A stretch of DNA of 64,000 nucleotides from a virus. Below, piece after piece: positions 1 through 64,000 of this stretch. The notes below the pieces were generated by a model. That model ran no database searches. It had not been told where the DNA came from and worked only from the letters and a program-made list of their open reading frames with translations. Both the position numbers and the translations under genes were made by a program. Position 1 is the stretch's first letter. The number at the start of each line of letters is the position of its first letter. The stretch is from positions 32,001 through 96,000 of the IMG/VR virus record IMGVR_UViG_3300042539_000280. One strand, 5' to 3'.

Positions 1-560
1 CTTCCTTCATCGTCATTCTCCACAAATTTCTCTAAACCTTCTTTTTTCTCTTTGCGTTTCTCTTTTTTGACCTGTTCTCTGGCCTCAAAGTTCCTGATAA
101 AGTCATTCAGGTTATCATACATGGTTGAGGAAATCAAGTGATTATCATCACTATCAACCATCAATGCCGCATCAGAGGTATCTAGGACACTTTCCTGAAA
201 CTTCTTATAGATTATATAGCGATTTTTCTCCTCTTTGGAGATACGTCTATGGAAGGCATAGTAGATGATCTGAGTAAAGTAGGCAAAAGGATTACTAGAC
301 TTGGCGGGATCAAAGTTATCGAAGTATAGAAAGCAATTCTCAATAGCATCGGAAACCAATTCATCACGGAACGAATAGTTCATAAAACGAGGCTTATGTG
401 ACAAGTTCTCGGCAATCAAGTAGATACACTTACCAATGTATTCGGAAATACGAGGTTTTTCTTTGCCCTGATCTAAGGCCTCTCTACATTGTCTCTTATA
501 CTCAACAATCTCTTCCAAGAATTTTACGTTATCTACATAATGCTTTTTTGCTTTTGCCAT
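1..560 (-). CDS. gp55: Late-transcription sigma factor (3' end runs off the window)
   Basis: Manual translation from ATG at 560: MAKAKKHYVDNVKFLEEI...YIGKCIYLIAENLSHKPRFMNYSFRDELVSDAIENC..YFDNFDPAKSSNPFAYFTQIIYYAF, the gp55 signature. Not in the ORF track. Confidence 0.93.
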   Translation of the reverse strand, partial: MAKAKKHYVDNVKFLEEIVEYKRQCREALDQGKEKPRISEYIGKCIYLIAENLSHKPRFMNYSFRDELVSDAIENCFLYFDNFDPAKSSNPFAYFTQIIYYAFHRRISKEEKNRYIIYKKFQESVLDTSDAALMVDSDDNHLISSTMYDNLNDFIRNFEAREQVKKEKRKEKKEGLEKFVENDDEG

Positions 561-561
561 A

Positions 562-1326
562 CTATTCCCCAAATCCAAACGGACACTTTTTATCGTTATC
601 TTTTATCATATTTTTACATGCTCTCCATCCATGAAAATATACCAAAGATGGATTATATGACATTTTCTTATATTCCTCTTCCGTTATCAGATGGTTTTTT
701 ACCACCAGTTTCTTTTCCGTCAGTGGTAAAAAATTTGTAAGAGGTTGATTTACTGGTATGATAAACTTATTTTGTTCTTTTGGCAACATAATATTTACAT
801 TAGTGAAACTATTTACCCTAAATTCCATAACTCCGGGTAATACTCTGAAAGAAAATTTATCCAAATTCCATTCCGCACCTAAATTTATAAATTTTATTCC
901 TGTTTTTTCTTTAAAAATCCAAGGACTAGACAATTTCATATGATGATAATCTTCAAACCCCTTTCCTATCTGTTGTCTATTATGTTCTATCGGTTTATCT
1001 CCTGTCGAACAATAATAGTTATATCCTTCTTCCGAAGTTTCAACAAAAAGGTCGGCCCAATGTCGGACACATATGGAGTTTTGAAAATATTCCAAAAAAC
1101 CATAACAATTTTTTAAATTCAATCTACTCTGGTTGGTCAGAATACCCTGATCATCTTTACCTAATGTAAATTCTTCATTGGGTAGTTCTTTCCACCAGTC
1201 AGGAATAGTCTTAGATGATTTAACAATAGGAGTGAATTGATATACATGAGGTTGTGTGGTGTAACAATCCAAATGAATTTTTGGTGTTCGATGAAAAAAA
1301 CTAAACATTTTATCACTTTCTTTCAT
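562..1326 (-). CDS. Hypothetical protein of a family common in aquatic T4-like phages (PDWWK...C.G...KL.SPW...LPG; C-terminal KCPFGF)
   Basis: 254-aa ORF, more AT-rich than its neighbours, sits directly upstream of gp55. Confidence 0.7.
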   Translation of the reverse strand: MKESDKMFSFFHRTPKIHLDCYTTQPHVYQFTPIVKSSKTIPDWWKELPNEEFTLGKDDQGILTNQSRLNLKNCYGFLEYFQNSICVRHWADLFVETSEEGYNYYCSTGDKPIEHNRQQIGKGFEDYHHMKLSSPWIFKEKTGIKFINLGAEWNLDKFSFRVLPGVMEFRVNSFTNVNIMLPKEQNKFIIPVNQPLTNFLPLTEKKLVVKNHLITEEEYKKMSYNPSLVYFHGWRACKNMIKDNDKKCPFGFGE

Positions 1327-1334
1327 TTTGGGGC

Positions 1335-1362
1335 TTGACAGGTTTTAGGAACTGTGTATAAT
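1335..1362 (+). promoter_or_regulatory. Sigma70-type promoter TTGACA-N16-TATAAT, antisense to the flanking genes
   Basis: TTGACA at 1335-1340 and TATAAT at 1357-1362 in the intergenic gap. Confidence 0.7.
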
Positions 1363-1368
1363 ATTCTC

Positions 1369-1435
1369 CGAATCCAACCAACCAATAACCAAACCAAAAC
1401 CGTCGAGCGAAGCGAGACAACATGCGTAAGCATGT
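1369..1435 (+). other. Non-coding A/C tract followed by two mini-hairpins (candidate replication origin or sRNA)
   Basis: (A)ACCA repeats at 1371-1401; GTC-GA-GC-GAA-GC-GA-GAC at 1402-1418; ACATGC-GTAA-GCATGT at 1420-1435. Confidence 0.5.
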
Positions 1436-1440
1436 CCTAC

Positions 1441-1698
1441 CTATACCTCGGTTAGAGACTTGAGTTTTGCTATCTGTTTCTTTAGTACCGGCTCACGATT
1501 GGGCCATTTGATAATAGGCTGTTCGGGGTTCTTTGCTAAGTTCTCCAACAAAGGAAGATAAATCTTCCGAATGGCCTGTAGTCTTTGCTTGAGGTCGTCT
1601 ACCTCGTCTGTAATCGGAGTTAGATCGGCTTCGTCGTCGAAAGTAAATCCGAAATCGTCTCCGCCATCTAAATCGAGATATTTATTCTTCTCTACCAT
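1441..1698 (-). CDS. Hypothetical protein
   Basis: 85-aa ORF translationally coupled (TAATG overlap) to the upstream gene. Confidence 0.7.
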   Translation of the reverse strand: MVEKNKYLDLDGGDDFGFTFDDEADLTPITDEVDDLKQRLQAIRKIYLPLLENLAKNPEQPIIKWPNREPVLKKQIAKLKSLTEV

Positions 1699-2102
1699 TA
1701 GTGATAAACCTTCTTTTCGCTATTCTCTGCTAATTCATCCAAAACTTCTTTTATTCTATCTAAGTCTGTTCTGGATTCCGGTTCTTGTGGTTGTTCTTCG
1801 GAAACACCCGTTAGATGATCGATACTATTCCAATAGTATTCTTCCATATAGTCAGACACACTATGGGTTAGCATAACCTCAACCGCATCGATGACAAATT
1901 CCTGTGTATCACATAGTTTACTATACACCCAAGGCACAAAGGCTACTTGAAGGTAACCTGCGCCTCGGTTTGAAGTCATATATAATCCCTTGAGAGGATT
2001 CATTAGAACATAATACCTACCATTGTCATCTTCGTATTGATAACATTCCGATACAATATCATCACCGTTCTTTAGTCGCAGAAACATAACAACACCAGTC
2101 AT
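1698..2102 (-). CDS. Conserved T4-like hypothetical protein downstream of uvsW (probable Sm-like fold)
   Basis: FLRLKNGDDIV...NPL...F.PW motif; position between uvsW and gp55 is typical. Confidence 0.7.
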   Translation of the reverse strand: MTGVVMFLRLKNGDDIVSECYQYEDDNGRYYVLMNPLKGLYMTSNRGAGYLQVAFVPWVYSKLCDTQEFVIDAVEVMLTHSVSDYMEEYYWNSIDHLTGVSEEQPQEPESRTDLDRIKEVLDELAENSEKKVYH

Positions 2103-2105
2103 GGT

Positions 2106-3593
2106 TTAACCTTTCATATCTATCTTATATATCTTGAACCGGAACCCTTCTTCACTGTAGACTTTTACCCTCTCCATAAAGTGCTTGAGGGTATAATTAT
2201 TTTTCTTTTTCCAACTAAAGTCGTCGGCAATGTCAAAGAGGGTGGCGGATTTCTTTGTGTCACTAATCCGAAGGCCTCTACCGATTGATTGTAGGTTACG
2301 AATCTTGGACTTGGAAGGAGATGCAAAGATGACGTTATCCAAGGCCACGATGTTAGTACCAGTGCTAAGAACACCAACGGACCCAACAAGAATAGCGTTC
2401 CGCTCGTGTTCCAGGATTTTTCTAATTTGTTCTCTATCTTCAACGTCGGTTCCTCCGTGGATAAAGAAAACCTTTCGGCCATCCTTTACCCGTTTGTTGA
2501 GCATGTCATATAGAACCTGACCATGCTTCTCAACATAGTTGAAAAACACAATCGTATTACCTTCCAATGACAATGCAAGGTTGCAAATAAATTTATTTCT
2601 TTCTTTGTTGGCGACAATATAATTGATCTCCGACTTATAGTCCGCAGATTTCATATATTGACATTCTTCCTCACTATACTTTAGCATAAGGCATTTGATA
2701 GTAAGGTCGGCCAGTTGCTTTCTCTCCATAAGTTCTTTGGAACTGATAACTTTATAGATATCACCAAAGAGACCAACGAGAGAAAAATCTACACCAGGAC
2801 CTTTTGGAAGGGTACCGGTTACACCAATACGATACTCCGCATTGACGCAGTTGGTGACGATATTAGACATCACCTTCATGTTCTGGGATTTCTCCACAGC
2901 ACCATGAACTTCATCGACTATAACATAGTCGAATCTCTTGAAATAATCTTTAGGTAAATTCTGCAAAGATTGCCAGGTGGAAATAATGAGTGGACAATCC
3001 ACATCTTTATCCTTGCCCGCATATACACGGTGACAATACTTGGACATATCCTTGCCATTCTTGGTAGAATAGTCCTGAAAGTCAGAATACATCTGTTCGA
3101 CAAGGGCAGCACGAGGAACAATTAGTAGTCCTCTCTTACCTTGTTTCATCAGATACATAAAGATCATATATTGCAATAAGGACTTACCCGAACCAGTAGG
3201 AGATATAACAATCTTCCTTTTAGAACGAATAGCATGGACGAAACCGTCCATCTGATAATCTCTGGGCGGATGCTTAGGATTTAGAGACTCAACAAATTCC
3301 TCAGCCTCGCTAAGTGAAAATGAATTGTCATAAAGTTGATCCGGATATTCTACTTCGTATCCTCTTTCCTCGGCCCATTCAACAACCTTATTAGCAAGAC
3401 CACGGTATATCTGTCTTGTGTTAGGATTGAAAGCACGGATGTATCCATCCCACAACTTTTGTTTGTAGGAAGGTACAAATTGGAATCCTTCTGGACGGAA
3501 AGCAAAGGCGTCACGGAGTTCCCATGCTACATCAACATCACAATCTACACGAATGTAGGAGTGGTTTGCATTAGAAATTTTCAACACTTTCAT
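2106..3593 (-). CDS. uvsW: SF2 RNA-DNA/DNA helicase UvsW
   Basis: PRDYQ, SPTGSGKS Walker A, DEVH, QSIGRGLR; N-terminal WDGYIR. Confidence 0.96.
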   Translation of the reverse strand: MKVLKISNANHSYIRVDCDVDVAWELRDAFAFRPEGFQFVPSYKQKLWDGYIRAFNPNTRQIYRGLANKVVEWAEERGYEVEYPDQLYDNSFSLSEAEEFVESLNPKHPPRDYQMDGFVHAIRSKRKIVISPTGSGKSLLQYMIFMYLMKQGKRGLLIVPRAALVEQMYSDFQDYSTKNGKDMSKYCHRVYAGKDKDVDCPLIISTWQSLQNLPKDYFKRFDYVIVDEVHGAVEKSQNMKVMSNIVTNCVNAEYRIGVTGTLPKGPGVDFSLVGLFGDIYKVISSKELMERKQLADLTIKCLMLKYSEEECQYMKSADYKSEINYIVANKERNKFICNLALSLEGNTIVFFNYVEKHGQVLYDMLNKRVKDGRKVFFIHGGTDVEDREQIRKILEHERNAILVGSVGVLSTGTNIVALDNVIFASPSKSKIRNLQSIGRGLRISDTKKSATLFDIADDFSWKKKNNYTLKHFMERVKVYSEEGFRFKIYKIDMKG

Positions 3594-3598
3594 ACACC

Positions 3599-3605
3599 TA
3601 TTTAG
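3599..3605 (-). promoter_or_regulatory. Late promoter CTAAATA, 5 nt upstream of the uvsW ATG
   Basis: Variant of T4 TATAAATA that recurs before late genes. Confidence 0.65.
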
Positions 3606-3608
3606 GTC

Positions 3609-4070
3609 TTATCCCTGACCCTTAGTATATTGAAGATATTTGACGTAGTTGCCTAGGTCCCAGGTACGATTGTTTAGAGACTTTAGAACAGTCTCACAAT
3701 AGGATACAATCTCCTCGTGGGCACCTTTTTTGAGTAGGATTTTGGTGAGGTGAGGATCGGTGGAGAGTTTTTCTTCCTGTGCTGTCCTCATAGTGATAGC
3801 ATTACCCTGCCACTGTTCCCAACCATACTTATTCAAGGTCTCCAGATCGGCATGGCCTTGATAGTAATCACGGCGAATCTCTTTCATATCCTTGTAATCA
3901 TTATCTAGTTTACGGATGACATGACGATGGTAAGACATAATATTGAGGTATTTACCATGTAGATAGGAAATCTTTAGCAGTTCCTTCTCCATGGATGACG
4001 GATCGATATTAGTGTCCTTTGACCATTCGGACATAAGACTGTCAATAGTTACAGGCGGTTTCATAATCAC
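3609..4070 (-). CDS. uvsY: Recombination mediator UvsY
   Basis: W.KD..ID...L...LH.KYL...YY.G...L..R.W pattern; lies between gp3 and uvsW. Confidence 0.9.
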   Translation of the reverse strand: MIMKPPVTIDSLMSEWSKDTNIDPSSMEKELLKISYLHGKYLNIMSYHRHVIRKLDNDYKDMKEIRRDYYQGHADLETLNKYGWEQWQGNAITMRTAQEEKLSTDPHLTKILLKKGAHEEIVSYCETVLKSLNNRTWDLGNYVKYLQYTKGQG

Positions 4071-4088
4071 TCCATTTCCTAATCACAT

Positions 4089-4117
4089 ATTATACTATAA
4101 GATTGATACTAAGTCAA
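4089..4117 (-). promoter_or_regulatory. Sigma70-type promoter for uvsY (TTGACT-N17-TATAAT)
   Basis: Reverse complement of agtcaa (4112-4117) and attata (4089-4094). Confidence 0.7.
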
Positions 4118-4639
4118 TCTCTCAATTTCATAATAATCGTAGCGGAAGGTAAAGTCGGCTACAGGAATGATATCCGCATCCACCTTAGTATCGAAGGAAA
4201 CCATACCGATTGAGGTAGGGTGACAGTTACGGAACTTGAAACGAATGTTAGGATTATTAGAGTTGGTATTTACAGTTAGAAACCCATCAAAGTATAGAGG
4301 TGCAGTAATAGGATTCTGGTGAGGTTTTCTAGCATAATCTTCCCAGTCAGTGATACGGGTAAGAGATTTCAACCATTTGTAAGACTCTTCCCAAATGCGG
4401 AGGTCTTCGTCAATGATGGCCGTGATAGTAAGAGCATCAAAGGTGAGTTTATCACCATGACGATATGTATTGACAAAAGGAGTTGGAACCGATACCTCTG
4501 TGGTAGAGATAGAGGGAATGTTTACGGTCTGACAAAAGTATTTCAAGAATGGTTTATCTGGAATCAAAAACGTAAATTTTGTAGACTGGAGAATAGAGGT
4601 ATTCTCCGGTGTATTGACGTTGAAATTTTCTATTGTCAT
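4109..4639 (-). CDS. gp3: Tail tube terminator / tail completion protein
   Basis: YFCQTVNIPSIS...GDKLTF..L.I..IIDEDL..W...F.NC.PTS; follows gp23. Confidence 0.88.
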   Translation of the reverse strand: MTIENFNVNTPENTSILQSTKFTFLIPDKPFLKYFCQTVNIPSISTTEVSVPTPFVNTYRHGDKLTFDALTITAIIDEDLRIWEESYKWLKSLTRITDWEDYARKPHQNPITAPLYFDGFLTVNTNSNNPNIRFKFRNCHPTSIGMVSFDTKVDADIIPVADFTFRYDYYEIERLT

Positions 4640-4654
4640 GGTTCCTCCGTCTAT

Positions 4655-4661
4655 TATTTAG
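4655..4661 (-). promoter_or_regulatory. Late promoter CTAAATA for gp3
   Basis: Motif just downstream of the gp23 terminator. Confidence 0.65.
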
Positions 4662-4665
4662 GCAT

Positions 4666-4694
4666 AAAAAAAGAGAGGCCCGAAGGCCTCTCTC
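4666..4694 (-). terminator. Rho-independent terminator after gp23
   Basis: GAGAGGCC-TTCG-GGCCTCTC stem with C(UUCG)G loop followed by a T7 run. Confidence 0.92.
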
Positions 4695-4724
4695 TGAGTT
4701 TGCTAACTCTAATCTTATAAGCGA

Positions 4725-6116
4725 TTAGGTTAGGTTTCTTACACGGAAGATGCGGTAATAGATGTTTGTGTTATTACCTGAGTTGGCCTCACGACCAGCA
4801 ACAACACCGTCACCAGCAGCGGTAGCAAATGGGTTTGCAACCATGCCGTAACGAGTCTTGAAGCCAATCTTTGGCTGGAAGGTATCCTGACCGATTGCAC
4901 GAACCATCTGTAGTGGAACGTATGGGCAGTAGAATAGACCAGCGTCAAATGGTGACTGACCACGGTAACCAACGGTTACTAGTTCGTCGCCGTTTGCTGA
5001 ACCACCGAAGTAAGGATCGATGTAAACCTTGATACGACCATGTAGCATACCAACGAAGGTGTTGCCTGTATCGTCAACGGTTAGGTCGGCAGATAGGGCT
5101 GGTGTATAAGAAAGAACACCGGCCATTGCCATGGCGGATGCAACGTCTGATGAAACGATCAGAACGTTACCCTTACCACGACGGGTTGCCTTGGCGATAG
5201 CGTTGGCTTCACGTTCGATGTGGAAGATTAGGCCCTTGAACTTTTCAACTGACCAACGACCGTTTGAGTCGGTGTCTAGATCGAAAGTACCGGCAGTTGT
5301 AACACCATACTGGGCACCAACTGTAGCAGAACGATAAATTGTGCGGATAACCTCACGATTGATTTCAGCAAGAATCTCTGTGGAGAGAATGTTTGCTAGT
5401 TCTGTTTCTGCGTCAAGACCGTGGATTGCCTTTAGGTCCTGTGCAAGTTCAGTGGTGTATTCTGCCTTTAGCGCACGGCTACGAGCAGTAACAGTTACCT
5501 TGTCAATGTTGAATGCCATTTCAGCAAATGCGTTAGAAGCGGCATCGCCTAGTGCTTCTGCCTGTGCTGTGGTCATACCACGGCCAACACCAAATGCAGT
5601 ACCGTCGCCAGATAGGTCGGCAACTGGGTTGTTGTTAGCGGAGTCACCGAATGAGGTGTTTGCCCATGCGGTACCAGCATCACCACCGGTGTTACCAGCA
5701 GCGTTCTTGGAAGAAAATGCGGTATTTGCTTCGAAGAATAGTGCTTCACCTGTAGTGCCTGCACCCTGTGCCTGCTGCTGCTTATAACGTGAACGCATAG
5801 CAAAGATTAGTCCTGTTGGACCAGTCATTGGCTGAACGCCACAAACGTCATAAGCGATTAGGTTTGGAAGCGCACGACGAACTAGGGAGATAAGAATTGG
5901 GTCGTATGAACCAATTGCAGTACCAGTACCTAGGCCACCACCAGCGTTTGTTGGTGCTGCTTCGTTTAGTGTGCGGGCTTCCTCAGCCATTGCCTTTTCT
6001 TGGTTCTCAAGGATAACGGCAGTGACCGCACGGCGGTATGGATCCTTGATCTGGGTGAGACCGTCGTGGTCAAGAACTGGTGACCACTTGGACTCTAGTT
6101 GTTCTGTAAGATACAT
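4725..6116 (-). CDS. gp23: Major capsid protein
   Basis: VCGVQPMTGPTGLIFAMRSRY, SRALKAEYT.ELAQDLKAIHGLDAE.EL, FQPKIGFKTRYG. Confidence 0.99.
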   Translation of the reverse strand: MYLTEQLESKWSPVLDHDGLTQIKDPYRRAVTAVILENQEKAMAEEARTLNEAAPTNAGGGLGTGTAIGSYDPILISLVRRALPNLIAYDVCGVQPMTGPTGLIFAMRSRYKQQQAQGAGTTGEALFFEANTAFSSKNAAGNTGGDAGTAWANTSFGDSANNNPVADLSGDGTAFGVGRGMTTAQAEALGDAASNAFAEMAFNIDKVTVTARSRALKAEYTTELAQDLKAIHGLDAETELANILSTEILAEINREVIRTIYRSATVGAQYGVTTAGTFDLDTDSNGRWSVEKFKGLIFHIEREANAIAKATRRGKGNVLIVSSDVASAMAMAGVLSYTPALSADLTVDDTGNTFVGMLHGRIKVYIDPYFGGSANGDELVTVGYRGQSPFDAGLFYCPYVPLQMVRAIGQDTFQPKIGFKTRYGMVANPFATAAGDGVVAGREANSGNNTNIYYRIFRVRNLT

Positions 6117-6144
6117 TTTAGTTTCCTTCTTTCTTGGTTACTAA

Positions 6145-7572
6145 TTAGATTAGTTTAGTTTTTCCGATAGCCTGGACATACTTTGCCATTGGACCATTTA
6201 GGTTACCTTCAACGAGGGCCTGTGGATCGTCTGACACTTCGACCTTGTCAAGAACGTTGTCGGTCTTGACTGTGGCAGGGAAATAGTTTTCTCTTAGTGT
6301 AGAAATCTTTGTAATAAATTCGTCATCGTTGGAATATTCAACACCCTCAACGAGAGACTTTAGTTTCTCGGCCTGGGTTGTTGTAAGACCTTCACAGACA
6401 TAAGATGTCAATTCACTCTTGCGTGACTCAGAAATCATGCTGGTTAGTTCAACGTTGCGGTTGATTTCTTCGTTTATCTTTGCTTCAAGGGACTCAACGG
6501 TCTGTGATAGTTCCTCAACTACGTTGACTGAATCTTCTGGAATGTCAATGTAGTGTTCGGCAAATAGTGAACGTAGGCCAGAAATGAAATCTTCGGTTAG
6601 TTCGCTACGGAGAGCGGACTCAACGGCAACTTCATTCTCCTCAATCCACTGTTCAACAACGTAGTTTAGATAGTTATCAACATCTTCTGCTAGTTGTGCC
6701 TGAATTTCAGCAACTCTTTCCTCTAGGGTCTCGGCATATGCCTGCTCTAGTAGGGCAACTTCTTCTTCTAGTTTTGCCTTGACAGCAGCTTCGAAGATTG
6801 TGGTTGCTTTAGCATGGAATTCTTCTGATAGATCCTCACCTGCTAGAAGGGCGTCAACATGCTCAGACATATCAACCTGATAATCTTCAACTGCGGATTC
6901 TTCTAGTTCTTCTTCCTCTGAAATGATTTCAAAGTTTTCGTCGATAGCAGCAAGAATTTCTTCCTCAGAAAGACCGGCTTCGATGCCTTCGTTGATAAAT
7001 GCTTCTAGTTCTTCGGAGAGTTCAAACTCTTCCTCTTCCTTCATGCACTTGTCATCGTCATCATCTTCGTGGTCATCATCGTCATGCTTCATCTTGGACT
7101 TCTTTGCAGCTTCCTTGATGATTGCAACACGCTCGGCAACTGCGGCAGCATTATCTTCTGCTACTAGTGCTTCACCTTCTTCTTCCATCTCCTCGGCCAT
7201 TGCTGGCTGGGACTTTAGAGATTTCTTTGCTTCTGGTGCCACGCTTGAACGTGAGGACTTAGAGGTGTCCTTACCAGTCTTACCAGCAGCCTTAGCACCT
7301 AGATTTTCACCTGGTACTTCTGTTGGTGTCTGACCGCCTAGATCATCAACACCAGAGAAAGATGCAACATCAGCCGCACCTGCGGATGCGGGATGTCTTC
7401 CTTCTACTGCCTTTGAATTTGGGCGTAGTGTCTTAGCATTGCCTGTTGAAGCGGTAGATGGATCTACAGGATTTGGATTAGAAATCTTACCAGGGGAAAC
7501 CTCTGGATAATTACCCTCCTCTAGGACCTTACCTTCTAAAACAGCCTTTGCTGCTTCTGTTAGTGATGCCAT
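6145..7572 (-). CDS. gp22: Prohead core scaffolding protein
   Basis: LSEEF..KA.TIFEAAV, YL.YVVEQW..EN..A; acidic; lies between gp21 and gp23. Confidence 0.95.
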   Translation of the reverse strand: MASLTEAAKAVLEGKVLEEGNYPEVSPGKISNPNPVDPSTASTGNAKTLRPNSKAVEGRHPASAGAADVASFSGVDDLGGQTPTEVPGENLGAKAAGKTGKDTSKSSRSSVAPEAKKSLKSQPAMAEEMEEEGEALVAEDNAAAVAERVAIIKEAAKKSKMKHDDDDHEDDDDDKCMKEEEEFELSEELEAFINEGIEAGLSEEEILAAIDENFEIISEEEELEESAVEDYQVDMSEHVDALLAGEDLSEEFHAKATTIFEAAVKAKLEEEVALLEQAYAETLEERVAEIQAQLAEDVDNYLNYVVEQWIEENEVAVESALRSELTEDFISGLRSLFAEHYIDIPEDSVNVVEELSQTVESLEAKINEEINRNVELTSMISESRKSELTSYVCEGLTTTQAEKLKSLVEGVEYSNDDEFITKISTLRENYFPATVKTDNVLDKVEVSDDPQALVEGNLNGPMAKYVQAIGKTKLI

Positions 7573-7603
7573 TTGGAATATACTCCTTTTCAGTATTACC
7601 GTT

Positions 7604-7610
7604 TATTTAG
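7604..7610 (-). promoter_or_regulatory. Late promoter CTAAATA for gp22/gp23
   Basis: Motif in the gp21-gp22 gap, followed by an AGGAG RBS. Confidence 0.7.
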
Positions 7611-7614
7611 TATT

Positions 7615-8262
7615 TCAAAGTTTTGAAATGTAATTTTCAAAAATCTTTAGAGCCACTTCTTCTAAATCATGGCGAGAAGTTTCTTTTATGAGTTTTCTTG
7701 CATAGTCATTGTTCTGTTCGGTCCATTGACCATTCAAGAATACCCACTCTTTACCTTCCATAATGCCACGAACGAAAGCATCTGGTGCCGATGGGTCAGC
7801 CACAACATCTGCTGCTGTTGCTAACTTGTAGTCGTCTTGTACCAACTGGTAACCATTGTGTGGTCTAAGAGACCCTACGCCTCTTGTTGATACACCTAAA
7901 CTTGCACCACCATCTAATAAACTCTTTACGATCTTACCGTTTGGAGTATCCAAAATTTTAGCTTTACCAATAAAGTTATTACCGTCACGATGTAATGATG
8001 TAATAAGATGTGAAACTCTGTCTAGGTTGATTTGTGGATTCTCTGGGTGTCCTAGTTCACCAAAGGCACGGTTCTTTGTAACATATTCCCGATTATAACG
8101 ATCTGCCTCTTTGGCAAGCACGTTGACAGGATAAACACGACCATTACGGTTCTGCTTTTCTGCCTGCATAAAGATGCCGGTGATAAAGTGGTTCTTACCA
8201 CCCTTACCATCGGATTCTGTCAAATATTGAACGTCTAAAATTTCTTCGGTAATAAGTTTCAT
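7615..8262 (-). CDS. gp21: Prohead protease
   Basis: NRNGRVYP, GELGHP, LGVSTRGVGSL, ADVVADPSAPDAFV. Confidence 0.98.
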   Translation of the reverse strand: MKLITEEILDVQYLTESDGKGGKNHFITGIFMQAEKQNRNGRVYPVNVLAKEADRYNREYVTKNRAFGELGHPENPQINLDRVSHLITSLHRDGNNFIGKAKILDTPNGKIVKSLLDGGASLGVSTRGVGSLRPHNGYQLVQDDYKLATAADVVADPSAPDAFVRGIMEGKEWVFLNGQWTEQNNDYARKLIKETSRHDLEEVALKIFENYISKL

Positions 8263-8284
8263 TGTTTCCTCTACCTATTAGGTA

Positions 8285-8291
8285 TATTTAG
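8285..8291 (-). promoter_or_regulatory. Late promoter CTAAATA for gp21
   Basis: Motif in the intergenic gap. Confidence 0.65.
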
Positions 8292-8298
8292 TATATTT

Positions 8299-9090
8299 TT
8301 ATTCCGTATCTTCTTGTAATCCGCTAATAATACCTTTAGCGAATCCACCCATTGCTTTACCATAATCACTAGCAACTCTTTTTGCACCGATCTTTTTACC
8401 GGCAGATGACCACTTTAGTCTGCTAATAGCACCGGTCTTGCCTCTGCGTTCTAGTCTCTTTGCTCTTTCCATAGCAGCATCATATCTGTCACCAGCATCG
8501 ATACCAACAGAAGGTGCCTTTAGTTTCTTGACACCACCAGATGGTTTCTTGACATCAGATGGTTCAAGTTTTACCTCTGGTGCTTTGCCTGTTTCTGGTT
8601 TTGGTTCTGCCTTAGGGGGAGCAACGTATGGTTTACCTGGTTCGGCGGATGCTCTTTTCTGTTTTGCTGCTCTCTTTTCAACTTCACGTTTTACACGTTC
8701 TGCTCTAGCCTGTGCGGCACCTTTTACTGCTGCACCTAATTTACCAGCAGCCTTCTTAGCACGAGCCTCAAGTTCTTTATCTGATCCTGAACCTGTACCA
8801 GTAAATGCTTCTTCGACTTTCTTTTTCTTTTTACCTTCGATATCGCTTTTAGCCTTCTTTTCGATTTCTTTTGCTGTGTTCAATGCTGCAAAATAATCAG
8901 AGGCCTTCATGAATCCGGCCTTCTTGCGTCTTTCGATATCTGCCTTGGTCATACCACCAAAGGCCTCTGCCTGAATCATCTTTTTCTTTTCGTAGAGTTT
9001 CTTTTCTAGGATTTCACCTAGTCTCTCCTCAAAGATTTCCTGTGCAGAAACATAATTTTCATTTAGGATGTTTTCTAGTAGTTCTGACAT
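8299..9090 (-). CDS. Prohead core / internal head protein with a gp67-like N-terminus and a basic tail
   Basis: N-terminal LLENILNENYVSAQEIFEERL...LYEKKKMI resembles gp67; Lys/Ala-rich; sits between gp20 and gp21. Confidence 0.6.
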   Translation of the reverse strand: MSELLENILNENYVSAQEIFEERLGEILEKKLYEKKKMIQAEAFGGMTKADIERRKKAGFMKASDYFAALNTAKEIEKKAKSDIEGKKKKKVEEAFTGTGSGSDKELEARAKKAAGKLGAAVKGAAQARAERVKREVEKRAAKQKRASAEPGKPYVAPPKAEPKPETGKAPEVKLEPSDVKKPSGGVKKLKAPSVGIDAGDRYDAAMERAKRLERRGKTGAISRLKWSSAGKKIGAKRVASDYGKAMGGFAKGIISGLQEDTE

Positions 9091-9584
9091 TAGGTTGCCT
9101 TATGAACGTTGAATGCCGCTGGATCTCTTGTCTGACCCTGATCATAATCACGGCCATCTTTCTTTATTTCAATGAAAGCGGTCCATGTATCGGTTGCACC
9201 GGCGGTCGATGTGAATACAATATCGCCTGTGCAATTTGCTGGATCAGGAATCTCGATTGTACCTGGTGTTGAACCTGCATCAAAGTTATAATCGAATGGC
9301 CCGTTACCAAATGTAACAATAGAAGTATTAGTATTACCGCCCCACTGTAGAGTAACTGCCTTAGCAGCGGTCATCTGTCCTTGACCCCAAATACGCTTGA
9401 TAGCAACTCTATTGAGGCGCTTTGGATTTGATGTGCTTACTTGGCCAGTAGCATTGATAGCATATGCTAGGTTTGCTGCTACGATCATTGAAGCATTAGC
9501 ATCGCTGCCACCAACACCAACAACCTTGATAACGGAAATTCTATTGGTATCAACCAATGTTTGTGTAGTTAGAACTGTTGCCAT
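9090..9584 (-). CDS. Hypothetical virion (head-cluster) protein
   Basis: 164-aa beta-rich ORF in the head operon. Confidence 0.65.
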   Translation of the reverse strand: MATVLTTQTLVDTNRISVIKVVGVGGSDANASMIVAANLAYAINATGQVSTSNPKRLNRVAIKRIWGQGQMTAAKAVTLQWGGNTNTSIVTFGNGPFDYNFDAGSTPGTIEIPDPANCTGDIVFTSTAGATDTWTAFIEIKKDGRDYDQGQTRDPAAFNVHKAT

Positions 9585-9588
9585 TTAG

Positions 9589-10383
9589 TTATGCCTTTAT
9601 TGAAAAGTTTAGTAGTTTCTTGAAGGATTCAAGGTCCTCGTTTAGCATACTTTCAACAATCTTTTTGTTCTTAGTATTGACCGAATCATAAACTTCAAGG
9701 ATTCTTTTTGCCATAGATGTATTTAGTGTAACTTGTCTTCCGTTGATAGAAAGGTCAGTTGACTCAATACCTTCGCTAACCATCTTGCGAATATCTGCAA
9801 TCTTATTTTCTTTTAGAGAGGCCTGCTTTAGTCTTGCTTGATATACAGGATCACTTTTTGGTGCCTTTTCCCAGGTGCTATAATGCTTGGATTCACCTTT
9901 TTCTGCTGGTGTCTTAGAACCTGGTTCTGATAGATTTACACCAGATTTCTTTTCTTTCTTATCTTCATCATCGTCTTTTTCTTTACCTTTGAAAAGACCT
10001 TTCATGCCACCTTTCAGAGCACCACCAATACCGCCTTTAGCATAACCACTAATAGCACCACCAATGGCATCTGCAATACCTTCTTCAAGGGATTCAAGAG
10101 AGTCATATACTTTCGACTCACTCAGATTTAGATTACCATCAGGTCCAAATGGGATTGATAGATACTTGTTTAGCAACTTAGAATAGTAAAGTGCCACAAC
10201 CTGTTTGTTAGGATAAAGTCTATATGATATTCTTCTAAAGATAAGTAGTGAAGGCATTTCTTTAGAAGAAGGTATGGTTTTTACGATACCTTTTTCCTCA
10301 AGCATCATTTCATCAGGAAGATGATCTACCTGATTTACAAAATTACCATCATATTCTTCACGAATCTGCTTGAGAGTTTTCAT
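9589..10383 (-). CDS. Putative prohead core / internal protein
   Basis: MKTLKQIREE start, several (L/I)xE sites, RR...R.YP....VALYYS module. Confidence 0.6.
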   Translation of the reverse strand: MKTLKQIREEYDGNFVNQVDHLPDEMMLEEKGIVKTIPSSKEMPSLLIFRRISYRLYPNKQVVALYYSKLLNKYLSIPFGPDGNLNLSESKVYDSLESLEEGIADAIGGAISGYAKGGIGGALKGGMKGLFKGKEKDDDEDKKEKKSGVNLSEPGSKTPAEKGESKHYSTWEKAPKSDPVYQARLKQASLKENKIADIRKMVSEGIESTDLSINGRQVTLNTSMAKRILEVYDSVNTKNKKIVESMLNEDLESFKKLLNFSIKA

Positions 10384-10385
10384 TA

Positions 10386-12230
10386 TTAGTCCTTTACAAA
10401 GTAGTTAGCAGCAATTTCTTTCTTACGCTCTTCCAACTTTTCGATAGCCTTTTCCTGTAGAGCAACCATTAGGTTCTCTTTCATAGCACCGAGATTATCT
10501 TCCATAATATTCTCGATTGCTTCGTTGATTAGTTTGTTTTCCATTTTAGTTTCCTCGTAAACTGTTTTGGTTGTGCCCATAGCACCAGGCTCTTTGATAG
10601 TATCTGGTTTATTTATGTTAGCATCTTCCCTGAATGGAACATTTTCGTTCCAGTCTTTATCCTGAGAAACTGCTTCGGATGTTAATTTCTTGATAGCAGT
10701 TCGGATACCGTGTTCTCTCTTGGACCAAGTCTTGATATCTGGTTTTGGACCTTCGAGAGACTTCTTACGGGATGCAGCGGCCTTCTTGGTGTATGAACCA
10801 AGAGTTTCTGCCTTTAGTTCATTGATCTGTGTTTCTTCTTCACAATTCCAACGGCGTAGTGCCTTATTGATGCGTGAATCCGGATCTCTTGCTGTCTTAG
10901 CAGAGGTCAAACGCTTCTTCATTCCACCCATGCGTGAACAGAATGATTTACGGCGTGATGCTCTTTTACCAGTAGGATTCTTTTCGGTTACGGCAGTTTG
11001 TAGTTTGGAACCTGGATTCTCACGCTTATAGGCATCAACTGCCTTCTGTGATAGACCATCGGTCTTATCTTTACGATTTACGGACTGCCAATCTTCTTTG
11101 ACAGGCTTGACCTTATTTACGTTAGTACCACCTTGCTTTGAACCTTTATAGGTATCGTCCTTTTCATCGTTCTTTGTGGTGGTTGGTTTTGGTTTGCTAC
11201 CATAAAACTTTGCTCTACGATTTACGTCACCAAAACGGTCGAATGGATGACCGATTAAAGCATAACCTTCTTGTTGATAGATACCACGTTCTGCGGTGTC
11301 AGGATACTTGTTTTCTTCATAGGTTGGACGCTCGGTATAACGAGTAGCAGATGAACCTTGTTCTGAAACTGGTACGCAATTAGGGACTTTCTTTCCACCC
11401 TTCTTCTTCATACCAACCATTTCGTATCCCTTCCAGCAGGGATCTTTATCTTCTTTCATATGTCTTTTTCCTTTGACAAGATCGTATGCTTTCTTTGCAT
11501 AATGAACGCCCGTAGCACCCCAACCTGCGGCGCCCGGTAATGTAGATGCCATTCTAACAACGTCACCCTTTGGTGAACCGTGACCGGATGATGCTTTACT
11601 CATAACATCACCCATGGTATAAATGTTAGCGGCAGTCATTCCTGCCATAGCAATTCTTTTGGCTTTCTTTAGTTTTTCACCTTCAACTTGAACGTCTTTT
11701 CTCATAGCACGAAGATCATTTGTTCCTTCGTATCCAGTCATACCGCCTAATTCATTTAGTTTACTGTATTGTGAAAGACCAATACCTTGTTCATGCAAAG
11801 CACGATTAGATGTTGTTTCGATTTCTTTTGGATTGAAAAAATTATATCCTAATCCAGAATTGTGAAGATCAAGATGTGCCTTTTTGATCCATGCAAACTT
11901 ATTACCGTTCTCGTCCTCATAGGACATAGAGTTTGTATCAATGTATTGTTGAACAAAGTTTGTACCAGCAGGATCACCAGAATAATATCCTAGACCTCTT
12001 ACACCATATGATGTTGATTCTTCCTCAATCTTGGATAGTTTCTTATAATAGTCCAACTTTTCACCAAGATGATCCAAAGCAATCTCTCTGGCAATCTTAG
12101 GATTATTAGTATGTTCTTTTTCTACTTTTATGCCATGCATCAACTGTTTTCTAACCTCAACGGAAGAAACACCATATTTCTTGGCCAAATCATTTACAGT
12201 TGGTGTTGGATTGTTTAGCAGTTTACTCAT
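10386..12230 (-). CDS. Multi-module internal head protein (DUF5661-like, CWKGY motif, DUF6321-like, C-terminal gp67-like)
   Basis: GIKVEKEHT...IALDHL; DPCWKGYEMVGMKKKGGKKVPNCVP; RRKSFCSRMGG...SRINKALRRWNC; ends MENKLINEAIENI...LEERKKEIA. Confidence 0.7.
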   Translation of the reverse strand: MSKLLNNPTPTVNDLAKKYGVSSVEVRKQLMHGIKVEKEHTNNPKIAREIALDHLGEKLDYYKKLSKIEEESTSYGVRGLGYYSGDPAGTNFVQQYIDTNSMSYEDENGNKFAWIKKAHLDLHNSGLGYNFFNPKEIETTSNRALHEQGIGLSQYSKLNELGGMTGYEGTNDLRAMRKDVQVEGEKLKKAKRIAMAGMTAANIYTMGDVMSKASSGHGSPKGDVVRMASTLPGAAGWGATGVHYAKKAYDLVKGKRHMKEDKDPCWKGYEMVGMKKKGGKKVPNCVPVSEQGSSATRYTERPTYEENKYPDTAERGIYQQEGYALIGHPFDRFGDVNRRAKFYGSKPKPTTTKNDEKDDTYKGSKQGGTNVNKVKPVKEDWQSVNRKDKTDGLSQKAVDAYKRENPGSKLQTAVTEKNPTGKRASRRKSFCSRMGGMKKRLTSAKTARDPDSRINKALRRWNCEEETQINELKAETLGSYTKKAAASRKKSLEGPKPDIKTWSKREHGIRTAIKKLTSEAVSQDKDWNENVPFREDANINKPDTIKEPGAMGTTKTVYEETKMENKLINEAIENIMEDNLGAMKENLMVALQEKAIEKLEERKKEIAANYFVKD

Positions 12231-14088
12231 TTGTATTTACTAACTTTCCTCTGTCAGCAATGTGAGTTACTTTACCTTCATTATTCATGTATCTGTTATT
12301 GCCTGCATAAACCAATCCAAGGTCTTTTGCTTCTTCGGAAATAGTTTTCTTCTTAGCAGGCACCTGTTTCTTTTGTTTCATTTTTTCAAGTTCAATCTTT
12401 TTATCCATCATAGTGGATTCATGATCACGATTAGCAAGTTCTGCCTTACCAGGTCCTTCATCAGGTCCTGTAATCTTATCAACTTCTTTTTGAACTTGTG
12501 CCTGTGCAATTTGCTGTTGAGCACCAAAGGCAATCTGGTTCTGCATATCCTGTTGCTGTTGAACCGCTTGTGCTTCGGCATCAGCCTGCATTTGAATTTG
12601 CTGTTGCTGTGCAACGATAGCAGTTTCTTGTTCCATTTCGGCATTGATTTCTTCAATATCCTCGTCGGATTGCATTAGAATATTTTTACGAACCCATAGT
12701 TGTGAATAATACTTACCAACGAAAGGATCAACCTTTGTTAGTGTGTCGAGACGCATATTGAGGAGTTCTGCCTCTTTTAGTTCATCAAAGTTATTGTCTT
12801 TTTTGAAGTCGTACCAAATATCTTCCTTGAACTCTTTCCATTCTTCTTCGGTACAAACCTTCTTAGAAACCAACTGGACTCTTAGTAAGTCATCGAATAG
12901 AATAGAGAACTTATTGCGGAGTCTCTGAATAAACTTGGTAAATTTTAGTTCGTCTCTGGTAATTTCAGTAGAACGACCTAGAGAGAAACCTTGTGATGGT
13001 TCCATACGACCAATTGGAACATTTAGCGAACGATATAGTTTAGACTGGAAATACTTGACATCTTCCAATTCACCAAGGTTACGAGCACCTTCTAGTGTAG
13101 AGATTTCTGTACCTTTTGAACCTTCACGGCGTGGTAACCAAAAGTCCTCAAGCATTGATAGATGCTTACGGTCGTCCTTGATTTCACCAGTATTGGAATC
13201 GTATACCAACTTGTTACGATACTTGACCATGATATCACGGACATACTGTTCCGCTTTGACTGTGGGCATGTTACCAACGTCAATATAGAATACACGGCGT
13301 TCTGGTGCTCTTGATAGACGATAGATAACGGTAGCATCTTCAACCATTCTTAGATTGTTGAATGGCTTGATGGCCTTGTGGAGATAAGAAAGAACCATGG
13401 TCTGTTTAGGATCCATAAGTCCTGAGTTTACGTTTACGATGGAGTCTGGTGCAATCTTGGCACCTAAATTGGTACCTGAACCAATCATACCCTTTTCGTT
13501 ATAAAGATAGTATTCAATCTGTCTGCGGATTAGTTCGATGCCGGTTTGCGGATCACGCATTTTTTGAATTTCACGGATCTTTCTAATGCGACGTGGATCT
13601 ATATACTTTAGTTCTTGAATGCCTGCATCAGGCATAGTTTCGTCTATAACAATATGATAGAACATTCTTCCATCAACGTAGTAACGGCGGAAGATATCAT
13701 GTCCCATATTGTTGAAATTCAGTAATTTTAGAATGAAATTGAACTCGTCCTCAATACGCTTTTTGATAGCAGGAGGAACTTTTAGTTCATCCATGTTGAG
13801 TTCTACGCATTGACCACCATCTTCGACAACGATTGCTTCGTTTACGATTTCGTCAATTGCGGTTTCTACTTCTGGTTGGATTGAAAGTTCACGGTATTTG
13901 GTGATAAGTTGAGTTTCGTTACGGAAGGTGCCATCGAGGTCTACATATGTGCCATAATAACCGGCGCCAGCAACCGTTACTGCACCATCATCATTCTGAG
14001 GCAGTGTAAATGTTTTATTCTTTGGTTCGATTAGTTGCTGATCTTCAACCTTTTTAGGTGAACCGATTTCAAATCCGAAAAGTTTTAT
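12223..14088 (-). CDS. gp20: Portal protein; true start about 98 codons upstream of the ORF-track start, at a non-canonical codon
   Basis: IYRLSRAPERRVFYIDVGNMP..KAEQY, EDFWLPRREG. The frame stays open upstream to (ATA)KLFGFEI...YYGTYVDLDG...ITKYRELSIQPEVETAIDEIVNEAI. Confidence 0.95.
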   Translation of the reverse strand: MKLFGFEIGSPKKVEDQQLIEPKNKTFTLPQNDDGAVTVAGAGYYGTYVDLDGTFRNETQLITKYRELSIQPEVETAIDEIVNEAIVVEDGGQCVELNMDELKVPPAIKKRIEDEFNFILKLLNFNNMGHDIFRRYYVDGRMFYHIVIDETMPDAGIQELKYIDPRRIRKIREIQKMRDPQTGIELIRRQIEYYLYNEKGMIGSGTNLGAKIAPDSIVNVNSGLMDPKQTMVLSYLHKAIKPFNNLRMVEDATVIYRLSRAPERRVFYIDVGNMPTVKAEQYVRDIMVKYRNKLVYDSNTGEIKDDRKHLSMLEDFWLPRREGSKGTEISTLEGARNLGELEDVKYFQSKLYRSLNVPIGRMEPSQGFSLGRSTEITRDELKFTKFIQRLRNKFSILFDDLLRVQLVSKKVCTEEEWKEFKEDIWYDFKKDNNFDELKEAELLNMRLDTLTKVDPFVGKYYSQLWVRKNILMQSDEDIEEINAEMEQETAIVAQQQQIQMQADAEAQAVQQQQDMQNQIAFGAQQQIAQAQVQKEVDKITGPDEGPGKAELANRDHESTMMDKKIELEKMKQKKQVPAKKKTISEEAKDLGLVYAGNNRYMNNEGKVTHIADRGKLVNTNE

Positions 14089-14117
14089 GGCCGTTACTCC
14101 CTATTCATGATGTAGTT

Positions 14118-14156
14118 CCCGTGGAGAGAAATCTCCACGGGGTTTATTATATTTAG
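14118..14156 (-). promoter_or_regulatory. Late promoter CTAAATA (14150-14156) followed by a GC-rich stem-loop in the gp20 leader
   Basis: CCCGTGGAGA-TTTC-TCTCCACGGG inverted repeat at 14118-14141. Confidence 0.7.
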
Positions 14157-14164
14157 GACACTAA

Positions 14165-14731
14165 TTAGATCGAAGCAACCGAATCGGTTGTTGGTAGTGG
14201 GAAGATTGATTCCCACCACTGATATGCTAGTGTAACACTAAATTCTTCAATCTGGTCACCTGAAGCCCAATCAAGATCAATTGCAGCAACGTCAGTTGGA
14301 AATGCACCAACAATGTGATACTGCTTGATCAATTCACCGGTCTTAGCAAACTGTGAAACCCAAGCATCTGCCTGATAAAGGTTAGCAGTTGCTAGTGCAG
14401 GGTTACGGAGGTTGCCAACGTGTGAGTTGAGTCCAGACATCCATAGTTCTAGGTTATTACGGATACGGAAGTTTTCATCGTTGATAACGGTGAAAGACCA
14501 ATCTGTAAATGTGCGGGTACCAGCAACCTTGATTTCACGTCCAAAATATGGAACTGAAATTGAAGATACGCTGTCACCTGGTAGCGATGTTGCTCTTGCC
14601 TTGAAACGAATTTCCTGGTCAAGAGCGGTGAAACCTGCTGCCGGAGGTAGGTTCATCACAACCTCAAATAGAGAGGCACGTGCCCCGTCTAGTTGTAGGC
14701 TTGCTCTGAAATTTTGAACATTAAATGCCAT
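14165..14731 (-). CDS. gp19: Tail tube protein
   Basis: GARASLFEV, V.YFGR.IK.AG.RTF.DW..TVINDE.F, IEEF.VT..YQWW. Confidence 0.97.
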   Translation of the reverse strand: MAFNVQNFRASLQLDGARASLFEVVMNLPPAAGFTALDQEIRFKARATSLPGDSVSSISVPYFGREIKVAGTRTFTDWSFTVINDENFRIRNNLELWMSGLNSHVGNLRNPALATANLYQADAWVSQFAKTGELIKQYHIVGAFPTDVAAIDLDWASGDQIEEFSVTLAYQWWESIFPLPTTDSVASI

Positions 14732-14759
14732 TTGTTATTTCTCCTTGTCTCTCTATTTA

Positions 14760-16445
14760 TTAGAATTTACCGACGATTTCGGAGAAAGCAACTCCGGTGC
14801 TGACCGCTACGAAGTTCAACTGGATGAAGTTGATTGAGCGGGCTGGCTTGATGTAGATATCACCAACGAAGCGGTTGCTGTCGATGACCTCTGGTGTATT
14901 GTTTGTTTCGTCACAAACTACCTTATAATCAAAAATACCACGACGGCCCTTGACATCACGGAGGAATGGTTCTACTAGAGCAACAAACTGTGAACGGGTA
15001 AATTCATCGTTGAACTCGAATAGAGAATACTTGGCGGCCTTGGAAATTGACTTTTCAAGGGTAATGAATAGGCGACGAACGTTGATACGATCAAATGCCG
15101 ATGGCTTGTTGGTCATTGTCTTATCGCCGTATAGAACTGTTCCTAGACCCTGCATTGTTACAACTGGGTTGATGGAGTTCTTGTATAGGTTATCACGATC
15201 TGTCTGGTTTGGTGACCATGCAAGTTGTGTAACATTCTTGACTAGACCACGATTTAGACCTGCTGGTGAGAACCATGGATCTCTTGCCATGTCTGTGTAT
15301 GCACATAGACCTGCAATGTCACCGTTTAGTGGAACCCAACGATATACCTTGTTATACTTGTCAAACTGCTTCTTCCAACCAGAATCCATAACGGCATAGT
15401 TAGATGGGTTATAGTTTTCTTTGGTTGCAATAATAGCAAGTGTTTCACCACCTTGATTGTTTACAACATCGTCCATTTGTGGAGATAGGAATGTAACAAG
15501 ATCTTTTCTTGATTCAGCAATATTATCGACAACATATTCCGCAACTGTTGAATCATGTGGACCAGTCATTAGTAGTGAAACATCAACTTTATCGATATTG
15601 TTGAATAGATCATAAGCCTGTGTTAGATCACCAGTGGTTGGTGTACCAACTGAACCACCAGATAGTCTTGATGTTACTGTATTGGCAGTATCAAATGTGG
15701 TTGTTAGTGATTCGGAACCCCAATTGGTAACGTCAGCAGGATGCTTTAGAATGTAAAGATACTGTGATCTATCTTCGATTACGTTTACATAGTAGTTAGA
15801 AGAACCATCATCGTTCTTAGCATCAGATGCCTTAGAAACGTATGAGAATTTTTCTAGGATTGTGTTTGGAACACCAGTAAACTTACCACCAGCGTCAACA
15901 ACGATAATGTGCATTTCGTCGTTAGCACCTTGACGATCTTCGGTCCACTTTGATGTGCCTGTTGGACCATTGAAGTTTGGTGAATATTCCCACTGAGCAA
16001 ACTTTGTGGTATTTGCGGAAGAGAACATTGAAACTTTGATGCTATTACCTAGTTCACCAGGATAACGTGCAGCAAATGGGCCAGTATTTGCGGATGCTGA
16101 TAGATCCTTATACTGTAGGTCATAAACGTCTTGGTTCTGAATGACGATATTATCGACACCACCAGTAGCGTTATTTGCCTTAGTTAGATCAGCAGCACGA
16201 ACCAACTGTAAGTTCTGTGCATATGAAAGAAAGTTTGCAGCGGTAAAGAATGATGTAAATGTGTTCTGGCTTGGCTTACCGAACCATCTAACAAGTTCTA
16301 CCTCGTTAGAAATGGTCATAACCTTGTTTACAGGACCCCAATCAAAGTCGCCGGCAAAACCTCCTGCTGTAGTGGATAGTGATGGTACGATTGTAGTCAG
16401 ATCAATTTCGGACCAAATCACTCCAGGGGAAAGTTGATATGCCAT
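14760..16445 (-). CDS. gp18: Tail sheath protein
   Basis: LSPGV...EID.T, PWFSPAG.NRG, FDRINVRRLF, IKPARSINFI.LNFVA. Confidence 0.98.
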   Translation of the reverse strand: MAYQLSPGVIWSEIDLTTIVPSLSTTAGGFAGDFDWGPVNKVMTISNEVELVRWFGKPSQNTFTSFFTAANFLSYAQNLQLVRAADLTKANNATGGVDNIVIQNQDVYDLQYKDLSASANTGPFAARYPGELGNSIKVSMFSSANTTKFAQWEYSPNFNGPTGTSKWTEDRQGANDEMHIIVVDAGGKFTGVPNTILEKFSYVSKASDAKNDDGSSNYYVNVIEDRSQYLYILKHPADVTNWGSESLTTTFDTANTVTSRLSGGSVGTPTTGDLTQAYDLFNNIDKVDVSLLMTGPHDSTVAEYVVDNIAESRKDLVTFLSPQMDDVVNNQGGETLAIIATKENYNPSNYAVMDSGWKKQFDKYNKVYRWVPLNGDIAGLCAYTDMARDPWFSPAGLNRGLVKNVTQLAWSPNQTDRDNLYKNSINPVVTMQGLGTVLYGDKTMTNKPSAFDRINVRRLFITLEKSISKAAKYSLFEFNDEFTRSQFVALVEPFLRDVKGRRGIFDYKVVCDETNNTPEVIDSNRFVGDIYIKPARSINFIQLNFVAVSTGVAFSEIVGKF

Positions 16446-16495
16446 CTTTTACTCCTTTTTATAGGTTGGAATGGTGTAGAATATCCATTTCTACT

Positions 16496-16502
16496 TATTT
16501 AG
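16496..16502 (-). promoter_or_regulatory. Late promoter CTAAATA for gp18
   Basis: Motif in the gp17-gp18 gap. Confidence 0.65.
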
Positions 16503-16522
16503 CGTTTTGATGTTTTCCAAAA

Positions 16523-18190
16523 CTATAGTCTTGGGTCCCAATTGTCGTGGATATACAGACCATCCTTATCACTTTTCAACCATAGGTCACCGTTGTCATC
16601 TTGTTCCACATAATCATCTAAACCGTTGTCAATAAAACCAAAAGGTACGTTCTCCACATCTTGAAGATAACCAAGTTCTTTCTGTAGAGCATATCTAATG
16701 TCGTTTGAAACTGTTTCTTTGAATAGTTTTTGTGCTGTCAACCAACCAAAATGAACCAATGTCATGGCCAAGTCGTCGTTGGTTCCTTCTTCTGCCTTGA
16801 ATGTCTTTTTATCCGCAGCAAAAGAAAATAGTTCTGTAATTGTATCTTCATCATTGAGAATAAGTTTATCACTCTCAACCAGGGTTTTGAGGTTAGCACA
16901 ACCGATCATCTTAGATTGTGCGGTAATCTTTAGACCGAATGCCAACTTATTCTTACCTGCCGCAAACCCACCTGAGGCCTGCATACCTTGTTTGCCTTTT
17001 ATCTGGAATTTCATAAGATTTTCGTAGTTCAATTCAAAATGCAGAATGTCGGCCACCTGTAAACCAATTGAATTGATTTCAATAAGGACAAATGCTTCGT
17101 TGTATCTAGTTGCTGCCGAGTATATTACGGCAGGTAATAGCATAGGACTAATTTCGTTGTTTCTATATTTAGCAACTTGTTTATACGGAATCTCTGTAAC
17201 GTCAAAGATAGAGAATGTCGAATAGTCTAATCCTTGACCCTCCGAAACATCGGCACACAAGACATATGTATGTTTTGGAATAGGATCTTCAAATACATCC
17301 ATACATTCGTTTCTATAGATAGGTTCTTTCCAATGCAATGATGCTAGTTTAGAACCGGAAATAAGAGTATTGGATGAACCTAAGAACTCACAACCAAACT
17401 CTTGGTCGAACTGTCTTTGAGAGGTGTTTCTGATAGTTTCTTCTGCCCACTTGGCATCACGACCAGGAACCATACTCCAGTGAATTTCGATAGGTACATA
17501 GGTACTGGTCTTTTCGACCGCTTTCGTCCATAATTTGTAAAAAAGATTCATGCCGTTTGGTGTCGAAACAATAACAACCTTTGAACTTTGACCAGATGAA
17601 ATAGTAGGATAGGTTGAGTTGAAAAACTCCTCCGCCATATTATTAGGTACGAAGGCAAACTCGTCCAGAAAAATCAAGTTGAACGAGAAACCACGGACAG
17701 AACTACCGCTCGTGGAGTCAGCCAGAACTCTCGATCCATTAGCTAACCAAATAGAACCTTTATTCCACTCTTTGATGCCTTGCTTGAGGAACATAGGTAG
17801 ATACTCGAACGCAAGTTTCAACTTACCTAAAAGTTCTCTTGCTGTTGGAGCACGGTTAGCAAGGATTGCCACAACAAACTGTTCATTGAACAAAACTTGG
17901 TGTAGAATATAGGCCACGGATGTTGTAGATTTTCCAACCTGTCGAGGTAGTTTACATATAGAAAAACGATTTTCGTGGAATGTATTCAACATTTTCTTTT
18001 GAAAGTCCCACATAGAGAATGGTATGAGACCTTTATCGACGTTGATGATTTTTATGTATTTTTCAGCAAAGTAAACAGGATCGGCAGCACATTTGATATA
18101 TTCATCCAACTCATGTTGAGTAAATGAATGTCTGTATTGCTCATTAGGGAGATTGGGGTTTGATTGATAACTAAACGGTAATCTGGCCAT
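16523..18190 (-). CDS. gp17: Terminase large subunit
   Basis: PRQVGKST Walker A, IFLDEFAF Walker B, VSTPNG.N.FY, DDLAM nuclease motif. Confidence 0.98.
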   Translation of the reverse strand: MARLPFSYQSNPNLPNEQYRHSFTQHELDEYIKCAADPVYFAEKYIKIINVDKGLIPFSMWDFQKKMLNTFHENRFSICKLPRQVGKSTTSVAYILHQVLFNEQFVVAILANRAPTARELLGKLKLAFEYLPMFLKQGIKEWNKGSIWLANGSRVLADSTSGSSVRGFSFNLIFLDEFAFVPNNMAEEFFNSTYPTISSGQSSKVVIVSTPNGMNLFYKLWTKAVEKTSTYVPIEIHWSMVPGRDAKWAEETIRNTSQRQFDQEFGCEFLGSSNTLISGSKLASLHWKEPIYRNECMDVFEDPIPKHTYVLCADVSEGQGLDYSTFSIFDVTEIPYKQVAKYRNNEISPMLLPAVIYSAATRYNEAFVLIEINSIGLQVADILHFELNYENLMKFQIKGKQGMQASGGFAAGKNKLAFGLKITAQSKMIGCANLKTLVESDKLILNDEDTITELFSFAADKKTFKAEEGTNDDLAMTLVHFGWLTAQKLFKETVSNDIRYALQKELGYLQDVENVPFGFIDNGLDDYVEQDDNGDLWLKSDKDGLYIHDNWDPRL

Positions 18191-18590
18191 ATTTTTCTGC
18201 TCTATATCCTTTATATGTCCATCCGTGTATTAGATTGGATTGACCATATTTCAAATCATTGTCTCTACAGAATTGAGAGAGGTTTACTATTATTTCTGTT
18301 TGACCATCAGGATAAGTTATAATCCATTTTGAACTTTTGTTCATGGCCTTTTTATATTTATGCTCGGCCGACTGTTTATGACCTTTTTTCTTAGGTTTTC
18401 TCAAAGCCTGCTTATGCTTTTCGGACTTTGGTTTACCTGTAAGGGATTTACGAATGGCATCTTTGGTTTCATCTGTATGTCTTATAGGTATGTAATCCAT
18501 AGGAATACAGTTACTATAATCATCGTAGTCAATAGGATGATCTGGTGGAAGAATATTGAGTGCTTCTGATAGAGGACAATAAATAGACAT
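18171..18590 (-). CDS. NUMOD3/NUMOD1-type DNA-binding protein resembling a homing endonuclease but lacking a catalytic domain
   Basis: HTDETKDAIRKSLTGKPKSEKHK and QSAEHK repeats; WIITYPDG..EII.NLSQFCR.N.L C-terminus. Likely start is the ATG at 18590 after an AGGAG RBS (ORF track starts at 18647). Confidence 0.65.
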   Translation of the reverse strand: MSIYCPLSEALNILPPDHPIDYDDYSNCIPMDYIPIRHTDETKDAIRKSLTGKPKSEKHKQALRKPKKKGHKQSAEHKYKKAMNKSSKWIITYPDGQTEIIVNLSQFCRDNDLKYGQSNLIHGWTYKGYRAEKYGQITV

Positions 18591-18657
18591 GCTGGCGCTC
18601 CTGTTTAGCGTTAGAGTCCGTGGGAGGTGGTGCTCCGTGACGGACATTCCTATTTAG
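18591..18657 (-). promoter_or_regulatory. Late promoter plus structured 5' leader with an RBS-sequestering hairpin
   Basis: CTAAATA (18651-18657), then GTCCGT..GGAG..CTCC..ACGGAC, then CGCT-AAACAGG-AGCG just before ATG. Confidence 0.6.
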
Positions 18658-19112
18658 TTTTCTATAGTTTTCTGCTCGTCTTCCTGCTGTTTCTGTTTGA
18701 TTGCCGACAATAGTTCGGCAGTAGAACCTACGAATACGGCCTGTTCCACGTTGATGTGGTCTGCACCCTTCTTTCTTGGATCGGATGCAGGATCAGGTTC
18801 TTTTAGGTCCCTTTTCATTTTCTGTAGGTTATATAGGTCCTTGGACGTTTCTCCTACAGTTTTTATCAGGTTGGCAACTACCTCAAACCCTCTAGCGGAT
18901 TCGTTCTGTCGTGCAATAGTGGAAATGTCCTCTAATGCATCATTACCCTTTTCAATTAGATTACGAAGGGTATTTCTAACAAGTAGATAATCTTCATCTT
19001 GATCGTCAAGAGGTTCTACTTGATGCACAGGTTCATATGGAACCACTTCTTTTTTAGGTGGTTCCTCGTGGTTGATGCCTAAGGCATCTGATAAGTTTTT
19101 CTCAAGTCCCAT
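18654..19112 (-). CDS. gp16: Terminase small subunit
   Basis: DY...R.TL..LIEKG..AL......ESARGFEV...LIK, AVFVGST.EL. Confidence 0.93.
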   Translation of the reverse strand: MGLEKNLSDALGINHEEPPKKEVVPYEPVHQVEPLDDQDEDYLLVRNTLRNLIEKGNDALEDISTIARQNESARGFEVVANLIKTVGETSKDLYNLQKMKRDLKEPDPASDPRKKGADHINVEQAVFVGSTAELLSAIKQKQQEDEQKTIEN

Positions 19113-19123
19113 AATAATTCACT

Positions 19124-19531
19124 TTACTGTTTTCTCAAATGTTCCAATATAACAGTAGGATCATTTGAAAGTTTACCTTTTTCAATCAATTTCGAAACTT
19201 TTTTTAGTTCGCTGTCAGGATATGTTTTGATTTCGGTAAGAATATTATCCAACTGTTCAACATATAGTTTTTCTTCATCAGTCATTTCACTAATTATATA
19301 TTTGTCTTGCCATCCATAATTAGTTTTCTCATAGACAACACCTTCAATTTTTTGAAAACGGTCTAATTCTGGTGGAGGTAAACGTGTAAATCTTTCGTAA
19401 CCTTTTGGAGGGTTTTCTGGATTCAGATCAGGATGAAACATACGAAGATTCCATCCTGCAATAGGATGATCTACTGCTTTGCCTTTTTCCACTCTAATGT
19501 ATAGTTCTTCGTCCATTTTATTCCCACTCAA
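19124..19531 (-). CDS. Hypothetical fibre-associated protein
   Basis: LYIRVE.G..VDHP....NL; follows a Gly-rich adhesin-like gene. Confidence 0.6.
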   Translation of the reverse strand: MSGNKMDEELYIRVEKGKAVDHPIAGWNLRMFHPDLNPENPPKGYERFTRLPPPELDRFQKIEGVVYEKTNYGWQDKYIISEMTDEEKLYVEQLDNILTEIKTYPDSELKKVSKLIEKGKLSNDPTVILEHLRKQ

Positions 19532-20231
19532 TAGTTACAGAACCGGCAGTACCATTACCACCATTAGTGCACCATTGACTACCACGATAACCGCCTACAC
19601 CTGCACTACCTACTGTTACCGTAACATTGCTTTTCCAAACAGGAGTATTATCAGTTATAAGATGTGTCCATTCTTTTATTGCTCTACCGCTGTCACCACC
19701 TTGTCCACCATCTGAATATACACCGCCTGGTCCAGATCCGTGTCCTCTTGAACCGCCTGTATGTCCTGTAGTGTTTGTGTCGCCGCCAGTACCTACTGAG
19801 TCTGCCGCATCTAAGTCACCTACACCATATCCATAACAACCACCTTGTGATGCACCGGCGCCACCAGGACCTACAACAGGAACAGTTGATCCAAATCTTG
19901 AGGTACCACCTGAGGTACCAGGTCCGCCGCCCCAACAATACAAATATGGAAAGTGATCGGATCCACCACCTCCACCGCCTGAACCTCCTATTACATCAAC
20001 TGTAAGTGTAACAAATGGTGGAACAAGAAATGTATATGTACCTGGTGTGGAATATGTTCTTGAACCAGGTGCTGGTTTAGAATAGGCGTCGGATAATTTG
20101 ATTGTGCCTTTTTCTTTGCCTGCCAAATAACGAACATCCCAATCAGACAAGTTTATCTGTTGATTGGTGTTACCTCTTGCTAGATTGGATATATCTGATA
20201 AAGATATAGGGCCATTACTTTGAAGTGCCAT
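19518..20231 (-). CDS. Glycine-rich tail fibre tip / adhesin-like protein
   Basis: MALQSNGPISLSDI N-terminus; TPGTYTF.VP, GGSGGGGGG, VTVTVG.AG.GG...G..GSVTIEW glycine-rich domain. Confidence 0.7.
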   Translation of the reverse strand: MALQSNGPISLSDISNLARGNTNQQINLSDWDVRYLAGKEKGTIKLSDAYSKPAPGSRTYSTPGTYTFLVPPFVTLTVDVIGGSGGGGGGSDHFPYLYCWGGGPGTSGGTSRFGSTVPVVGPGGAGASQGGCYGYGVGDLDAADSVGTGGDTNTTGHTGGSRGHGSGPGGVYSDGGQGGDSGRAIKEWTHLITDNTPVWKSNVTVTVGSAGVGGYRGSQWCTNGGNGTAGSVTIEWE

Positions 20232-20233
20232 TT

Positions 20234-21583
20234 TTATCCTTTGTTTATTTTAGATGACAACTCATTTATGGCTTCGATTAGTAGAGGAACAACTCTTTCA
20301 TATCTAACTGCTTTTGTTCCATCTGGTCTTGTAATAACGGCCTCTGGTAGTACCTTTTCTAATTGTTGTGCAAGGACACCAACATCATGTTTTCTAATAA
20401 AGTAGTCATCAAGACCTCCATGATTGTTGATATATTCTTCTGACCAATCGAACTCAACACCTGTAATTGAGTTTACTTTTTCAAGTGCATTAGGTATTTT
20501 TGTTACGTTTTCTTTGAATCTTTCGTCAGATGTAAAGAATCCGGAAATGTCACCATATGTTCTGATATCACCGGATGATGTAATTTTTCCTTGAACAGTG
20601 ACATTAGATGAAATGTGTGCGTTGCCGGTATTTGCATAAATGCTGGATAGAACTGTGCTTCCTGATGCATTATAGAAATAAAGATAGGAAATACCAGATG
20701 CAGGGTTTGCCTTGATCTTTACAGTTTTGCCAAAAGTAGCACCATTAGAATCCAGAATATGTGAACCAGATGCAAATGTGCTTGTACCATAAACTACAAG
20801 ATTACCTTCTGCGGTAAATGTTCCAGTTGATACACCATCTACAGTATTGATTTTGGAATTTGCTGTACCAAATGCGGCATTTACTACAGTATATGCGGAG
20901 TTTATCTTGAAGAATCCAGCATTAGCAGCACCATAAGCAACATTGGTAACATTATAGGATGAATTAGCAACTCTATATGATGCCGTGGTATTTGTAGAAA
21001 CACCATTAGCAAATACAAAGGCAGCGGATGCATTGACGCCTGCACCAAGAGCAAGTATTGTGCCTACATTTGCCTGACTCCACGCCAAATCGGATCTGAC
21101 ATATGCAGCATTGGCCTGATCAAAACCTGCCGCAGCATTTCCATCTACTACTGATAGAATAGCATTGATTGTATTAGCAATACCACTAAGATTTAGAATT
21201 AGATTGATAGCAGTATTAGTTGCGGTATAATATGAGAAGAATGTGGTATTGACCGTATTGGCAAGGTCAAATGCGGCTTTAGCATTAGCAGCAGCACCAT
21301 TTACTGTATTAGCAATTTGTGTGGCAGCCTGGGCCGAACCAAGAACAAGATTAGCATATCCATATGCATCATTGGCAACATCAAATGCGGATGATGTTAG
21401 AAATAGAAGATCACCATCAGTAGTATCGACTACGGTAATAAGATTAGCAAGGTTTGAAGTAACATTGCTTACATTATTATAAAGTTCATTGAAGTTGTTA
21501 CTTGCTTTACCGAACGCATTTCTTAGCGTATCACCGGTACCATCATTAGCATTTGTTCCAATGTTGATTGTCTGTTTTGCCAT
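20234..21583 (-). CDS. Tail fibre with a C-terminal intramolecular chaperone (Peptidase_S74-like)
   Basis: gp9/gp10-like N-terminus INIGT.ANDGTGDTLR; SDERFKENV..I.NAL..V..I.GV.F.W...GVLAQ...VLPEAV...V.YE...PLLIEAI.EL. Confidence 0.85.
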   Translation of the reverse strand: MAKQTINIGTNANDGTGDTLRNAFGKASNNFNELYNNVSNVTSNLANLITVVDTTDGDLLFLTSSAFDVANDAYGYANLVLGSAQAATQIANTVNGAAANAKAAFDLANTVNTTFFSYYTATNTAINLILNLSGIANTINAILSVVDGNAAAGFDQANAAYVRSDLAWSQANVGTILALGAGVNASAAFVFANGVSTNTTASYRVANSSYNVTNVAYGAANAGFFKINSAYTVVNAAFGTANSKINTVDGVSTGTFTAEGNLVVYGTSTFASGSHILDSNGATFGKTVKIKANPASGISYLYFYNASGSTVLSSIYANTGNAHISSNVTVQGKITSSGDIRTYGDISGFFTSDERFKENVTKIPNALEKVNSITGVEFDWSEEYINNHGGLDDYFIRKHDVGVLAQQLEKVLPEAVITRPDGTKAVRYERVVPLLIEAINELSSKINKG

Positions 21584-21609
21584 TGCCTTTTCCGCAGTTG
21601 TTCGTTAGG

Positions 21610-21617
21610 TATTTATA
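21610..21617 (-). promoter_or_regulatory. Canonical late promoter TATAAATA for the fibre cassette
   Basis: Exact T4 consensus overlapping the gp15 stop codon. Confidence 0.7.
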
Positions 21618-22620
21618 ATTCTGTTTCTGGCCATTCGGTGACTTCAATATTATAACCATAATCATCGGTAGGTTGTGCCGTTGATGGATCTGGAGTAATT
21701 ACTATCTCTGCAAGTTTCATTGATATGACATAGAATGAATCTAATGTGCATACGCCGTTTGTAGATAATGCATGAATTTCAGTATTTACCTTGAATGTTC
21801 CTTGAACCGCACCAATCACCATCTGATCTAAATCGGAGTTATATTTGACAACCGAACCATATGCAGTAGCAGTCTGATATGTATTACCCTGATAGACCAT
21901 ATCATCTACTTTGAATACACCATTAGCATTGGCCACATTTATTCTGGCAATGTAACCAGACTGTAATGCAGGATCGTTGTAAATGTTGGTGTAGATAGAA
22001 CGAATGATCTTTGGATATGAGATTGGACCATAGTAATACATCTTCATGGTAAAGTTTAGTGTCCAATTGACATATCTTACTGAATCATAATCACCCTCAT
22101 ACTGAATATCATTAGAGACATTGTTGAGAATGATTGGAACGTCCTTATACATTCCTAGATCAGGAATCATATTAGTGGTAACTGTAAAGTCAGGATTGAA
22201 GAACGGTAAAATCTGCTCTACAATATGGGTACCGTCGTCAATGTTTCTTGTATAAATATTCAATTGAAAATTGATATCATACGGAACACCCATATAAGAC
22301 GCCGAAACATGAGTAGTGGTATTCGATCTTGCGGCCTTTAGTAATGAGTTTTGTTTGCGAGAGGCATCATAGGTAATACCAGTAATCTCGAAACCCATTC
22401 TTGGTAGCATAACCTGAATTTGTCTTAGCAAATCTGGATCAGAGAAGATACGAGTAACCATCTTCTCTTTTGGTGAATAAACCAAAGGAACACGAAAGCG
22501 ATTGACCTCCTCACCGGACTGGTCATTCTTTCTAACTACAATGATATCATCAAACAAACGGCCGAATAGAACGACCGCCTTACGAGTAAGTTGATGATAG
22601 AATGGACTATTACCTAACAT
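21613..22620 (-). CDS. gp15: Tail sheath stabiliser / terminator
   Basis: FYH...RK.V..FG.LF..I, VPL.Y.PKEK, LPRMGFE, QILPFF.P.F. Confidence 0.93.
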   Translation of the reverse strand: MLGNSPFYHQLTRKAVVLFGRLFDDIIVVRKNDQSGEEVNRFRVPLVYSPKEKMVTRIFSDPDLLRQIQVMLPRMGFEITGITYDASRKQNSLLKAARSNTTTHVSASYMGVPYDINFQLNIYTRNIDDGTHIVEQILPFFNPDFTVTTNMIPDLGMYKDVPIILNNVSNDIQYEGDYDSVRYVNWTLNFTMKMYYYGPISYPKIIRSIYTNIYNDPALQSGYIARINVANANGVFKVDDMVYQGNTYQTATAYGSVVKYNSDLDQMVIGAVQGTFKVNTEIHALSTNGVCTLDSFYVISMKLAEIVITPDPSTAQPTDDYGYNIEVTEWPETEL

Positions 22621-23517
22621 TTATGGTGTTCCAAATGGATTGAACTCGGACAAATCTAAAATCTCTCCGGCATCGGTGTTTAGTTGTTTGTTGTCGAACA
22701 TATCATATTCCGACAAATCTGAGATTGTATCGACATTGATAGTAGTATAAATGGCATTACTGGTATTACCAATTATCGTATAGTTATTAGTAAACTGACC
22801 AACAATGTTATAGAGTTGCAATGTATTATTAGATGCAAACCACTGTTTGACAGTTGCCTGTGCATATGCAGAATTTATATTACTGTTAGATGACTGATAT
22901 ACAGTTTCACCCATAAAGTAATCGATGGGTGAAATATTTGCAGAAGGTACAAGATTGATATTGATTGTATAAAGATTGTCTGTACCTACCTGATCAACTT
23001 CATCAATACCAGTAGCAATCTGTTCCTGAGAAGCACGGAAGGCCTCACATTTCAATTCATACACATAAGGTAGTTTCTTACCGATTTGGTGGAACATAAC
23101 TTCATGTTCAACAAACTTTACTTCAAACATTTTATGAAGAATAGGAACATAGACAAGATCACCTTCTTGTGGTCTTTGTCTAATAGAACCAGGCATAATG
23201 CTACGGAATGATCTGCGTGATATAACAAAGTTATCGTTGTCTCTAATCTCTAAACCAAACTTAGAGAAAAAGTCTTGCTGTCCTTCGTGCCCACCAACAT
23301 TCAATAGATATGCCTCAATTAGATAGGCCTTCTTGAATGCCGAGTTTTTATATTCACCAAAGATCATATCACCTTCATCAAATGATTCTCTTGGAATATA
23401 ATAAACGTTGTGACCCATAATCTGGATGGATTCAACAATAAGGTCTTCCATCAACAAATGTTCATTGTTGATTCTTTCTTGTGACGGATAATTGTTGAAA
23501 TAACGGTTGACTGCCAT
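22621..23517 (-). CDS. gp14: Neck protein
   Basis: EDL..ESIQ..G..VYY.PRE, FSKFGLE, RPQEGDL.Y.P, F.E.NPFG. Confidence 0.94.
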   Translation of the reverse strand: MAVNRYFNNYPSQERINNEHLLMEDLIVESIQIMGHNVYYIPRESFDEGDMIFGEYKNSAFKKAYLIEAYLLNVGGHEGQQDFFSKFGLEIRDNDNFVISRRSFRSIMPGSIRQRPQEGDLVYVPILHKMFEVKFVEHEVMFHQIGKKLPYVYELKCEAFRASQEQIATGIDEVDQVGTDNLYTININLVPSANISPIDYFMGETVYQSSNSNINSAYAQATVKQWFASNNTLQLYNIVGQFTNNYTIIGNTSNAIYTTINVDTISDLSEYDMFDNKQLNTDAGEILDLSEFNPFGTP

Positions 23518-23518
23518 A

Positions 23519-24268
23519 TTATCCTACTAGGAATCCTGGTGGTTCTTGATAAGTATCACGAATAGTTTGCTCTAAGTCTTTGATTTCTGCCACCGCTTCG
23601 TCAAAAACTTGCTGGCCATTCATGGTTATACCACCTGCCAACTGCATTCCACCATATTTCTTCATATTATTTCCCCACTGACGCTTGATATATGCTGTAC
23701 CTAAGGCCTTGAGCATACGATCATTCCAGAATAGGTTATAGGCATTTGGATCGGTAACGACACGACCTTGTGCAATGATAAACTGTCCTTCTTCAATATC
23801 ACTACCCCAATCCCAGTCGATATAGAGACGGTTGTTGATCTTGTTATAACGGATTGGTGTTTCACCTGAGAAGATCATGTCCAATGTTCTTAGATGCTGC
23901 ATGGTTAGAGCATAATTGACATAGGAGGTGGATGAAAGATCCCAGAGGTCGTTTAGACGCAACTGGTACCTTAGATCGAAAAATGTCATGGATTGATTGG
24001 TGCCACCGACAGGGAATACCTGAGTAACGGAATTTACACCTTCGGACATTTGAATATAATTGTTGGCAATATCACCGGCGGTGATTTGATGTTTTAGATA
24101 TGACTTTTCGGTTCCATCATAGTGGAATTCCTGAAAATATTGGACTGCAATAGTTATACAATCTTCGGCCTGCACATCATCAACGTTGACCTTGATTACA
24201 GGTTCACCTAGTTGACGAAAGCAAAGAGCCTTAAATTCTTCTCTATTTGCTGGTGCTGACTGTGACAT
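23519..24268 (-). CDS. gp13: Neck protein
   Basis: LG.PVI.VNV...Q..D, FDLRYQLRLND, KRQWG.N..KY.G.QL.GG.T.NG. Confidence 0.95.
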   Translation of the reverse strand: MSQSAPANREEFKALCFRQLGEPVIKVNVDDVQAEDCITIAVQYFQEFHYDGTEKSYLKHQITAGDIANNYIQMSEGVNSVTQVFPVGGTNQSMTFFDLRYQLRLNDLWDLSSTSYVNYALTMQHLRTLDMIFSGETPIRYNKINNRLYIDWDWGSDIEEGQFIIAQGRVVTDPNAYNLFWNDRMLKALGTAYIKRQWGNNMKKYGGMQLAGGITMNGQQVFDEAVAEIKDLEQTIRDTYQEPPGFLVG

Positions 24269-24295
24269 GGCAATCCTTTTAGTAGTTATTCATAC

Positions 24296-24302
24296 TATTT
24301 AG
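24296..24302 (-). promoter_or_regulatory. Late promoter CTAAATA for gp13-15
   Basis: Motif in the gap upstream of gp13. Confidence 0.65.
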
Positions 24303-24307
24303 GATTC

Positions 24308-24928
24308 CTACCGAAACTTAGGACCCTCTACCCATATCACAATTGATTTACGAACACCTGATAAAACAGGGGTCACACGATGAATCATAAATGAAGGAAA
24401 AGCAATAATAGTTCCTCTTTCCATACAAATTGTCAAAGGATTTTTTTCTTGCCCGGTATTTATTTGAAAATCACCACCTTCAAATTCATTTCTATCATTC
24501 AAAAGCATAACAAGTGTAAGTTTTCGGGTATCAAGCATTTTCATAACAGGTTCTAATTCATAACCAAGTACCGTATCACCGTGCCAATCATATTTACCTT
24601 GTTCATTTCCATTATACACTGTATATTGAATAGTATTATATCCATGCAGATCGAATTGATAAAACTGATCATTTATGGATTCAATCACATTATTATAGGT
24701 ATCAAATATCCAGGATGTTTCATCATTTCTTTCGAAAAATTTAATATCCGAAACTCTGACCGATCCATCTACTGTCTGTCCGTTTTCTTTTACAACTCCA
24801 CCTCTATACAAATCAAATTTACTACACATATTTTCAAAATGATCTAATTGGACGTTGGTAAAAGCATCTTTCCACCACACATAAAATGGTGTTATTCTTC
24901 TTCTAGTAAAGGTATCATTATGTATCAT
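24308..24928 (-). CDS. 2OG-Fe(II) oxygenase (PKHD / prolyl-hydroxylase-like)
   Basis: QYT.Y...GKYDWHGD (HxD), RKL...LLND..EFEGG, FPSF..HRVTPV..GVRKS...W..GP. Confidence 0.92.
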   Translation of the reverse strand: MIHNDTFTRRRITPFYVWWKDAFTNVQLDHFENMCSKFDLYRGGVVKENGQTVDGSVRVSDIKFFERNDETSWIFDTYNNVIESINDQFYQFDLHGYNTIQYTVYNGNEQGKYDWHGDTVLGYELEPVMKMLDTRKLTLVMLLNDRNEFEGGDFQINTGQEKNPLTICMERGTIIAFPSFMIHRVTPVLSGVRKSIVIWVEGPKFR

Positions 24929-24948
24929 ATTATATCTTTCATTATGTG

Positions 24949-25470
24949 TTAAATAGATTCAATTTTTATTGTAGGAAGTGTGTTTGCCGATGCTGAATTA
25001 GTAAACGTAATTGTCATATCTTTATTAGGAAATTCTTTGTAAAGTTTCACAAAGATTTCGTTAAAATAACTAAGAGGATCCTTTGAAGGATCTGTTGGTG
25101 AATCTTTATCAATTGTATAATTAAATTCATTTTTTTCATGTAACATTGATTCAACCACATCCAAATTTGGTTGGTTGTTAGCTAACATTAATTTTTCTTT
25201 TAGTAAAAACCACTCTGATGGTGCACCCTTTTCTATTGAATAAAGTATATCTTCTCTCGTTGGATTAAAATTAGTACCTAAAGGTACATTAATGTCAGAC
25301 TGACATCTTACCGGATAACCATCAGAAGTTCTTGCTATATCTCCTACAGCATCAAAATGTGTTGCCAAAGAATCTTCGGTAATAATATCTGTCCAATATC
25401 TAACAACAAAAGAATTATTCTCTTTATCAATTTCGATTATTCTATAGTAGATTTTAATATTATTTTCCAT
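24949..25470 (-). CDS. Hypothetical protein downstream of the adhesin
   Basis: 173-aa AT-rich ORF. Confidence 0.65.
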   Translation of the reverse strand: MENNIKIYYRIIEIDKENNSFVVRYWTDIITEDSLATHFDAVGDIARTSDGYPVRCQSDINVPLGTNFNPTREDILYSIEKGAPSEWFLLKEKLMLANNQPNLDVVESMLHEKNEFNYTIDKDSPTDPSKDPLSYFNEIFVKLYKEFPNKDMTITFTNSASANTLPTIKIESI

Positions 25471-25487
25471 TTAATCCCTCTATTTTA

Positions 25488-26840
25488 TTAGACTTGTCCG
25501 CCATTAATTGTACCTGCATTTATATATGTGATGTTGGTAGTACCAGAAACACCACTACCAATACCACCTGCTTGTCCAGACAGACCAATACCACCTGCTT
25601 GTCCAGACAGACCAATACCACCTGGTTGTCCAGACAGACCAATACCACCTGGTTGTCCTGCTAATCCCGTTAGACCAATACCGCCAGGTTGTCCTGCGGT
25701 ACCAATACCACCTGCAACACCACCACCGCCGCCGGCGAATATAGGACCGTTGACACCGGCGTTACCGCCTTGACCAATTGAACCACCTCGACCACCTGGG
25801 CCGGCAGGAACACCGCCGCCTGAACCGCCTGCTCCGCCAGCGCCGCCTGTATTTCCTAATCCAGCTTGGCCAACTTGTCCTGGAGATGCAGGTGGACCAT
25901 ATGGTCCAAACGGCGAAAGGGCGCCGCCGGCACCTACAGGAGATCCACCACCGCCGCCGCCGCCGCCGCCGCCGTATGAATATGAACCGCCACCGCCGCC
26001 GCCACCGCCGCCTCCGCCGCCAGCAGCACCACCGGCGCCGCCGCGTCCGCCGGGCCCGCCTGGACCACCAATTCCTCCTCGACCACCAGTGCCACCTGCG
26101 CCGCCTGGGCCGCCTGGGCCGCCGGCGCCGCCTGGCCCACCTGATCCTCCGGGACCACCGGTTCCGCCAGTAATAGTTGTTGTATTATTCAATAGAATTT
26201 TTATTCCTGAAATAGTATCTGCTCGAAAAGCCACACCTCCAGATTGACCGTTATTTCCTACACCGCCGATGCCGCCGTTATTTCCTACACCGCCGATGCC
26301 GCCGTTATTTCCTACACCGCCGATGCCGCCGGCATTTCCTACACCGCCGATGACTCCTATTAGACCATTATTTCCTCTACCTCCGATGCCTCCAGCGCCG
26401 CCCGCTTGTCCTGCACCTCGACCGCCGCCGGCGCCGGCACCACCTCTGCCGCCTGCACCGGATGCACCAGGTTGTCCGGCGGTCCCGGCGGCACCAACAC
26501 CACCTACGGTACCATTTGCACCAGGATTTCCTGTATTACCAGCGGCACCAACACCACCTACGTTACCTGCGGCTCCGGGGTTACCTACTGTTCCTGATGC
26601 ACCGACAGCACCAGTAATCGTGGCAGCATTTTTGATATACAGTAGCGAACCTCCCTTCCAGGATGTTCCTGTTCTAAATGCTGGTGTTGCAACGGAAGAA
26701 CTACCAATGTTGGCATTGATAAAACAAAGTAAGTTTAGAGGGTATGCTGGGCTACCCGATGTAGAATAAAGATCGACATTGTTAGTTGCTGCCGAGAGAG
26801 TTACGATCTTAGTTGGTCTAAGAATAGGAAATAACATCAT
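25488..26840 (-). CDS. Glycine-rich, gp38-like polyglycine adhesin
   Basis: Long (Gxx)n tracts separated by IKNAATITG, LNNTTTITGG and INAGTINGG rungs; GC-rich DNA; follows the long fibre gene. Confidence 0.7.
   Translation of the reverse strand: MMLFPILRPTKIVTLSAATNNVDLYSTSGSPAYPLNLLCFINANIGSSSVATPAFRTGTSWKGGSLLYIKNAATITGAVGASGTVGNPGAAGNVGGVGAAGNTGNPGANGTVGGVGAAGTAGQPGASGAGGRGGAGAGGGRGAGQAGGAGGIGGRGNNGLIGVIGGVGNAGGIGGVGNNGGIGGVGNNGGIGGVGNNGQSGGVAFRADTISGIKILLNNTTTITGGTGGPGGSGGPGGAGGPGGPGGAGGTGGRGGIGGPGGPGGRGGAGGAAGGGGGGGGGGGGSYSYGGGGGGGGGGSPVGAGGALSPFGPYGPPASPGQVGQAGLGNTGGAGGAGGSGGGVPAGPGGRGGSIGQGGNAGVNGPIFAGGGGGVAGGIGTAGQPGGIGLTGLAGQPGGIGLSGQPGGIGLSGQAGGIGLSGQAGGIGSGVSGTTNITYINAGTINGGQV
25557..25660. 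repeat. 27-bp tandem repeat (ACCAATACCACCTGCTTGTCCAGACAG), about 3.8 copies
   Basis: Units at 25557, 25584, 25611 and a partial at 25638; encodes LSGQ(A/P)GGIG. Confidence 0.9.
26248..26352. repeat. 27-bp tandem repeat (CCGTTATTTCCTACACCGCCGATGCCG), about 3.9 copies
   Basis: Units at 26248, 26275, 26302 and 26329; encodes GGIGGVGNN. Confidence 0.9.
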
Positions 26841-26867
26841 GGTTGTTTGTGCCTTTATCCTTCTAAA

Positions 26868-29800
26868 TTATCTACAATCAGGAATATATGTACCGTAAAG
26901 GTTTGTACCATCGCACCAGAATGAGAATACGTCAGTGGTTGATGCGGTAGTTGATAATGTTGGTGCTACTGCGGCAGGCCACTTGAATACCGATCCCCAT
27001 GTGGTGATGGTTTTAGAACCTACGCCATCCTGCTTACATATGAATATATAGGAGCCAGCCTTTAGATTGGTTGGGTTTGCCATTGTTCTACCGGTACCAG
27101 ATAGTGTCACGGTTGCCATTCTTGATGTTGATGCATCCCATGAGATTGTACCAGAGGCATCGGACAATGAGGTTACGGTCATTGACTGTGCGGCCAGGCC
27201 GGTATTGAATGGGGAATAGCTAGAAACCGCACCAGCAGTATCGGCATAACCAGCAGAGATTTTCTGCCAAGAACCTAAAGCATTAGCTTCATTATATCTG
27301 ATGGCAAGGTAAGGTGTGGATACGTTTCTTGGAATAGCAAGTTGCATACCATACGAACCAGCACCAGTGGCTGCATAATCGTTGCCTAATCCAATATATA
27401 AACTATAATATTGGCCGGCACCGTTTACACCAGGTCCGTTAGTTGATCCTTGAACAAATCTCCAACCAAAATTATAAGATGGTGTTGTGGCATCAAATGC
27501 TGTTCTTGTGCTGTGATTATCGCCCATGTTATTGAAAACACGGTGTTCATCGGTAATGTTATCAATAGATGCAGAGAGTGTACCACCAAGTGTCAAACTG
27601 CCTGTTGATGTTACTGTTCCTGTAAGAGTTAGTCCGGAAACCGTACCAGTGCCGGAGACAGAGGTAACACCAGATGATGTGACATAACCAGCAGATCCGG
27701 TAACAGATGTTACACGACCATAGGCATCGACTGTAATAGCGGAAATACCGGAAGAATACGATGCTGCGCCAGCACCTGCTGTTGCCAAATCAACTGTGAT
27801 TGCTGTGGTGCCGGTCGATGTAACACGTCCTGATGTACCAGAAACAGTTGCAACCTTTGTACCAGCAACCGCATTGGCAGCATTGGCCATGACACCAGCA
27901 TAGTTATTTGCTGCCGTAGTTGATGTATTGGTATAGGCGTTAGCGGCACCAGTCGAGGTATTCACATAAGCATAATCCATACCAGAAACGGCAACGTTTG
28001 ATGCGCCGGTGATGCGACCATATGCGTCTACAGTAAGAACTGGAATCTGTGTGGCGCCGCCGTATGTGGTAGCAGTTACACCAGAGGTTGAAAGGTCAAG
28101 ATAGACAGTTTCGATACCACTGACACTAACAGTATTGGCCCAAACTCTTGCCGTGCTATTACTTGTAACAGAGGAAACTTTGGTATTTGACCAATCATTA
28201 GCAGATGACACAGAAGTATTGGTATATGCTCTGGCAGTTACCAGGTTAGCATCTACAATGGTCTGTGTCCAGGCATTACCGGAGTTAGCCATTGCACCGG
28301 CATAGTTGTTAGCAGAAGTAACATCAGTATTGGTTGCAATGTCATACCAGGTAGTACCATCTTCTGTGAGAGTCCATGTATCTGAACCTTCTCTCCATAG
28401 AATGGACACATTAGCGGAAGAACCACGTTTGATTTCAATACCAGCATCTTCCGATGGTGCCACCGCAGCAGGAATATCATTATTGAGTGTAATGATACTA
28501 TCACCAATCAATAATGTCTGTGTATTGGCATAAGTTGTATTACCAGAAATGGTAAGATTGCCTTGAATAACAAAATCACCAGTAACGGTATCTCCGGCCT
28601 TCTTTAGATAAGTTGATCCTGCATATGTGTTAGCATTATTAGCAACCACGCCGGCCTGGTTAGCAGCGGCAAATGCCGCATTGGCAATAACACCTGCTTG
28701 GTTGGCAGCACCAAAGGCACCATTCGCAACAGTACCAGCACCATTGGCCATTACACCAGCATAGTTATTAGATGATGTTCCAACGACTCCTGCATAAGCA
28801 TTGGCACCAATACCTGTGTTATAAGCCAAGACGTTTGCGGAGTTGGCCTTATCAAAGGCAGCATTGGCAACAGTATAGGCGTCATTAGCCTTATTGAAAG
28901 GAGGAGATAAGTCTGGTGTCAGTGAAGAAGCATAAGCATTGGCGGCGTTTGCCATGACGCCGGCATAATTGTTAGCAGAAACGGCAGTATTTGCTAAATC
29001 GCTTGATACTGTGTTTGCCTTATCAAATGCTGCATTAGCAACCACATAACCAGCATTTGAAGAAGTATATGCGGCATTTATAACACCAAAGGCACTGTTG
29101 ACTGCTGCATAAGTTGTATTGGAGTGACCAAAGGCAGCAACAGCATTTGTAGCAGGCCCTGTGTTATTTTCATTGACATTTTCAAATCTACCGTTAGCGG
29201 AAACATAACGAATCAAATCGCCGTTAGTAAGTGATCCGTTGAAGTGTGCTAATTCGTCGTCAGCAAGTGATGAACCACGCTGAACCGCAGCAAAGATCAT
29301 GCCTACTGTGGAAGACTTAGTAATAACAGTACCAATTTGCACTTTATTGTTTGGAGCAGTTGGTTTGGTATTCTGTAATGCACCAGGATTTGATGAACTT
29401 ACATAAAGGATATCACCTTCACTAAACATACTGGTATCGATCTTACGAACTTTACCAAATGTTGTGACAAAACCTTCTTCGCCGTTCGGAATATCTTCTG
29501 TAGCAATACCAAGAATATACTTAGAGTCATATGAGTTATTAGCAATGGCACGACGGACAGTTAGTTTACCAGAATTTCCTACTGTAGAAAGATACGCAAC
29601 TGCATTGGAATTGTAAATAGTTTCCCCGGACTGATTCAATACTCTATAGTATTGCTCTTGACCAAGTTGCAATATAGACTCACCTGTACCAACATCAAGT
29701 GTTTTGTCGTCTGGATTCCAAGTTACTTGGCCTTCTACAACCTGACCGTTAGCAGCAGTTAGAGAAGTTGTGTCAAAGAAAATACTATTGACACCTGCAA

Positions 29801-30632
29801 GGTTATCCCTAATGTTTAGTGTACCGTCGAATATAACACCATCGGTATTAGCAAGTTTGGTGTTTGCCCATCCATTAGCAGAGTTGGACATAACACCAGC
29901 ATAGTTATTGGATGCCTGTGTAGAAACGTCCGTATAAGCATTAGCACCAATACCGGTATTATATGCAAGTAAATTGGCAGCATTGGCCTTATAATATGCT
30001 GCATTAGCAGTATCATATGACGACTCAATGAATAGAATATCGTTGGAAAGATTAGCACGATCAAATGCTGCCTGGGCTAATGTTAGAGTTGCATTAGCAT
30101 TTGTATATGCTGAATTTGCTACGGTATATGCAGCATTGGCAGTATTGAAAGCAGGTGATAAATCTGGTGTCAGTGAAGATGCATAAGCATTGGCAGAATT
30201 TGCCATCGCACCGGCATAGTTATTTGCGGCAGTAGTAGAAACATCCGCATATGCATTAGCACCAATACCTGTATTATAAGCAAGGACATTAGCAGAGTTG
30301 GCTTTATCAAAAGCAGGTTTTAGATTAGCAGTAATAGTAAAAGAATCGGTAAAAATATCGGCAGATAATTCAATATTATCACCTTTATCAATAGTAAGAT
30401 AGTCACCCGAGGTATCAGCAACGAGTAGTGATCCGGCGACGTTTACTACGCCAAAACTATCAGCACCTCCGCCGCCGCCACCTCCGCCAGCAACTTGGAC
30501 GATATGTGAGGTTAGATTTTTATAATAAAGTTTACCATCCGCATAGTTGATGGCAAGTTCACCATATTCTAGCGTAGATGGAACTTCATTAGGTGTAGAT
30601 GATTTCTTGAGTTTGATTACTGTGTTTGCCAT
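26868..30632 (-). CDS. Long tail fibre protein (1254 aa)
   Basis: IKLKKSS...LEYGELAINYADGKLYYK N-terminal domain; AFxxAN heptads; TVDAYGRIT repeats; C-terminal QDGVGSKT..W domain. Confidence 0.85.
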   Translation of the reverse strand: MANTVIKLKKSSTPNEVPSTLEYGELAINYADGKLYYKNLTSHIVQVAGGGGGGGGADSFGVVNVAGSLLVADTSGDYLTIDKGDNIELSADIFTDSFTITANLKPAFDKANSANVLAYNTGIGANAYADVSTTAANNYAGAMANSANAYASSLTPDLSPAFNTANAAYTVANSAYTNANATLTLAQAAFDRANLSNDILFIESSYDTANAAYYKANAANLLAYNTGIGANAYTDVSTQASNNYAGVMSNSANGWANTKLANTDGVIFDGTLNIRDNLAGVNSIFFDTTSLTAANGQVVEGQVTWNPDDKTLDVGTGESILQLGQEQYYRVLNQSGETIYNSNAVAYLSTVGNSGKLTVRRAIANNSYDSKYILGIATEDIPNGEEGFVTTFGKVRKIDTSMFSEGDILYVSSSNPGALQNTKPTAPNNKVQIGTVITKSSTVGMIFAAVQRGSSLADDELAHFNGSLTNGDLIRYVSANGRFENVNENNTGPATNAVAAFGHSNTTYAAVNSAFGVINAAYTSSNAGYVVANAAFDKANTVSSDLANTAVSANNYAGVMANAANAYASSLTPDLSPPFNKANDAYTVANAAFDKANSANVLAYNTGIGANAYAGVVGTSSNNYAGVMANGAGTVANGAFGAANQAGVIANAAFAAANQAGVVANNANTYAGSTYLKKAGDTVTGDFVIQGNLTISGNTTYANTQTLLIGDSIITLNNDIPAAVAPSEDAGIEIKRGSSANVSILWREGSDTWTLTEDGTTWYDIATNTDVTSANNYAGAMANSGNAWTQTIVDANLVTARAYTNTSVSSANDWSNTKVSSVTSNSTARVWANTVSVSGIETVYLDLSTSGVTATTYGGATQIPVLTVDAYGRITGASNVAVSGMDYAYVNTSTGAANAYTNTSTTAANNYAGVMANAANAVAGTKVATVSGTSGRVTSTGTTAITVDLATAGAGAASYSSGISAITVDAYGRVTSVTGSAGYVTSSGVTSVSGTGTVSGLTLTGTVTSTGSLTLGGTLSASIDNITDEHRVFNNMGDNHSTRTAFDATTPSYNFGWRFVQGSTNGPGVNGAGQYYSLYIGLGNDYAATGAGSYGMQLAIPRNVSTPYLAIRYNEANALGSWQKISAGYADTAGAVSSYSPFNTGLAAQSMTVTSLSDASGTISWDASTSRMATVTLSGTGRTMANPTNLKAGSYIFICKQDGVGSKTITTWGSVFKWPAAVAPTLSTTASTTDVFSFWCDGTNLYGTYIPDCR

Positions 30633-31195
30633 TAAAAGTCGTCATTCTCGTCTTCCGGCTGATCATTTGCCACAGGAGCATTTTCAACCTCGGTTGTCTT
30701 TTTCTTATTTATAACTTTTTTAGGAGGCGGAATTAGTTGTGTGAGTTTGACGATTTCGGCCTCCTTTTCAGAAAGTCGGCCTGTCATAGTGGCATTTTCT
30801 AATTTTAGTTTTTCAGTCTCATTTTTCAGATTTTGAAGTTCATTCTTTAGAGTATCATATTCATTGTTCTTAGTCAACAATGCTTGTTTAATTTCATTCA
30901 TCTGTGAGGTCAAAGCATCCATATGTGAGACTTTATTTTTTATAGCCTCATATGATGCCTTTATATTATCTGCTTCCTCAACACTTTTCTCAACACTTTT
31001 GGTTAGTCCCGACGCCGTATTCTTACATTCGTCCAACTGCTCCTGGAGGGATGCTATCAAAGCATCCTTCTCAGGAACAATTTCTGTAGCGAGTCTTAGT
31101 TGAGTTCTCAACTGTAATATTGTTGACACTTGATCGTGGATCATACCCATTGCATGATCAACATATGCATTTATATACTTTTGTGGGTCACTCAT
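30632..31195 (-). CDS. Coiled-coil protein in the fibre cluster (possible chaperone)
   Basis: Heptad-rich 187-aa ORF. Confidence 0.65.
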   Translation of the reverse strand: MSDPQKYINAYVDHAMGMIHDQVSTILQLRTQLRLATEIVPEKDALIASLQEQLDECKNTASGLTKSVEKSVEEADNIKASYEAIKNKVSHMDALTSQMNEIKQALLTKNNEYDTLKNELQNLKNETEKLKLENATMTGRLSEKEAEIVKLTQLIPPPKKVINKKKTTEVENAPVANDQPEDENDDF

Positions 31196-31218
31196 ATTCT
31201 AATTCTCCAATATTACTG

Positions 31219-32427
31219 TTAGAAATTACCTCCGTCGAGCATTCCAAACTGTGGAACACCAGAACTATTCACTTGTAAGACATTACCTTCGGTACCAGCG
31301 GCGGTAACCTTTAGATCACCCGATGTATTACCGAATAGGATACCGTTTTCGGTGAATGAAGTCTGACCTGTGCCGCCGTATGGGACTTTGACTACGCCGG
31401 TGCTGATATAAGAACCATTAGCAGCATTTGTATTAGCGGCACCGCCAACAACATCAGCATATGCATTGGCCGATGTTCCTACGGAGTTAGCAAATACTCT
31501 TGTATAAGCATTAGCAGAGTCACCAACTACCTGTGCATATGCATTACCGGATGAACCGACAACTACTGCATAAGCATTGGCCGCTGCTCCAACAAAATCA
31601 GCGTAAGCATTGCCTGACTGTCCTACTGTTACAGCATAAGCATTGGCCGCATTTGCCATGAATCCTGCATAATTATTTGCTGATGATCCAACCGAGTCTG
31701 CATAACCATTTGCAGAGTTGGCCATAACACCGGCATAACTATTTGCAGAAGTTGTAGCTGTCTCAACATCTGTATTGGATGCGATATTTAGATAGGTAGA
31801 ACCGTCATTTGTAAAGGTCCACTTTTCTGATGTTTCATTCCATAGAACAGAAACGTTAGCGGATGAACCACGATTGATTTCCATACCTGCATCTTGTGTA
31901 GGTGCTGTAGCACCATCAAGATCGGAATTTAGAACAAAGATATTATCGCTAACAAGTAGTGACTGGGTATTGACATATGTAGTCGTGCCAGTAACAGTTA
32001 GGTTAGCGGTAATGTTTAGATCACCAGTTAGTGTGCCGCCTGTAAATGGTAGATATGTGCTAGATGCATAAGCATTAGCAGAATTGACCATTTCGCCAGC
32101 ATAATTATTAGCAGCAATTGCCGTATTGGCAAGATCAGATGCTACTGTATTTGCTTTATTATATGCAGCATTAGCCTGTGAGTAGGCATCGTTGGCAACC
32201 AATGATGAATTGGCGGCCGCAAACGCAGCATTAGCAACGTTAAAAATTGTGTTTTGCTGATCTACATAAAACTTACCGCCAATGGCAATAACGCCAGTGC
32301 CGGTTGAATCACCGATAAAGAGTTTATCGGATAAAAATGAATACGCCTGTTCGGCAGCAGATAGTGAACCACCTGATGGTGTAGATGTTGTCGAACTTCT
32401 TTTGATTTGAATTGTTGTATTAGACAT
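31219..32427 (-). CDS. Tail fibre segment protein
   Basis: IQIKRSS N-terminal domain; ANAYA repeats; V..GGTG motif; ends LDGGNF. Confidence 0.8.
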   Translation of the reverse strand: MSNTTIQIKRSSTTSTPSGGSLSAAEQAYSFLSDKLFIGDSTGTGVIAIGGKFYVDQQNTIFNVANAAFAAANSSLVANDAYSQANAAYNKANTVASDLANTAIAANNYAGEMVNSANAYASSTYLPFTGGTLTGDLNITANLTVTGTTTYVNTQSLLVSDNIFVLNSDLDGATAPTQDAGMEINRGSSANVSVLWNETSEKWTFTNDGSTYLNIASNTDVETATTSANSYAGVMANSANGYADSVGSSANNYAGFMANAANAYAVTVGQSGNAYADFVGAAANAYAVVVGSSGNAYAQVVGDSANAYTRVFANSVGTSANAYADVVGGAANTNAANGSYISTGVVKVPYGGTGQTSFTENGILFGNTSGDLKVTAAGTEGNVLQVNSSGVPQFGMLDGGNF

Positions 32428-32430
32428 GAC

Positions 32431-32643
32431 TTAAAATTCTCCTCCGTTTATGATGGGCAATTCTTCAACTACAAATTTACCACTTGCTGCATCATAAACT
32501 ACTGTTTCTTTATCGTCGGCATCAGAGGCATCCACGTCTTTCAACTGCGTAAAATTTTGAACTCCTCCTCCACCCCCTGTTCCATTGAAGGTATTTATCA
32601 AAATTCGATTCTTAGGGGTCGAAGTGACTACTATCTTGGCCAT
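32431..32643 (-). CDS. Small virion adaptor protein
   Basis: L.DVD.......VVYDA.SGKF motif; ends INGGEF. Confidence 0.65.
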   Translation of the reverse strand: MAKIVVTSTPKNRILINTFNGTGGGGGVQNFTQLKDVDASDADDKETVVYDAASGKFVVEELPIINGGEF

Positions 32644-32648
32644 TTGAT

Positions 32649-32990
32649 TTACCTTGTGATAGATGGTGTAACAAACATTACACCTTCAATAAGTCTTGCT
32701 CTGATTCCTGTAAGTGTGTCATTAGTCTTTACATCAAAGAAATAAGTTCCTGCTGGAATATTAGCCGTATTTCCTGCATCTAATTCAACAAAAATTTCAC
32801 CAGTATTGGCCTGAGGAATCGTGCAAACCAAACTTGCTGTAGCATTTATTGAAAGTATAGACTTTCTGATCTGTGCGGTTACAATGTAACCTGCAAGATT
32901 TTGTGCTTCGTTATTATTTTCTTCGTTGAGTTGGATCGTGGTGCTAAAATCAGCACCTTGATCCATGTATAGTTCTATGTATTCTGCCAT
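32649..32990 (-). CDS. Small Ig-like / BppU-like fibre attachment protein
   Basis: L.MDQGADF, L.GY...AQIRKS, T..I.AG.Y.FDV, R.IEG...VTP.ITR. Confidence 0.7.
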   Translation of the reverse strand: MAEYIELYMDQGADFSTTIQLNEENNNEAQNLAGYIVTAQIRKSILSINATASLVCTIPQANTGEIFVELDAGNTANIPAGTYFFDVKTNDTLTGIRARLIEGVMFVTPSITR

Positions 32991-32996
32991 TTTACC

Positions 32997-35045
32997 TTAC
33001 TTTACGTCTGGAAGCCATGAACCATAAAGATTGGTACCGTCACTCACAAATGATATAACGTCTCTGGCACCTGGTGTAGAGGTTAGTTCTGGTGACACAC
33101 CAGCAACCCATTTATAAACGCCGGCCGAAGCAAAGTCTAGTGTTCTACCTCCGACACCATCCTGGATCACATGGAGAATATAGGTACCAACTCTTAGATT
33201 AGAAGGAGCACCCATAACACGATTACCGGAAAGTGTAACAGTAGCAATTGAACCTAATGCGGCATTCCAATTGACAGTAGCAGCATCGGTCAATGTCTGT
33301 GATAGCATATTGGCATTGAATGTTACTGTACCTGTAAACGTTGGACTTGAAATAGATGGTGATGCCTTAGGTGCATACGTTGCCGTTGCATAGGCATTAG
33401 CGGAGTTTGCCATGACACCAGCATAGTTGTTTGCTGATGTAGGAGCGGTACTGACAGCATATCCTGTTAGGGTTGTTGTTAGTGATGTAGAGGTAACATA
33501 TGTTGCTGATGTATAGTTATTGGTAGAAACACCTACAGATGATGCGTAGAGATTAGCAGCAACACCTACTGATGATGCATAACCATTAGCACCTGTGGCA
33601 ACGTTATTTGCCTTTAGGAAGGCAGCGGTAGTATTAGCAGCAATACCGTCTGCATATGTATTTGATGTAATATAAGTTGTTATAGCATTTCTGGTATTAT
33701 CGGTAAATGCCCAACCTTGTGCGGTTTCTATCCAAATGATTGAAGCATTACCTTTATTACCACGATTGATTTCAATACCGGCATTTTCTGTTGCTGTAAC
33801 AGTATTCGGAATATCAGCATTTAGAACGATAATATTATCACCAACCATTAGGTTAGCGGTATTGACATATGTAGTTGAACCAGAAACAGTTAGATTACCA
33901 CCAATTACTAGATCGTTGGTAATTGTTCCACCGGATTTAGCCAAGAATGTTGCTGTAGCATAACCATTGGCCGAGTTGGCCATGACACCGGCATAATTAT
34001 TGGCAGCACCAGTGGATGTATTGGTATATGCTCTTGAAACTATTAGATTAGCATCAACAATGGTCTGTGCAAATGCATTACCAGAGTTAGCCATTGAACC
34101 CGCATAATTATTACCAGAGTTGGCCATTGAACCAGCATAATTATTTGCTGCGGTTGCTGTATTTGCTAGGTTATTGGAAGTTGCATTAGCAAGTGCAAAA
34201 GCGGAATTGAGAACAACATATGCGGCCGATAATCTAACATTATCGGTATTTGACTGAATATATGCAGCATTGGTAACGTCAAAAGCATTATTTTGAGCAT
34301 ACCAGTTATCTTGCAAATAAATTACGGTATTGGCAGTATCACCACCAAGTGTCTGTGCAAGACCGTAGGCATCATTTGCCTTATTTCTTGCGGTGTTTGC
34401 CTGAGTATAAGCCGCATTAGCAACCACATATCCGGCATTTTGTGAAACATATGCTGCCGATAGTCTAACGTTATCGGTATTGGATTGCTCAAATGCTGCA
34501 TTAGTAACGGCAAAATTAGAATTGCCTCTTGTAAATGCCGAATTGGTAACAGTGAAATTGGTATTGACCATATCCCATGCGGCATTGACAACCACATAAG
34601 CGGCGTTCAATGAGACATAAGCACCAGATAGTCGAACGTTGTCGGTATTGGACTGTGTAAATACCGAATTTGTTAGAACGTAGTTAGCATTTCCAGATGT
34701 ATATGATGCATTAGTTACGGTATAATTGGCATTTGTTCTTGTATATGCATCATTAGCAATATCGAATCCAACATTGGCAACAATATATGCAGAATTTAGA
34801 GAATCATAAGCACCGGTTAGTCTTACATTGTCGGTATTGGACTGGGTGAAGGCAGCATTGAGAACAACATATGCGGCCGATAATCTAACATTATCGGTAT
34901 TTGATTGTGTATAAACAGCATTAGTTGTATCAAAGACCAAGTTCATCTTCAATTCTTGTTCATTCATATAAAGAATGACTTGGTTAGTCTTTAATCTCCA
35001 TTGATCAAAGGTATCTGTGAGTGCTACATTTGATGAAATGCCCAT
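32997..35045 (-). CDS. Tail fibre protein (682 aa)
   Basis: DTFDQWRLKTN N-terminus; QSNTDNVRL repeats; shares its C-terminal domain with the 1254-aa fibre. Confidence 0.82.
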   Translation of the reverse strand: MGISSNVALTDTFDQWRLKTNQVILYMNEQELKMNLVFDTTNAVYTQSNTDNVRLSAAYVVLNAAFTQSNTDNVRLTGAYDSLNSAYIVANVGFDIANDAYTRTNANYTVTNASYTSGNANYVLTNSVFTQSNTDNVRLSGAYVSLNAAYVVVNAAWDMVNTNFTVTNSAFTRGNSNFAVTNAAFEQSNTDNVRLSAAYVSQNAGYVVANAAYTQANTARNKANDAYGLAQTLGGDTANTVIYLQDNWYAQNNAFDVTNAAYIQSNTDNVRLSAAYVVLNSAFALANATSNNLANTATAANNYAGSMANSGNNYAGSMANSGNAFAQTIVDANLIVSRAYTNTSTGAANNYAGVMANSANGYATATFLAKSGGTITNDLVIGGNLTVSGSTTYVNTANLMVGDNIIVLNADIPNTVTATENAGIEINRGNKGNASIIWIETAQGWAFTDNTRNAITTYITSNTYADGIAANTTAAFLKANNVATGANGYASSVGVAANLYASSVGVSTNNYTSATYVTSTSLTTTLTGYAVSTAPTSANNYAGVMANSANAYATATYAPKASPSISSPTFTGTVTFNANMLSQTLTDAATVNWNAALGSIATVTLSGNRVMGAPSNLRVGTYILHVIQDGVGGRTLDFASAGVYKWVAGVSPELTSTPGARDVISFVSDGTNLYGSWLPDVK
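34215..34910. repeat. Five dispersed intragenic repeats encoding QSNTDNVRL(S/T)(A/G)AY
   Basis: Near-identical DNA copies, e.g. ATATGCGGCCGATAATCTAACATTATCGGTATTTGA at about 34219 and 34870. Confidence 0.85.
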
Positions 35046-35252
35046 TTACTTTACCAGTCCTTTTAGTAGTTCTTTTATCTCTTGCATGTCATTCTTTATA
35101 GAAGATACTTCTTCTCTCAACTCTATAAGTTCTCTGTCTTTTTGCTTACGAGCCTTATATGCTTCTAAAGCGGTATTATCCTTATTTATAAGAAATCCTT
35201 CCGGGCTTCTATAAAGACCACCAACATCGGTTTTGATATCTTTATGTTCCAC
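35046..35252 (-). CDS. Small conserved coiled-coil protein
   Basis: GLYR......IN.D....Y..RK...L..EV..IK.D..EIK.LL..L. Confidence 0.7.
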   Translation of the reverse strand: MEHKDIKTDVGGLYRSPEGFLINKDNTALEAYKARKQKDRELIELREEVSSIKNDMQEIKELLKGLVK

Positions 35253-36024
35253 TTCTACATCCTACCTTTCCGGAAAGAATTTCCATGAGTACCTGCCTCT
35301 CATTGAAATTCAAAACTTCTTCTTCAATGTCTTTACAACCATGAAAGTCCGAGGTAAATCTTATAATTTTTACCCATGAATCGACCTTTTCAGGATCATA
35401 ATTCATCATTCGCATACATTTTCTTCCAACCTTCTCAATAAAGAATGGAGGAATAACAAGACATCCTAGACATACATGATTGTCTGTTATTGTAATACTG
35501 TATTCAAATCCTAAAAGAACAAGTGGTTTTCTTGTAACCTTACAGGTAGCATATATCTTGATCGAATCAAAGATATCAGCATTACCACAAATATTTGCTC
35601 TTTCGAAAATCTCTGCATTGTTTCTTATAATAGCATTATCATAAACAGTAGCATGATCGTGTATTAGAGCATGATCGGTTACAGTGGCATTTCCATATAC
35701 CTGGGCCTGACCACATACTCTTGCATTACCATATACTTGTGCGTTACCGTATACCTGCGCCTGCGTATAAACTTTGGCATTACCATATACATAAGCATTG
35801 CCAAATACTCTGGCATAATCGTTGATGAAAGAATTTTCAGCAACCTTGGCATTACCAAAAACGGACGCATATGGTCCGACATAACAGGTTTCTTCTACTT
35901 GTGCGGTGTCCGCTACCCATCCACCACCTTTTGGGTGGCGATGGGCAGGAACTGGACCGTTACCATCATTGAAATCTACACCTTCGACCTTTTCGAGGTC
36001 ATCCATACTAAAACTAAATTCCAT
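35242..36024 (-). CDS. Hexapeptide-repeat (left-handed beta-helix) protein
   Basis: VFGNAK / VYGNAK / VYGNAQ / VYGNAR repeats. Confidence 0.8.
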   Translation of the reverse strand: MEFSFSMDDLEKVEGVDFNDGNGPVPAHRHPKGGGWVADTAQVEETCYVGPYASVFGNAKVAENSFINDYARVFGNAYVYGNAKVYTQAQVYGNAQVYGNARVCGQAQVYGNATVTDHALIHDHATVYDNAIIRNNAEIFERANICGNADIFDSIKIYATCKVTRKPLVLLGFEYSITITDNHVCLGCLVIPPFFIEKVGRKCMRMMNYDPEKVDSWVKIIRFTSDFHGCKDIEEEVLNFNERQVLMEILSGKVGCRSGT

Positions 36025-36033
36025 GATGACTCC

Positions 36034-39000
36034 TTACATTTGAAGGGCAATACATCTTAGGTCACCGACCTTTGGATATATTGCTGAATTATCACTGAGT
36101 AGACCAATCTTTACAGAGAAAGACTTATATCCAGTGAAGGACAATCCGTCGTCGGTGGTATAAGTTACCTCACCGTTTGGACCTCTTAGTGAAGGCTGCT
36201 GACCAATCTGGCCGATTACTGTGTTACCAACAACCACGCCTGTAGAGTTGACAACGTTTGCGGTTTCACCAATTAGGTAACCGGTGTCGGACATTACATA
36301 GATTGTACCTTCGATACGGTCAACAGTGGTTTCCGTTGCGGAGGTTAGACCTACTAGAGTGTCACCAACATTGATTGTTGAAACACCAGAGATAAACATG
36401 GTGCTGCCGATTGTCAATCTATCTGGTGTAGTAGAAGGAATGTTATAGTTGTATTCAATGTAATCGTTACGATCATCCTTAGATGAATACTTACCATCTT
36501 CGATTCCTGGTCTTACCAATTCTACCCAACCCTTGCTTTCGAATGATGTTGAGGTATCTTCGGCATGAGCAAGTCTCAACCAAACCTTTACATCAGTTCC
36601 TGGTGGACGATATGCTGCAAGAATGACCTCCATATCTTCGGCATCCTGGCCTTCGGCAAGTGTTACTGTTCTTGAAATATACTTATTCAATAGAGCACCA
36701 CCGGTAGCCAAAGTCTCATTGGTTGTATTAGAATTGATATGAGTATCAATATAGACAGAATGTGTCTTTGTTAGATCAAGTACCGGTGAAACAGTATTTG
36801 ATCCGGTTCTCATACCAACTTTTACCATATTTGTTCTGTTACCAGAGAAACTATTGATTTCTTTGGTTCTTGAGTATAGCGCCTGCTCGGTTTCAAAGTG
36901 ATAAGTTTCTGATGGTTCAATATCGAAATAAGCACCTTCGATTCCTGTATTGGAATAGGTTTTCATTTGGAAGTTGATATCAGTTCCTTTGAACTTCAAC
37001 ATTGAAGGTTCAAAAGATAGTGCTGAATATCTAAAGTTCTGAGTTGGATCAGCACCTTCAATAACACCTTGAACGCTTGTATCGGTCATGGCAAGGATAA
37101 CGTCATTGGCTATGAATCCACCACCAGAACCGGTTAGGTGAAGCATACTCATTTCTGCACCGTCAACATAGAAGTTCAAGAAACCTCTTGCATTGGTAAT
37201 AGTCGAAACTGTTGCATCAACACCCTTATAAACAAGGTTTGAAGCAAAGAAACAGTGAACAACCTCACCATTGGCAAAGCCTGTATTACCCATGGAGTAA
37301 ACACCACCATTGATGCTTCTAACCTCGGAGTTTCCAGATGCACCAATGAGTAGATCGCCTACTGCAATTGGGCCATTAGGACCGGTGTTAGCACCAGTTA
37401 GTGTTAGTTTATCACCAGAGATAAACAAGTCGCCAGAGTTATTGGCATCAAATGGAATTGTTCTGTTTCTTACGAAAATTCTTTCAACAGGACTATTACC
37501 AAGATATGCAACACCATCGACGTTTTCAACGAAGTCTGCTCTCCAGAAACGAACGGCCATATCAACATCAGGAATAATATCCCAGTTGGTATTGTTGTTT
37601 GTCTGATAGAATGTACCAAAACCACGGCGATCAACAATTGGCTGTCCTGTATTGATATCGTTTTCACCGAGTTTGGATACCCATAGATAAGTATCTGGGT
37701 TAGCATTGATAGGATGGATAACCAATGCATACTGGGTATTGTGCATCAAGAATACAGGTGCCTTGAATACTGCTCTTAGAGGGCTTGTGATGCCATTTGG
37801 TGAAAGAATAATCTGGTCAGGATCATCAAAGTGAACTTCTGAATATGGAACCTGGTTTCTTGTAATCTGCTGACCGGAATCCATTTCACGAATTTCAATC
37901 CAAATACCGTAGTCTCTGGACTTGCGTGACACGAATAGATCAACAGAGGTCAAGAACATACCTTCTTCACCCTTTGGTGCCTTGGCAAGGAATGAATATG
38001 CCGAGCATGAGTGTGAACACTGTGGTGGTGGAGGAGGTGCTGCAAGGAATGATGAATCGGATGAATAGTATGTATTCGATACCTCAACGTCATAATAAGA
38101 GATTGTCTGAGTTGACATGACGGTTCTCTGAACCTGCTGAGACAATCCTTCGGCAGTAAAGATAGCACGACCACCAGTGGTCACCGCATCAGAGAATGTT
38201 GCGCCCTGGACTGCGGATTCATCGATGTTTACTGGACTATCAACAACCACTAGGGCACGTTGGCCTGTTCTGAATTTATTTGCCTCGATATTCACCTGGA
38301 AGTAAACTTTACCCTTATCATCGGTGATTAGAGGTGCACCGTATGCGGCCCATGGTGGTTGTGCTACAGTAGTGGTACTTGTATCTGTGATAGCGGTAAA
38401 CTGTGTAGCAGTAATTGGTCGGCAACTATTGGCCATTGGAACGTTATCGAAATAGGCCCATACACGAGTATAAGGTTTCATGTTGACGGCAGAAACGGTG
38501 ATCATCTGTGGACGAATATAAGGAACAATAGAGGTATTGATAACCTTATAACCGGTTGTCTGAATGTCTGTACCAGTTGCTTGCCAATGCTGTGTACCTG
38601 TTCTATAATTGGTGAATAGGGTTTCAATGCTTACACCCTTACCACCAACTGGGTTATTGTTATTGGCAATCTGCTTGGCCTGGTCATAGTTCTGAACGTT
38701 AGCAGCAACTAGGGTTCTGTTAGTACCTGTTCCCTTATAAACATTATAACCAGTAATCCACTTCTGCCAAGCATTCCATTCGGTGTTGATACCCTTTCTA
38801 GTTACTGGATAAGTTTCTGTACCATAAGTAACAATATTTACTCTTGAACTGCCGAGCAATTCATCTGGTAGTTTTGTTGTATCAACCCAGATATCTGAAT
38901 CAGGGAATAGAGATACAGTACCTAGGAACAACCATGACTGTCTTTCAACGTTTCTATCAGTTGTAACACGAGTCTGCTCATAATGCATAACCTCGGTATA

Positions 39001-42000
39001 CTTCATTGTTAGAACAGAAGAAGTCTTAGATAGATTGGTATTTGACAGATAATCATATGGGAATGAGTCCATGGTATAAACTGGACGCAAACACTTTTCG
39101 TCAGTATCATATGTGATCTGATGGTCGTCATTATAAGTGGCCGATAGACTGTTATCACGGAAGGTATCGGTAAAGATACCATTCTTGAATCGATCAAGAC
39201 CATTTACGTCCTTGATGACCATATCAGCAGCAGACTTTTCAAGAATTGACAATGAGGTGTAATACTCAAGATTGACAATTCTTTGCTGTAGTGTACCAAT
39301 ATCACGCATGGTGTAACGCATGTTTGATAGTTTCTTGGTAGTCACGGCAGCATCAATTTTACCTAGAGATTCGGCATATGCTGGTGATAGAGAAGGATAA
39401 GGTGTAACAGTAATAGAGGCCAGTGGCATTGTGCCTTCTGGTGCTATTGGTGTTACAGGGTTGACGTTCGGTGCCCCTTTGATAACCTGGAATCTCTTAT
39501 CACGATCAACCACAACAAGATCGATACGGCCAAGATAATACCAATAATCATAGAGAATTGGTGATGATGGAACTGGGAATCTAAGACTTGTTAGATAGTT
39601 GAATGTTGATGAAGAACCTGGATTTACGGTTGCGCCGGCCACAGTTGTAGCAGACGGATTAGCGGTAGAAACCTTAACTGGTCTAAAGTCAAGATGGTTT
39701 CTTAGATCATATTCGCCGCCAGTTGTTGGTGACTTATAAACAGGAATGTTTTCTGTTCTGATATTTGTAGATGCGTTGAATAGAGCATCATTATCCTGGA
39801 TTGGATATGAGTCAATTGAGAAATAACCTGCACGGTCTGTAAAGTCTTGTGTAAAGTAATCTAGTTCAACAAGTAGTTTATCACCTGCTTTTAGAGGTGT
39901 TTTTGGTTTGATTGTTGCTAGATCATAAAGAGTATCCTTCTGTCCATTATCGAAAATGAATGAAGAAGTAACGTCTGTGCCATCGGTGTTTGATGTTGGA
40001 TAAGAACCATTCTTTAGTCGAATTGTTCTAATCTTATAAACATCAGAGAAACCTAGAATGTAAGGATTTGTTGCACCAAGGCCAGAGGCGTTAGTATCAA
40101 CATCGATTTTGACATAACGATGTGTATTGAGTTCTTTAGCAATTTCCTTGGCAGACTGTCTCTGCACTCTGGTTGTAACAGTAGCATAAAGAGGACCAGA
40201 GAAAGTCTCCTGTAGGTTTACTGTCAATGAAGTTGGTGTAGCAGCAACAGTTCTAACAGTACCAGCATCAACACCCTTGGTTGTAAGGTCGATAATATCA
40301 CCAGTGTAATAAACCTTGAAAAGATTATTAGCGGCGATTGTTGCTGGAAGAGTTGTATCAACTGTTAGTGCGGTTGGGCCAGAAATGCTGGTTACGAAGA
40401 AAATAGTATCGTTACCAGCAATGGCAATCTTGTCACCAACGTTTAGGCGATCAAAGCGAGTACCAGTTCCTTGTAGTGTTGTGGTACCGGCGCCGCCTGT
40501 GCCGCTACCGCTTAGAGCAATAGTGGCTGTGTTGGCACCTGCAACGGTTTTATTGAACACAACAAGAATATCACGCTTATCAGCAGCAGAAAGGTTCGTT
40601 GTTCCGTATGGATATCTATCAGAACCTAGTGCCGATAGAGTTGTGATAAAGCGACCGTTAGCAGCAACTTGTAGAGAAGAACCTGTAGCGCCTACTGTCT
40701 GGTTGAACTCATAAGTAGTATCAATATTCGAAATATTGTCAACACTTCTGATTGCTCTTGTATAATCTGAACCAGTCTTATAAAGTAGTGGTGCATCTGC
40801 CTTTCCAAGTAGAGCCAATTGTGTATTGTTGGCACTGTTCATGATAGGGTCAGCAGAGATATTAGAATTAGGTGTTGAATTTTTGAAATAGATATTCTTT
40901 ACCTGCGGGAATGTATTTGTTCCCAGCATCTTGATATCAGATAGGTAAATGTTATAAATTGGATCAATACCTGGGCTACCAGAAACATATTCAATTGAAT
41001 TGAAAACAGCGGATCCAATCTTAGCACCTGACTGAGCACCATCACCCCATTTCTTATTGACAATTCTTCTCTGTGCGGTGTTGTAAAGGTCAACCAGGTT
41101 GCCCTTATCAAGTTCCCAACCACCAACGACGTTATTTGCTTGAACGTAGTTGCCCATTGTAGCAGAGGAAATCTGCTGGTTTACGTTGGATGATGTTAGA
41201 CCTTTTTCTGTGGTTAGTTCGTAGGTAGAAAGTGCACCTACCTCATAACCTTTGACATAAGCAAGACCTGGTGAAACACCTACGAATAGTAGTTTGTTAT
41301 CACCATTGGCATAACGACCAAAGTTTGAACCTGTGTCATCATGCTCACGAATCTGAATATCAAGTCCTCTGACCACATAGTCGCCAGAGTTGTCGTATGT
41401 TCTCTTGGCCATTGCATCATTGATAAGATTATACTGTGTCTTTTCATAATTATCAATGATAATACCGTTCTCCATTTTGAATAGAGTAACGAAATCTTTT
41501 GTCGTGGCATCGGAATTTACTGGAAGAACCGTTAGAACAGGATCCAACTTTAGTCGATCTGCACCTGGTGCAGAATAGTTAGAGGCCTCCTGTGCTGGAT
41601 CCAGTAGAGAAGAATCCATAGAAGAATTGATAATATCTTCTGTAATAAACATACCAACTCGTGCGGTTGGATTTGGATTATAACGATCAATAATTACAGA
41701 TTGTGTTGGGAACGCAATAAAGTGGTTCTTAGCAAAGATAACACCTTCTGAAATGGTGAAACGAGAACCAAATCCTGTTGGTGCTGGATCGGTTGGATGA
41801 ACAACCAAGGTATAATTTGTACCGTAAACGTTTGCTGTAAGTGTTTCATTAGAGGAGAATGTCTTGATAGTAACGTTTGCCGATGTGGCCGCTGCGGTAT
41901 ATGAAAGATAAAGTGTTTTAGTGTTGGAAGAGGACTCAACACCGTCTAATACTTGAACAAGTTGTGCCTTGACGCCGCTGGTGCCTACAACCTCAATACG

Positions 42001-42366
42001 ATCATTTGCATCTTTACTTGCTTTAGAAAGAACCGCATCAAAAACATCCATATCAACTGGATTACTGGAGGCATCGGTATCTCTAACTTTGACATAACGA
42101 ATACCACGACCTACTGTGGCGCCGTTGTGTGTTTCGAATGTAAAGTTTCCTGGAAGAACAATACTGCCGTCTTTGAAAATGTTTTTACCAAAGCGATTGA
42201 TCTGCTCCTGTAGGGCAGACTGCATCTGTGTAAGTTCACGGGCCTGAACCGCATATCCTGGCTTGAATAGAATACGATAATACTGATTAGATGGATCGTA
42301 GTCGTCGTAATAAGGAGTTACATTGAAATCTGTAGTCAATGCGGTTGTATTAGCAGTATTTGCCAT
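36034..42366 (-). CDS. Large baseplate/virion protein (VrlC/DUF4815-like, 2110 aa)
   Basis: FNV.PYYDD.D....YYRILFKPG.AVQARELTQ.QS, APGADRLK, LEYYTSLS.LE, DRFKNG.F.D.F. Confidence 0.88.
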   Translation of the reverse strand: MANTANTTALTTDFNVTPYYDDYDPSNQYYRILFKPGYAVQARELTQMQSALQEQINRFGKNIFKDGSIVLPGNFTFETHNGATVGRGIRYVKVRDTDASSNPVDMDVFDAVLSKASKDANDRIEVVGTSGVKAQLVQVLDGVESSSNTKTLYLSYTAAATSANVTIKTFSSNETLTANVYGTNYTLVVHPTDPAPTGFGSRFTISEGVIFAKNHFIAFPTQSVIIDRYNPNPTARVGMFITEDIINSSMDSSLLDPAQEASNYSAPGADRLKLDPVLTVLPVNSDATTKDFVTLFKMENGIIIDNYEKTQYNLINDAMAKRTYDNSGDYVVRGLDIQIREHDDTGSNFGRYANGDNKLLFVGVSPGLAYVKGYEVGALSTYELTTEKGLTSSNVNQQISSATMGNYVQANNVVGGWELDKGNLVDLYNTAQRRIVNKKWGDGAQSGAKIGSAVFNSIEYVSGSPGIDPIYNIYLSDIKMLGTNTFPQVKNIYFKNSTPNSNISADPIMNSANNTQLALLGKADAPLLYKTGSDYTRAIRSVDNISNIDTTYEFNQTVGATGSSLQVAANGRFITTLSALGSDRYPYGTTNLSAADKRDILVVFNKTVAGANTATIALSGSGTGGAGTTTLQGTGTRFDRLNVGDKIAIAGNDTIFFVTSISGPTALTVDTTLPATIAANNLFKVYYTGDIIDLTTKGVDAGTVRTVAATPTSLTVNLQETFSGPLYATVTTRVQRQSAKEIAKELNTHRYVKIDVDTNASGLGATNPYILGFSDVYKIRTIRLKNGSYPTSNTDGTDVTSSFIFDNGQKDTLYDLATIKPKTPLKAGDKLLVELDYFTQDFTDRAGYFSIDSYPIQDNDALFNASTNIRTENIPVYKSPTTGGEYDLRNHLDFRPVKVSTANPSATTVAGATVNPGSSSTFNYLTSLRFPVPSSPILYDYWYYLGRIDLVVVDRDKRFQVIKGAPNVNPVTPIAPEGTMPLASITVTPYPSLSPAYAESLGKIDAAVTTKKLSNMRYTMRDIGTLQQRIVNLEYYTSLSILEKSAADMVIKDVNGLDRFKNGIFTDTFRDNSLSATYNDDHQITYDTDEKCLRPVYTMDSFPYDYLSNTNLSKTSSVLTMKYTEVMHYEQTRVTTDRNVERQSWLFLGTVSLFPDSDIWVDTTKLPDELLGSSRVNIVTYGTETYPVTRKGINTEWNAWQKWITGYNVYKGTGTNRTLVAANVQNYDQAKQIANNNNPVGGKGVSIETLFTNYRTGTQHWQATGTDIQTTGYKVINTSIVPYIRPQMITVSAVNMKPYTRVWAYFDNVPMANSCRPITATQFTAITDTSTTTVAQPPWAAYGAPLITDDKGKVYFQVNIEANKFRTGQRALVVVDSPVNIDESAVQGATFSDAVTTGGRAIFTAEGLSQQVQRTVMSTQTISYYDVEVSNTYYSSDSSFLAAPPPPPQCSHSCSAYSFLAKAPKGEEGMFLTSVDLFVSRKSRDYGIWIEIREMDSGQQITRNQVPYSEVHFDDPDQIILSPNGITSPLRAVFKAPVFLMHNTQYALVIHPINANPDTYLWVSKLGENDINTGQPIVDRRGFGTFYQTNNNTNWDIIPDVDMAVRFWRADFVENVDGVAYLGNSPVERIFVRNRTIPFDANNSGDLFISGDKLTLTGANTGPNGPIAVGDLLIGASGNSEVRSINGGVYSMGNTGFANGEVVHCFFASNLVYKGVDATVSTITNARGFLNFYVDGAEMSMLHLTGSGGGFIANDVILAMTDTSVQGVIEGADPTQNFRYSALSFEPSMLKFKGTDINFQMKTYSNTGIEGAYFDIEPSETYHFETEQALYSRTKEINSFSGNRTNMVKVGMRTGSNTVSPVLDLTKTHSVYIDTHINSNTTNETLATGGALLNKYISRTVTLAEGQDAEDMEVILAAYRPPGTDVKVWLRLAHAEDTSTSFESKGWVELVRPGIEDGKYSSKDDRNDYIEYNYNIPSTTPDRLTIGSTMFISGVSTINVGDTLVGLTSATETTVDRIEGTIYVMSDTGYLIGETANVVNSTGVVVGNTVIGQIGQQPSLRGPNGEVTYTTDDGLSFTGYKSFSVKIGLLSDNSAIYPKVGDLRCIALQM

Positions 42367-42382
42367 CTTTTATTCTTTCCTC

Positions 42383-43714
42383 TTAGAAACTTAGAACGAT
42401 TTTGAAGTCTTCCGATTGATCCTCGGCTCTTGCGATTGTAGCAATGTTATCTGTATATAGGAGATTTCCTGTATATCGCTTGGCGTCGGGATATGTGATC
42501 GAACTGACATATCTTGATGTGGTCGAGGTATTACCAATCAACAACTGTGATGTTGGATTACCCTCTGTATTTGTTAGAGTGACAATTGCATTAGTAGAAT
42601 CCCAACCTGCTACTGTTCCTTTGAATGTAGCATTTGCTAAGTTAGTTCCCTGATATACAGTTTCGTCCTCAATATAGGCCGATGTCGATGAACTCTGACT
42701 TAGTGTAATTTTGGTGATCTGAGAAAATGCTGAGTTAGAGATTGTAAATTCATTATAATAATCTCTTGGATCCTGAATTATAGAAATTTGTCTAAAATCA
42801 TTTTCTGTGGTAATAACACCATTTTCTGATCCGTCCAACTTGACATTGATAATAAGGAATGAACCGCCCAATTCAACCAAAGGATTGGAACCATGTCCTT
42901 GTGGTGGACTAATGATTGCTCTTGCTACAGCGCCGGCGCCGTGAGTAGACTTGAAGGTTATATCTGCATATGTATAACCTGAACCTTTGTTATCGATGGT
43001 GACATTTGAAACATTAGCGGAGGTTAGGCTTCGTGTAGCATATGCATTAGCATACTTACCATCTCCTGTAATAATTACAGAAATGTTATTTGATGTATAT
43101 CCTGTTCCACTAGATGTAACCTGAATATGATGAATAGCACCATCAAGGGCGTTATCCTGAACCTGCCACTGTAGAGAGTTGTCGTCAGATAGTAATGTCT
43201 TGACAGGCATATAATCTGCGGTAAGGAATCTTTCTTGTTCTTCACCAGTTAGTGTGAACATATATTTCCAGATATACTTGTCGGCAGTCTGGAAATGTCC
43301 TGATGGGTTGGTTGCGGTTGGTTTGAATGTTGATACTTTACCATAATTATTGGAGAGACATTTATAAACGTTGAACTCGTCTGTCATAACATAAAAAGGA
43401 GTATTTGCACTTTTTAGATCCAATGAATTTGCCATATGATCGTAGGCAATATAAACTGTGTTAGCAGTCCAGTTATGTCTTTTTACGGCATGTCTAACGT
43501 CATTACTGGTAATCTTCTTACCACCAATCATATTCTTCCAAATTTCACCAACGGCAGCAACCGATGTATTGGCCTGAGGTGGATTTGATTCATTAGTCCA
43601 TGGTGCAGGACGACCGAATGTTAGGTAAACATTGGCACCTTGATCACGGGATAATGCTTCTCTAAATTGTTCGGCTACGAAGATTTCAAGATTTTTTGAA
43701 TAAACAGATGACAT
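42383..43714 (-). CDS. gp8: Baseplate wedge subunit
   Basis: FYVM...FNVYKCL.N, T.D.YIWKYMF, I.PP.GHG.N...ELG, DFRQI.II.DP, R..DQ.ED.KIV..F. Confidence 0.9.
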   Translation of the reverse strand: MSSVYSKNLEIFVAEQFREALSRDQGANVYLTFGRPAPWTNESNPPQANTSVAAVGEIWKNMIGGKKITSNDVRHAVKRHNWTANTVYIAYDHMANSLDLKSANTPFYVMTDEFNVYKCLSNNYGKVSTFKPTATNPSGHFQTADKYIWKYMFTLTGEEQERFLTADYMPVKTLLSDDNSLQWQVQDNALDGAIHHIQVTSSGTGYTSNNISVIITGDGKYANAYATRSLTSANVSNVTIDNKGSGYTYADITFKSTHGAGAVARAIISPPQGHGSNPLVELGGSFLIINVKLDGSENGVITTENDFRQISIIQDPRDYYNEFTISNSAFSQITKITLSQSSSTSAYIEDETVYQGTNLANATFKGTVAGWDSTNAIVTLTNTEGNPTSQLLIGNTSTTSRYVSSITYPDAKRYTGNLLYTDNIATIARAEDQSEDFKIVLSF

Positions 43715-43736
43715 ATTATCTCTCTTGTTGATCCTT

Positions 43737-43744
43737 TATTTATA
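43737..43744 (-). promoter_or_regulatory. Canonical late promoter TATAAATA for gp8 and downstream genes
   Basis: Exact consensus overlapping the upstream stop codon. Confidence 0.7.
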
Positions 43745-46673
43745 ACCCAAACCTACCACGATGTTTGTTGAATAGATTGGTCATTTCTGTATTAGAGAAT
43801 GGTCTATTGTAAATTTCAACAATAGAAATTCTACCGTTCATTGTATTTGCGGAGTCGTTTCTAGCACCAATGTATAGGTTATTAGCAGAATCCGAAACGC
43901 CATTAGAAACACCATCGGTAATACCAACAAACTGACCATTGAAATATCCACGGGCGTGTGTGCCGTCATAGGTAAATGCTGCCATATACCAACTATTGGC
44001 ATTGGCGTTACTGGTTAGTTTTAGAATATTATTTGCCGTATATGGTCTGACAATAATATTTACATCATTGTTCTGACTATTTATTTCAAATCCTCTGGTG
44101 AAGGTAGGATTCTGTTTAGATACCACTGTCTTATACTGTGCATTGGCCTTATCAAGATAGAACCACGCAGCAACGGTCATCTTATTATCAACATTCAATG
44201 AGTTAGCATGATTTAGAACAATAGTGTTATTTACACCATTGGCGGCAAGGAACTTGAATCCTGATGCGGAGTAATTGACAATGGTTGTATTGGCATTGGT
44301 TACAGTATTTGTAACGTTACCGTAAACCATGCTAGAATACACGATGACATTGGCAATATTAGCATACTGCTTGGTATTAGCAGCATTATACCAAATGGTA
44401 TTGGCCAATATATTATTGTTTGTATGATCCTTATAATAGTTAGCGGAATCAAATAGAACAATAAGATTTGTTGTATTTACACCAGAAGCAATGAATGTAT
44501 TGGCAATTGAAATATCCAACTTTCCAGTTTCGTCATTATCCTGGAATAGATACTGACCATACATTTTGAGTCCGGCAGGATGAATAAGATCCGTTATTGC
44601 CTGTCTATAACGATCCATAGACTCGCTCATTTTGATAACGTATGAATATTTCTGGTAATAATCTCTGTTCTGTAGGAACATATAAGACGACAACTGGCCA
44701 TCCTGATTTAGATAACGACCTGGATATGAATAAACACCAGTAACAACGTTGGCAAAGGCATTAGCAGTACCGTCACCAAGGCCGGTTAGATCAAGAATTG
44801 GTGCGGTTTCGTAACCATAACCACCAGAAACGATCTTGATTTCTTCAATACCACCAATGATATCGGATCTTGCCACCAATTCTGATCCGTCAGCAATACA
44901 CGAAACGACCATAACATTTGCGTTAGTTCCGCCTGATGTTAGAATATTGACATCAGGTAAAATGTCTTGACGATAACCTGAACCACCTGGTAGATGACCA
45001 TCTAGTGGCAAGAACGATACCTGTAGAATTGTACCAGTGGCATTTACTAGAGATACCTGTGCATTACCACCAACCCCATATGTACCTGGTTTATTGATGA
45101 ATTGGATAATATCACCATTAGCATAACCTGTACCGCCATCATAAATTTCCATTTTACCAAGAATACCAAGTGAACGAACAAAGGTATTAGATAGTGTAGA
45201 AACGGTTGGTAGTTCAATATAGTTTTTACCGGGGTTGATAATAGCAGTAGAAACGATAGGTCCACATGGTCCGTAGAACCAATAATTCATAGACTGTGCT
45301 ACGATTGAATTGGCATTTGGTTTCTTGACAACATCGAATGAAAGGAAATATTGACTGCCGGCCAGACCTGGTGTCAAATTCAATTCATTATAATAACGAT
45401 TGCTTTCTACAATAAGATGGGTTGTATTTGTGTCTATAATATGGACATAATCACCGGTTTCAAAATAAACATTTGAATTACCCATATTATCAGATAGAGT
45501 AACAACGTTCTGTGTACCACCAGCACCAACATTGATTGTTAGATTGGCGGTAACGGTATAAATTGTGTTTAGATTTGAATAAGCAAAACCTTCGTTATCA
45601 TCGACGGTGTTGGCAATCTGTGTATTCGCAACGTCAATAATTTGTGAGGCAACAATATCATAATATGCTGGATGATATGTTTCGTCATCTTGAACGGTAA
45701 ATACGTTAGCAGCAGCACCAGTTCCACCACCACCTGTTAGTAGCAGGTTGGTGTTTGAAACATAACCGGCACCAGATAGTATAACGTCAACAGCCTTGAT
45801 CGAACCCTCAAGTCTCTTATTGACAACCTTGGAGATAATAAGTGTTCCCTTATTACCTTCGAATCCTGCTGGTGGAATAATTGGAACAGATGCACCTTGA
45901 GTATAACCAGAACCTGGAGTTACAACTGTTACTTTGACAATAATACCAGAATAAAGGTTGGCCGAAAGTTCTTTGGTAATACCTTCATCTTCGATAAAAC
46001 AGAATAGTTTTTCACCGTTGATAAAGTCTTGCTCAACACCAGAAACCTTTAGTTCTGTAACAAGTGCGGTTGCATCATAATAAGCATCAACACTTTCTAC
46101 CTTTGCGGTAGAATTGGATGTATTACCTCTAATAGTGGTATTGATAAAACGTGTAAAGGCATCGGTATTAGCAACACCATTGACCGTAATATCTCTAATG
46201 TTTAGAGACTTTTCAACAAACCATTTACCGTCTGATGCTTTGAGAATATTGTCCTGTGGATAGTAAATATCCGCATCTTTATTGAATAGAATACGGGCAA
46301 TATATCTGATCGATTTTTCAGAACCGGTTGTTCTATAGAATTGTTTTGAGTGCTTGGCGATAATATTCATATCGGCCATAGCATCATCAGGAATATAACG
46401 AATAGTATTCTGATATAGTTTTGTCAGAATTTGGTAATATTCGGTATTTTCTTCAAGTTCTGGATGCTCGGCAATATCTTCCGAAATAACATCAACGTCC
46501 ATATATGAAGCAAAGTTCTTAGTAACATAGGCAAGTTCACCTTCCTGTTCTAAGAACTTATAATAACCTTCAATAAACTCAACAAAGATTGGATGATCTC
46601 TATTGACAAACTCTGGTAGTTGTGACGCTACCAGATAGGATGTTTTATTATTGGACGATGCGGAATGTGACAT
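43740..46673 (-). CDS. gp7: Baseplate wedge initiator (gp7-like) with a C-terminal LamG/ConA-like domain
   Basis: V.SQLPEFV...HP.FV.F..GYY.FLE, FY...GS..S, LKASDGKW, Q...YYQ.YSY.I, HPAG...YG; C-terminal W...AFTYDG...YFNG...LYIG...IYNR. Confidence 0.75.
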   Translation of the reverse strand: MSHSASSNNKTSYLVASQLPEFVNRDHPIFVEFIEGYYKFLEQEGELAYVTKNFASYMDVDVISEDIAEHPELEENTEYYQILTKLYQNTIRYIPDDAMADMNIIAKHSKQFYRTTGSEKSIRYIARILFNKDADIYYPQDNILKASDGKWFVEKSLNIRDITVNGVANTDAFTRFINTTIRGNTSNSTAKVESVDAYYDATALVTELKVSGVEQDFINGEKLFCFIEDEGITKELSANLYSGIIVKVTVVTPGSGYTQGASVPIIPPAGFEGNKGTLIISKVVNKRLEGSIKAVDVILSGAGYVSNTNLLLTGGGGTGAAANVFTVQDDETYHPAYYDIVASQIIDVANTQIANTVDDNEGFAYSNLNTIYTVTANLTINVGAGGTQNVVTLSDNMGNSNVYFETGDYVHIIDTNTTHLIVESNRYYNELNLTPGLAGSQYFLSFDVVKKPNANSIVAQSMNYWFYGPCGPIVSTAIINPGKNYIELPTVSTLSNTFVRSLGILGKMEIYDGGTGYANGDIIQFINKPGTYGVGGNAQVSLVNATGTILQVSFLPLDGHLPGGSGYRQDILPDVNILTSGGTNANVMVVSCIADGSELVARSDIIGGIEEIKIVSGGYGYETAPILDLTGLGDGTANAFANVVTGVYSYPGRYLNQDGQLSSYMFLQNRDYYQKYSYVIKMSESMDRYRQAITDLIHPAGLKMYGQYLFQDNDETGKLDISIANTFIASGVNTTNLIVLFDSANYYKDHTNNNILANTIWYNAANTKQYANIANVIVYSSMVYGNVTNTVTNANTTIVNYSASGFKFLAANGVNNTIVLNHANSLNVDNKMTVAAWFYLDKANAQYKTVVSKQNPTFTRGFEINSQNNDVNIIVRPYTANNILKLTSNANANSWYMAAFTYDGTHARGYFNGQFVGITDGVSNGVSDSANNLYIGARNDSANTMNGRISIVEIYNRPFSNTEMTNLFNKHRGRFGL

Positions 46674-48754
46674 TAGGTTTGTGGTACCATTTTGAGTTGA
46701 ATTGCCTGTGCGTTATTAGTATCGATAGCAAGTAATCTGTTTCTTAGTGGTGGAATAACACTGTTTTCTGGCACCACATTTATGGTCAGAATATTCTTAT
46801 CATAGAATGGGTTTGTCGCAATCTTCATTGGTGTGAAGGTATTGAGTGTAACTTTACCAGTTAGGTAGTTCACAATACCAGCGTTATCATTGATGATAAC
46901 CTTTTCACCATTGGTCTTATAGTAGTATGTTCTAAGAACACCTAGAGTTGATCTTAGTCTAACAGACAATGAACATTCTGAACCAAATTCATCAGTGATT
47001 GAAGCGGTTGCTCGTGTATAATTTACACCTGCTGTCAATACCTGAATTGAACGAATACGGCCATTGACCACAATGGCCTTGGCAGTAGCACCAGTACCAT
47101 CACCGGAGATTGTTACAACAGGTGATGTACCGTAATTTATACCTGGGTTGATAACGTCAACCGAATCCACACCAGTATATGATTCAGGAACTTCTTCATA
47201 ATAAACCTCACGGTCAATTCCTTTTGAGTCCTGGACTGTTACTTGTGGATAAGAATAGAGTTTCTTGGCAAAATCACCTTTTCTCAACTGTGTGTTGAAA
47301 TTGATATAATATCTTGCTGTAATCTCAGGTGCTATTGGTTTTCTATTCTGTAGATAAATGGTCAAATCGGATGCGGTAATAGATGCATCTGATCTTTCGA
47401 TATAAGCCTGCAATTTAGATTGCTTGAATGTGGACTTGAATGTATATAATTCATCAGTTGCATACTGGAAAATAGCATCTTTTACCACATTGAGCAATTC
47501 TGTTTCACTCTTAGTTGTTAGAGTTGGATTATATGTAATATTACCACGAATTAGAATAAAGACATATTCAGGGTCAACAATCTCAGGAATAACGGTGAGA
47601 ACGTTACGGTTTCTGATTAGTGTTTCTTTGATTCTAGCCTTTTCTAGGTCGGTTAGAACATAATAACCTCTGGTTTTCATAGACAAATAAACTTTACCAT
47701 ATACTGGTGGATCGTTTTCTTCACCACCCCAAACGGACACGGCCTCAATATTTGAGTAATCTTTGGTGACCAATGCTTCGTAATCGTTGGTTGTTACGCA
47801 ACGGTTCTGTGAGGTATAAACGTATGGTGCTCTGAAACGGATATCTTCAATTTGTTCTTTGGCAGTACCACCATATGATCCACTAACAGCAACGGCCTTT
47901 ACGTTATTTCTGAATAGACCTGCGACCGGTTCAACAAATGTGAACTTGGTAACATTGTTTGCTAATGTTCCAATTGTATCCAAATAAGTTACTGTGATAA
48001 TATTACCATTGGCAGGTCTCTTACCAATAACATCATCACCGAAATAAATGGTGTAATTTAGCTCCTGATCCTCTTCCAAGAAATATACTTTGGAATTGGC
48101 CTGAAGTTCGGTAACATCAGTTGAAATAAAGTATTCGTTTGTTTCTGTATTAGATGCCGATTCACGCACGGTGACAACCAGCGAGTCGGTATCAACATTT
48201 GCTGATGGAATCTGGTATCTGCGTGAGGTATTATTGGCATTGTCAACGGTATACTGGTGAGTAATAACCTCACCTTGCTTTACATACACGTTAGCAAAGG
48301 CAAATGAACCGTTGACTTTATATGCGGTGTTAGCATTGATTGTTACGAAAGGATAATTGACACCACCAACGTCTGCACCAAGCAAACGAGTATATTTGTC
48401 CATTACAATATATGTAACGTCTTGGTTTTCGGTTGGACCTGGAGTAACAGTAACATTCAACTGGGCCACGGCGCCATGTGCGGAATCAGGAACATAACCA
48501 ATCAATTTAGCATGAGAAAGGATATTCTTACGATCCTGTGCGGTATCCAAAAAGGACTCGTTGGCGATCATATTCATATAGAATGAATTGTAATATGTGT
48601 TATAAGAAAGAATGTCCAATAGAACGGACATACCTGAACCTTCAAAGTCATAGTCCTTGAAGGTGTCTTGGCTCTTGAGGTAGGTCTTTAGATTATTCTT
48701 GATAGAATTGAAATCTAAGTCTGCAACTCTAAATGAATTATTGGAAGTTGCCAT
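46673..48754 (-). CDS. gp6: Baseplate wedge subunit
   Basis: LDFNSIK.NLK.YL..Q..F.DYDFEGS, NESFLD.A..R, QNR.VT..DY, WGGE.N.PP.YGKV. Confidence 0.96.
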   Translation of the reverse strand: MATSNNSFRVADLDFNSIKNNLKTYLKSQDTFKDYDFEGSGMSVLLDILSYNTYYNSFYMNMIANESFLDTAQDRKNILSHAKLIGYVPDSAHGAVAQLNVTVTPGPTENQDVTYIVMDKYTRLLGADVGGVNYPFVTINANTAYKVNGSFAFANVYVKQGEVITHQYTVDNANNTSRRYQIPSANVDTDSLVVTVRESASNTETNEYFISTDVTELQANSKVYFLEEDQELNYTIYFGDDVIGKRPANGNIITVTYLDTIGTLANNVTKFTFVEPVAGLFRNNVKAVAVSGSYGGTAKEQIEDIRFRAPYVYTSQNRCVTTNDYEALVTKDYSNIEAVSVWGGEENDPPVYGKVYLSMKTRGYYVLTDLEKARIKETLIRNRNVLTVIPEIVDPEYVFILIRGNITYNPTLTTKSETELLNVVKDAIFQYATDELYTFKSTFKQSKLQAYIERSDASITASDLTIYLQNRKPIAPEITARYYINFNTQLRKGDFAKKLYSYPQVTVQDSKGIDREVYYEEVPESYTGVDSVDVINPGINYGTSPVVTISGDGTGATAKAIVVNGRIRSIQVLTAGVNYTRATASITDEFGSECSLSVRLRSTLGVLRTYYYKTNGEKVIINDNAGIVNYLTGKVTLNTFTPMKIATNPFYDKNILTINVVPENSVIPPLRNRLLAIDTNNAQAIQLKMVPQT

Positions 48755-48758
48755 ATTA

Positions 48759-49160
48759 CTATCTTATCCTTTCCAGGAACAATGTTGCTGTGGTGTTGAT
48801 GTTTCTGTTTAGTATCACATATGTTAGTGTGACGTTATAACCGTTATTGTCAATATCTTCTTTGACGGTTACACTTTGTAATCTTACTCTTGGTTCGTAA
48901 TTATTTATCAATGCTGTAATAGCATCTTGAATATGAATGGAAGTCAATGGAGTCGCATTTTCGAATAGTAATGCGGTGACATCCGAACCTAATTGAGTAT
49001 TGAACTTTCTTTCATAGAAATTGGTAAATACCAGGTTACGAACAGACCTTTTGATGGCCTCGGAACCAACCTTCATATTAACATCACCAGTCGTTCTATT
49101 GACGGTAAAATCAAGGTCAAGGTCAGAATAATCCGGATCTCTGTTGATTATATTGGCCAT
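48759..49160 (-). CDS. gp25: Baseplate wedge subunit / sheath initiator
   Basis: YSDLDL.F, AIKRSVRNL..T...ER.F...GS....LFE, N.EPRV. Confidence 0.95.
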   Translation of the reverse strand: MANIINRDPDYSDLDLDFTVNRTTGDVNMKVGSEAIKRSVRNLVFTNFYERKFNTQLGSDVTALLFENATPLTSIHIQDAITALINNYEPRVRLQSVTVKEDIDNNGYNVTLTYVILNRNINTTATLFLERIR

Positions 49161-49181
49161 TTTAGTCCTTTGCGTTTATAT

Positions 49182-49188
49182 TATTTAG
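49182..49188 (-). promoter_or_regulatory. Late promoter CTAAATA for gp25/gp6
   Basis: Motif in the intergenic gap. Confidence 0.65.
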
Positions 49189-49189
49189 T

Positions 49190-50461
49190 TTATTTCCACG
49201 AGTTGATTTCCGAAGAGGCATCTGGTTCTTCTTGTGGTTGCTGTGCCTTGGATGCCGAAATAGATGGAATACCAGTAGCAGATTGAATCTGATCAAATAT
49301 AAATGACAATTGCTGAATTTGACCAGTGAAAGGTAGACCTAAACCGCCGGCAAGGTTCAATAGACCACCCAAAGCATCAACATTTACACCAGAACCACCA
49401 CCAACAATGTTTGTGGTACTCTGATTTTGACCAACGTGGGTGCTTCCCGCACCTTCAATTGATGCCTGTCCACCGGCAAGAACTTGTGCATTGCCACCTT
49501 GTGATCTGATTTGAACGTCGCCGCCAGTAGATTTGGTAACAATATTTTGTGTTGCTGCCATATTGATACCACCACTTTGAGCATCAACATTTACACCACC
49601 GGATGTAGCGGTAATACCAACATCTTTTTTGGCCTTTACCTGAATTTTATCTTGCTTGGATTCTACATTGACCGCCTTTGCTGCCTGTGCATGTAGAGCA
49701 CCATCTTTGGCCAGCAATGTTACTTCATTAGTGCCATCGGAGAACTTGGCATCAAACTTGCCTTCTTTGGTCTCCATATGCATATTACCTTTTTCATTCT
49801 TGAAGGTCATATCACCCTGATCGGTAACAGATGCATGAATACCTTTACCACCAGCAAAAAAGGCCTTTTGTGTTCTTGATGCCACCATCATATTACCTTC
49901 TGATACCACAGAATGAGCACCCATCGTATTATATGTGGAAGAACCTTCTACTCTTTTATTGATATTCTTGGCCGTGGTGTCCATATTACCACGAATAGAG
50001 CGGTTCATATTCTTTGCGGTGACATTCATATCACCCAATACGGTGAGGTTATAATCTTTGTGAACGGTGACGTTATGGTTGCCATATACTCTCATTGAGG
50101 CATCACCTTTTACCGTGATATCCTGAGCACCTGAAATGGTTACACGATTTTCACCAAATGTTACCTCATATTTACCGTTATGAGTTGTTAGTAACATACC
50201 ACCATCTGGACGCATTTGAATGCCTGTACCAGAACGGTGCTGTAGCGTTACAGTTTCTTTACCCTCAGAGTCATCCATAATAAATGTATGACCAGAACGT
50301 GTCTTGTGTGACCAGTAATTAGGATATGCACCGGCACCCTCCATGCTTCTGGCATCTTTATCAAAGTTTACCGCACGAGGAGTCGTTTTTCTTTCTTCAT
50401 TAGTATTGAATTGATCACCGCCGGAGTTATTTACCGATACGGATCCAGTTACGTCAGTCAT
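49190..50461 (-). CDS. gp5: gp5-like central spike, beta-helix portion only
   Basis: YP......TRSGH....DD..G.E...LQHRSGT...M.PDG, followed by V.G / ITV.GD 8-residue repeats. Confidence 0.75.
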   Translation of the reverse strand: MTDVTGSVSVNNSGGDQFNTNEERKTTPRAVNFDKDARSMEGAGAYPNYWSHKTRSGHTFIMDDSEGKETVTLQHRSGTGIQMRPDGGMLLTTHNGKYEVTFGENRVTISGAQDITVKGDASMRVYGNHNVTVHKDYNLTVLGDMNVTAKNMNRSIRGNMDTTAKNINKRVEGSSTYNTMGAHSVVSEGNMMVASRTQKAFFAGGKGIHASVTDQGDMTFKNEKGNMHMETKEGKFDAKFSDGTNEVTLLAKDGALHAQAAKAVNVESKQDKIQVKAKKDVGITATSGGVNVDAQSGGINMAATQNIVTKSTGGDVQIRSQGGNAQVLAGGQASIEGAGSTHVGQNQSTTNIVGGGSGVNVDALGGLLNLAGGLGLPFTGQIQQLSFIFDQIQSATGIPSISASKAQQPQEEPDASSEINSWK

Positions 50462-50464
50462 CTA

Positions 50465-51883
50465 TTACTCCTGATAATATACTTTGTTCAAGGGGTCGCC
50501 GCCATCAATGACGGCCTGATTTATTTGTTTTTGTTTCTGTGGTTTCTTATCTTGTGTTAGTTTCTGGTGCATATTCTTTGCTTCTTTTTCTTGCGACATG
50601 GCCAATCTTTTCCACATATCCTGCAAGGTCTGTGCTGATTTACCAAAAAGTGTGCCTAGCATTGACTGAGCGGCGCCGCCAGAACCTGAACCTTGATTGC
50701 CTTGTCCGCCTGCGCCGCTACCTGATCCTGAGGATGCTGGAGCACTCGTGGCACCTGAACCATAAGAAACGTTTGACATAGAATTAGCAAAGGCCATTTG
50801 TGCGTTTGCATTAGCATATGTAACGACAATATTACCGTTTACATCAACCTGCTGTAATGCCACACCCCAGGCATTTTCAATCTGTATTTCAACAACGTCT
50901 AGTGCGTCCTGTCCGTGTAGACTGGAATCCCACTGTAGTCGTGATAATACAGACATAACATCATCGATGGTGGAAACATTAGATAACAATTCAACGGCAT
51001 TTTCTAAGTAAATACCATAATGTACCACATTACCAGTTACGAAACCAACACCATTATCTGTTTCATGGCCTTGAATTAGAATTGTCAGACTCTTGATGGC
51101 CTGTATCATGGCCTCGGCACGTTCTGGTTCCGAAGGATGATTATTTCTAATATTATTCTGAATTTCATCCCAATAACTGATACCATTACCGATACCACCA
51201 CCAGAATTATGTGTATTATTACCGCCACGACCATTCTGCATAAGGCCCTGTAATAGACCTTGTAATGATCCTACAATACCCTGCAACTGATCAAACATCT
51301 GATTTGTCATCATTTGATCATTATGTTGCTTGGCAGTCGGTACCTGTTTTAGTGCTGGTAATCTAAAACCGGCCATATCAAATAAAGCACCGTGACTTGG
51401 TAGACCATCCAATAATGAGAGTGAATGTTTCTCACCCTTTTCTTGGATCTTTCTGATCTTCATGCCATTTTCATCCACCTCTTGAACCTTGGGTGGAACA
51501 TTTACACCAATATCTTGTGTGAATAGTTCTGCAATCTTACCAGTGAGAAGGCTTTGACCACCTCCACCACCGCCTTCGGCGCCCATATTACCTTTTCTAA
51601 TAGAATTGGCCAGGCCAAGAATAATACCACCTGGTTCACCAACATTCTTTAGAACATATACGAGTGTACCTGGATCCATTGTGCCAGGGAATTGTGAACC
51701 GCCTGTCTGAGTCGGATTGAGTGCCATTGGCGAGAATTGCAAATCCTCAAAATTTACTTCATCACCGTGTTCTAGTGGATTTACAATCTTCTGATTACAG
51801 GAATGGTCTGGTGCCGGATCATTGATACCACCACCGGCAATAACGCAAGTCTTTACTTGTGTCGTTAGTTCTCTAGGTGCCAT
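50465..51883 (-). CDS. Putative gp5 N-terminal OB-fold protein with an unknown helical domain
   Basis: KIVNPLEHG...DLQFSPM..NPT...PGTLVYV...G..GGIILG resembles the gp5 OB-fold; lies between the hub gene and the spike gene. Confidence 0.45.
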   Translation of the reverse strand: MAPRELTTQVKTCVIAGGGINDPAPDHSCNQKIVNPLEHGDEVNFEDLQFSPMALNPTQTGGSQFPGTMDPGTLVYVLKNVGEPGGIILGLANSIRKGNMGAEGGGGGGQSLLTGKIAELFTQDIGVNVPPKVQEVDENGMKIRKIQEKGEKHSLSLLDGLPSHGALFDMAGFRLPALKQVPTAKQHNDQMMTNQMFDQLQGIVGSLQGLLQGLMQNGRGGNNTHNSGGGIGNGISYWDEIQNNIRNNHPSEPERAEAMIQAIKSLTILIQGHETDNGVGFVTGNVVHYGIYLENAVELLSNVSTIDDVMSVLSRLQWDSSLHGQDALDVVEIQIENAWGVALQQVDVNGNIVVTYANANAQMAFANSMSNVSYGSGATSAPASSGSGSGAGGQGNQGSGSGGAAQSMLGTLFGKSAQTLQDMWKRLAMSQEKEAKNMHQKLTQDKKPQKQKQINQAVIDGGDPLNKVYYQE

Positions 51884-51892
51884 AATATCTCC

Positions 51893-53080
51893 TTACAAAT
51901 TCCTAGTAATACAATCGAGAGTGGTGGTACCAAAACCACCAAATTGAACGTTGTGTTTGAGCGAAGCAATCAAATAATTACCTGTACCAAATATTTTACC
52001 TGTGAAACTATTGTCTGTTGATTTATTCAACCAATAAAATGAAATAGAATTACCAACATGCAAATCAGGATTCCATGGAATGGTAAGTCTTAGTGCGACC
52101 TTATCTTTTTCTAATAGACCCATTCTGGCCTGTCTTAGTAATAGATATTGTTCCACACCTAATTCACAAACGTTTTGTTGTTTACCTGATCCTTTATTAG
52201 TAAATGCCTGTTTATGATTAGCAACGCCTTTGATACACCCACCACCAAAACTGCTGCCGTCACCAGCACCAAGAAACTGCATTGCACCTGTAACAGCATT
52301 TACCGTGGCCAGGCCATTCATGCTCTTACCGTTTTCATCAAGACCATTTAGAACATCTGACAAATAATCAAAGTCACAGGGGAATGAGAAATTGATAACC
52401 TTTTTAGGGTCGGCAAGATCCATATTTGTTTCAGAATGTTGAAACTCCCATGTTGGTGGCTGGTGCATTAGTGCTTTGAGTGATCTGAAATAATGAGTAC
52501 CAGTATTTTCAAAGGTCATATAATGCAAGAATGACGGATCTTCACCGTCTAGTGCGGCATTACATTGCTGTTGAATTACCTGAAACGGATGGATCATTTC
52601 AGCAATATAGTTTCTGGTTGGTTGACAGTCATCAATTACAGGATTATTACCAACACCCAAACAGGTATTGAGAGCATAGTCCACAACTTCTGATGGAGTC
52701 TGACAATTGAATGATTTTGAAATAAGAGACTTGGCATCTTCTAATAGAGAAGGATCACAGGCATGGAGTGTTAGTGATTCGGTGGAACCAACGTTGATAT
52801 CCAATTCACGGTTATCAATACGGTAAATTCTTTGCTTGATGAACATTACCTGCTCACCATCTTGTGTTCTCATATTGAGAGTAACGTCTTTATTCTTATA
52901 ATTCATCCAGTTTTTGATCGGATTACTATAGACAAAAGACTGTAATGTGATGGCAGTTTGAAGGCCTGGTGTCAATAGACTTTCACCTAGTATTACTTCT
53001 TTTACAGTAATATCGGTGAATGTCTGACCGTCAATAGTAATATCCGCACGAACTCGGCGGCCATCATAAGTAATTGCCAT
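51893..53080 (-). CDS. Baseplate hub protein (gp27-like)
   Basis: ESL..P.L; ISKSF; PF..I; F.F...G..F.SL..L; L.IP....L.VG; G.YLI..L.H; follows gp53. Confidence 0.6.
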   Translation of the reverse strand: MAITYDGRRVRADITIDGQTFTDITVKEVILGESLLTPGLQTAITLQSFVYSNPIKNWMNYKNKDVTLNMRTQDGEQVMFIKQRIYRIDNRELDINVGSTESLTLHACDPSLLEDAKSLISKSFNCQTPSEVVDYALNTCLGVGNNPVIDDCQPTRNYIAEMIHPFQVIQQQCNAALDGEDPSFLHYMTFENTGTHYFRSLKALMHQPPTWEFQHSETNMDLADPKKVINFSFPCDFDYLSDVLNGLDENGKSMNGLATVNAVTGAMQFLGAGDGSSFGGGCIKGVANHKQAFTNKGSGKQQNVCELGVEQYLLLRQARMGLLEKDKVALRLTIPWNPDLHVGNSISFYWLNKSTDNSFTGKIFGTGNYLIASLKHNVQFGGFGTTTLDCITRNL

Positions 53081-53081
53081 A

Positions 53082-53915
53082 TTATACTAACCTTCTGACA
53101 AAAGTATTTTCTGTGTTTGTAAGTCTAGCAAACTCATTGATAATCTGGAAATAATATTCTGCCTTGATTACCTTGATAAGTCTCTTGGCATCGTTCTTTC
53201 TCAATTCATAATCATAATTGGTAACCGCCTCACCATAAATTGTTTCTGTTACAGTCTTTCCATCGACATTATAGGTATTTGTTTCATTGGCAAATGCAAC
53301 TGAACCGAATTTGGTGACGTTCACGGCGTCATCATAATTCAAGTCTGCGGAAAGAAAGATCGGCGGATCAACGTCGTTATCGTCGGTAGTGAATACACTG
53401 GAATCGGATGTTCTAAATGTTTCGATGACATATGGAAGCCAGTATGTATAAGGTACATTAGGCATTTCTTCTGTCAATCTCTCGGCGTCGATGATATATC
53501 TATTTTCTGTGGTTACACCGGTAAATTCGTTTGTTCTAATAATTACCTTTTCATAATGATGAATTTCTGAGGAGGCGCTGTCAACCGAACCATATCTGTC
53601 AATAATCATTTTCTGAAAGGCATCATAATTGAGAGGCCAATCAAACTGTGGATCTAGCATTTTATTGGCATACAAAATCATCCAACCGGCACCAATATCA
53701 CCATAAACCTTTTCTGCCAGAATTTCTGGTGTATCAGAATCGTCTAGTTCATATACGGTATATGATGTGATATTATTCAAAATATCCTTGATCATACCCA
53801 GACGAAAGAAGATATCGGTTACGGTCTCATGTGAACCAGCACCGAAACCAGTATTATTGATATCATATTGCATTTTTGGAAAAGCACCGAAATATGGTGT
53901 GTTCTTATAAGTCAT
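53082..53915 (-). CDS. gp53: Baseplate wedge subunit
   Basis: YF..FP...Y, D.PE.LA.K.YG....W.IL..N...DP..DWPL, IHHYE, NY.YE...N..KR.IK. Confidence 0.9.
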   Translation of the reverse strand: MTYKNTPYFGAFPKMQYDINNTGFGAGSHETVTDIFFRLGMIKDILNNITSYTVYELDDSDTPEILAEKVYGDIGAGWMILYANKMLDPQFDWPLNYDAFQKMIIDRYGSVDSASSEIHHYEKVIIRTNEFTGVTTENRYIIDAERLTEEMPNVPYTYWLPYVIETFRTSDSSVFTTDDNDVDPPIFLSADLNYDDAVNVTKFGSVAFANETNTYNVDGKTVTETIYGEAVTNYDYELRKNDAKRLIKVIKAEYYFQIINEFARLTNTENTFVRRLV

Positions 53916-53919
53916 TTAC

Positions 53920-54429
53920 TTACCTATTGAATACCCAGTCCTCGACTGGTAGTTGGATTGCCTTATCGTATTCATCAATATAAATTTCAATAAACTGTGA
54001 TCTACAATGGTTGAACAAATATCTTTTTATACATGGTCGTGATAAACTGTTTAGTCTTTTAGAACCCTGTAATAATTGATAACTCAATAACAGTTTGGTA
54101 GTTTCATCGTATTCTTTATTATTTTGAAACTTTACCAACTGGTCTAATAGTGCCTTACGTTGTCTTGCATCAAGATAGTGTAGATTTAGACCTAGAAAAC
54201 CATCCTGATATTGCTCAATGGGAAACACCATTGGAAACTTGTCATACTTGGGCAGATAGGCCTTGCCTTTTGGATCATACTTGAAGAAGTATAGATGACC
54301 AATAAGGGCATCCTCACGACCTCTCTGGTCGTTTCTAATAAGTATTTGTCTGGCCTGAGGTGATGCCGCATTTAGGGCCTTCTCAAATAACCATTTCTGT
54401 AAATCTTTGGACGAATACTTTTCTGCCAT
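53920..54429 (-). CDS. gp2: DNA end protector protein
   Basis: G.LY.F.YDPK.K..LP.YD.FP.VF.......GFLGLNLHYL, PCIKRYL..H. Confidence 0.92.
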   Translation of the reverse strand: MAEKYSSKDLQKWLFEKALNAASPQARQILIRNDQRGREDALIGHLYFFKYDPKGKAYLPKYDKFPMVFPIEQYQDGFLGLNLHYLDARQRKALLDQLVKFQNNKEYDETTKLLLSYQLLQGSKRLNSLSRPCIKRYLFNHCRSQFIEIYIDEYDKAIQLPVEDWVFNR

Positions 54430-54434
54430 ATAGG

Positions 54435-54441
54435 TATTTAT
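54435..54441 (-). promoter_or_regulatory. Late promoter ATAAATA, 5 nt upstream of the gp2 ATG
   Basis: GCATAAATA-CCTAT-ATG. Confidence 0.6.
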
Positions 54442-54442
54442 G

Positions 54443-54889
54443 CTATTTCCTAAACAGTTGTTCCTCGGTTATTAGCAGAAATTCCCATCCTCGATCCTTA
54501 CAAAATTCTTCGGCAGCCTTCCATTTCGCCTGATTTATTCCGTAAGTAACGACCTCGGTAATATATCCTTTTGTCTTGCGTTTCTTAGGAACAGGCTCTT
54601 GCGTCTGGGCCTTAGGTTTGACCTCTAAAAGCATCTTGGCGGTCTGGCCGTTGCTCCTAACCGCCTCCACATAAAAGTCCACAAAGTATCGATGGGGTCG
54701 ATTATCGACTGGTGAGATATACGGAATTACTACCTCTTCCGAGCACCATCGTTTGACATTAGGATTGGTATCTGCCCAATCCATAACTCTCTTTTCCCAT
54801 CCTGACCTATATACGATATTCTTAGCATCACCAATATATTTGTCAGGATTTTTGGGCGTGAATATTCCTTGTTTGTAATTGTATGCCAT
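54443..54889 (-). CDS. gp4: Head completion nuclease (TnsA-like)
   Basis: P.NP.KY.GD...IVYRS.WE, W.SEE..IPY.SP.D.R.HRYF.DF, EVKP..QT, NQAKW.AA. Confidence 0.95.
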   Translation of the reverse strand: MAYNYKQGIFTPKNPDKYIGDAKNIVYRSGWEKRVMDWADTNPNVKRWCSEEVVIPYISPVDNRPHRYFVDFYVEAVRSNGQTAKMLLEVKPKAQTQEPVPKKRKTKGYITEVVTYGINQAKWKAAEEFCKDRGWEFLLITEEQLFRK

Positions 54890-54898
54890 AAATCCTCA

Positions 54899-54905
54899 CT
54901 AAATA
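54899..54905 (+). promoter_or_regulatory. Late promoter CTAAATA for the plus-strand baseplate block
   Basis: Motif in the divergent gp4/gp48 gap. Confidence 0.7.
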
Positions 54906-54933
54906 TATGTAGTCAAAATATTTGGAGTAATAT

Positions 54934-55689
54934 ATGCCCGGTCCAAGACTAGCATTTCCACAGATAGTCGAGAACGAACAGAATGGCCACTGGATGAATA
55001 TTCAGGCGGTTGGTCGTGGTAATGACAATACACCACAAGCAACTGTCACACTGTTTATTCCAGGTGGTGGAACAAATAGCACCAACTTAGTTTGGGAAAC
55101 AAGACACGACTATCAGGAATCAAAACTATCTAAAATTATTGCTGGTGCCGCTGCAAATATTCCACTTATTGGTACCGCAATTGGTGCCGTTCAAGGTGCT
55201 GCGCCTATGATGGGTGGTGCTATCAATCCTAAGGTTGAGGTTCTATATCGTGACACCAACCTTAGAACATTTCAGTTTAGTTTCGTTATGGTGCCTTCAT
55301 CACCAGATGACAGTCAGGCCCTAAGAGAGATTGTCAAGACCCTTAGAAAGTTCTCCTCTCCAACTCTGGTGGGTGGTAAAAGTGATCCAAGACAGGGTTA
55401 TATTGGTGTAAATGCAGGTGCCGGCAATTATCTTTCCACTGGTGGTCTGTTTCTATCACCATCAGAATTTACCATCGATTTCTATTATAAAGACAAAAAC
55501 GGTCAGACATTACAAAACACAAATCTACCAAGAATTGGTCGCTGCGTTATTGATGCCATCGATATCAACTATACACCACAAGGTGAGTGGAGCACCTACC
55601 ATGACGGTATGCCCACACAAGCAATGCTCACAATGGTCTTTAGAGAAATGAGAGTTATTGATAGCCAGAACATCGAGGACGGATACTAA
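54934..55689 (+). CDS. gp48: Baseplate tail tube cap
   Basis: NP..EVLY....LRTF.F.F...P.S..., P.EF.I, C.I..I.INYTP.G, L...F.E. Confidence 0.85.
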   Translation: MPGPRLAFPQIVENEQNGHWMNIQAVGRGNDNTPQATVTLFIPGGGTNSTNLVWETRHDYQESKLSKIIAGAAANIPLIGTAIGAVQGAAPMMGGAINPKVEVLYRDTNLRTFQFSFVMVPSSPDDSQALREIVKTLRKFSSPTLVGGKSDPRQGYIGVNAGAGNYLSTGGLFLSPSEFTIDFYYKDKNGQTLQNTNLPRIGRCVIDAIDINYTPQGEWSTYHDGMPTQAMLTMVFREMRVIDSQNIEDGY

Positions 55690-56294
55690 TGCCTAGCGTA
55701 TCACAGACTAATGTACCTCAGGGGTTGAATTTAGACAAATTTAGAACGGCCATGAACCAAGGCGGTCAAATCGCCCGTTCATGTCGTTTTGTTGTCGTTA
55801 TTGAACCACCAACTGGTATCAAAACTAAAATGCCTGATGATCTTCATCTGATGTGTGAGGCAGCAGAATTACCTGGTCGTGGTTTCGACGTTGTGCAGAC
55901 CAGATATTATGGACCTGGTATGGTGTTTCCAAATAACACTCTCTATAATACTGCCAATTTCCAGTTTATTTGCCGTAATAATTCTGCCGAAAGATATTTC
56001 TTTGATGAATGGATGGAGTTTATCAATCCAACCACTACATTCAATTTTTCTTATCCTCAGGATTATTGGGCAAGAGTTCAAATTTATCAGTTGTCAGAGA
56101 TTGGTATAGGTTCACCAAACACTAAAATGGATGCAACCACAAAATTGAGACAAAATTCCACATATAGATGGACACTAAACTATGCCTGGCCTACACTGGT
56201 CAATCCACAGCAAGTTACATGGGCGGATCAGGACGTTCTAAGATTACAGGTCACATTCTCATATAAGTATTGGGACAGACCAGAGGTACAATAA
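55689..56294 (+). CDS. gp54: Baseplate tail tube initiator (gp19 paralogue)
   Basis: GG..AR..RF.V, L...CE.AELPG, FF..WM..I, AWP.......W....V....VTF.YKYW. Confidence 0.75.
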   Translation: MPSVSQTNVPQGLNLDKFRTAMNQGGQIARSCRFVVVIEPPTGIKTKMPDDLHLMCEAAELPGRGFDVVQTRYYGPGMVFPNNTLYNTANFQFICRNNSAERYFFDEWMEFINPTTTFNFSYPQDYWARVQIYQLSEIGIGSPNTKMDATTKLRQNSTYRWTLNYAWPTLVNPQQVTWADQDVLRLQVTFSYKYWDRPEVQ

Positions 56295-56309
56295 TAACTG
56301 GAGTATATT

Positions 56310-57035
56310 ATGCCATTACCTAAAATTGATTTACCAACGTATGAACTAACTGTACCAATGTCTGACGATACTATTATTGTTAGACCATTTTCGGTAAAAG
56401 AAGAAAAACTATTATTGATTGCAATGGAGTCGAAAGACCCTAATGAAATTACTAAGACGGTCAAACAGGTAATTACTAATTGTATTATCAAAGGTAATTT
56501 GAATATTGATAAATTACCATTCTTTGTTGTTGATCATATATTCGTGTTTCTTAGAGCAAAGTCTATCGGTGAGTCCATCGAGGTAAATCTCACCTGTAAT
56601 AATACACTGGACAGTGGTGAGATTTGTAATAATGTATTCCCTGCTATGATGGATATCTCCAATTGTGAGATAGCAATATCAGAAGGGGTTAGTGACGATA
56701 TCAAATTGAGTACCGATAAAGGTGTGAAGATGCGATATCCAAACTATGCTACAATGAAAAGAATTGAGGCAGGATCGGATATTGACCAGATATCCAATAC
56801 AATCGTAAACTCGATTGACTATATCTGGGACAAGGACGGTCAATATTCGTGGAAAGATTACTCGAAAGAAGAACTAAAAGAGTTCGTTGAAAGTCTGACG
56901 GAAGAGAATTACAAGAAACTACAGGCCTTCACTGAAAATCTACCAACGTTCTTGGTAAAACTGGAAGCAACCTGTAATAAATGTGGATTCCATCATGAAG
57001 TGAGGTATTCAGATTTCTACGATTTTTTTACATAA
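56310..57035 (+). CDS. gp26: Baseplate hub subunit
   Basis: MPLPKI..PTYEL..P, RPF.VKEEK.LL.A.ES, F..LRAKSIGE, C..C, DFF end. Confidence 0.92.
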   Translation: MPLPKIDLPTYELTVPMSDDTIIVRPFSVKEEKLLLIAMESKDPNEITKTVKQVITNCIIKGNLNIDKLPFFVVDHIFVFLRAKSIGESIEVNLTCNNTLDSGEICNNVFPAMMDISNCEIAISEGVSDDIKLSTDKGVKMRYPNYATMKRIEAGSDIDQISNTIVNSIDYIWDKDGQYSWKDYSKEELKEFVESLTEENYKKLQAFTENLPTFLVKLEATCNKCGFHHEVRYSDFYDFFT

Positions 57036-57037
57036 TA

Positions 57038-57256
57038 ATGGGTCACGACCGACTGGCAAATCATTATAAAACCCAGTTTGGTTTGGTTCAGCATCATAAA
57101 TGGAATTTAGATACACTTGAATCAATGATGCCCTGGGAAAGATATATCTATGTTGACCTGCTACAGGCGTGGTTACAAGAAGAAGAAAAGAAAAGAATAG
57201 ATAAAGAGAACGAACTAAAGGCACAAATGTCGTCTCTAACTAGAAGAAAGATGTAA
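57038..57256 (+). CDS. gp51: Baseplate hub assembly catalyst
   Basis: L..HYKT.F.L.QHHKW.L..LE.MMPWER.IY..LL. Confidence 0.92.
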   Translation: MGHDRLANHYKTQFGLVQHHKWNLDTLESMMPWERYIYVDLLQAWLQEEEKKRIDKENELKAQMSSLTRRKM

Positions 57257-60200
57257 ATGGCCAATAAACCTAATAAAGACGCCTTCAATAGACTAAAGAA
57301 GATGACACCTCGCCAGCGTCAGGAATTGGCACAAACTCCTGATGGCCGTTCTCTATTAGGTTTGCTTACACCTACCCAGTTTGCCGAACTATTCCCAAAG
57401 TATTATGAAAGAGGTTTACCAGACGTTTCTGGTTTCCGTGCTGCTATCTCTAAGAAGTCACAAGAGGCACAGCAAAAGTATTTCGAAGAAATTGATCAAC
57501 GCCTAGGCACAGCAAGACCAGGTAGCAAAGGTGCTGGCGGCGCCGCTGGCGGAGGAGGCGGAGGCGGTGTAGTCAAAGGACCATATTCTGCCTCACATTA
57601 TGTTGCACTATTGAAGCAGGCAGGATTCTCTGATAAAGATGCCGTATTGATGGCGGCAGTTGGTATGCAGGAATCTTCTGGTAATTTGAGAGCAGCAAAC
57701 GATAAGAATCCTGATAGAGAAAGATCATACGGTCTATTTCAGATCAATATCAATGCTCACCCTTTTAGCAGTCCAGAAATGAAATATGCTGGTGTTACCA
57801 GTGTAGAAGATTTGTATGACCCAGCAAAGAACGCCAAGGTCGCATACTATCTATATTATAAGGCCGGCGGCATTCACCATTGGGGTGGTTATACAGACGG
57901 TGGTTATAAGCAATATATGGCCGCCGCACAGGCCGCAGCAGATACACCTGCCGGTATTCCTAGTGTTGGTGCATCTACAGGCGGCGCATTGCCAGCAGGA
58001 TCATATGAATATTCTGGTGGTTATATTGTACCTAAAGATAAAACACTATACGATAAAGGTAATTCAGAACAATGCGCCACTTTAGGTAAGGCGTTCAACC
58101 CTAATGTTGGTCGTGCATCTGGTTGGGCAGGCAAAGTAAGTTTTGATCCTGGTGCTATCAAACCAGGCGTTATGCTTGCCACATTGAAATATAATGAGGG
58201 TCAGAGTAGAGAAGGCGCCGGATACCACACCGTAGTATCACTTGGTAAACCTGATAAAAACGGACAACTATGGGTATTGGAACAGTCCTCAGGTCGTCCA
58301 GCACATATCACACAAAGAAGCATTTATGATTATGCTGGTATCAAAGGTAATAACTTTGGTATCGTAGGCGGTAATGCTCAACAATCTGTAGAGGCATTGC
58401 AAGTTGGCCGCCAAATGGCCGCAGCAAGAGGTATGGATAATGTCGTCAAAGAGATTGATGGACATATCTTTGACCTATCAAATAAACCTGCCAGTGAAAA
58501 GGTTTCATCCGATCCAAAAGAGATTGAGAAGATTTCACCAACAAATGCGGCCGCAACCGCAGAGGTCAAGGCTGCTATTGCTGCGGCACCACCACAACCA
58601 ACATCTAATCAACAATCTGCCGATCTAACCAGCACATTCAATATCAGCAAGGCCGGATTCTTATCAAACATTCATGAAAACCATATGTTTGTTCCGTTCT
58701 CTGATGAAAGTCTATTACAGCAGACAAGAGACGGATTCAAAAAGGCCGGCGTACCATTCACCGAAACTGGTGACAGTATCAAGGTAAAGATTAGTCCAAA
58801 AGACCCTCGTTATCTTGATGCAATTCAGGAAATGAAGGCCAATAGTCTGCAACCAGACAAGTTTATTACCGAACAAAAGAAAGGTGCTTCTCTATCTGAT
58901 AAACTACAGCAAGAGTTTGGCGTAGCATCCGCACAAGCAAGAGAATTGGATCTATCTGATCCTGCCACAAGAGCAGCAATTCTGGAACAGCATCGTAAAG
59001 GTGGTGCTAACGTATTGCCTGAAATGCCACAAGCAACCGCTAAGGTTGATGCGGTCAAGATGCGACAAAAGATTGAACAGTATTACGGTAAACCAATCAA
59101 CGACCGTGAATATGACATGCTACTCCGTGCCACACATGGTGAGTCATCTGCAAAGAAGCATGTACCAGAAGAACATGCAATGATTATGGGTACCATTCTA
59201 AACCGTGCTAAGAGCAATAAGGGTGGTATTGAAGGTGCATTGATGGCACGTTATCAGTTCGAATCGGTTACAGGAAGAACAAAAGGTAAGTTCGCACCTA
59301 ATCCTGCATATAAGGCAGGCCCATCGGAACGCCGTATGCAGTCCATTTATGACGGTGTAATGGGTCATCTTCATAACGTATCGGAAAAGCAGAAGTATTT
59401 TACCTCAGAAGGTATCAAGAATAAGTGGCGTGACAAAATGATCCGCACCATGGATACCCAGGTAATTGCTGGTACCAGATTTGGTACCAAGTTAGGAACA
59501 GGTGCACCACCTGAAACAACGGCAGTGGCACAGGTCCAACCTCCCTCACCTACACCTCAGGTACAGGAATCTACACTAACGGAAAGAATCAAAAGAGAGA
59601 TAGCACCAGTTACCCCTGCGTATGCTGGTGAGGCACCAAAGACTTCTCCTTCAACGGAACCAAAGAGAGAGGTGAAGGCACCTACACCTACACCCACACC
59701 AGAGACTAAGGCATCAACTCCAGAGTTTCCTAAGAATAAGACTACCGAAACTCCAACACCGCCTACACGTCCAACGGCAATAGTGAAACCACCAGAACCT
59801 GTAAAGGCACCTGACGAATCCTCAACAAAGAATTTCTTGAGGTCACAAGGTATTCCTGGTGCGTCTGACGGCGGATCATTCAATGTGCCTAAAGGTAATA
59901 TTAGTTTTTATCCATTGGATAGAAAAGATGACATGGCCGCAGTTGATACAGCAACGCAAAGACCACTATTCACAGCCAAGACTGGAGAACAGATTGGTGT
60001 AGGACAGGGTAGAGTTGATGTGACACCATCACAGAGAGTAAATGGTAATTCTGTAGGTTCGGCAGGTGATGGATTGGATTCTGTTAGACATGCTATGGTA
60101 GCGGCATTTGCTGGATCGGGTCAAGGCGCCGATGTAAATGTGCGTCAACCAATTCAAAGTACCAGACCTTTCGACACAAACTTTGTCGATAATCTAACAA

Positions 60201-60319
60201 AGCAGAATAAACAACCTTGGAATAATCCTGCTTTTGAACGTGCTATGCATAGAACAAGAGGGTTTGAAAGTGGTGATCCTCTAAACAATCACTTTAGTTC
60301 CAATAACACGAACGCATAA
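57257..60319 (+). CDS. Virion-associated multi-domain peptidoglycan hydrolase in the gp29/tape-measure position
   Basis: SLT motifs QESSG / SYGLFQIN / LYDP..N; amidase-like EQC...GYHT...VLEQ; SleB-like GES...ILNR...YQFE; Pro-rich linker. Confidence 0.75.
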   Translation: MANKPNKDAFNRLKKMTPRQRQELAQTPDGRSLLGLLTPTQFAELFPKYYERGLPDVSGFRAAISKKSQEAQQKYFEEIDQRLGTARPGSKGAGGAAGGGGGGGVVKGPYSASHYVALLKQAGFSDKDAVLMAAVGMQESSGNLRAANDKNPDRERSYGLFQININAHPFSSPEMKYAGVTSVEDLYDPAKNAKVAYYLYYKAGGIHHWGGYTDGGYKQYMAAAQAAADTPAGIPSVGASTGGALPAGSYEYSGGYIVPKDKTLYDKGNSEQCATLGKAFNPNVGRASGWAGKVSFDPGAIKPGVMLATLKYNEGQSREGAGYHTVVSLGKPDKNGQLWVLEQSSGRPAHITQRSIYDYAGIKGNNFGIVGGNAQQSVEALQVGRQMAAARGMDNVVKEIDGHIFDLSNKPASEKVSSDPKEIEKISPTNAAATAEVKAAIAAAPPQPTSNQQSADLTSTFNISKAGFLSNIHENHMFVPFSDESLLQQTRDGFKKAGVPFTETGDSIKVKISPKDPRYLDAIQEMKANSLQPDKFITEQKKGASLSDKLQQEFGVASAQARELDLSDPATRAAILEQHRKGGANVLPEMPQATAKVDAVKMRQKIEQYYGKPINDREYDMLLRATHGESSAKKHVPEEHAMIMGTILNRAKSNKGGIEGALMARYQFESVTGRTKGKFAPNPAYKAGPSERRMQSIYDGVMGHLHNVSEKQKYFTSEGIKNKWRDKMIRTMDTQVIAGTRFGTKLGTGAPPETTAVAQVQPPSPTPQVQESTLTERIKREIAPVTPAYAGEAPKTSPSTEPKREVKAPTPTPTPETKASTPEFPKNKTTETPTPPTRPTAIVKPPEPVKAPDESSTKNFLRSQGIPGASDGGSFNVPKGNISFYPLDRKDDMAAVDTATQRPLFTAKTGEQIGVGQGRVDVTPSQRVNGNSVGSAGDGLDSVRHAMVAAFAGSGQGADVNVRQPIQSTRPFDTNFVDNLTKQNKQPWNNPAFERAMHRTRGFESGDPLNNHFSSNNTNA

Positions 60320-60343
60320 AAAAGCGGGGCATTTCTGCCCCGC
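60318..60343 (-). terminator. Rho-independent terminator between the converging gp32 and hydrolase genes
   Basis: GCGGGGCA-GAAA-TGCCCCGC followed by T6 on the minus strand. Confidence 0.88.
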
Positions 60344-60368
60344 CTCTCAATAATTATCTTGTAGAGTC

Positions 60369-61316
60369 TCAGTCCTCAGCCAACTTACGAAACATGGCCA
60401 AATCTTCGTCCTCGTCATCATCAGATGATGATGGTGCTGGCGTAAATACTGGCTTTGAATTTGTAAAAGGGACTTCTTCATCCTCCACAACTGGTGCTGG
60501 CTTACGAGCAACTGGTGCCTCGTCACCAAGACCGTTTACCTCGTCTAGGCGCTTCTTTAGTTCCTCATAGGTCTTGAAGTTCTTACGATCAACAATCTCC
60601 TTTAGAGAATACTCTGACTTCCAGACTGCTTCCATTTCGGAATCATCCTCTGATAGAGGTGCTGGAGCCAGAAACACCGATTCGTCATAATTAGGGAAAC
60701 TTACGTTACGACCACCAATATTGACGTTCTGACGGGTCATCTTCAACTTGAACGGCGCACCCTTCCAAAGATCGGTTGGGTTGATGCGTGGTTCGGACTC
60801 AAGGTCAGGATTCATCATCTTAGTGATCTTATCCATGATCTTCTTACCAAACTTGAATAGAAACACCTTACCCTCGGCGTCCTTATTCTGTGGATCGGAG
60901 ACCACATAGACATTAGCCACATAATGTAGACGACGCTTCTGGTCACGGGCCTGCTTTCGCTCCGGACCGTTATCATCAGTGGTGGAGTTCCAAAGTTTGG
61001 AGTTATACTCGGCAACAGGATCCTTTTCATCGAAAGTCGTTAGAGACTTTTCAATGTACCATTTACCTGTTGACTTGTTCTGGAATCCGTGATCCCAATA
61101 ACGAACCCAAGGAAGGGCATCGTCGCCGTCAACGGCAGGACCAGGTAGGAATCGGATGACTGCTAGTGCATTACCTGACTTATCGGGTGTGGGTTTCCAA
61201 TAGTTGTCAGTTTCATCACGATCAAAGTTCTTACCTCCGGGGTTATTGATCTTCTCTACTTCCTTTAGTAGATTGTCAAATTTACCAGAGTTCTTTTTTA
61301 GATTTGAAAAGTTCAT
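60369..61316 (-). CDS. gp32: Single-stranded DNA-binding protein
   Basis: W.P..DKSGN..AVIRFLP, HGFQ...GKWYIE.SLTT, GKVFLFKFGKKI, NYD.S.F; acidic tail. Confidence 0.97.
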   Translation of the reverse strand: MNFSNLKKNSGKFDNLLKEVEKINNPGGKNFDRDETDNYWKPTPDKSGNALAVIRFLPGPAVDGDDALPWVRYWDHGFQNKSTGKWYIEKSLTTFDEKDPVAEYNSKLWNSTTDDNGPERKQARDQKRRLHYVANVYVVSDPQNKDAEGKVFLFKFGKKIMDKITKMMNPDLESEPRINPTDLWKGAPFKLKMTRQNVNIGGRNVSFPNYDESVFLAPAPLSEDDSEMEAVWKSEYSLKEIVDRKNFKTYEELKKRLDEVNGLGDEAPVARKPAPVVEDEEVPFTNSKPVFTPAPSSSDDDEDEDLAMFRKLAED

Positions 61317-61355
61317 TGTATGCTCCTTGTATGAACGTTGTATAGTCGTTGTATG
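61316..61355 (-). promoter_or_regulatory. Four ATACAA repeats in the gp32 leader (candidate translational operator)
   Basis: CATACAACG-ACTATACAACG-TTCATACAAGGAGCATACA-ATG. Confidence 0.55.
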
Positions 61356-61379
61356 TCACATTACCATAACAATATAAAG

Positions 61380-61408
61380 ATTATAACAGGGGCCGAGGCC
61401 CCTGTCAA
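61380..61408 (-). promoter_or_regulatory. Perfect sigma70 promoter for gp32 (TTGACA-N17-TATAAT) whose spacer is an inverted repeat
   Basis: TTGACA-GGGGCCTCGGCCCCTGT-TATAAT. Confidence 0.8.
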
Positions 61409-61414
61409 GTGATA

Positions 61415-61594
61415 TTATAGGCCAAAAGCAACCTTTTCGATTTCTTTTCCACTTGTTCTGTGGACAACCTTATCCTTCACTATCTTAAAAGAAGGATGGT
61501 TGAGATAAAGATAGTTGATAATTTCTGCTGCCTTATCTGGGGTATTGTCCGCAATAATAAGAGCAGTAGCCTTTAGCATTTCTTCTTTAGTCAT
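61415..61594 (-). CDS. Small hypothetical protein (59 aa, not in the ORF track)
   Basis: AGGAG RBS, then MTKEEMLKATALIIADNTPDKAAEIINYLYLNHPSF...; CTAAATA late motif at 61638-61644. Confidence 0.6.
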   Translation of the reverse strand: MTKEEMLKATALIIADNTPDKAAEIINYLYLNHPSFKIVKDKVVHRTSGKEIEKVAFGL

Positions 61595-61640
61595 CGATTT
61601 CTCCTGATAAGAATACTACCTTTTATGGTAGTGTTCCTAT

Positions 61641-61967
61641 TTAGCAACCCACATTATCAACGGACATGCCAGTAACAAAATGTTCGTTCAGGGAATAGGA
61701 TAGACCACCAGTAGGAACACTGGCAACCGGAGGATCAGAAACATATCCACCGGCAGTCACAGGAGTTCCCATTACCGCACTTCCTCTTGGAATAGGACCA
61801 GTAGGCGTAGCACCACCGTAATATACTGGCGGAAAGTTCTGATAGTTCATTTCCTTCTTAGCAGCGGCATAACCATCAGCGAAACCTTCCCGATATGCCT
61901 TCTTCCATTCTTCATTATTCATCCATTCCACTCCATATCCGGATCGTTTAGATCCTCCCATTCCCAT
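61641..61967 (-). CDS. Hypothetical protein (start probably at MNNEEW)
   Basis: AYREGFADGY motif; in an operon with its neighbours. Confidence 0.55.
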   Translation of the reverse strand: MGMGGSKRSGYGVEWMNNEEWKKAYREGFADGYAAAKKEMNYQNFPPVYYGGATPTGPIPRGSAVMGTPVTAGGYVSDPPVASVPTGGLSYSLNEHFVTGMSVDNVGC

Positions 61968-62221
61968 TTACCAATGGAATCTCTGTTTGTCTGTTCAACG
62001 GCCTGGCATTCAAACTTCCGTTCCTGCCAAGTCTTTTCGTTATGATACTTTCTAGGGTTACCACACATCCAACAAGAGCAATGAAAGGCGTTTACCTTGT
62101 GTAATCTGTGCTTGTTGTTATCGTTATAATAACCATGATTGAATGTCTTGGCAATATCCAACTGGTGTTCGATATGTCTATCTTTTTGTAGGAATCTCTT
62201 TTGTCGTTTCTCTTTGCTCAT
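61919..62221 (-). CDS. Hypothetical basic protein with a CSCWMCGNPR motif
   Basis: CxCxxCGNPR putative metal-binding motif seen in many phage ORFs. Confidence 0.65.
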   Translation of the reverse strand: MSKEKRQKRFLQKDRHIEHQLDIAKTFNHGYYNDNNKHRLHKVNAFHCSCWMCGNPRKYHNEKTWQERKFECQAVEQTNRDSIGKWEWEDLNDPDMEWNG

Positions 62222-62810
62222 TCACTTTCCCTTTCAGTATGTCTTTCATCTTCACTTTATCATACTTTAGGAACGGTCTATACTTTCTGAGTTTGAGGGA
62301 GATAGGCGACCATAATGGATCGGTCACTCCCAAATGGTCATCGAATTTGGAAAAGTATGGTATAAAATCGGCGGTGATGACCATAGACTCTGGTGATATA
62401 TAGCCACCGAGATAAAGACTAATGATATAAGGATACTCGCCTGTGCTAATAGTAAAAGGCTTTGTAATGCCATTACGGAATAACCGATCCAATTCATTGG
62501 TAAACGTATATGAAATGGACTGCCTTCGGCGCAAGTAGTCGAGGTATGTATCTCTCGAATCCTGGTCCAAAAGTTCTGTAACATAATGTCTATCTTTGAG
62601 AAAGTTGGCAATATAAAAGTCCTTTAGTTCTTCTGTCTTATACTCTCTGGCCAGTTTGTCAAAGAAGGCCTTATCATGTCTTTTCTGGTATGACTCCTTG
62701 TTTGCACGGAGTTTACCATGCATTTGAAAGAAGTCATACCTCTCATTAGTGAAATGGGTCCTAAGTGCTAAGAATAGCAGATAGGCCCCATAACCGGTAA
62801 AGTGGTTCAT
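62178..62810 (-). CDS. gp59: Helicase loader
   Basis: Y...LAL..HF....YDFF...GK.......KR.D..FF.KL, ISPE, KY.PFL; lies between gp33 and gp32. Confidence 0.88.
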   Translation of the reverse strand: MNHFTGYGAYLLFLALRTHFTNERYDFFQMHGKLRANKESYQKRHDKAFFDKLAREYKTEELKDFYIANFLKDRHYVTELLDQDSRDTYLDYLRRRQSISYTFTNELDRLFRNGITKPFTISTGEYPYIISLYLGGYISPESMVITADFIPYFSKFDDHLGVTDPLWSPISLKLRKYRPFLKYDKVKMKDILKGKVNEQRETTKEIPTKR

Positions 62811-63508
62811 TTTGTTGGATTGATTTCCGCCGGTGTCGGTGCAATATAGGTATTCAGAATATTATCAGCCATTTCTTCTCTCAACTTCTGATATGCCTGA
62901 ATGAGAAGATTATCATCTTTTTTCTCAATAGGTGTTTCAAGCACCCAACCACTATTCAGAAACTTGTTCTTACGATATATCTGATCTGGGTTATTAAGTT
63001 GCTTATTGTTCCACTTGAGAACCTTATTCTTGATACAGTCAAAGGTCTCACGGTTGATATAGAGTTTATCTTCCTCAGGAACATATGACACACGGCAATG
63101 CTTATAGTCAAAGTGTGCTAATAGTTCCTCACGGGTCTCATACTTGGTGAGAATATACTGTGCGTCTGTTTTAGCATTATTAATAACGTCAAGAATGTTT
63201 GTATTGTGCATATACGACATCATTTCAGATCGACGCCATTCACCCTTTTCGACCATACGGACTTGCGCCATCGCCGAAGCACTATGATATCCCTCGGTCA
63301 AGTGGTTATAAACATCAACATCATTATTCAATACAAAGATATCAATATCTTTGAAAGGTTTGTTTTGCATAACGCTTGTAAAGAAACCACCAGCAATTAC
63401 CACGTTGCGAGTGATTCCATTCCATAGAAGGGAACGGGCGTTGATTTGAGATTTGATTGCTCTCTTGGATTCTTCAATAACACTGACTTCTTCATTATTA
63501 AACATCAT
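62807..63508 (-). CDS. Putative nucleotidyltransferase (class II CCA/poly(A)-polymerase head-like)
   Basis: IAGG.......KDIDIF and FD...C motifs. Confidence 0.6.
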   Translation of the reverse strand: MMFNNEEVSVIEESKRAIKSQINARSLLWNGITRNVVIAGGFFTSVMQNKPFKDIDIFVLNNDVDVYNHLTEGYHSASAMAQVRMVEKGEWRRSEMMSYMHNTNILDVINNAKTDAQYILTKYETREELLAHFDYKHCRVSYVPEEDKLYINRETFDCIKNKVLKWNNKQLNNPDQIYRKNKFLNSGWVLETPIEKKDDNLLIQAYQKLREEMADNILNTYIAPTPAEINPTK

Positions 63509-63517
63509 ATCACCATA

Positions 63518-63742
63518 TTAGAGAGGGAGTTGGGAGGTATTTGTTTTCTTGAGGAAGTGGAGGTCTTCCGCTTCTAACTGGACTTTGGATTTGAGGACAC
63601 CGGACACCAACTTGGCGGCCATTTCTACCTCGAATCCGTTTGCTTCGCAATACATAACGATTGCATCAATATACGGTATGTCTTTCATATAGACCATCTC
63701 CTCAATGGCCATGGAAAAGTTATTGATATCTTCGGCGTTCAT
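63518..63742 (-). CDS. gp33: Late transcription coactivator
   Basis: F...IE..V......YIDAI..YCE.N..E.E...KL.S..LK.K...EA..L.FL......LPL. Confidence 0.93.
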   Translation of the reverse strand: MNAEDINNFSMAIEEMVYMKDIPYIDAIVMYCEANGFEVEMAAKLVSGVLKSKVQLEAEDLHFLKKTNTSQLPL

Positions 63743-63751
63743 TCTATATCC

Positions 63752-64000
63752 TTACCAATTTAAGATTAGTTCACTTGTTGTATTCTTTCTGAGGACACCT
63801 CTAGGAAAGAAGTCAAACACTAAACAATAAAGAGTTTCATTTGATTCATTGATATCTGCGGAATGATTGATATTGGACGGAAAAAATATTAGTTTATTTG
63901 TTTCGGGAATTACATCATATGCTTTGCAATTGAATAAGTTCCAATTATTGATCAATAATTCAATGGTAGGAGGAGGTTGTTCGGGTCTATGTAAGTTCAA
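63752..64000 (-). CDS. 2OG-Fe(II) oxygenase-like protein (C-terminal part; 5' end outside the window)
   Basis: P....LIFFPS.I.H....N.S...Y...F.FF motif. Confidence 0.6.
   Translation of the reverse strand: MNLHRPEQPPPTIELLINNWNLFNCKAYDVIPETNKLIFFPSNINHSADINESNETLYCLVFDFFPRGVLRKNTTSELILNW

Follow-up and report, generated by a model that had tools for sequence, protein, structure and literature searches.

The element described here lies in the genome of a freshwater, T4-like phage, the 164-kb IMG/VR virus record IMGVR_UViG_3300042539_000280 (94% complete), of which bases 32001-96000 were analysed as one stretch of 64,000 nt, hereafter the window. The credible genes that surround the element are all encoded on the minus strand. 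The first-pass annotation had placed the element between uvsW and gp55, but the genes that directly flank the 114-nt spacer in which it is located are p85 and p254. The neighbourhood was as follows:

4725-6116, minus strand: gp23
4109-4639, minus strand: gp3/tail-tube-like gene
3609-4070, minus strand: uvsY
2106-3593, minus strand: uvsW
1698-2102, minus strand: p134
1441-1698, minus strand: p85, the last gene of the uvsY-uvsW-p134-p85 run, whose stop codon (1441-1443) abuts hairpin 2
1327-1440: spacer of 114 nt that carries the element
562-1326, minus strand: p254 (phrog_7084, DUF6065-like), whose start codon (1326-1324) is 8 nt from the backward -35
3-560, minus strand: gp55

The UvsW of this phage was only 45-47% identical to that of its nearest cultured relatives, the T4-like cyanomyoviruses, and searches of cultured-phage DNA, both near and distant, returned no match. 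The stretch was found in lake and freshwater metagenomes, and there was no RNA-recorded run carrying it among the 21 lake and freshwater runs that were listed. The N-terminal part of p85 (1441-1698, minus strand) is acidic and includes the stretch DDFGFTFDD; the protein matched nothing in PHROG or Pfam, and the protein atlas returned no function for either p85 or p254. On the same strand, gp23 is directly followed by a strong hairpin of the terminator type (4670-4695, minus strand), with UUCG as its loop and a run of T. Just beyond the window, ARAGORN predicted a tmRNA gene at G000:C1 ~96.5-96.9 kb (L358:2410-2787, minus strand) with the tag ANDNNAYEAFALAA; the asterisk that the program attached to this phage tmRNA was taken to mean that it is permuted.

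The first-pass annotation had described a plus-strand TTGACA-N16-TATAAT that is aimed at no open reading frame and is followed by a G-free tract and two hairpins. The promoter was confirmed in the sequence at 1335-1362 (plus strand), as were the tract and the hairpins at the positions given below, and thus all of the parts that had been listed were present. A palindrome at the start site, here called hp0, had been missed. The element comprises the following parts:

1335-1340, plus strand: -35 TTGACA, preceded by GGGGC and invariant in 40/40 relatives
1357-1362, plus strand: -10 TATAAT, separated from the -35 by a 16-nt spacer and invariant in 40/40 relatives
1363-1373, no strand assigned: hp0 palindrome of 4 bp with a 3-nt centre, which starts immediately behind the -10 and extends across the predicted start
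1370, plus strand: predicted transcription start, a G, the 8th nt after the -10
1371-1401, plus strand: G-free A/C-rich tract of 31 nt (A17 C12 T2) with repeated CCA, predicted to be unstructured
1402-1418, plus strand: hairpin 1, with three covarying outer pairs, tandem G.A/A.G, G-C, C-G and a GAA triloop
1420-1435, plus strand: hairpin 2, with 6 bp (four covarying outer pairs and invariant G-C and C-G) and a GTAA loop

The start at 1370 was placed using the position rule for sigma70 promoters, and its column is a G in 35 of the 40 relatives (columns 46/50: 29 C-G, 5 T-G and 1 A-G). A perfect TTGACA-N15-19-TATAAT occurs 14 times in the 164-kb genome, 13 times on the minus strand and once, at this site, on the plus strand, whereas the reversed pattern that was used as a control was found on neither strand (0/0). 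With 14 perfect sites against none for the reversed pattern, the backward promoter cannot be put down to chance. The other 13 perfect promoters precede genes with Shine-Dalgarno sequences, and, as judged by its sequence, the backward promoter belongs to the real early-promoter class of the phage. No ORF is present downstream of it on the plus strand; a plus-strand ORF at 1354 was considered as its gene and was rejected because it begins inside the -10. The late promoter TATAAATA was not found near the element and showed no enrichment in the window. Another promoter, TTGACT-17-TATAAT (11/12), is situated at 4089-4117 on the minus strand directly upstream of uvsY, and therefore uvsY-uvsW-p134-p85 may be an early operon that faces the backward promoter.

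Searches with UvsW, p85 and p254 gathered approximately 100 IMG/VR loci, and the alignment consisted of 40 distinct spacers, in which p85 was 68-100% identical. The gene order uvsW-p134-p85-spacer-(p254)-gp55 is conserved among the relatives, and the arrangement of promoter and hairpins is kept in the source phage and about 50 relatives. All 40 distinct spacers contain the promoter, a G-poor A/C-rich tract and both hairpins. The module was also kept at the same place in two loci with a UvsW identity of only ~50%, L149 and L178, the former of which has four mini-hairpins, one with a GTA loop. In most of the relatives, p85 and the mini-hairpin module co-occur, but in L106 and L109 p85 is present and the hairpins are missing. 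In 13/41 relatives, p254 lies between the backward promoter and gp55, and in L098 a 162-aa ORF has been inserted there (4460-4948), whose C-terminal part matches phrog_2081 'HNH endonuclease' (E 2e-8) and which has no Pfam match. Together, p254 and the ORF of L098 identify this place as one where optional genes are inserted.

More distant phages keep only a part of this arrangement. In most relatives at 46-53% UvsW identity, the gap between uvsW and gp55 contains a backward promoter that is perfect or nearly so, but no mini-hairpins. In six cultured cyanomyoviruses (S-PM2, S-SRM01, P-TIM68, S-SKS1, S-CAM7 and ACG-2014f; L350-L355), a backward promoter with one or two mismatches is located in the 99-144-nt spacer before g55, again with the mini-hairpins absent, and S-PM2 shares the GGGGC-TTGACA-A context with the promoter of the window. 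The initial transcribed sequence of the cyanomyoviruses has a common G/T-rich motif, with a G run in 4/6, a composition opposite to that of the window clade. Since the cyanomyoviruses keep the promoter without the hairpins, the promoter and the hairpin module can be regarded as two layers of different age. On this comparison, the promoter is the ancient component, shared by the whole family, and the A/C tract with the mini-hairpins came later.

The distribution of the promoter bears on the possibility that it is a device for g55, i.e., a divergent partner that would set g55 expression through polymerase competition, negative supercoils or a held polymerase that blocks read-through from the upstream operon, with the hairpins serving only to pause or stop a useless transcript. 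Among the relatives that have no p254, 20/27 carry a consensus-like g55 promoter (11 of them perfect) back-to-back with the backward one, with a -35 to -35 gap of 13-24 nt. The backward promoter was found in 6/6 of the cyanomyoviruses that were checked, back-to-back with a g55-strand promoter in 4/6, and it is also present in the IMG/VR relatives at ~50% UvsW identity despite their different transcribed sequence. However, in the window and 12 relatives p254 separates the promoter from g55 while the promoter and hairpins are intact, and a role in g55 expression does not explain why two identical hairpin cores and the tandem G.A are so strictly conserved. We consider this explanation unlikely.

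The two hairpins are separated by a single unpaired A (1419). In the 40-relative alignment, 97.5% of the cells of hairpin 1 are paired, with double changes in 4/5 pairs, and 99.1% of those of hairpin 2, with double changes in 4/6 pairs; together, 8/11 pairs have changes on both sides, and 0/500 shuffles and no slid register came near these values. The check on relatives that the first-pass annotation had proposed thus came out in its favour, with both promoter and hairpins conserved and the latter showing compensatory changes. The loop of hairpin 1 is GAA in 38 relatives and GTA in 2, and that of hairpin 2 is GTAA in the window and GAA in the other 39. Over all 80 hairpins, the loops are GAA in 77, GTA in 2 and GTAA in 1 (the window), with an invariant closing C-G and invariant G..A, and it is the middle that varies. 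The inner G-C is replaced by A-T, with both sides changed, in two sequences. The 12-nt core of hairpin 1 occurs once in 164 kb, and this site was the only match in the genome to a two-hairpin covariance model (47.5 bits, E 1.7e-10). At the Rfam gathering threshold there were no matches in the window, and a permissive search gave two chance-level matches (E 0.3 and 5.6), both outside the hairpins.

The assignment of the hairpins to the mini-hairpin class, which had been made from the sequence, holds for both of them, as they follow the GCGNAGC/GCGNNAGC rule with an invariant closing C-G. This rule describes DNA mini-hairpins and has been linked to the G4 oric, RSF1010 ssiA and N4 promoters (Kimoto and Hirao 2026, PMC13037366). 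Less of the claim that the first hairpin works on the plus strand only could be retained. Energy models still predict a mirror-strand hairpin with a 2x2 U.C/C.U loop (-10.9 vs -12.6 kcal/mol for both hairpins), and the case for the plus strand comes from the tandem G.A and A.G of hairpin 1, which are found in 40/40 relatives. For the plus strand, RNA folding gave z = -4.1 and an ensemble frequency of 0.80 for the two hairpins, and the RNA from the predicted start is predicted to consist of 32 unpaired nt followed by exactly two hairpins; the fold of the minus strand, with z = -0.5, is no better than shuffles.

These values also weigh on the view that the element acts on the gene strand, where it would terminate the uvsY-uvsW-p134-p85 message or stabilise its 3' end; the A/C tract would then represent the opposite strand of a U/G-rich tail. 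A U/G-rich run does come after the mirror hairpins in the window, the last gene always has its stop codon directly beside the element, and Watson-Crick covariation is strand-neutral. Against this, there is no reason for an invariant 2x2 U.C/C.U loop to be kept in hairpin 1, most of the relatives have no U run beside the hairpin, the minus-strand fold is not better than shuffles, and p254 has no promoter of its own, which means that sense transcription probably passes through. A gene-strand signal is thus very improbable, and a sense-strand terminator was rejected as unsupported in the relatives on the same two grounds, the missing U run in most of them and the minus-strand z = -0.5. The spacer of the window also contains a 36-aa hydrophobic ORF (1433..1323, minus strand), whose stop overlaps the p254 start in an ATGA. 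That it is a small protein gene is improbable in the extreme, and it was rejected because the relatives have stops in all three gene-strand frames and out-of-frame changes in the length of the tract.

In the relatives, the tract is 24-54 nt long, and its sequence and length vary while its composition is kept (A 39, C 31, T 19 and G 11% in the clade). CCA is enriched more than two-fold in the clade tracts, with 129 occurrences observed vs 55 +/- 5.6 in shuffles, and no conserved single-stranded seed was found in the tract. At hp0, 78% of the cells in the alignment are paired, with double changes in 4/4 pairs, and a Watson-Crick stem of at least 3 bp is present at this place in 33/40 clade members; the corresponding figures are 14/42 for the genome's remaining promoters and 36% for random sites. 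A palindrome of the hp0 type accompanies the promoter in most of the lineages, distant relatives included, with differing sequences; it begins 0-1 nt after the -10, for example in P-TIM68 (6 bp), in L075 and L076 (5 bp) and in L109 (4 bp). Because it straddles the start site, hp0 is not wholly within the backward transcript, and its 5' arm cannot be part of any RNA from the backward promoter.

An early non-coding RNA is a possible explanation of the element, whether as a discrete RNA of ~65-90 nt or as a longer cis-antisense RNA that extends into p85, p134 and uvsW. A discrete RNA would begin with an unstructured A/C-rich part and end in two hairpins, which would block 3' exonucleases or make the polymerase pause for Rho. 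A cis-antisense RNA would form a duplex with the sense message at the 3' end of the latter, like the lambda OOP RNA vs cII, or its synthesis would collide with sense transcription, and it would damp the early expression of the uvsW run and the read-through into p254/gp55. A consensus promoter makes RNA, and here it is perfect and conserved, with a conserved G at the predicted start. The strong covariation and the plus-strand fold (z = -4.1), with its well-defined two-hairpin ensemble and a minus strand that is not significant, also fit an RNA, as does the C-rich, G-poor unstructured leader, which resembles a Rho loading site as such sites are generally known. The predicted start is 71 nt from the stop codon of p85 with no terminator between them, a geometry that suits cis-antisense action, and in the genomes of the p254 type the sense message crosses the element to reach p254, which provides a fully complementary partner. 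No component beyond these would be required for an antisense or insulating role, and in T4, uvsW must be held back early (PMC3016281).

Other features are difficult to reconcile with an RNA. No intrinsic terminator (hairpin and U-run) follows hairpin 2 in the window or in any of the 40 relatives, and the element does not conform to a trans-acting sRNA; the leader is variable in sequence and length and has no conserved seed, and no Rfam family is matched. GNA triloops are not favoured as stable RNA loops, and an antisense role leaves the 79/80 loops of a single motif unexplained. G.U was found in 0 of ~270 cells of the constrained variable pairs, and the 8 T.G that did occur were all in the loose terminal pair, which makes the stems more DNA-like than RNA-like. 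Finally, hp0 is partly outside the RNA.

Comparison with lambdoid phages shows partial likeness only. The lambda OOP RNA is a short transcript from a constitutive host-type promoter, is antisense to the 3' end of its neighbour and is made in the vicinity of replication functions. A role as primer was once suggested for it; it ends at an intrinsic terminator and lacks a conserved motif of twin hairpins. The element shares the host-type promoter that is antisense to the 3' end of the neighbour, but it has twin hairpins and no terminator. In lambda nut (boxB) and HK022 put, conserved hairpins of small size, their loops rich in purines, lie no more than tens of nt downstream of an early promoter; put has two of them side by side, and both nut and put serve downstream genes. 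The element, in contrast, encodes nothing downstream on its strand and has no sequence or Rfam similarity to nut/put. DNA hairpins with 5-7 bp stems and GGA/GAA triloops also act as the promoters of the N4 virion RNA polymerase (PMC13037366), but these need an N4-type single-subunit polymerase, and none is expected in a T4-like phage.

The explanation that we tentatively prefer is that the element is a transcription-opened start signal on single-stranded DNA, i.e., an origin, which acts in cis as an early unit without a gene. In the mechanism that we infer, the host RNA polymerase would start at the perfect promoter soon after infection and would run backwards against uvsY-uvsW-p134-p85, opening the duplex. 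The non-template (plus) strand, almost without G for ~30 nt, would fold only into the two mini-hairpins and would stay single-stranded with these two very stable, SSB-resistant structures, which might mark the entry point of the phage primosome or primase, and either the transcript or a primase product would then prime the first fork. A promoter-driven origin in the manner of the T4 oriF, oriG and oriE would in this way be joined to ssi-type hairpins in the manner of the G4 oric and RSF1010 ssiA.

Several observations argue for this origin. The promoter is real and orphan, being the only perfect plus-strand one of 14 and having no ORF downstream, and it is present in a single copy among genes for replication and recombination. 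Both hairpins share one core, and their loops obey the DNA mini-hairpin rule exactly, which are points for DNA as the folded species, and a palindrome that extends across the start site and is not wholly in the RNA points the same way. The lack of a terminator after hairpin 2 in any of the relatives is as expected for an origin transcript. That the cyanomyoviruses keep the promoter but not the transcribed sequence fits a need for transcription as such.

T4 offers the closest precedent for a promoter of this kind. The origins oriF and oriG are defined by a promoter and an A+T-rich unwinding element, oriE uses an early promoter, and at T4 origins the primosome has been proposed to gain access to an exposed non-template strand (Kreuzer and Brister 2010, PMC3016281). 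Like oriF(uvsY), oriG(34) and oriE, the candidate origin has a promoter with no need for a protein product and belongs to a T4-type phage that encodes UvsW, and its sigma70 consensus class predicts activity before late transcription, as is expected of an origin of the oriF/oriG type. It differs in that it has no A+T-rich unwinding element and that its promoter is antisense and gene-less, whereas the promoters of the T4 origins also serve genes. We know of no conserved mini-hairpins at the T4 origins. Such hairpins are found at the G4 oric and RSF1010 ssiA, where strand-specific GCGNAGC/GCGNNAGC or CCGAAGG hairpins that are SSB-resistant lie beside the primase start (PMC13037366). Both hairpins of the element are strand-specific mini-hairpins of the same core type, GCGNAGC or GCGNNAGC, as in ssi signals. 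However, the G4 and RSF1010 signals act on DNA that is already single-stranded (a ssDNA phage and plasmid leading-strand displacement, respectively), while the element would need its promoter to expose the strand, and no conserved primase site was found beside its hairpins.

The same 11-nt tandem-G.A core, with paired flanks and in tandem, was found in two Acinetobacter plasmid contigs (L309:3300-3560 and L252:1830-1980). In both, the hairpin pairs are situated between the MobA/MobL relaxase and Rep_3 initiator genes and adjoin AT-rich iteron-like repeats, a position that argues for the origin reading. This parallel is a resemblance, and the plasmid hairpins could serve transfer (oriT) instead of replication. 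The plasmid cases were the only ones examined further from a pattern scan of bacterial genomes that gave at least 120 matches, which is about the chance expectation for 18 fixed bases, few of them with both stems paired. In addition, an unrelated 15-kb viral contig (L148:5500-5760) has five GCGAAGC mini-hairpins with covarying stems in a non-coding gap. They have A/T-rich spacers, and the neighbouring genes, amidoligase-like and DUF3310, give no clue. That this core recurs both in origin regions of plasmids and in viral contigs with no relation to the phage suggests a nucleic-acid signal that is widespread and has yet to be named.

Other results count against an origin. The A+T content after the start is 59%, the genome mean, and the nearest-neighbour duplex energy of the next 30-50 bp shows average stability or a resistance to melting above that of 45-88% of the genome windows; an A+T-rich unwinding element is thus absent. 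The cumulative GC skew is monotonic with no turn at the site; it is uninformative because it is dominated by one-strand transcription, and in Syn9, for which a 'single theta origin' has reportedly been published, the genes of the first 50 kb are almost all on one strand. Without an unwinding element and a skew turn, we do not file the element as a member of the T4 oriF/oriG type, although by analogy it may still work like a T4 origin, with the G-free strand and hairpins replacing the unwinding element. A G-poor transcript does not favour a persistent RNA-DNA hybrid, the cyanophages that have the promoter without the mini-hairpins indicate that the hairpins are not essential to its role, and the predicted RNA fold matches the DNA fold in quality. 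Watson-Crick covariation cannot tell DNA from RNA. Of the earlier suggestion of an origin or an antisense RNA, the early promoter class, the conservation and the mini-hairpin rule have stood, while the likeness to oriF and oriG has not, in view of the missing unwinding element and skew turn. The explanations are ranked with an origin signal first, an early non-coding or antisense RNA second and a promoter device for g55 third.

The element is real, strongly conserved and non-coding, and it is apparently undescribed, as no description of it was found in the accessible literature. In a fuller form, which we hold with less confidence than the origin signal itself, it might be the replication origin of a large cyanophage-like branch of the T4 phages, in which an early promoter and a G-free strand with ssi-type mini-hairpins replace the unwinding element and of which the promoter half goes back to S-PM2 and P-TIM68. 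Cyanophage-like T4 phages are among the most abundant viruses of lakes and oceans, and to our knowledge their replication origins are unknown. A single-copy, strongly conserved and gene-less promoter beside g55 is a concrete candidate for the origin site in cultured phages such as S-PM2, P-TIM68 and Syn9. Should the hairpins work at the DNA level, no dsDNA phage would previously have been shown to join a transcription-opened origin to ssi-type mini-hairpins; should they work as RNA, they would constitute a phage RNA motif that is new and well supported, with twin GNA triloops as an unusual design.

Follow-up and report, generated by a model that had tools for sequence, protein, structure and literature searches.

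A portal gene of a freshwater T4-like phage lineage probably starts at AUA behind an extended Shine-Dalgarno sequence

Natural AUH start codons behind strong Shine-Dalgarno (SD) sequences are already established (infC, pcnB, ccpN), and the phage portal gene described here is a further documented case with an unusually rich comparative series. In Staphylococcus aureus, infC, ccpN and citZ start at AUA and cvfC1 at AUU (PMC13009471); these near-cognate codons follow an unusually long SD at ordinary spacing and are conserved, all of which applies to the portal as well, and natural AUA and AUU starts behind such extended SDs yield 10-30% of AUG (PMC13009471). The S. aureus genes are cellular regulators whose starts were shown by ribosome profiling and reporters (PMC13009471), whereas the portal is a phage structural gene identified by comparative evidence, with a mini upstream open reading frame (ORF) in which the SD is embedded. 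Escherichia coli infC and pcnB have AUU starts, and an inefficient start of this class limits their expression (PMC5499595; Binns and Masters 2002, through PMC13009471). Initiation factor IF3 discriminates against AUU-class starts (reviewed in PMC5499595), and E. coli infC is autoregulated by its own product, while the portal locus gives no sign of feedback. Reported efficiencies span a wide range: in E. coli reporters, AUA and AUU reach ∼1-2% of the AUG level (bioRxiv 10.1101/063800), the figure for AUA was 7.5% with a truncated murein hydrolase of phage HB-3 produced in that host, and an AUG-to-AUA mutant of T4 rIIB gave about 15% of AUG and was temperature-sensitive (the last two as cited in PMC5499595). 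The rIIB codon is a laboratory mutation in a T4-type mRNA, whereas the AUA and AUU codons considered here are natural and conserved.

The described portals to which this gene can be compared are T4 gp20 and those of Kyanoviridae (Pelagibacter phage Mosig, Synechococcus phage ACG-2014g). They share with it the gene order gp18-gp19-gp20, an ATAAATA-type late motif directly after gp19 and the N-terminus M-x-x-L-F-G-F, but they start at ATG, have no hairpin between promoter and SD, and are only ∼50% identical to it at the N-terminus. The window, which is the whole stretch of 64,000 nucleotides analysed here, comes from a 164-kb IMG/VR record (IMGVR_UViG_3300042539_000280) with 41% G+C and an estimated completeness of about 94%, and the listed sequencing runs in which it occurs are lake and freshwater metagenomes, with no RNA run among them. 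Its best cultured matches are Kyanoviridae-type T4-like phages, whose portals are at most 50% identical over the N-terminus by tblastn; a nucleotide search of phage genomes returned two weak cyanophage matches only and no cultured close relative. Around the portal, the genes keep the order of T4 and are encoded on the minus strand:

14760-16445, minus strand: gp18, sheath; ATG start with an AAGGAG SD and its own CTAAATA-type motif
14165-14731, minus strand: gp19, tail tube (Pfam Phage_T4_gp19); ATG start with an AAGGAG SD and its own CTAAATA-type motif
12223-14088, minus strand: portal gp20 as re-annotated here, 621 codons from ATA 14088 plus stop; assigned by Pfam Portal_T4 and by alignment to T4 gp20
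13792-13794, minus strand: first canonical in-frame ATG of the portal, at about T4 gp20 residue 113 in the conserved core; start of the public 523-residue calls

A preliminary description of this DNA had assigned the frame to the portal and had claimed that its first 98 codons lack ATG, GTG and TTG, and both statements are borne out, as is its account of the surrounding sequence elements, each of which lies on the minus strand where it had been placed. The Pfam Portal_T4 match has an E value of 4e-175 and begins at residue 59 counted from the ATA, that is, within the start-less part, and portal residues 43-503 align to T4 gp20 residues 53-523. The frame runs TAG (14103-14101), GGA GTA ACG GCC, ATA (14088-14086), AAA CTT TTC GGA TTT, and its earliest ATG, GTG or TTG is the ATG at 13794-13792, 98 codons past the ATA and 102 past the TAG stop. 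No other large gene has so long a start-less lead among the frames of at least 150 codons in the 164-kb genome. Because synonymous codon differences greatly exceed non-synonymous ones in this lead against all 13 relatives compared (32 to 6 against the relative L004 and 42 to 11 against L005), the 98 codons are, on codon-level evidence, translated portal sequence under purifying selection.

To place the start, IMG/VR was scanned for related loci, the leader of each of the 80 recovered was read, and a portal sequence tree was built. In this tree the window belongs to a fully supported near clade of 39 rows, and the sister clade has 41. The near-clade codon two before L-F-G-F is GTG in 20 loci, TTG in 6, ATT in 11 and ATA in the window alone, each with an SD 7-8 nt upstream, and 26 of the 39 loci thus carry GTG or TTG at the homologous codon. 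ATG appears in the near clade only in a long-branched locus (L042) that has a 24-residue N-terminal extension, and sister-clade genes start one or two codons further upstream, at ATG or GTG. This positional match to the undoubted starts of relatives makes ATA 14088 homologous to start codons. L004, whose portal is closest to that of the window (94-95% amino acid identity), starts at GTG.

The loci with ATT share the leader type of the window, ...CATCATG NNN ARG GAG TAR NNNNN ATH, and have no other canonical start in frame, except for L005, in which a GTG overlaps the SD. When this pattern was scanned with the start codon left as NNN, it was found in 23 contigs representing 13 distinct contexts, with ATT in 22, ATA in one (L096), and ATG, GTG or TTG in none. 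A more distant lineage with ATT (L184) has a different hairpin upstream. In a wider portal-leader pattern scan, the start was GTG in 25 of 40 distinct contexts, ATG in 9, TTG in 4 and ATT in 2. A general rule that ATG is never used was considered and rejected on these counts: it is true of the near clade, but not of the 9 contexts with ATG in the wider scan. Weak starts dominate in the portal gene without being obligatory, and a strong start is not absolutely selected against.

The elements at the proposed start are as follows:

14086-14088, minus strand: proposed start ATA (AUA), homologous to the GTG, TTG and ATT of relatives; identical in contigs of four sequencing runs and in the related locus L096
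14097-14103, minus strand: extended SD, UAGGGAG, 8 nt before the ATA; its first three bases are the in-frame TAG stop

The GGGAG core (14101-14097) and its 8-nt spacer had been pointed out in the preliminary description, and both are present. Relatives that start at ATT have UAAGGAG at the same spacing and GTG or TTG leaders only AAGGA, and a weaker start codon thereby goes with a longer SD among these portal leaders. By standard pairing, UAAGGAG is complementary to the 3' end of 16S rRNA over 7 nt, and we infer that the UAGGGAG of the window keeps seven anti-SD pairs if one G.U pair is allowed. The same pattern of a longer SD with a weaker codon is seen at the natural AUA and AUU starts of S. 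aureus (PMC13009471).

Taken on sequence comparison, with host and phage both uncultured, we put the probability that the portal gene starts at AUA 14088-14086 behind this extended SD at roughly 85%. The non-canonical start at ATA 14088 proposed in the preliminary description is thus strongly supported, by the GTG, TTG and ATT codons at the same place in relatives, by independent assemblies and by L096. The extended SD, 8 nt upstream, would place host fMet-tRNA on the near-cognate AUA. No phage-encoded initiator tRNA was found among the 27 tRNAs of the genome; two have a CAU anticodon, and both have paired 1:72 ends, lack the three G-C pairs of the initiator anticodon stem, and look like elongator or Ile2 types. 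The AUA start would be an inherited design rather than damage, in a freshwater T4-like clade whose portals nearly always have a weak start codon (GUG, UUG, AUU or AUA) and in which one leader type pairs AUU or AUA with a longer SD. The predicted N-terminus is (f)Met-Lys-Leu-Phe-Gly-Phe, and the corresponding predicted peptide is (f)MKLFGFEIGSPK.

Initiation at this AUA may not be a simple matter of 30S binding, a possibility raised by a conserved short ORF just upstream:

14094-14108, minus strand: mini upstream ORF ATG AAT AGG GAG TAA (MNRE-stop), in another frame; contains the SD and ends 5 nt before the ATA

Its UAA lies at 14096-14094 and is followed by CGGCC and then by the ATA. Four-codon forms are present in most AUH leaders (MNRE-stop, MFKE-stop, MFEE-stop and MVKE-stop), the last sense codon and the stop together forming the ...GAG-UAR of the SD region. 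In a termination-reinitiation scheme, which is a variant of the AUA start and not a replacement for it, ribosomes would end the mini-ORF (AUG 14108 to UAA 14094), be held by the embedded SD and restart on the AUA. The closeness of the mini-ORF stop to the AUA fits such a scheme, and an ATG-started ORF ends between -16 and +8 of the start in 6/6 distinct AUH leaders of a first set as against 3/45 canonical leaders. The ATG-N6-GAG-TAR-N5-ATH geometry recurs in further variants with ATT and in the distant L184 with its different hairpin, and CATCATG is nearly invariant between variable flanks. However, hardly any SD precedes the upstream AUG, the best candidate being a weak GGA 8-9 nt away that lies within the 3' arm of the hairpin and is missing in L104; the mini-ORF is reduced to MF-stop in L027, L084 and L106 and is longer in L019; and the AUH leaders share ancestry, such that the association perhaps reflects one event. 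We consider reinitiation possible but unlikely.

The mini-ORF may also be the scar of a homing endonuclease gene. In L005/L088 and in L105, an HNH homing endonuclease gene separates the hairpin from the portal (with a frameshift in the L105 copy), its reading frame ends in ...NRSDDN-stop or ...RSNDH-stop, and its TAA overlaps the portal ATT-AAR. Both the mini-ORF of L019 (MMNRSNDN-stop) and the ATG AAT AGG (G)AG TAA of the window are homologous to this endonuclease tail. On the portal tree the AUH leader turns up in three separate positions, and the portal gene is itself a mosaic; we infer from this that recombination moves the leader, perhaps along with the endonuclease. A tentative and rather doubtful extension of these observations is that AUG-N6-GAG-UAR-N5-AUH acts as a module, in which an SD-containing mini-ORF would feed terminating ribosomes to the AUH codon and which, maybe as a remnant of the HNH gene, would have spread by recombination and replaced GUG and UUG leaders. 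The mini-ORF, the extended form of the SD and the link to the homing endonuclease were absent from the preliminary description.

That description had named the ACG at 14094-14092, which would give M-A-I-K-L-F-G-F, as the alternative start to the AUA. ACG is a near-cognate codon, and the distant loci L083, L051 and L045 have ATG-GCx-ATH at the aligned codons. The gap between GGGAG and this ACG is only 2 nt, however, which is too close, the aligned codon is GGG in a sister clade that comprises L027-L034 and GCG in L184, and the closest relatives have their start where the window has ATA, all of which make initiation at the ACG very unlikely.

Still less probable is that the real product is the 523-residue protein from ATG 13794. 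This is the earliest canonical start and what gene callers give; exactly this product is held in public protein collections on four contigs (NCBI, JGI/IMG, ENA), with a second truncated portal (P0002) in the same 90% cluster. It would lack what corresponds to T4 gp20 residues 1-112, with the conserved LITKYRELSIQPEVETAIDEIVNEAIV block among them, and about 40 positions of the Pfam domain, whereas selection keeps the 98 upstream codons and relatives encode them behind canonical starts. The truncation of the portal by gene callers, which the preliminary description had anticipated, is thus seen in the public record, and it stems from the restriction of common gene callers to ATG, GTG and TTG starts.

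A programmed frameshift from ATG 14108, or readthrough of TAG 14103 from an upstream start, is hardly credible: the ATG does lie 20 nt upstream in another frame near an SD-like sequence, an arrangement loosely like that of prfB, but there is no slippery site and the relation between this ATG and the portal frame varies (the same frame, with a TAA, in L027; an offset of +1 in both L028 and the window), while the recoded TAG and upstream start that the preliminary description had set against its own reading find no place, since the portal frame from TAG 14163 to TAG 14103 contains no ATG, GTG or TTG, relatives have TAA or TGA at the latter stop, and TAG terminates 7/106 long frames of the genome.

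That the ATA is an error of assembly or sequencing, or a recent mutation of ATG or GTG inactivating the gene in a defective genome, is effectively excluded: the record does come from a metagenome assembly, and GTG is found in the closest portal relative, but assembled Logan contigs of four runs, which belong to four studies (depths 23, 5.5, 9 and 2.7; one run is perhaps the source of the record), agree with 13500-14500 at every position that they cover, the ATA with its position 14086 included, L096 from another metagenome retains the same leader and ATA in spite of 213 differences over 4.2 kb (94.8% identity), 22 other contigs have the same leader with ATT, and the portal gene is intact and under purifying selection.

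Upstream of the start, two further elements complete the leader, in which the gp19 stop is followed on the minus strand by CTAAATA, a hairpin, ACTACATC, the mini-ORF, CGGCC and the ATA:

14150-14156, minus strand: late-promoter-like CTAAATA, 8 nt before the hairpin; a putative promoter
14118-14141, minus strand: GC-rich hairpin CCCGTGGAGA-TTTC-TCTCCACGGG, a 10-bp stem (14141-14132 with 14127-14118) with a UUUC loop

The stem-loop after a late-promoter-like motif that the preliminary description reported is real and conserved. Of 53 distinct relatives, 52 have a hairpin 17-30 nt ahead of the start; its 5' arm occurs in 41 versions with heavy covariation, the stem measures 8-15 bp, and loops of GAAA or UUCG are common. 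The observed score was reached in 1 of 2080 shuffles, and the whole-leader fold has a z of -2.3; an Rfam search gave nothing meaningful at E ≤1. The CTAAATA agrees with the T4 late TATAAATA-like element at 6/8 positions, and the motif is enriched between genes: 17 of 57 coding-strand copies fall in the intergenic 8% of the genome, among them those before gp18, gp19 and gp20. Since the hairpin follows the TAAATA-type motif by 3-9 nt, with 4-9 nt after TAAATA in the near clade, a late transcript would begin about at the hairpin foot, and the hairpin would then be a separate element at or near the 5' end of that transcript.

The hairpin had also been proposed to throttle the portal, which the leader does not bear out as far as a block of initiation is concerned: the hairpin ends 14 nt before the SD, pairs with neither SD nor start, and leaves the ribosome-binding site free. 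A role as 5'-terminal stabiliser or as a barrier to transcripts is more likely than a block of initiation, and it might stabilise a 5' end, hold up or partly terminate transcripts arriving from gp18-gp19, or act as an antisense terminator. An intrinsic terminator on the portal strand is not supported, as no U-tract follows the hairpin in the window, where the next 8 nt (AACTACAT) contain 2 T; at least four T follow the hairpin in only 16 of 53 relatives, and a consensus terminator scan made a call on the opposite strand only. The hairpin is specific to this gene and was rejected as a general feature of late leaders, as only 2 sites in the genome combine TAAATA with a hairpin.

The other half of the proposed throttle, the start codon itself, fits the comparative pattern. 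A weak codon plausibly limits portal synthesis, given that gp18 and gp19 have AAGGAG with ATG and that ATG starts about 87% of the genes of this genome by a simple SD-aware heuristic. The likely effect would be a low, fixed synthesis of the portal, of which there are 12 copies per head, as compared with the AUG-started sheath and tube genes.

Portals of at least two dozen related contigs are likewise cut by ∼98 residues in public collections, a truncation that skews phylogenies built on the portal as well as marker-gene surveys of freshwater T4-like phages. At one codon of an essential, low-copy structural gene, the lineage presents a natural series of GUG, UUG, AUU and AUA with SD length in step, which could be used for testing how start-codon strength sets assembly stoichiometry, and through its conserved mini-ORF one could test whether ribosomes reinitiate at a non-canonical codon.

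The motif [ACT]TAAATA is strongly enriched between genes on the coding strand, with 17 of its 57 copies falling within the intergenic 8% of the genome, and it lies 25-55 nt upstream of late-gene starts. This enrichment and spacing fit a role as the candidate late promoter of the phage. Its sites in the window are as follows.

Window 3599, 4655, 7604, 8285, 14150, 14754, 16496, 24296 and 49182, minus strand: [ACT]TAAATA

Downstream of the portal-gene copy of this motif lies a hairpin whose loop reads TTTC in the window (14128-14131); the related portal locus L096 (L096:2417 region) has the reverse-complement loop GAAA. Because the stems are identical and the loops are reverse complements in these two strains, which are 94.8% identical, an inversion of the loop through template switching at the palindrome is suggested. 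On the plus strand (window 14117-14152), where TTTATTATATTT follows the hairpin, the element is scored as an intrinsic terminator; this predicted terminator could halt antisense transcription entering the late gene block. No hairpin was found in the portal leader of L042 (L042:1420-1510), a relative from the near clade, whose portal starts at ATG and carries a basic extension of ∼24 residues (MMAKHPKKSKRSRS...) preceding the usual N-terminus.

Some relatives carry an HNH homing endonuclease gene downstream of the hairpin and ahead of the portal start codon.

L005:876-1505 (L088 is the same contig): HNH homing endonuclease gene
L105:13959-14643: HNH homing endonuclease gene, frameshifted copy

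The TAA ending the endonuclease ORF overlaps the portal ATT-AAR, and the four-codon mini-ORF ahead of the portal start in the window looks like a remnant of the endonuclease's last codons.

The phage also encodes 27 tRNAs, most of them clustered in a single array; two have a CAU anticodon and are not initiator-like. ARAGORN additionally called a permuted tmRNA-like gene with the tag ANDNNAYEAFALAA.

C1:144713-161618 and C1:96549-96926 (whole-genome coordinates, outside the window): tRNA genes and tmRNA-like gene

The portal gene itself is mosaic. Nucleotides 720-960 (window ∼13130-13370) share 90-98% identity with the L027/L028 clade versus ∼85% with L004, which is the closest relative of the portal outside this segment. 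Recombination among these phages is frequent.
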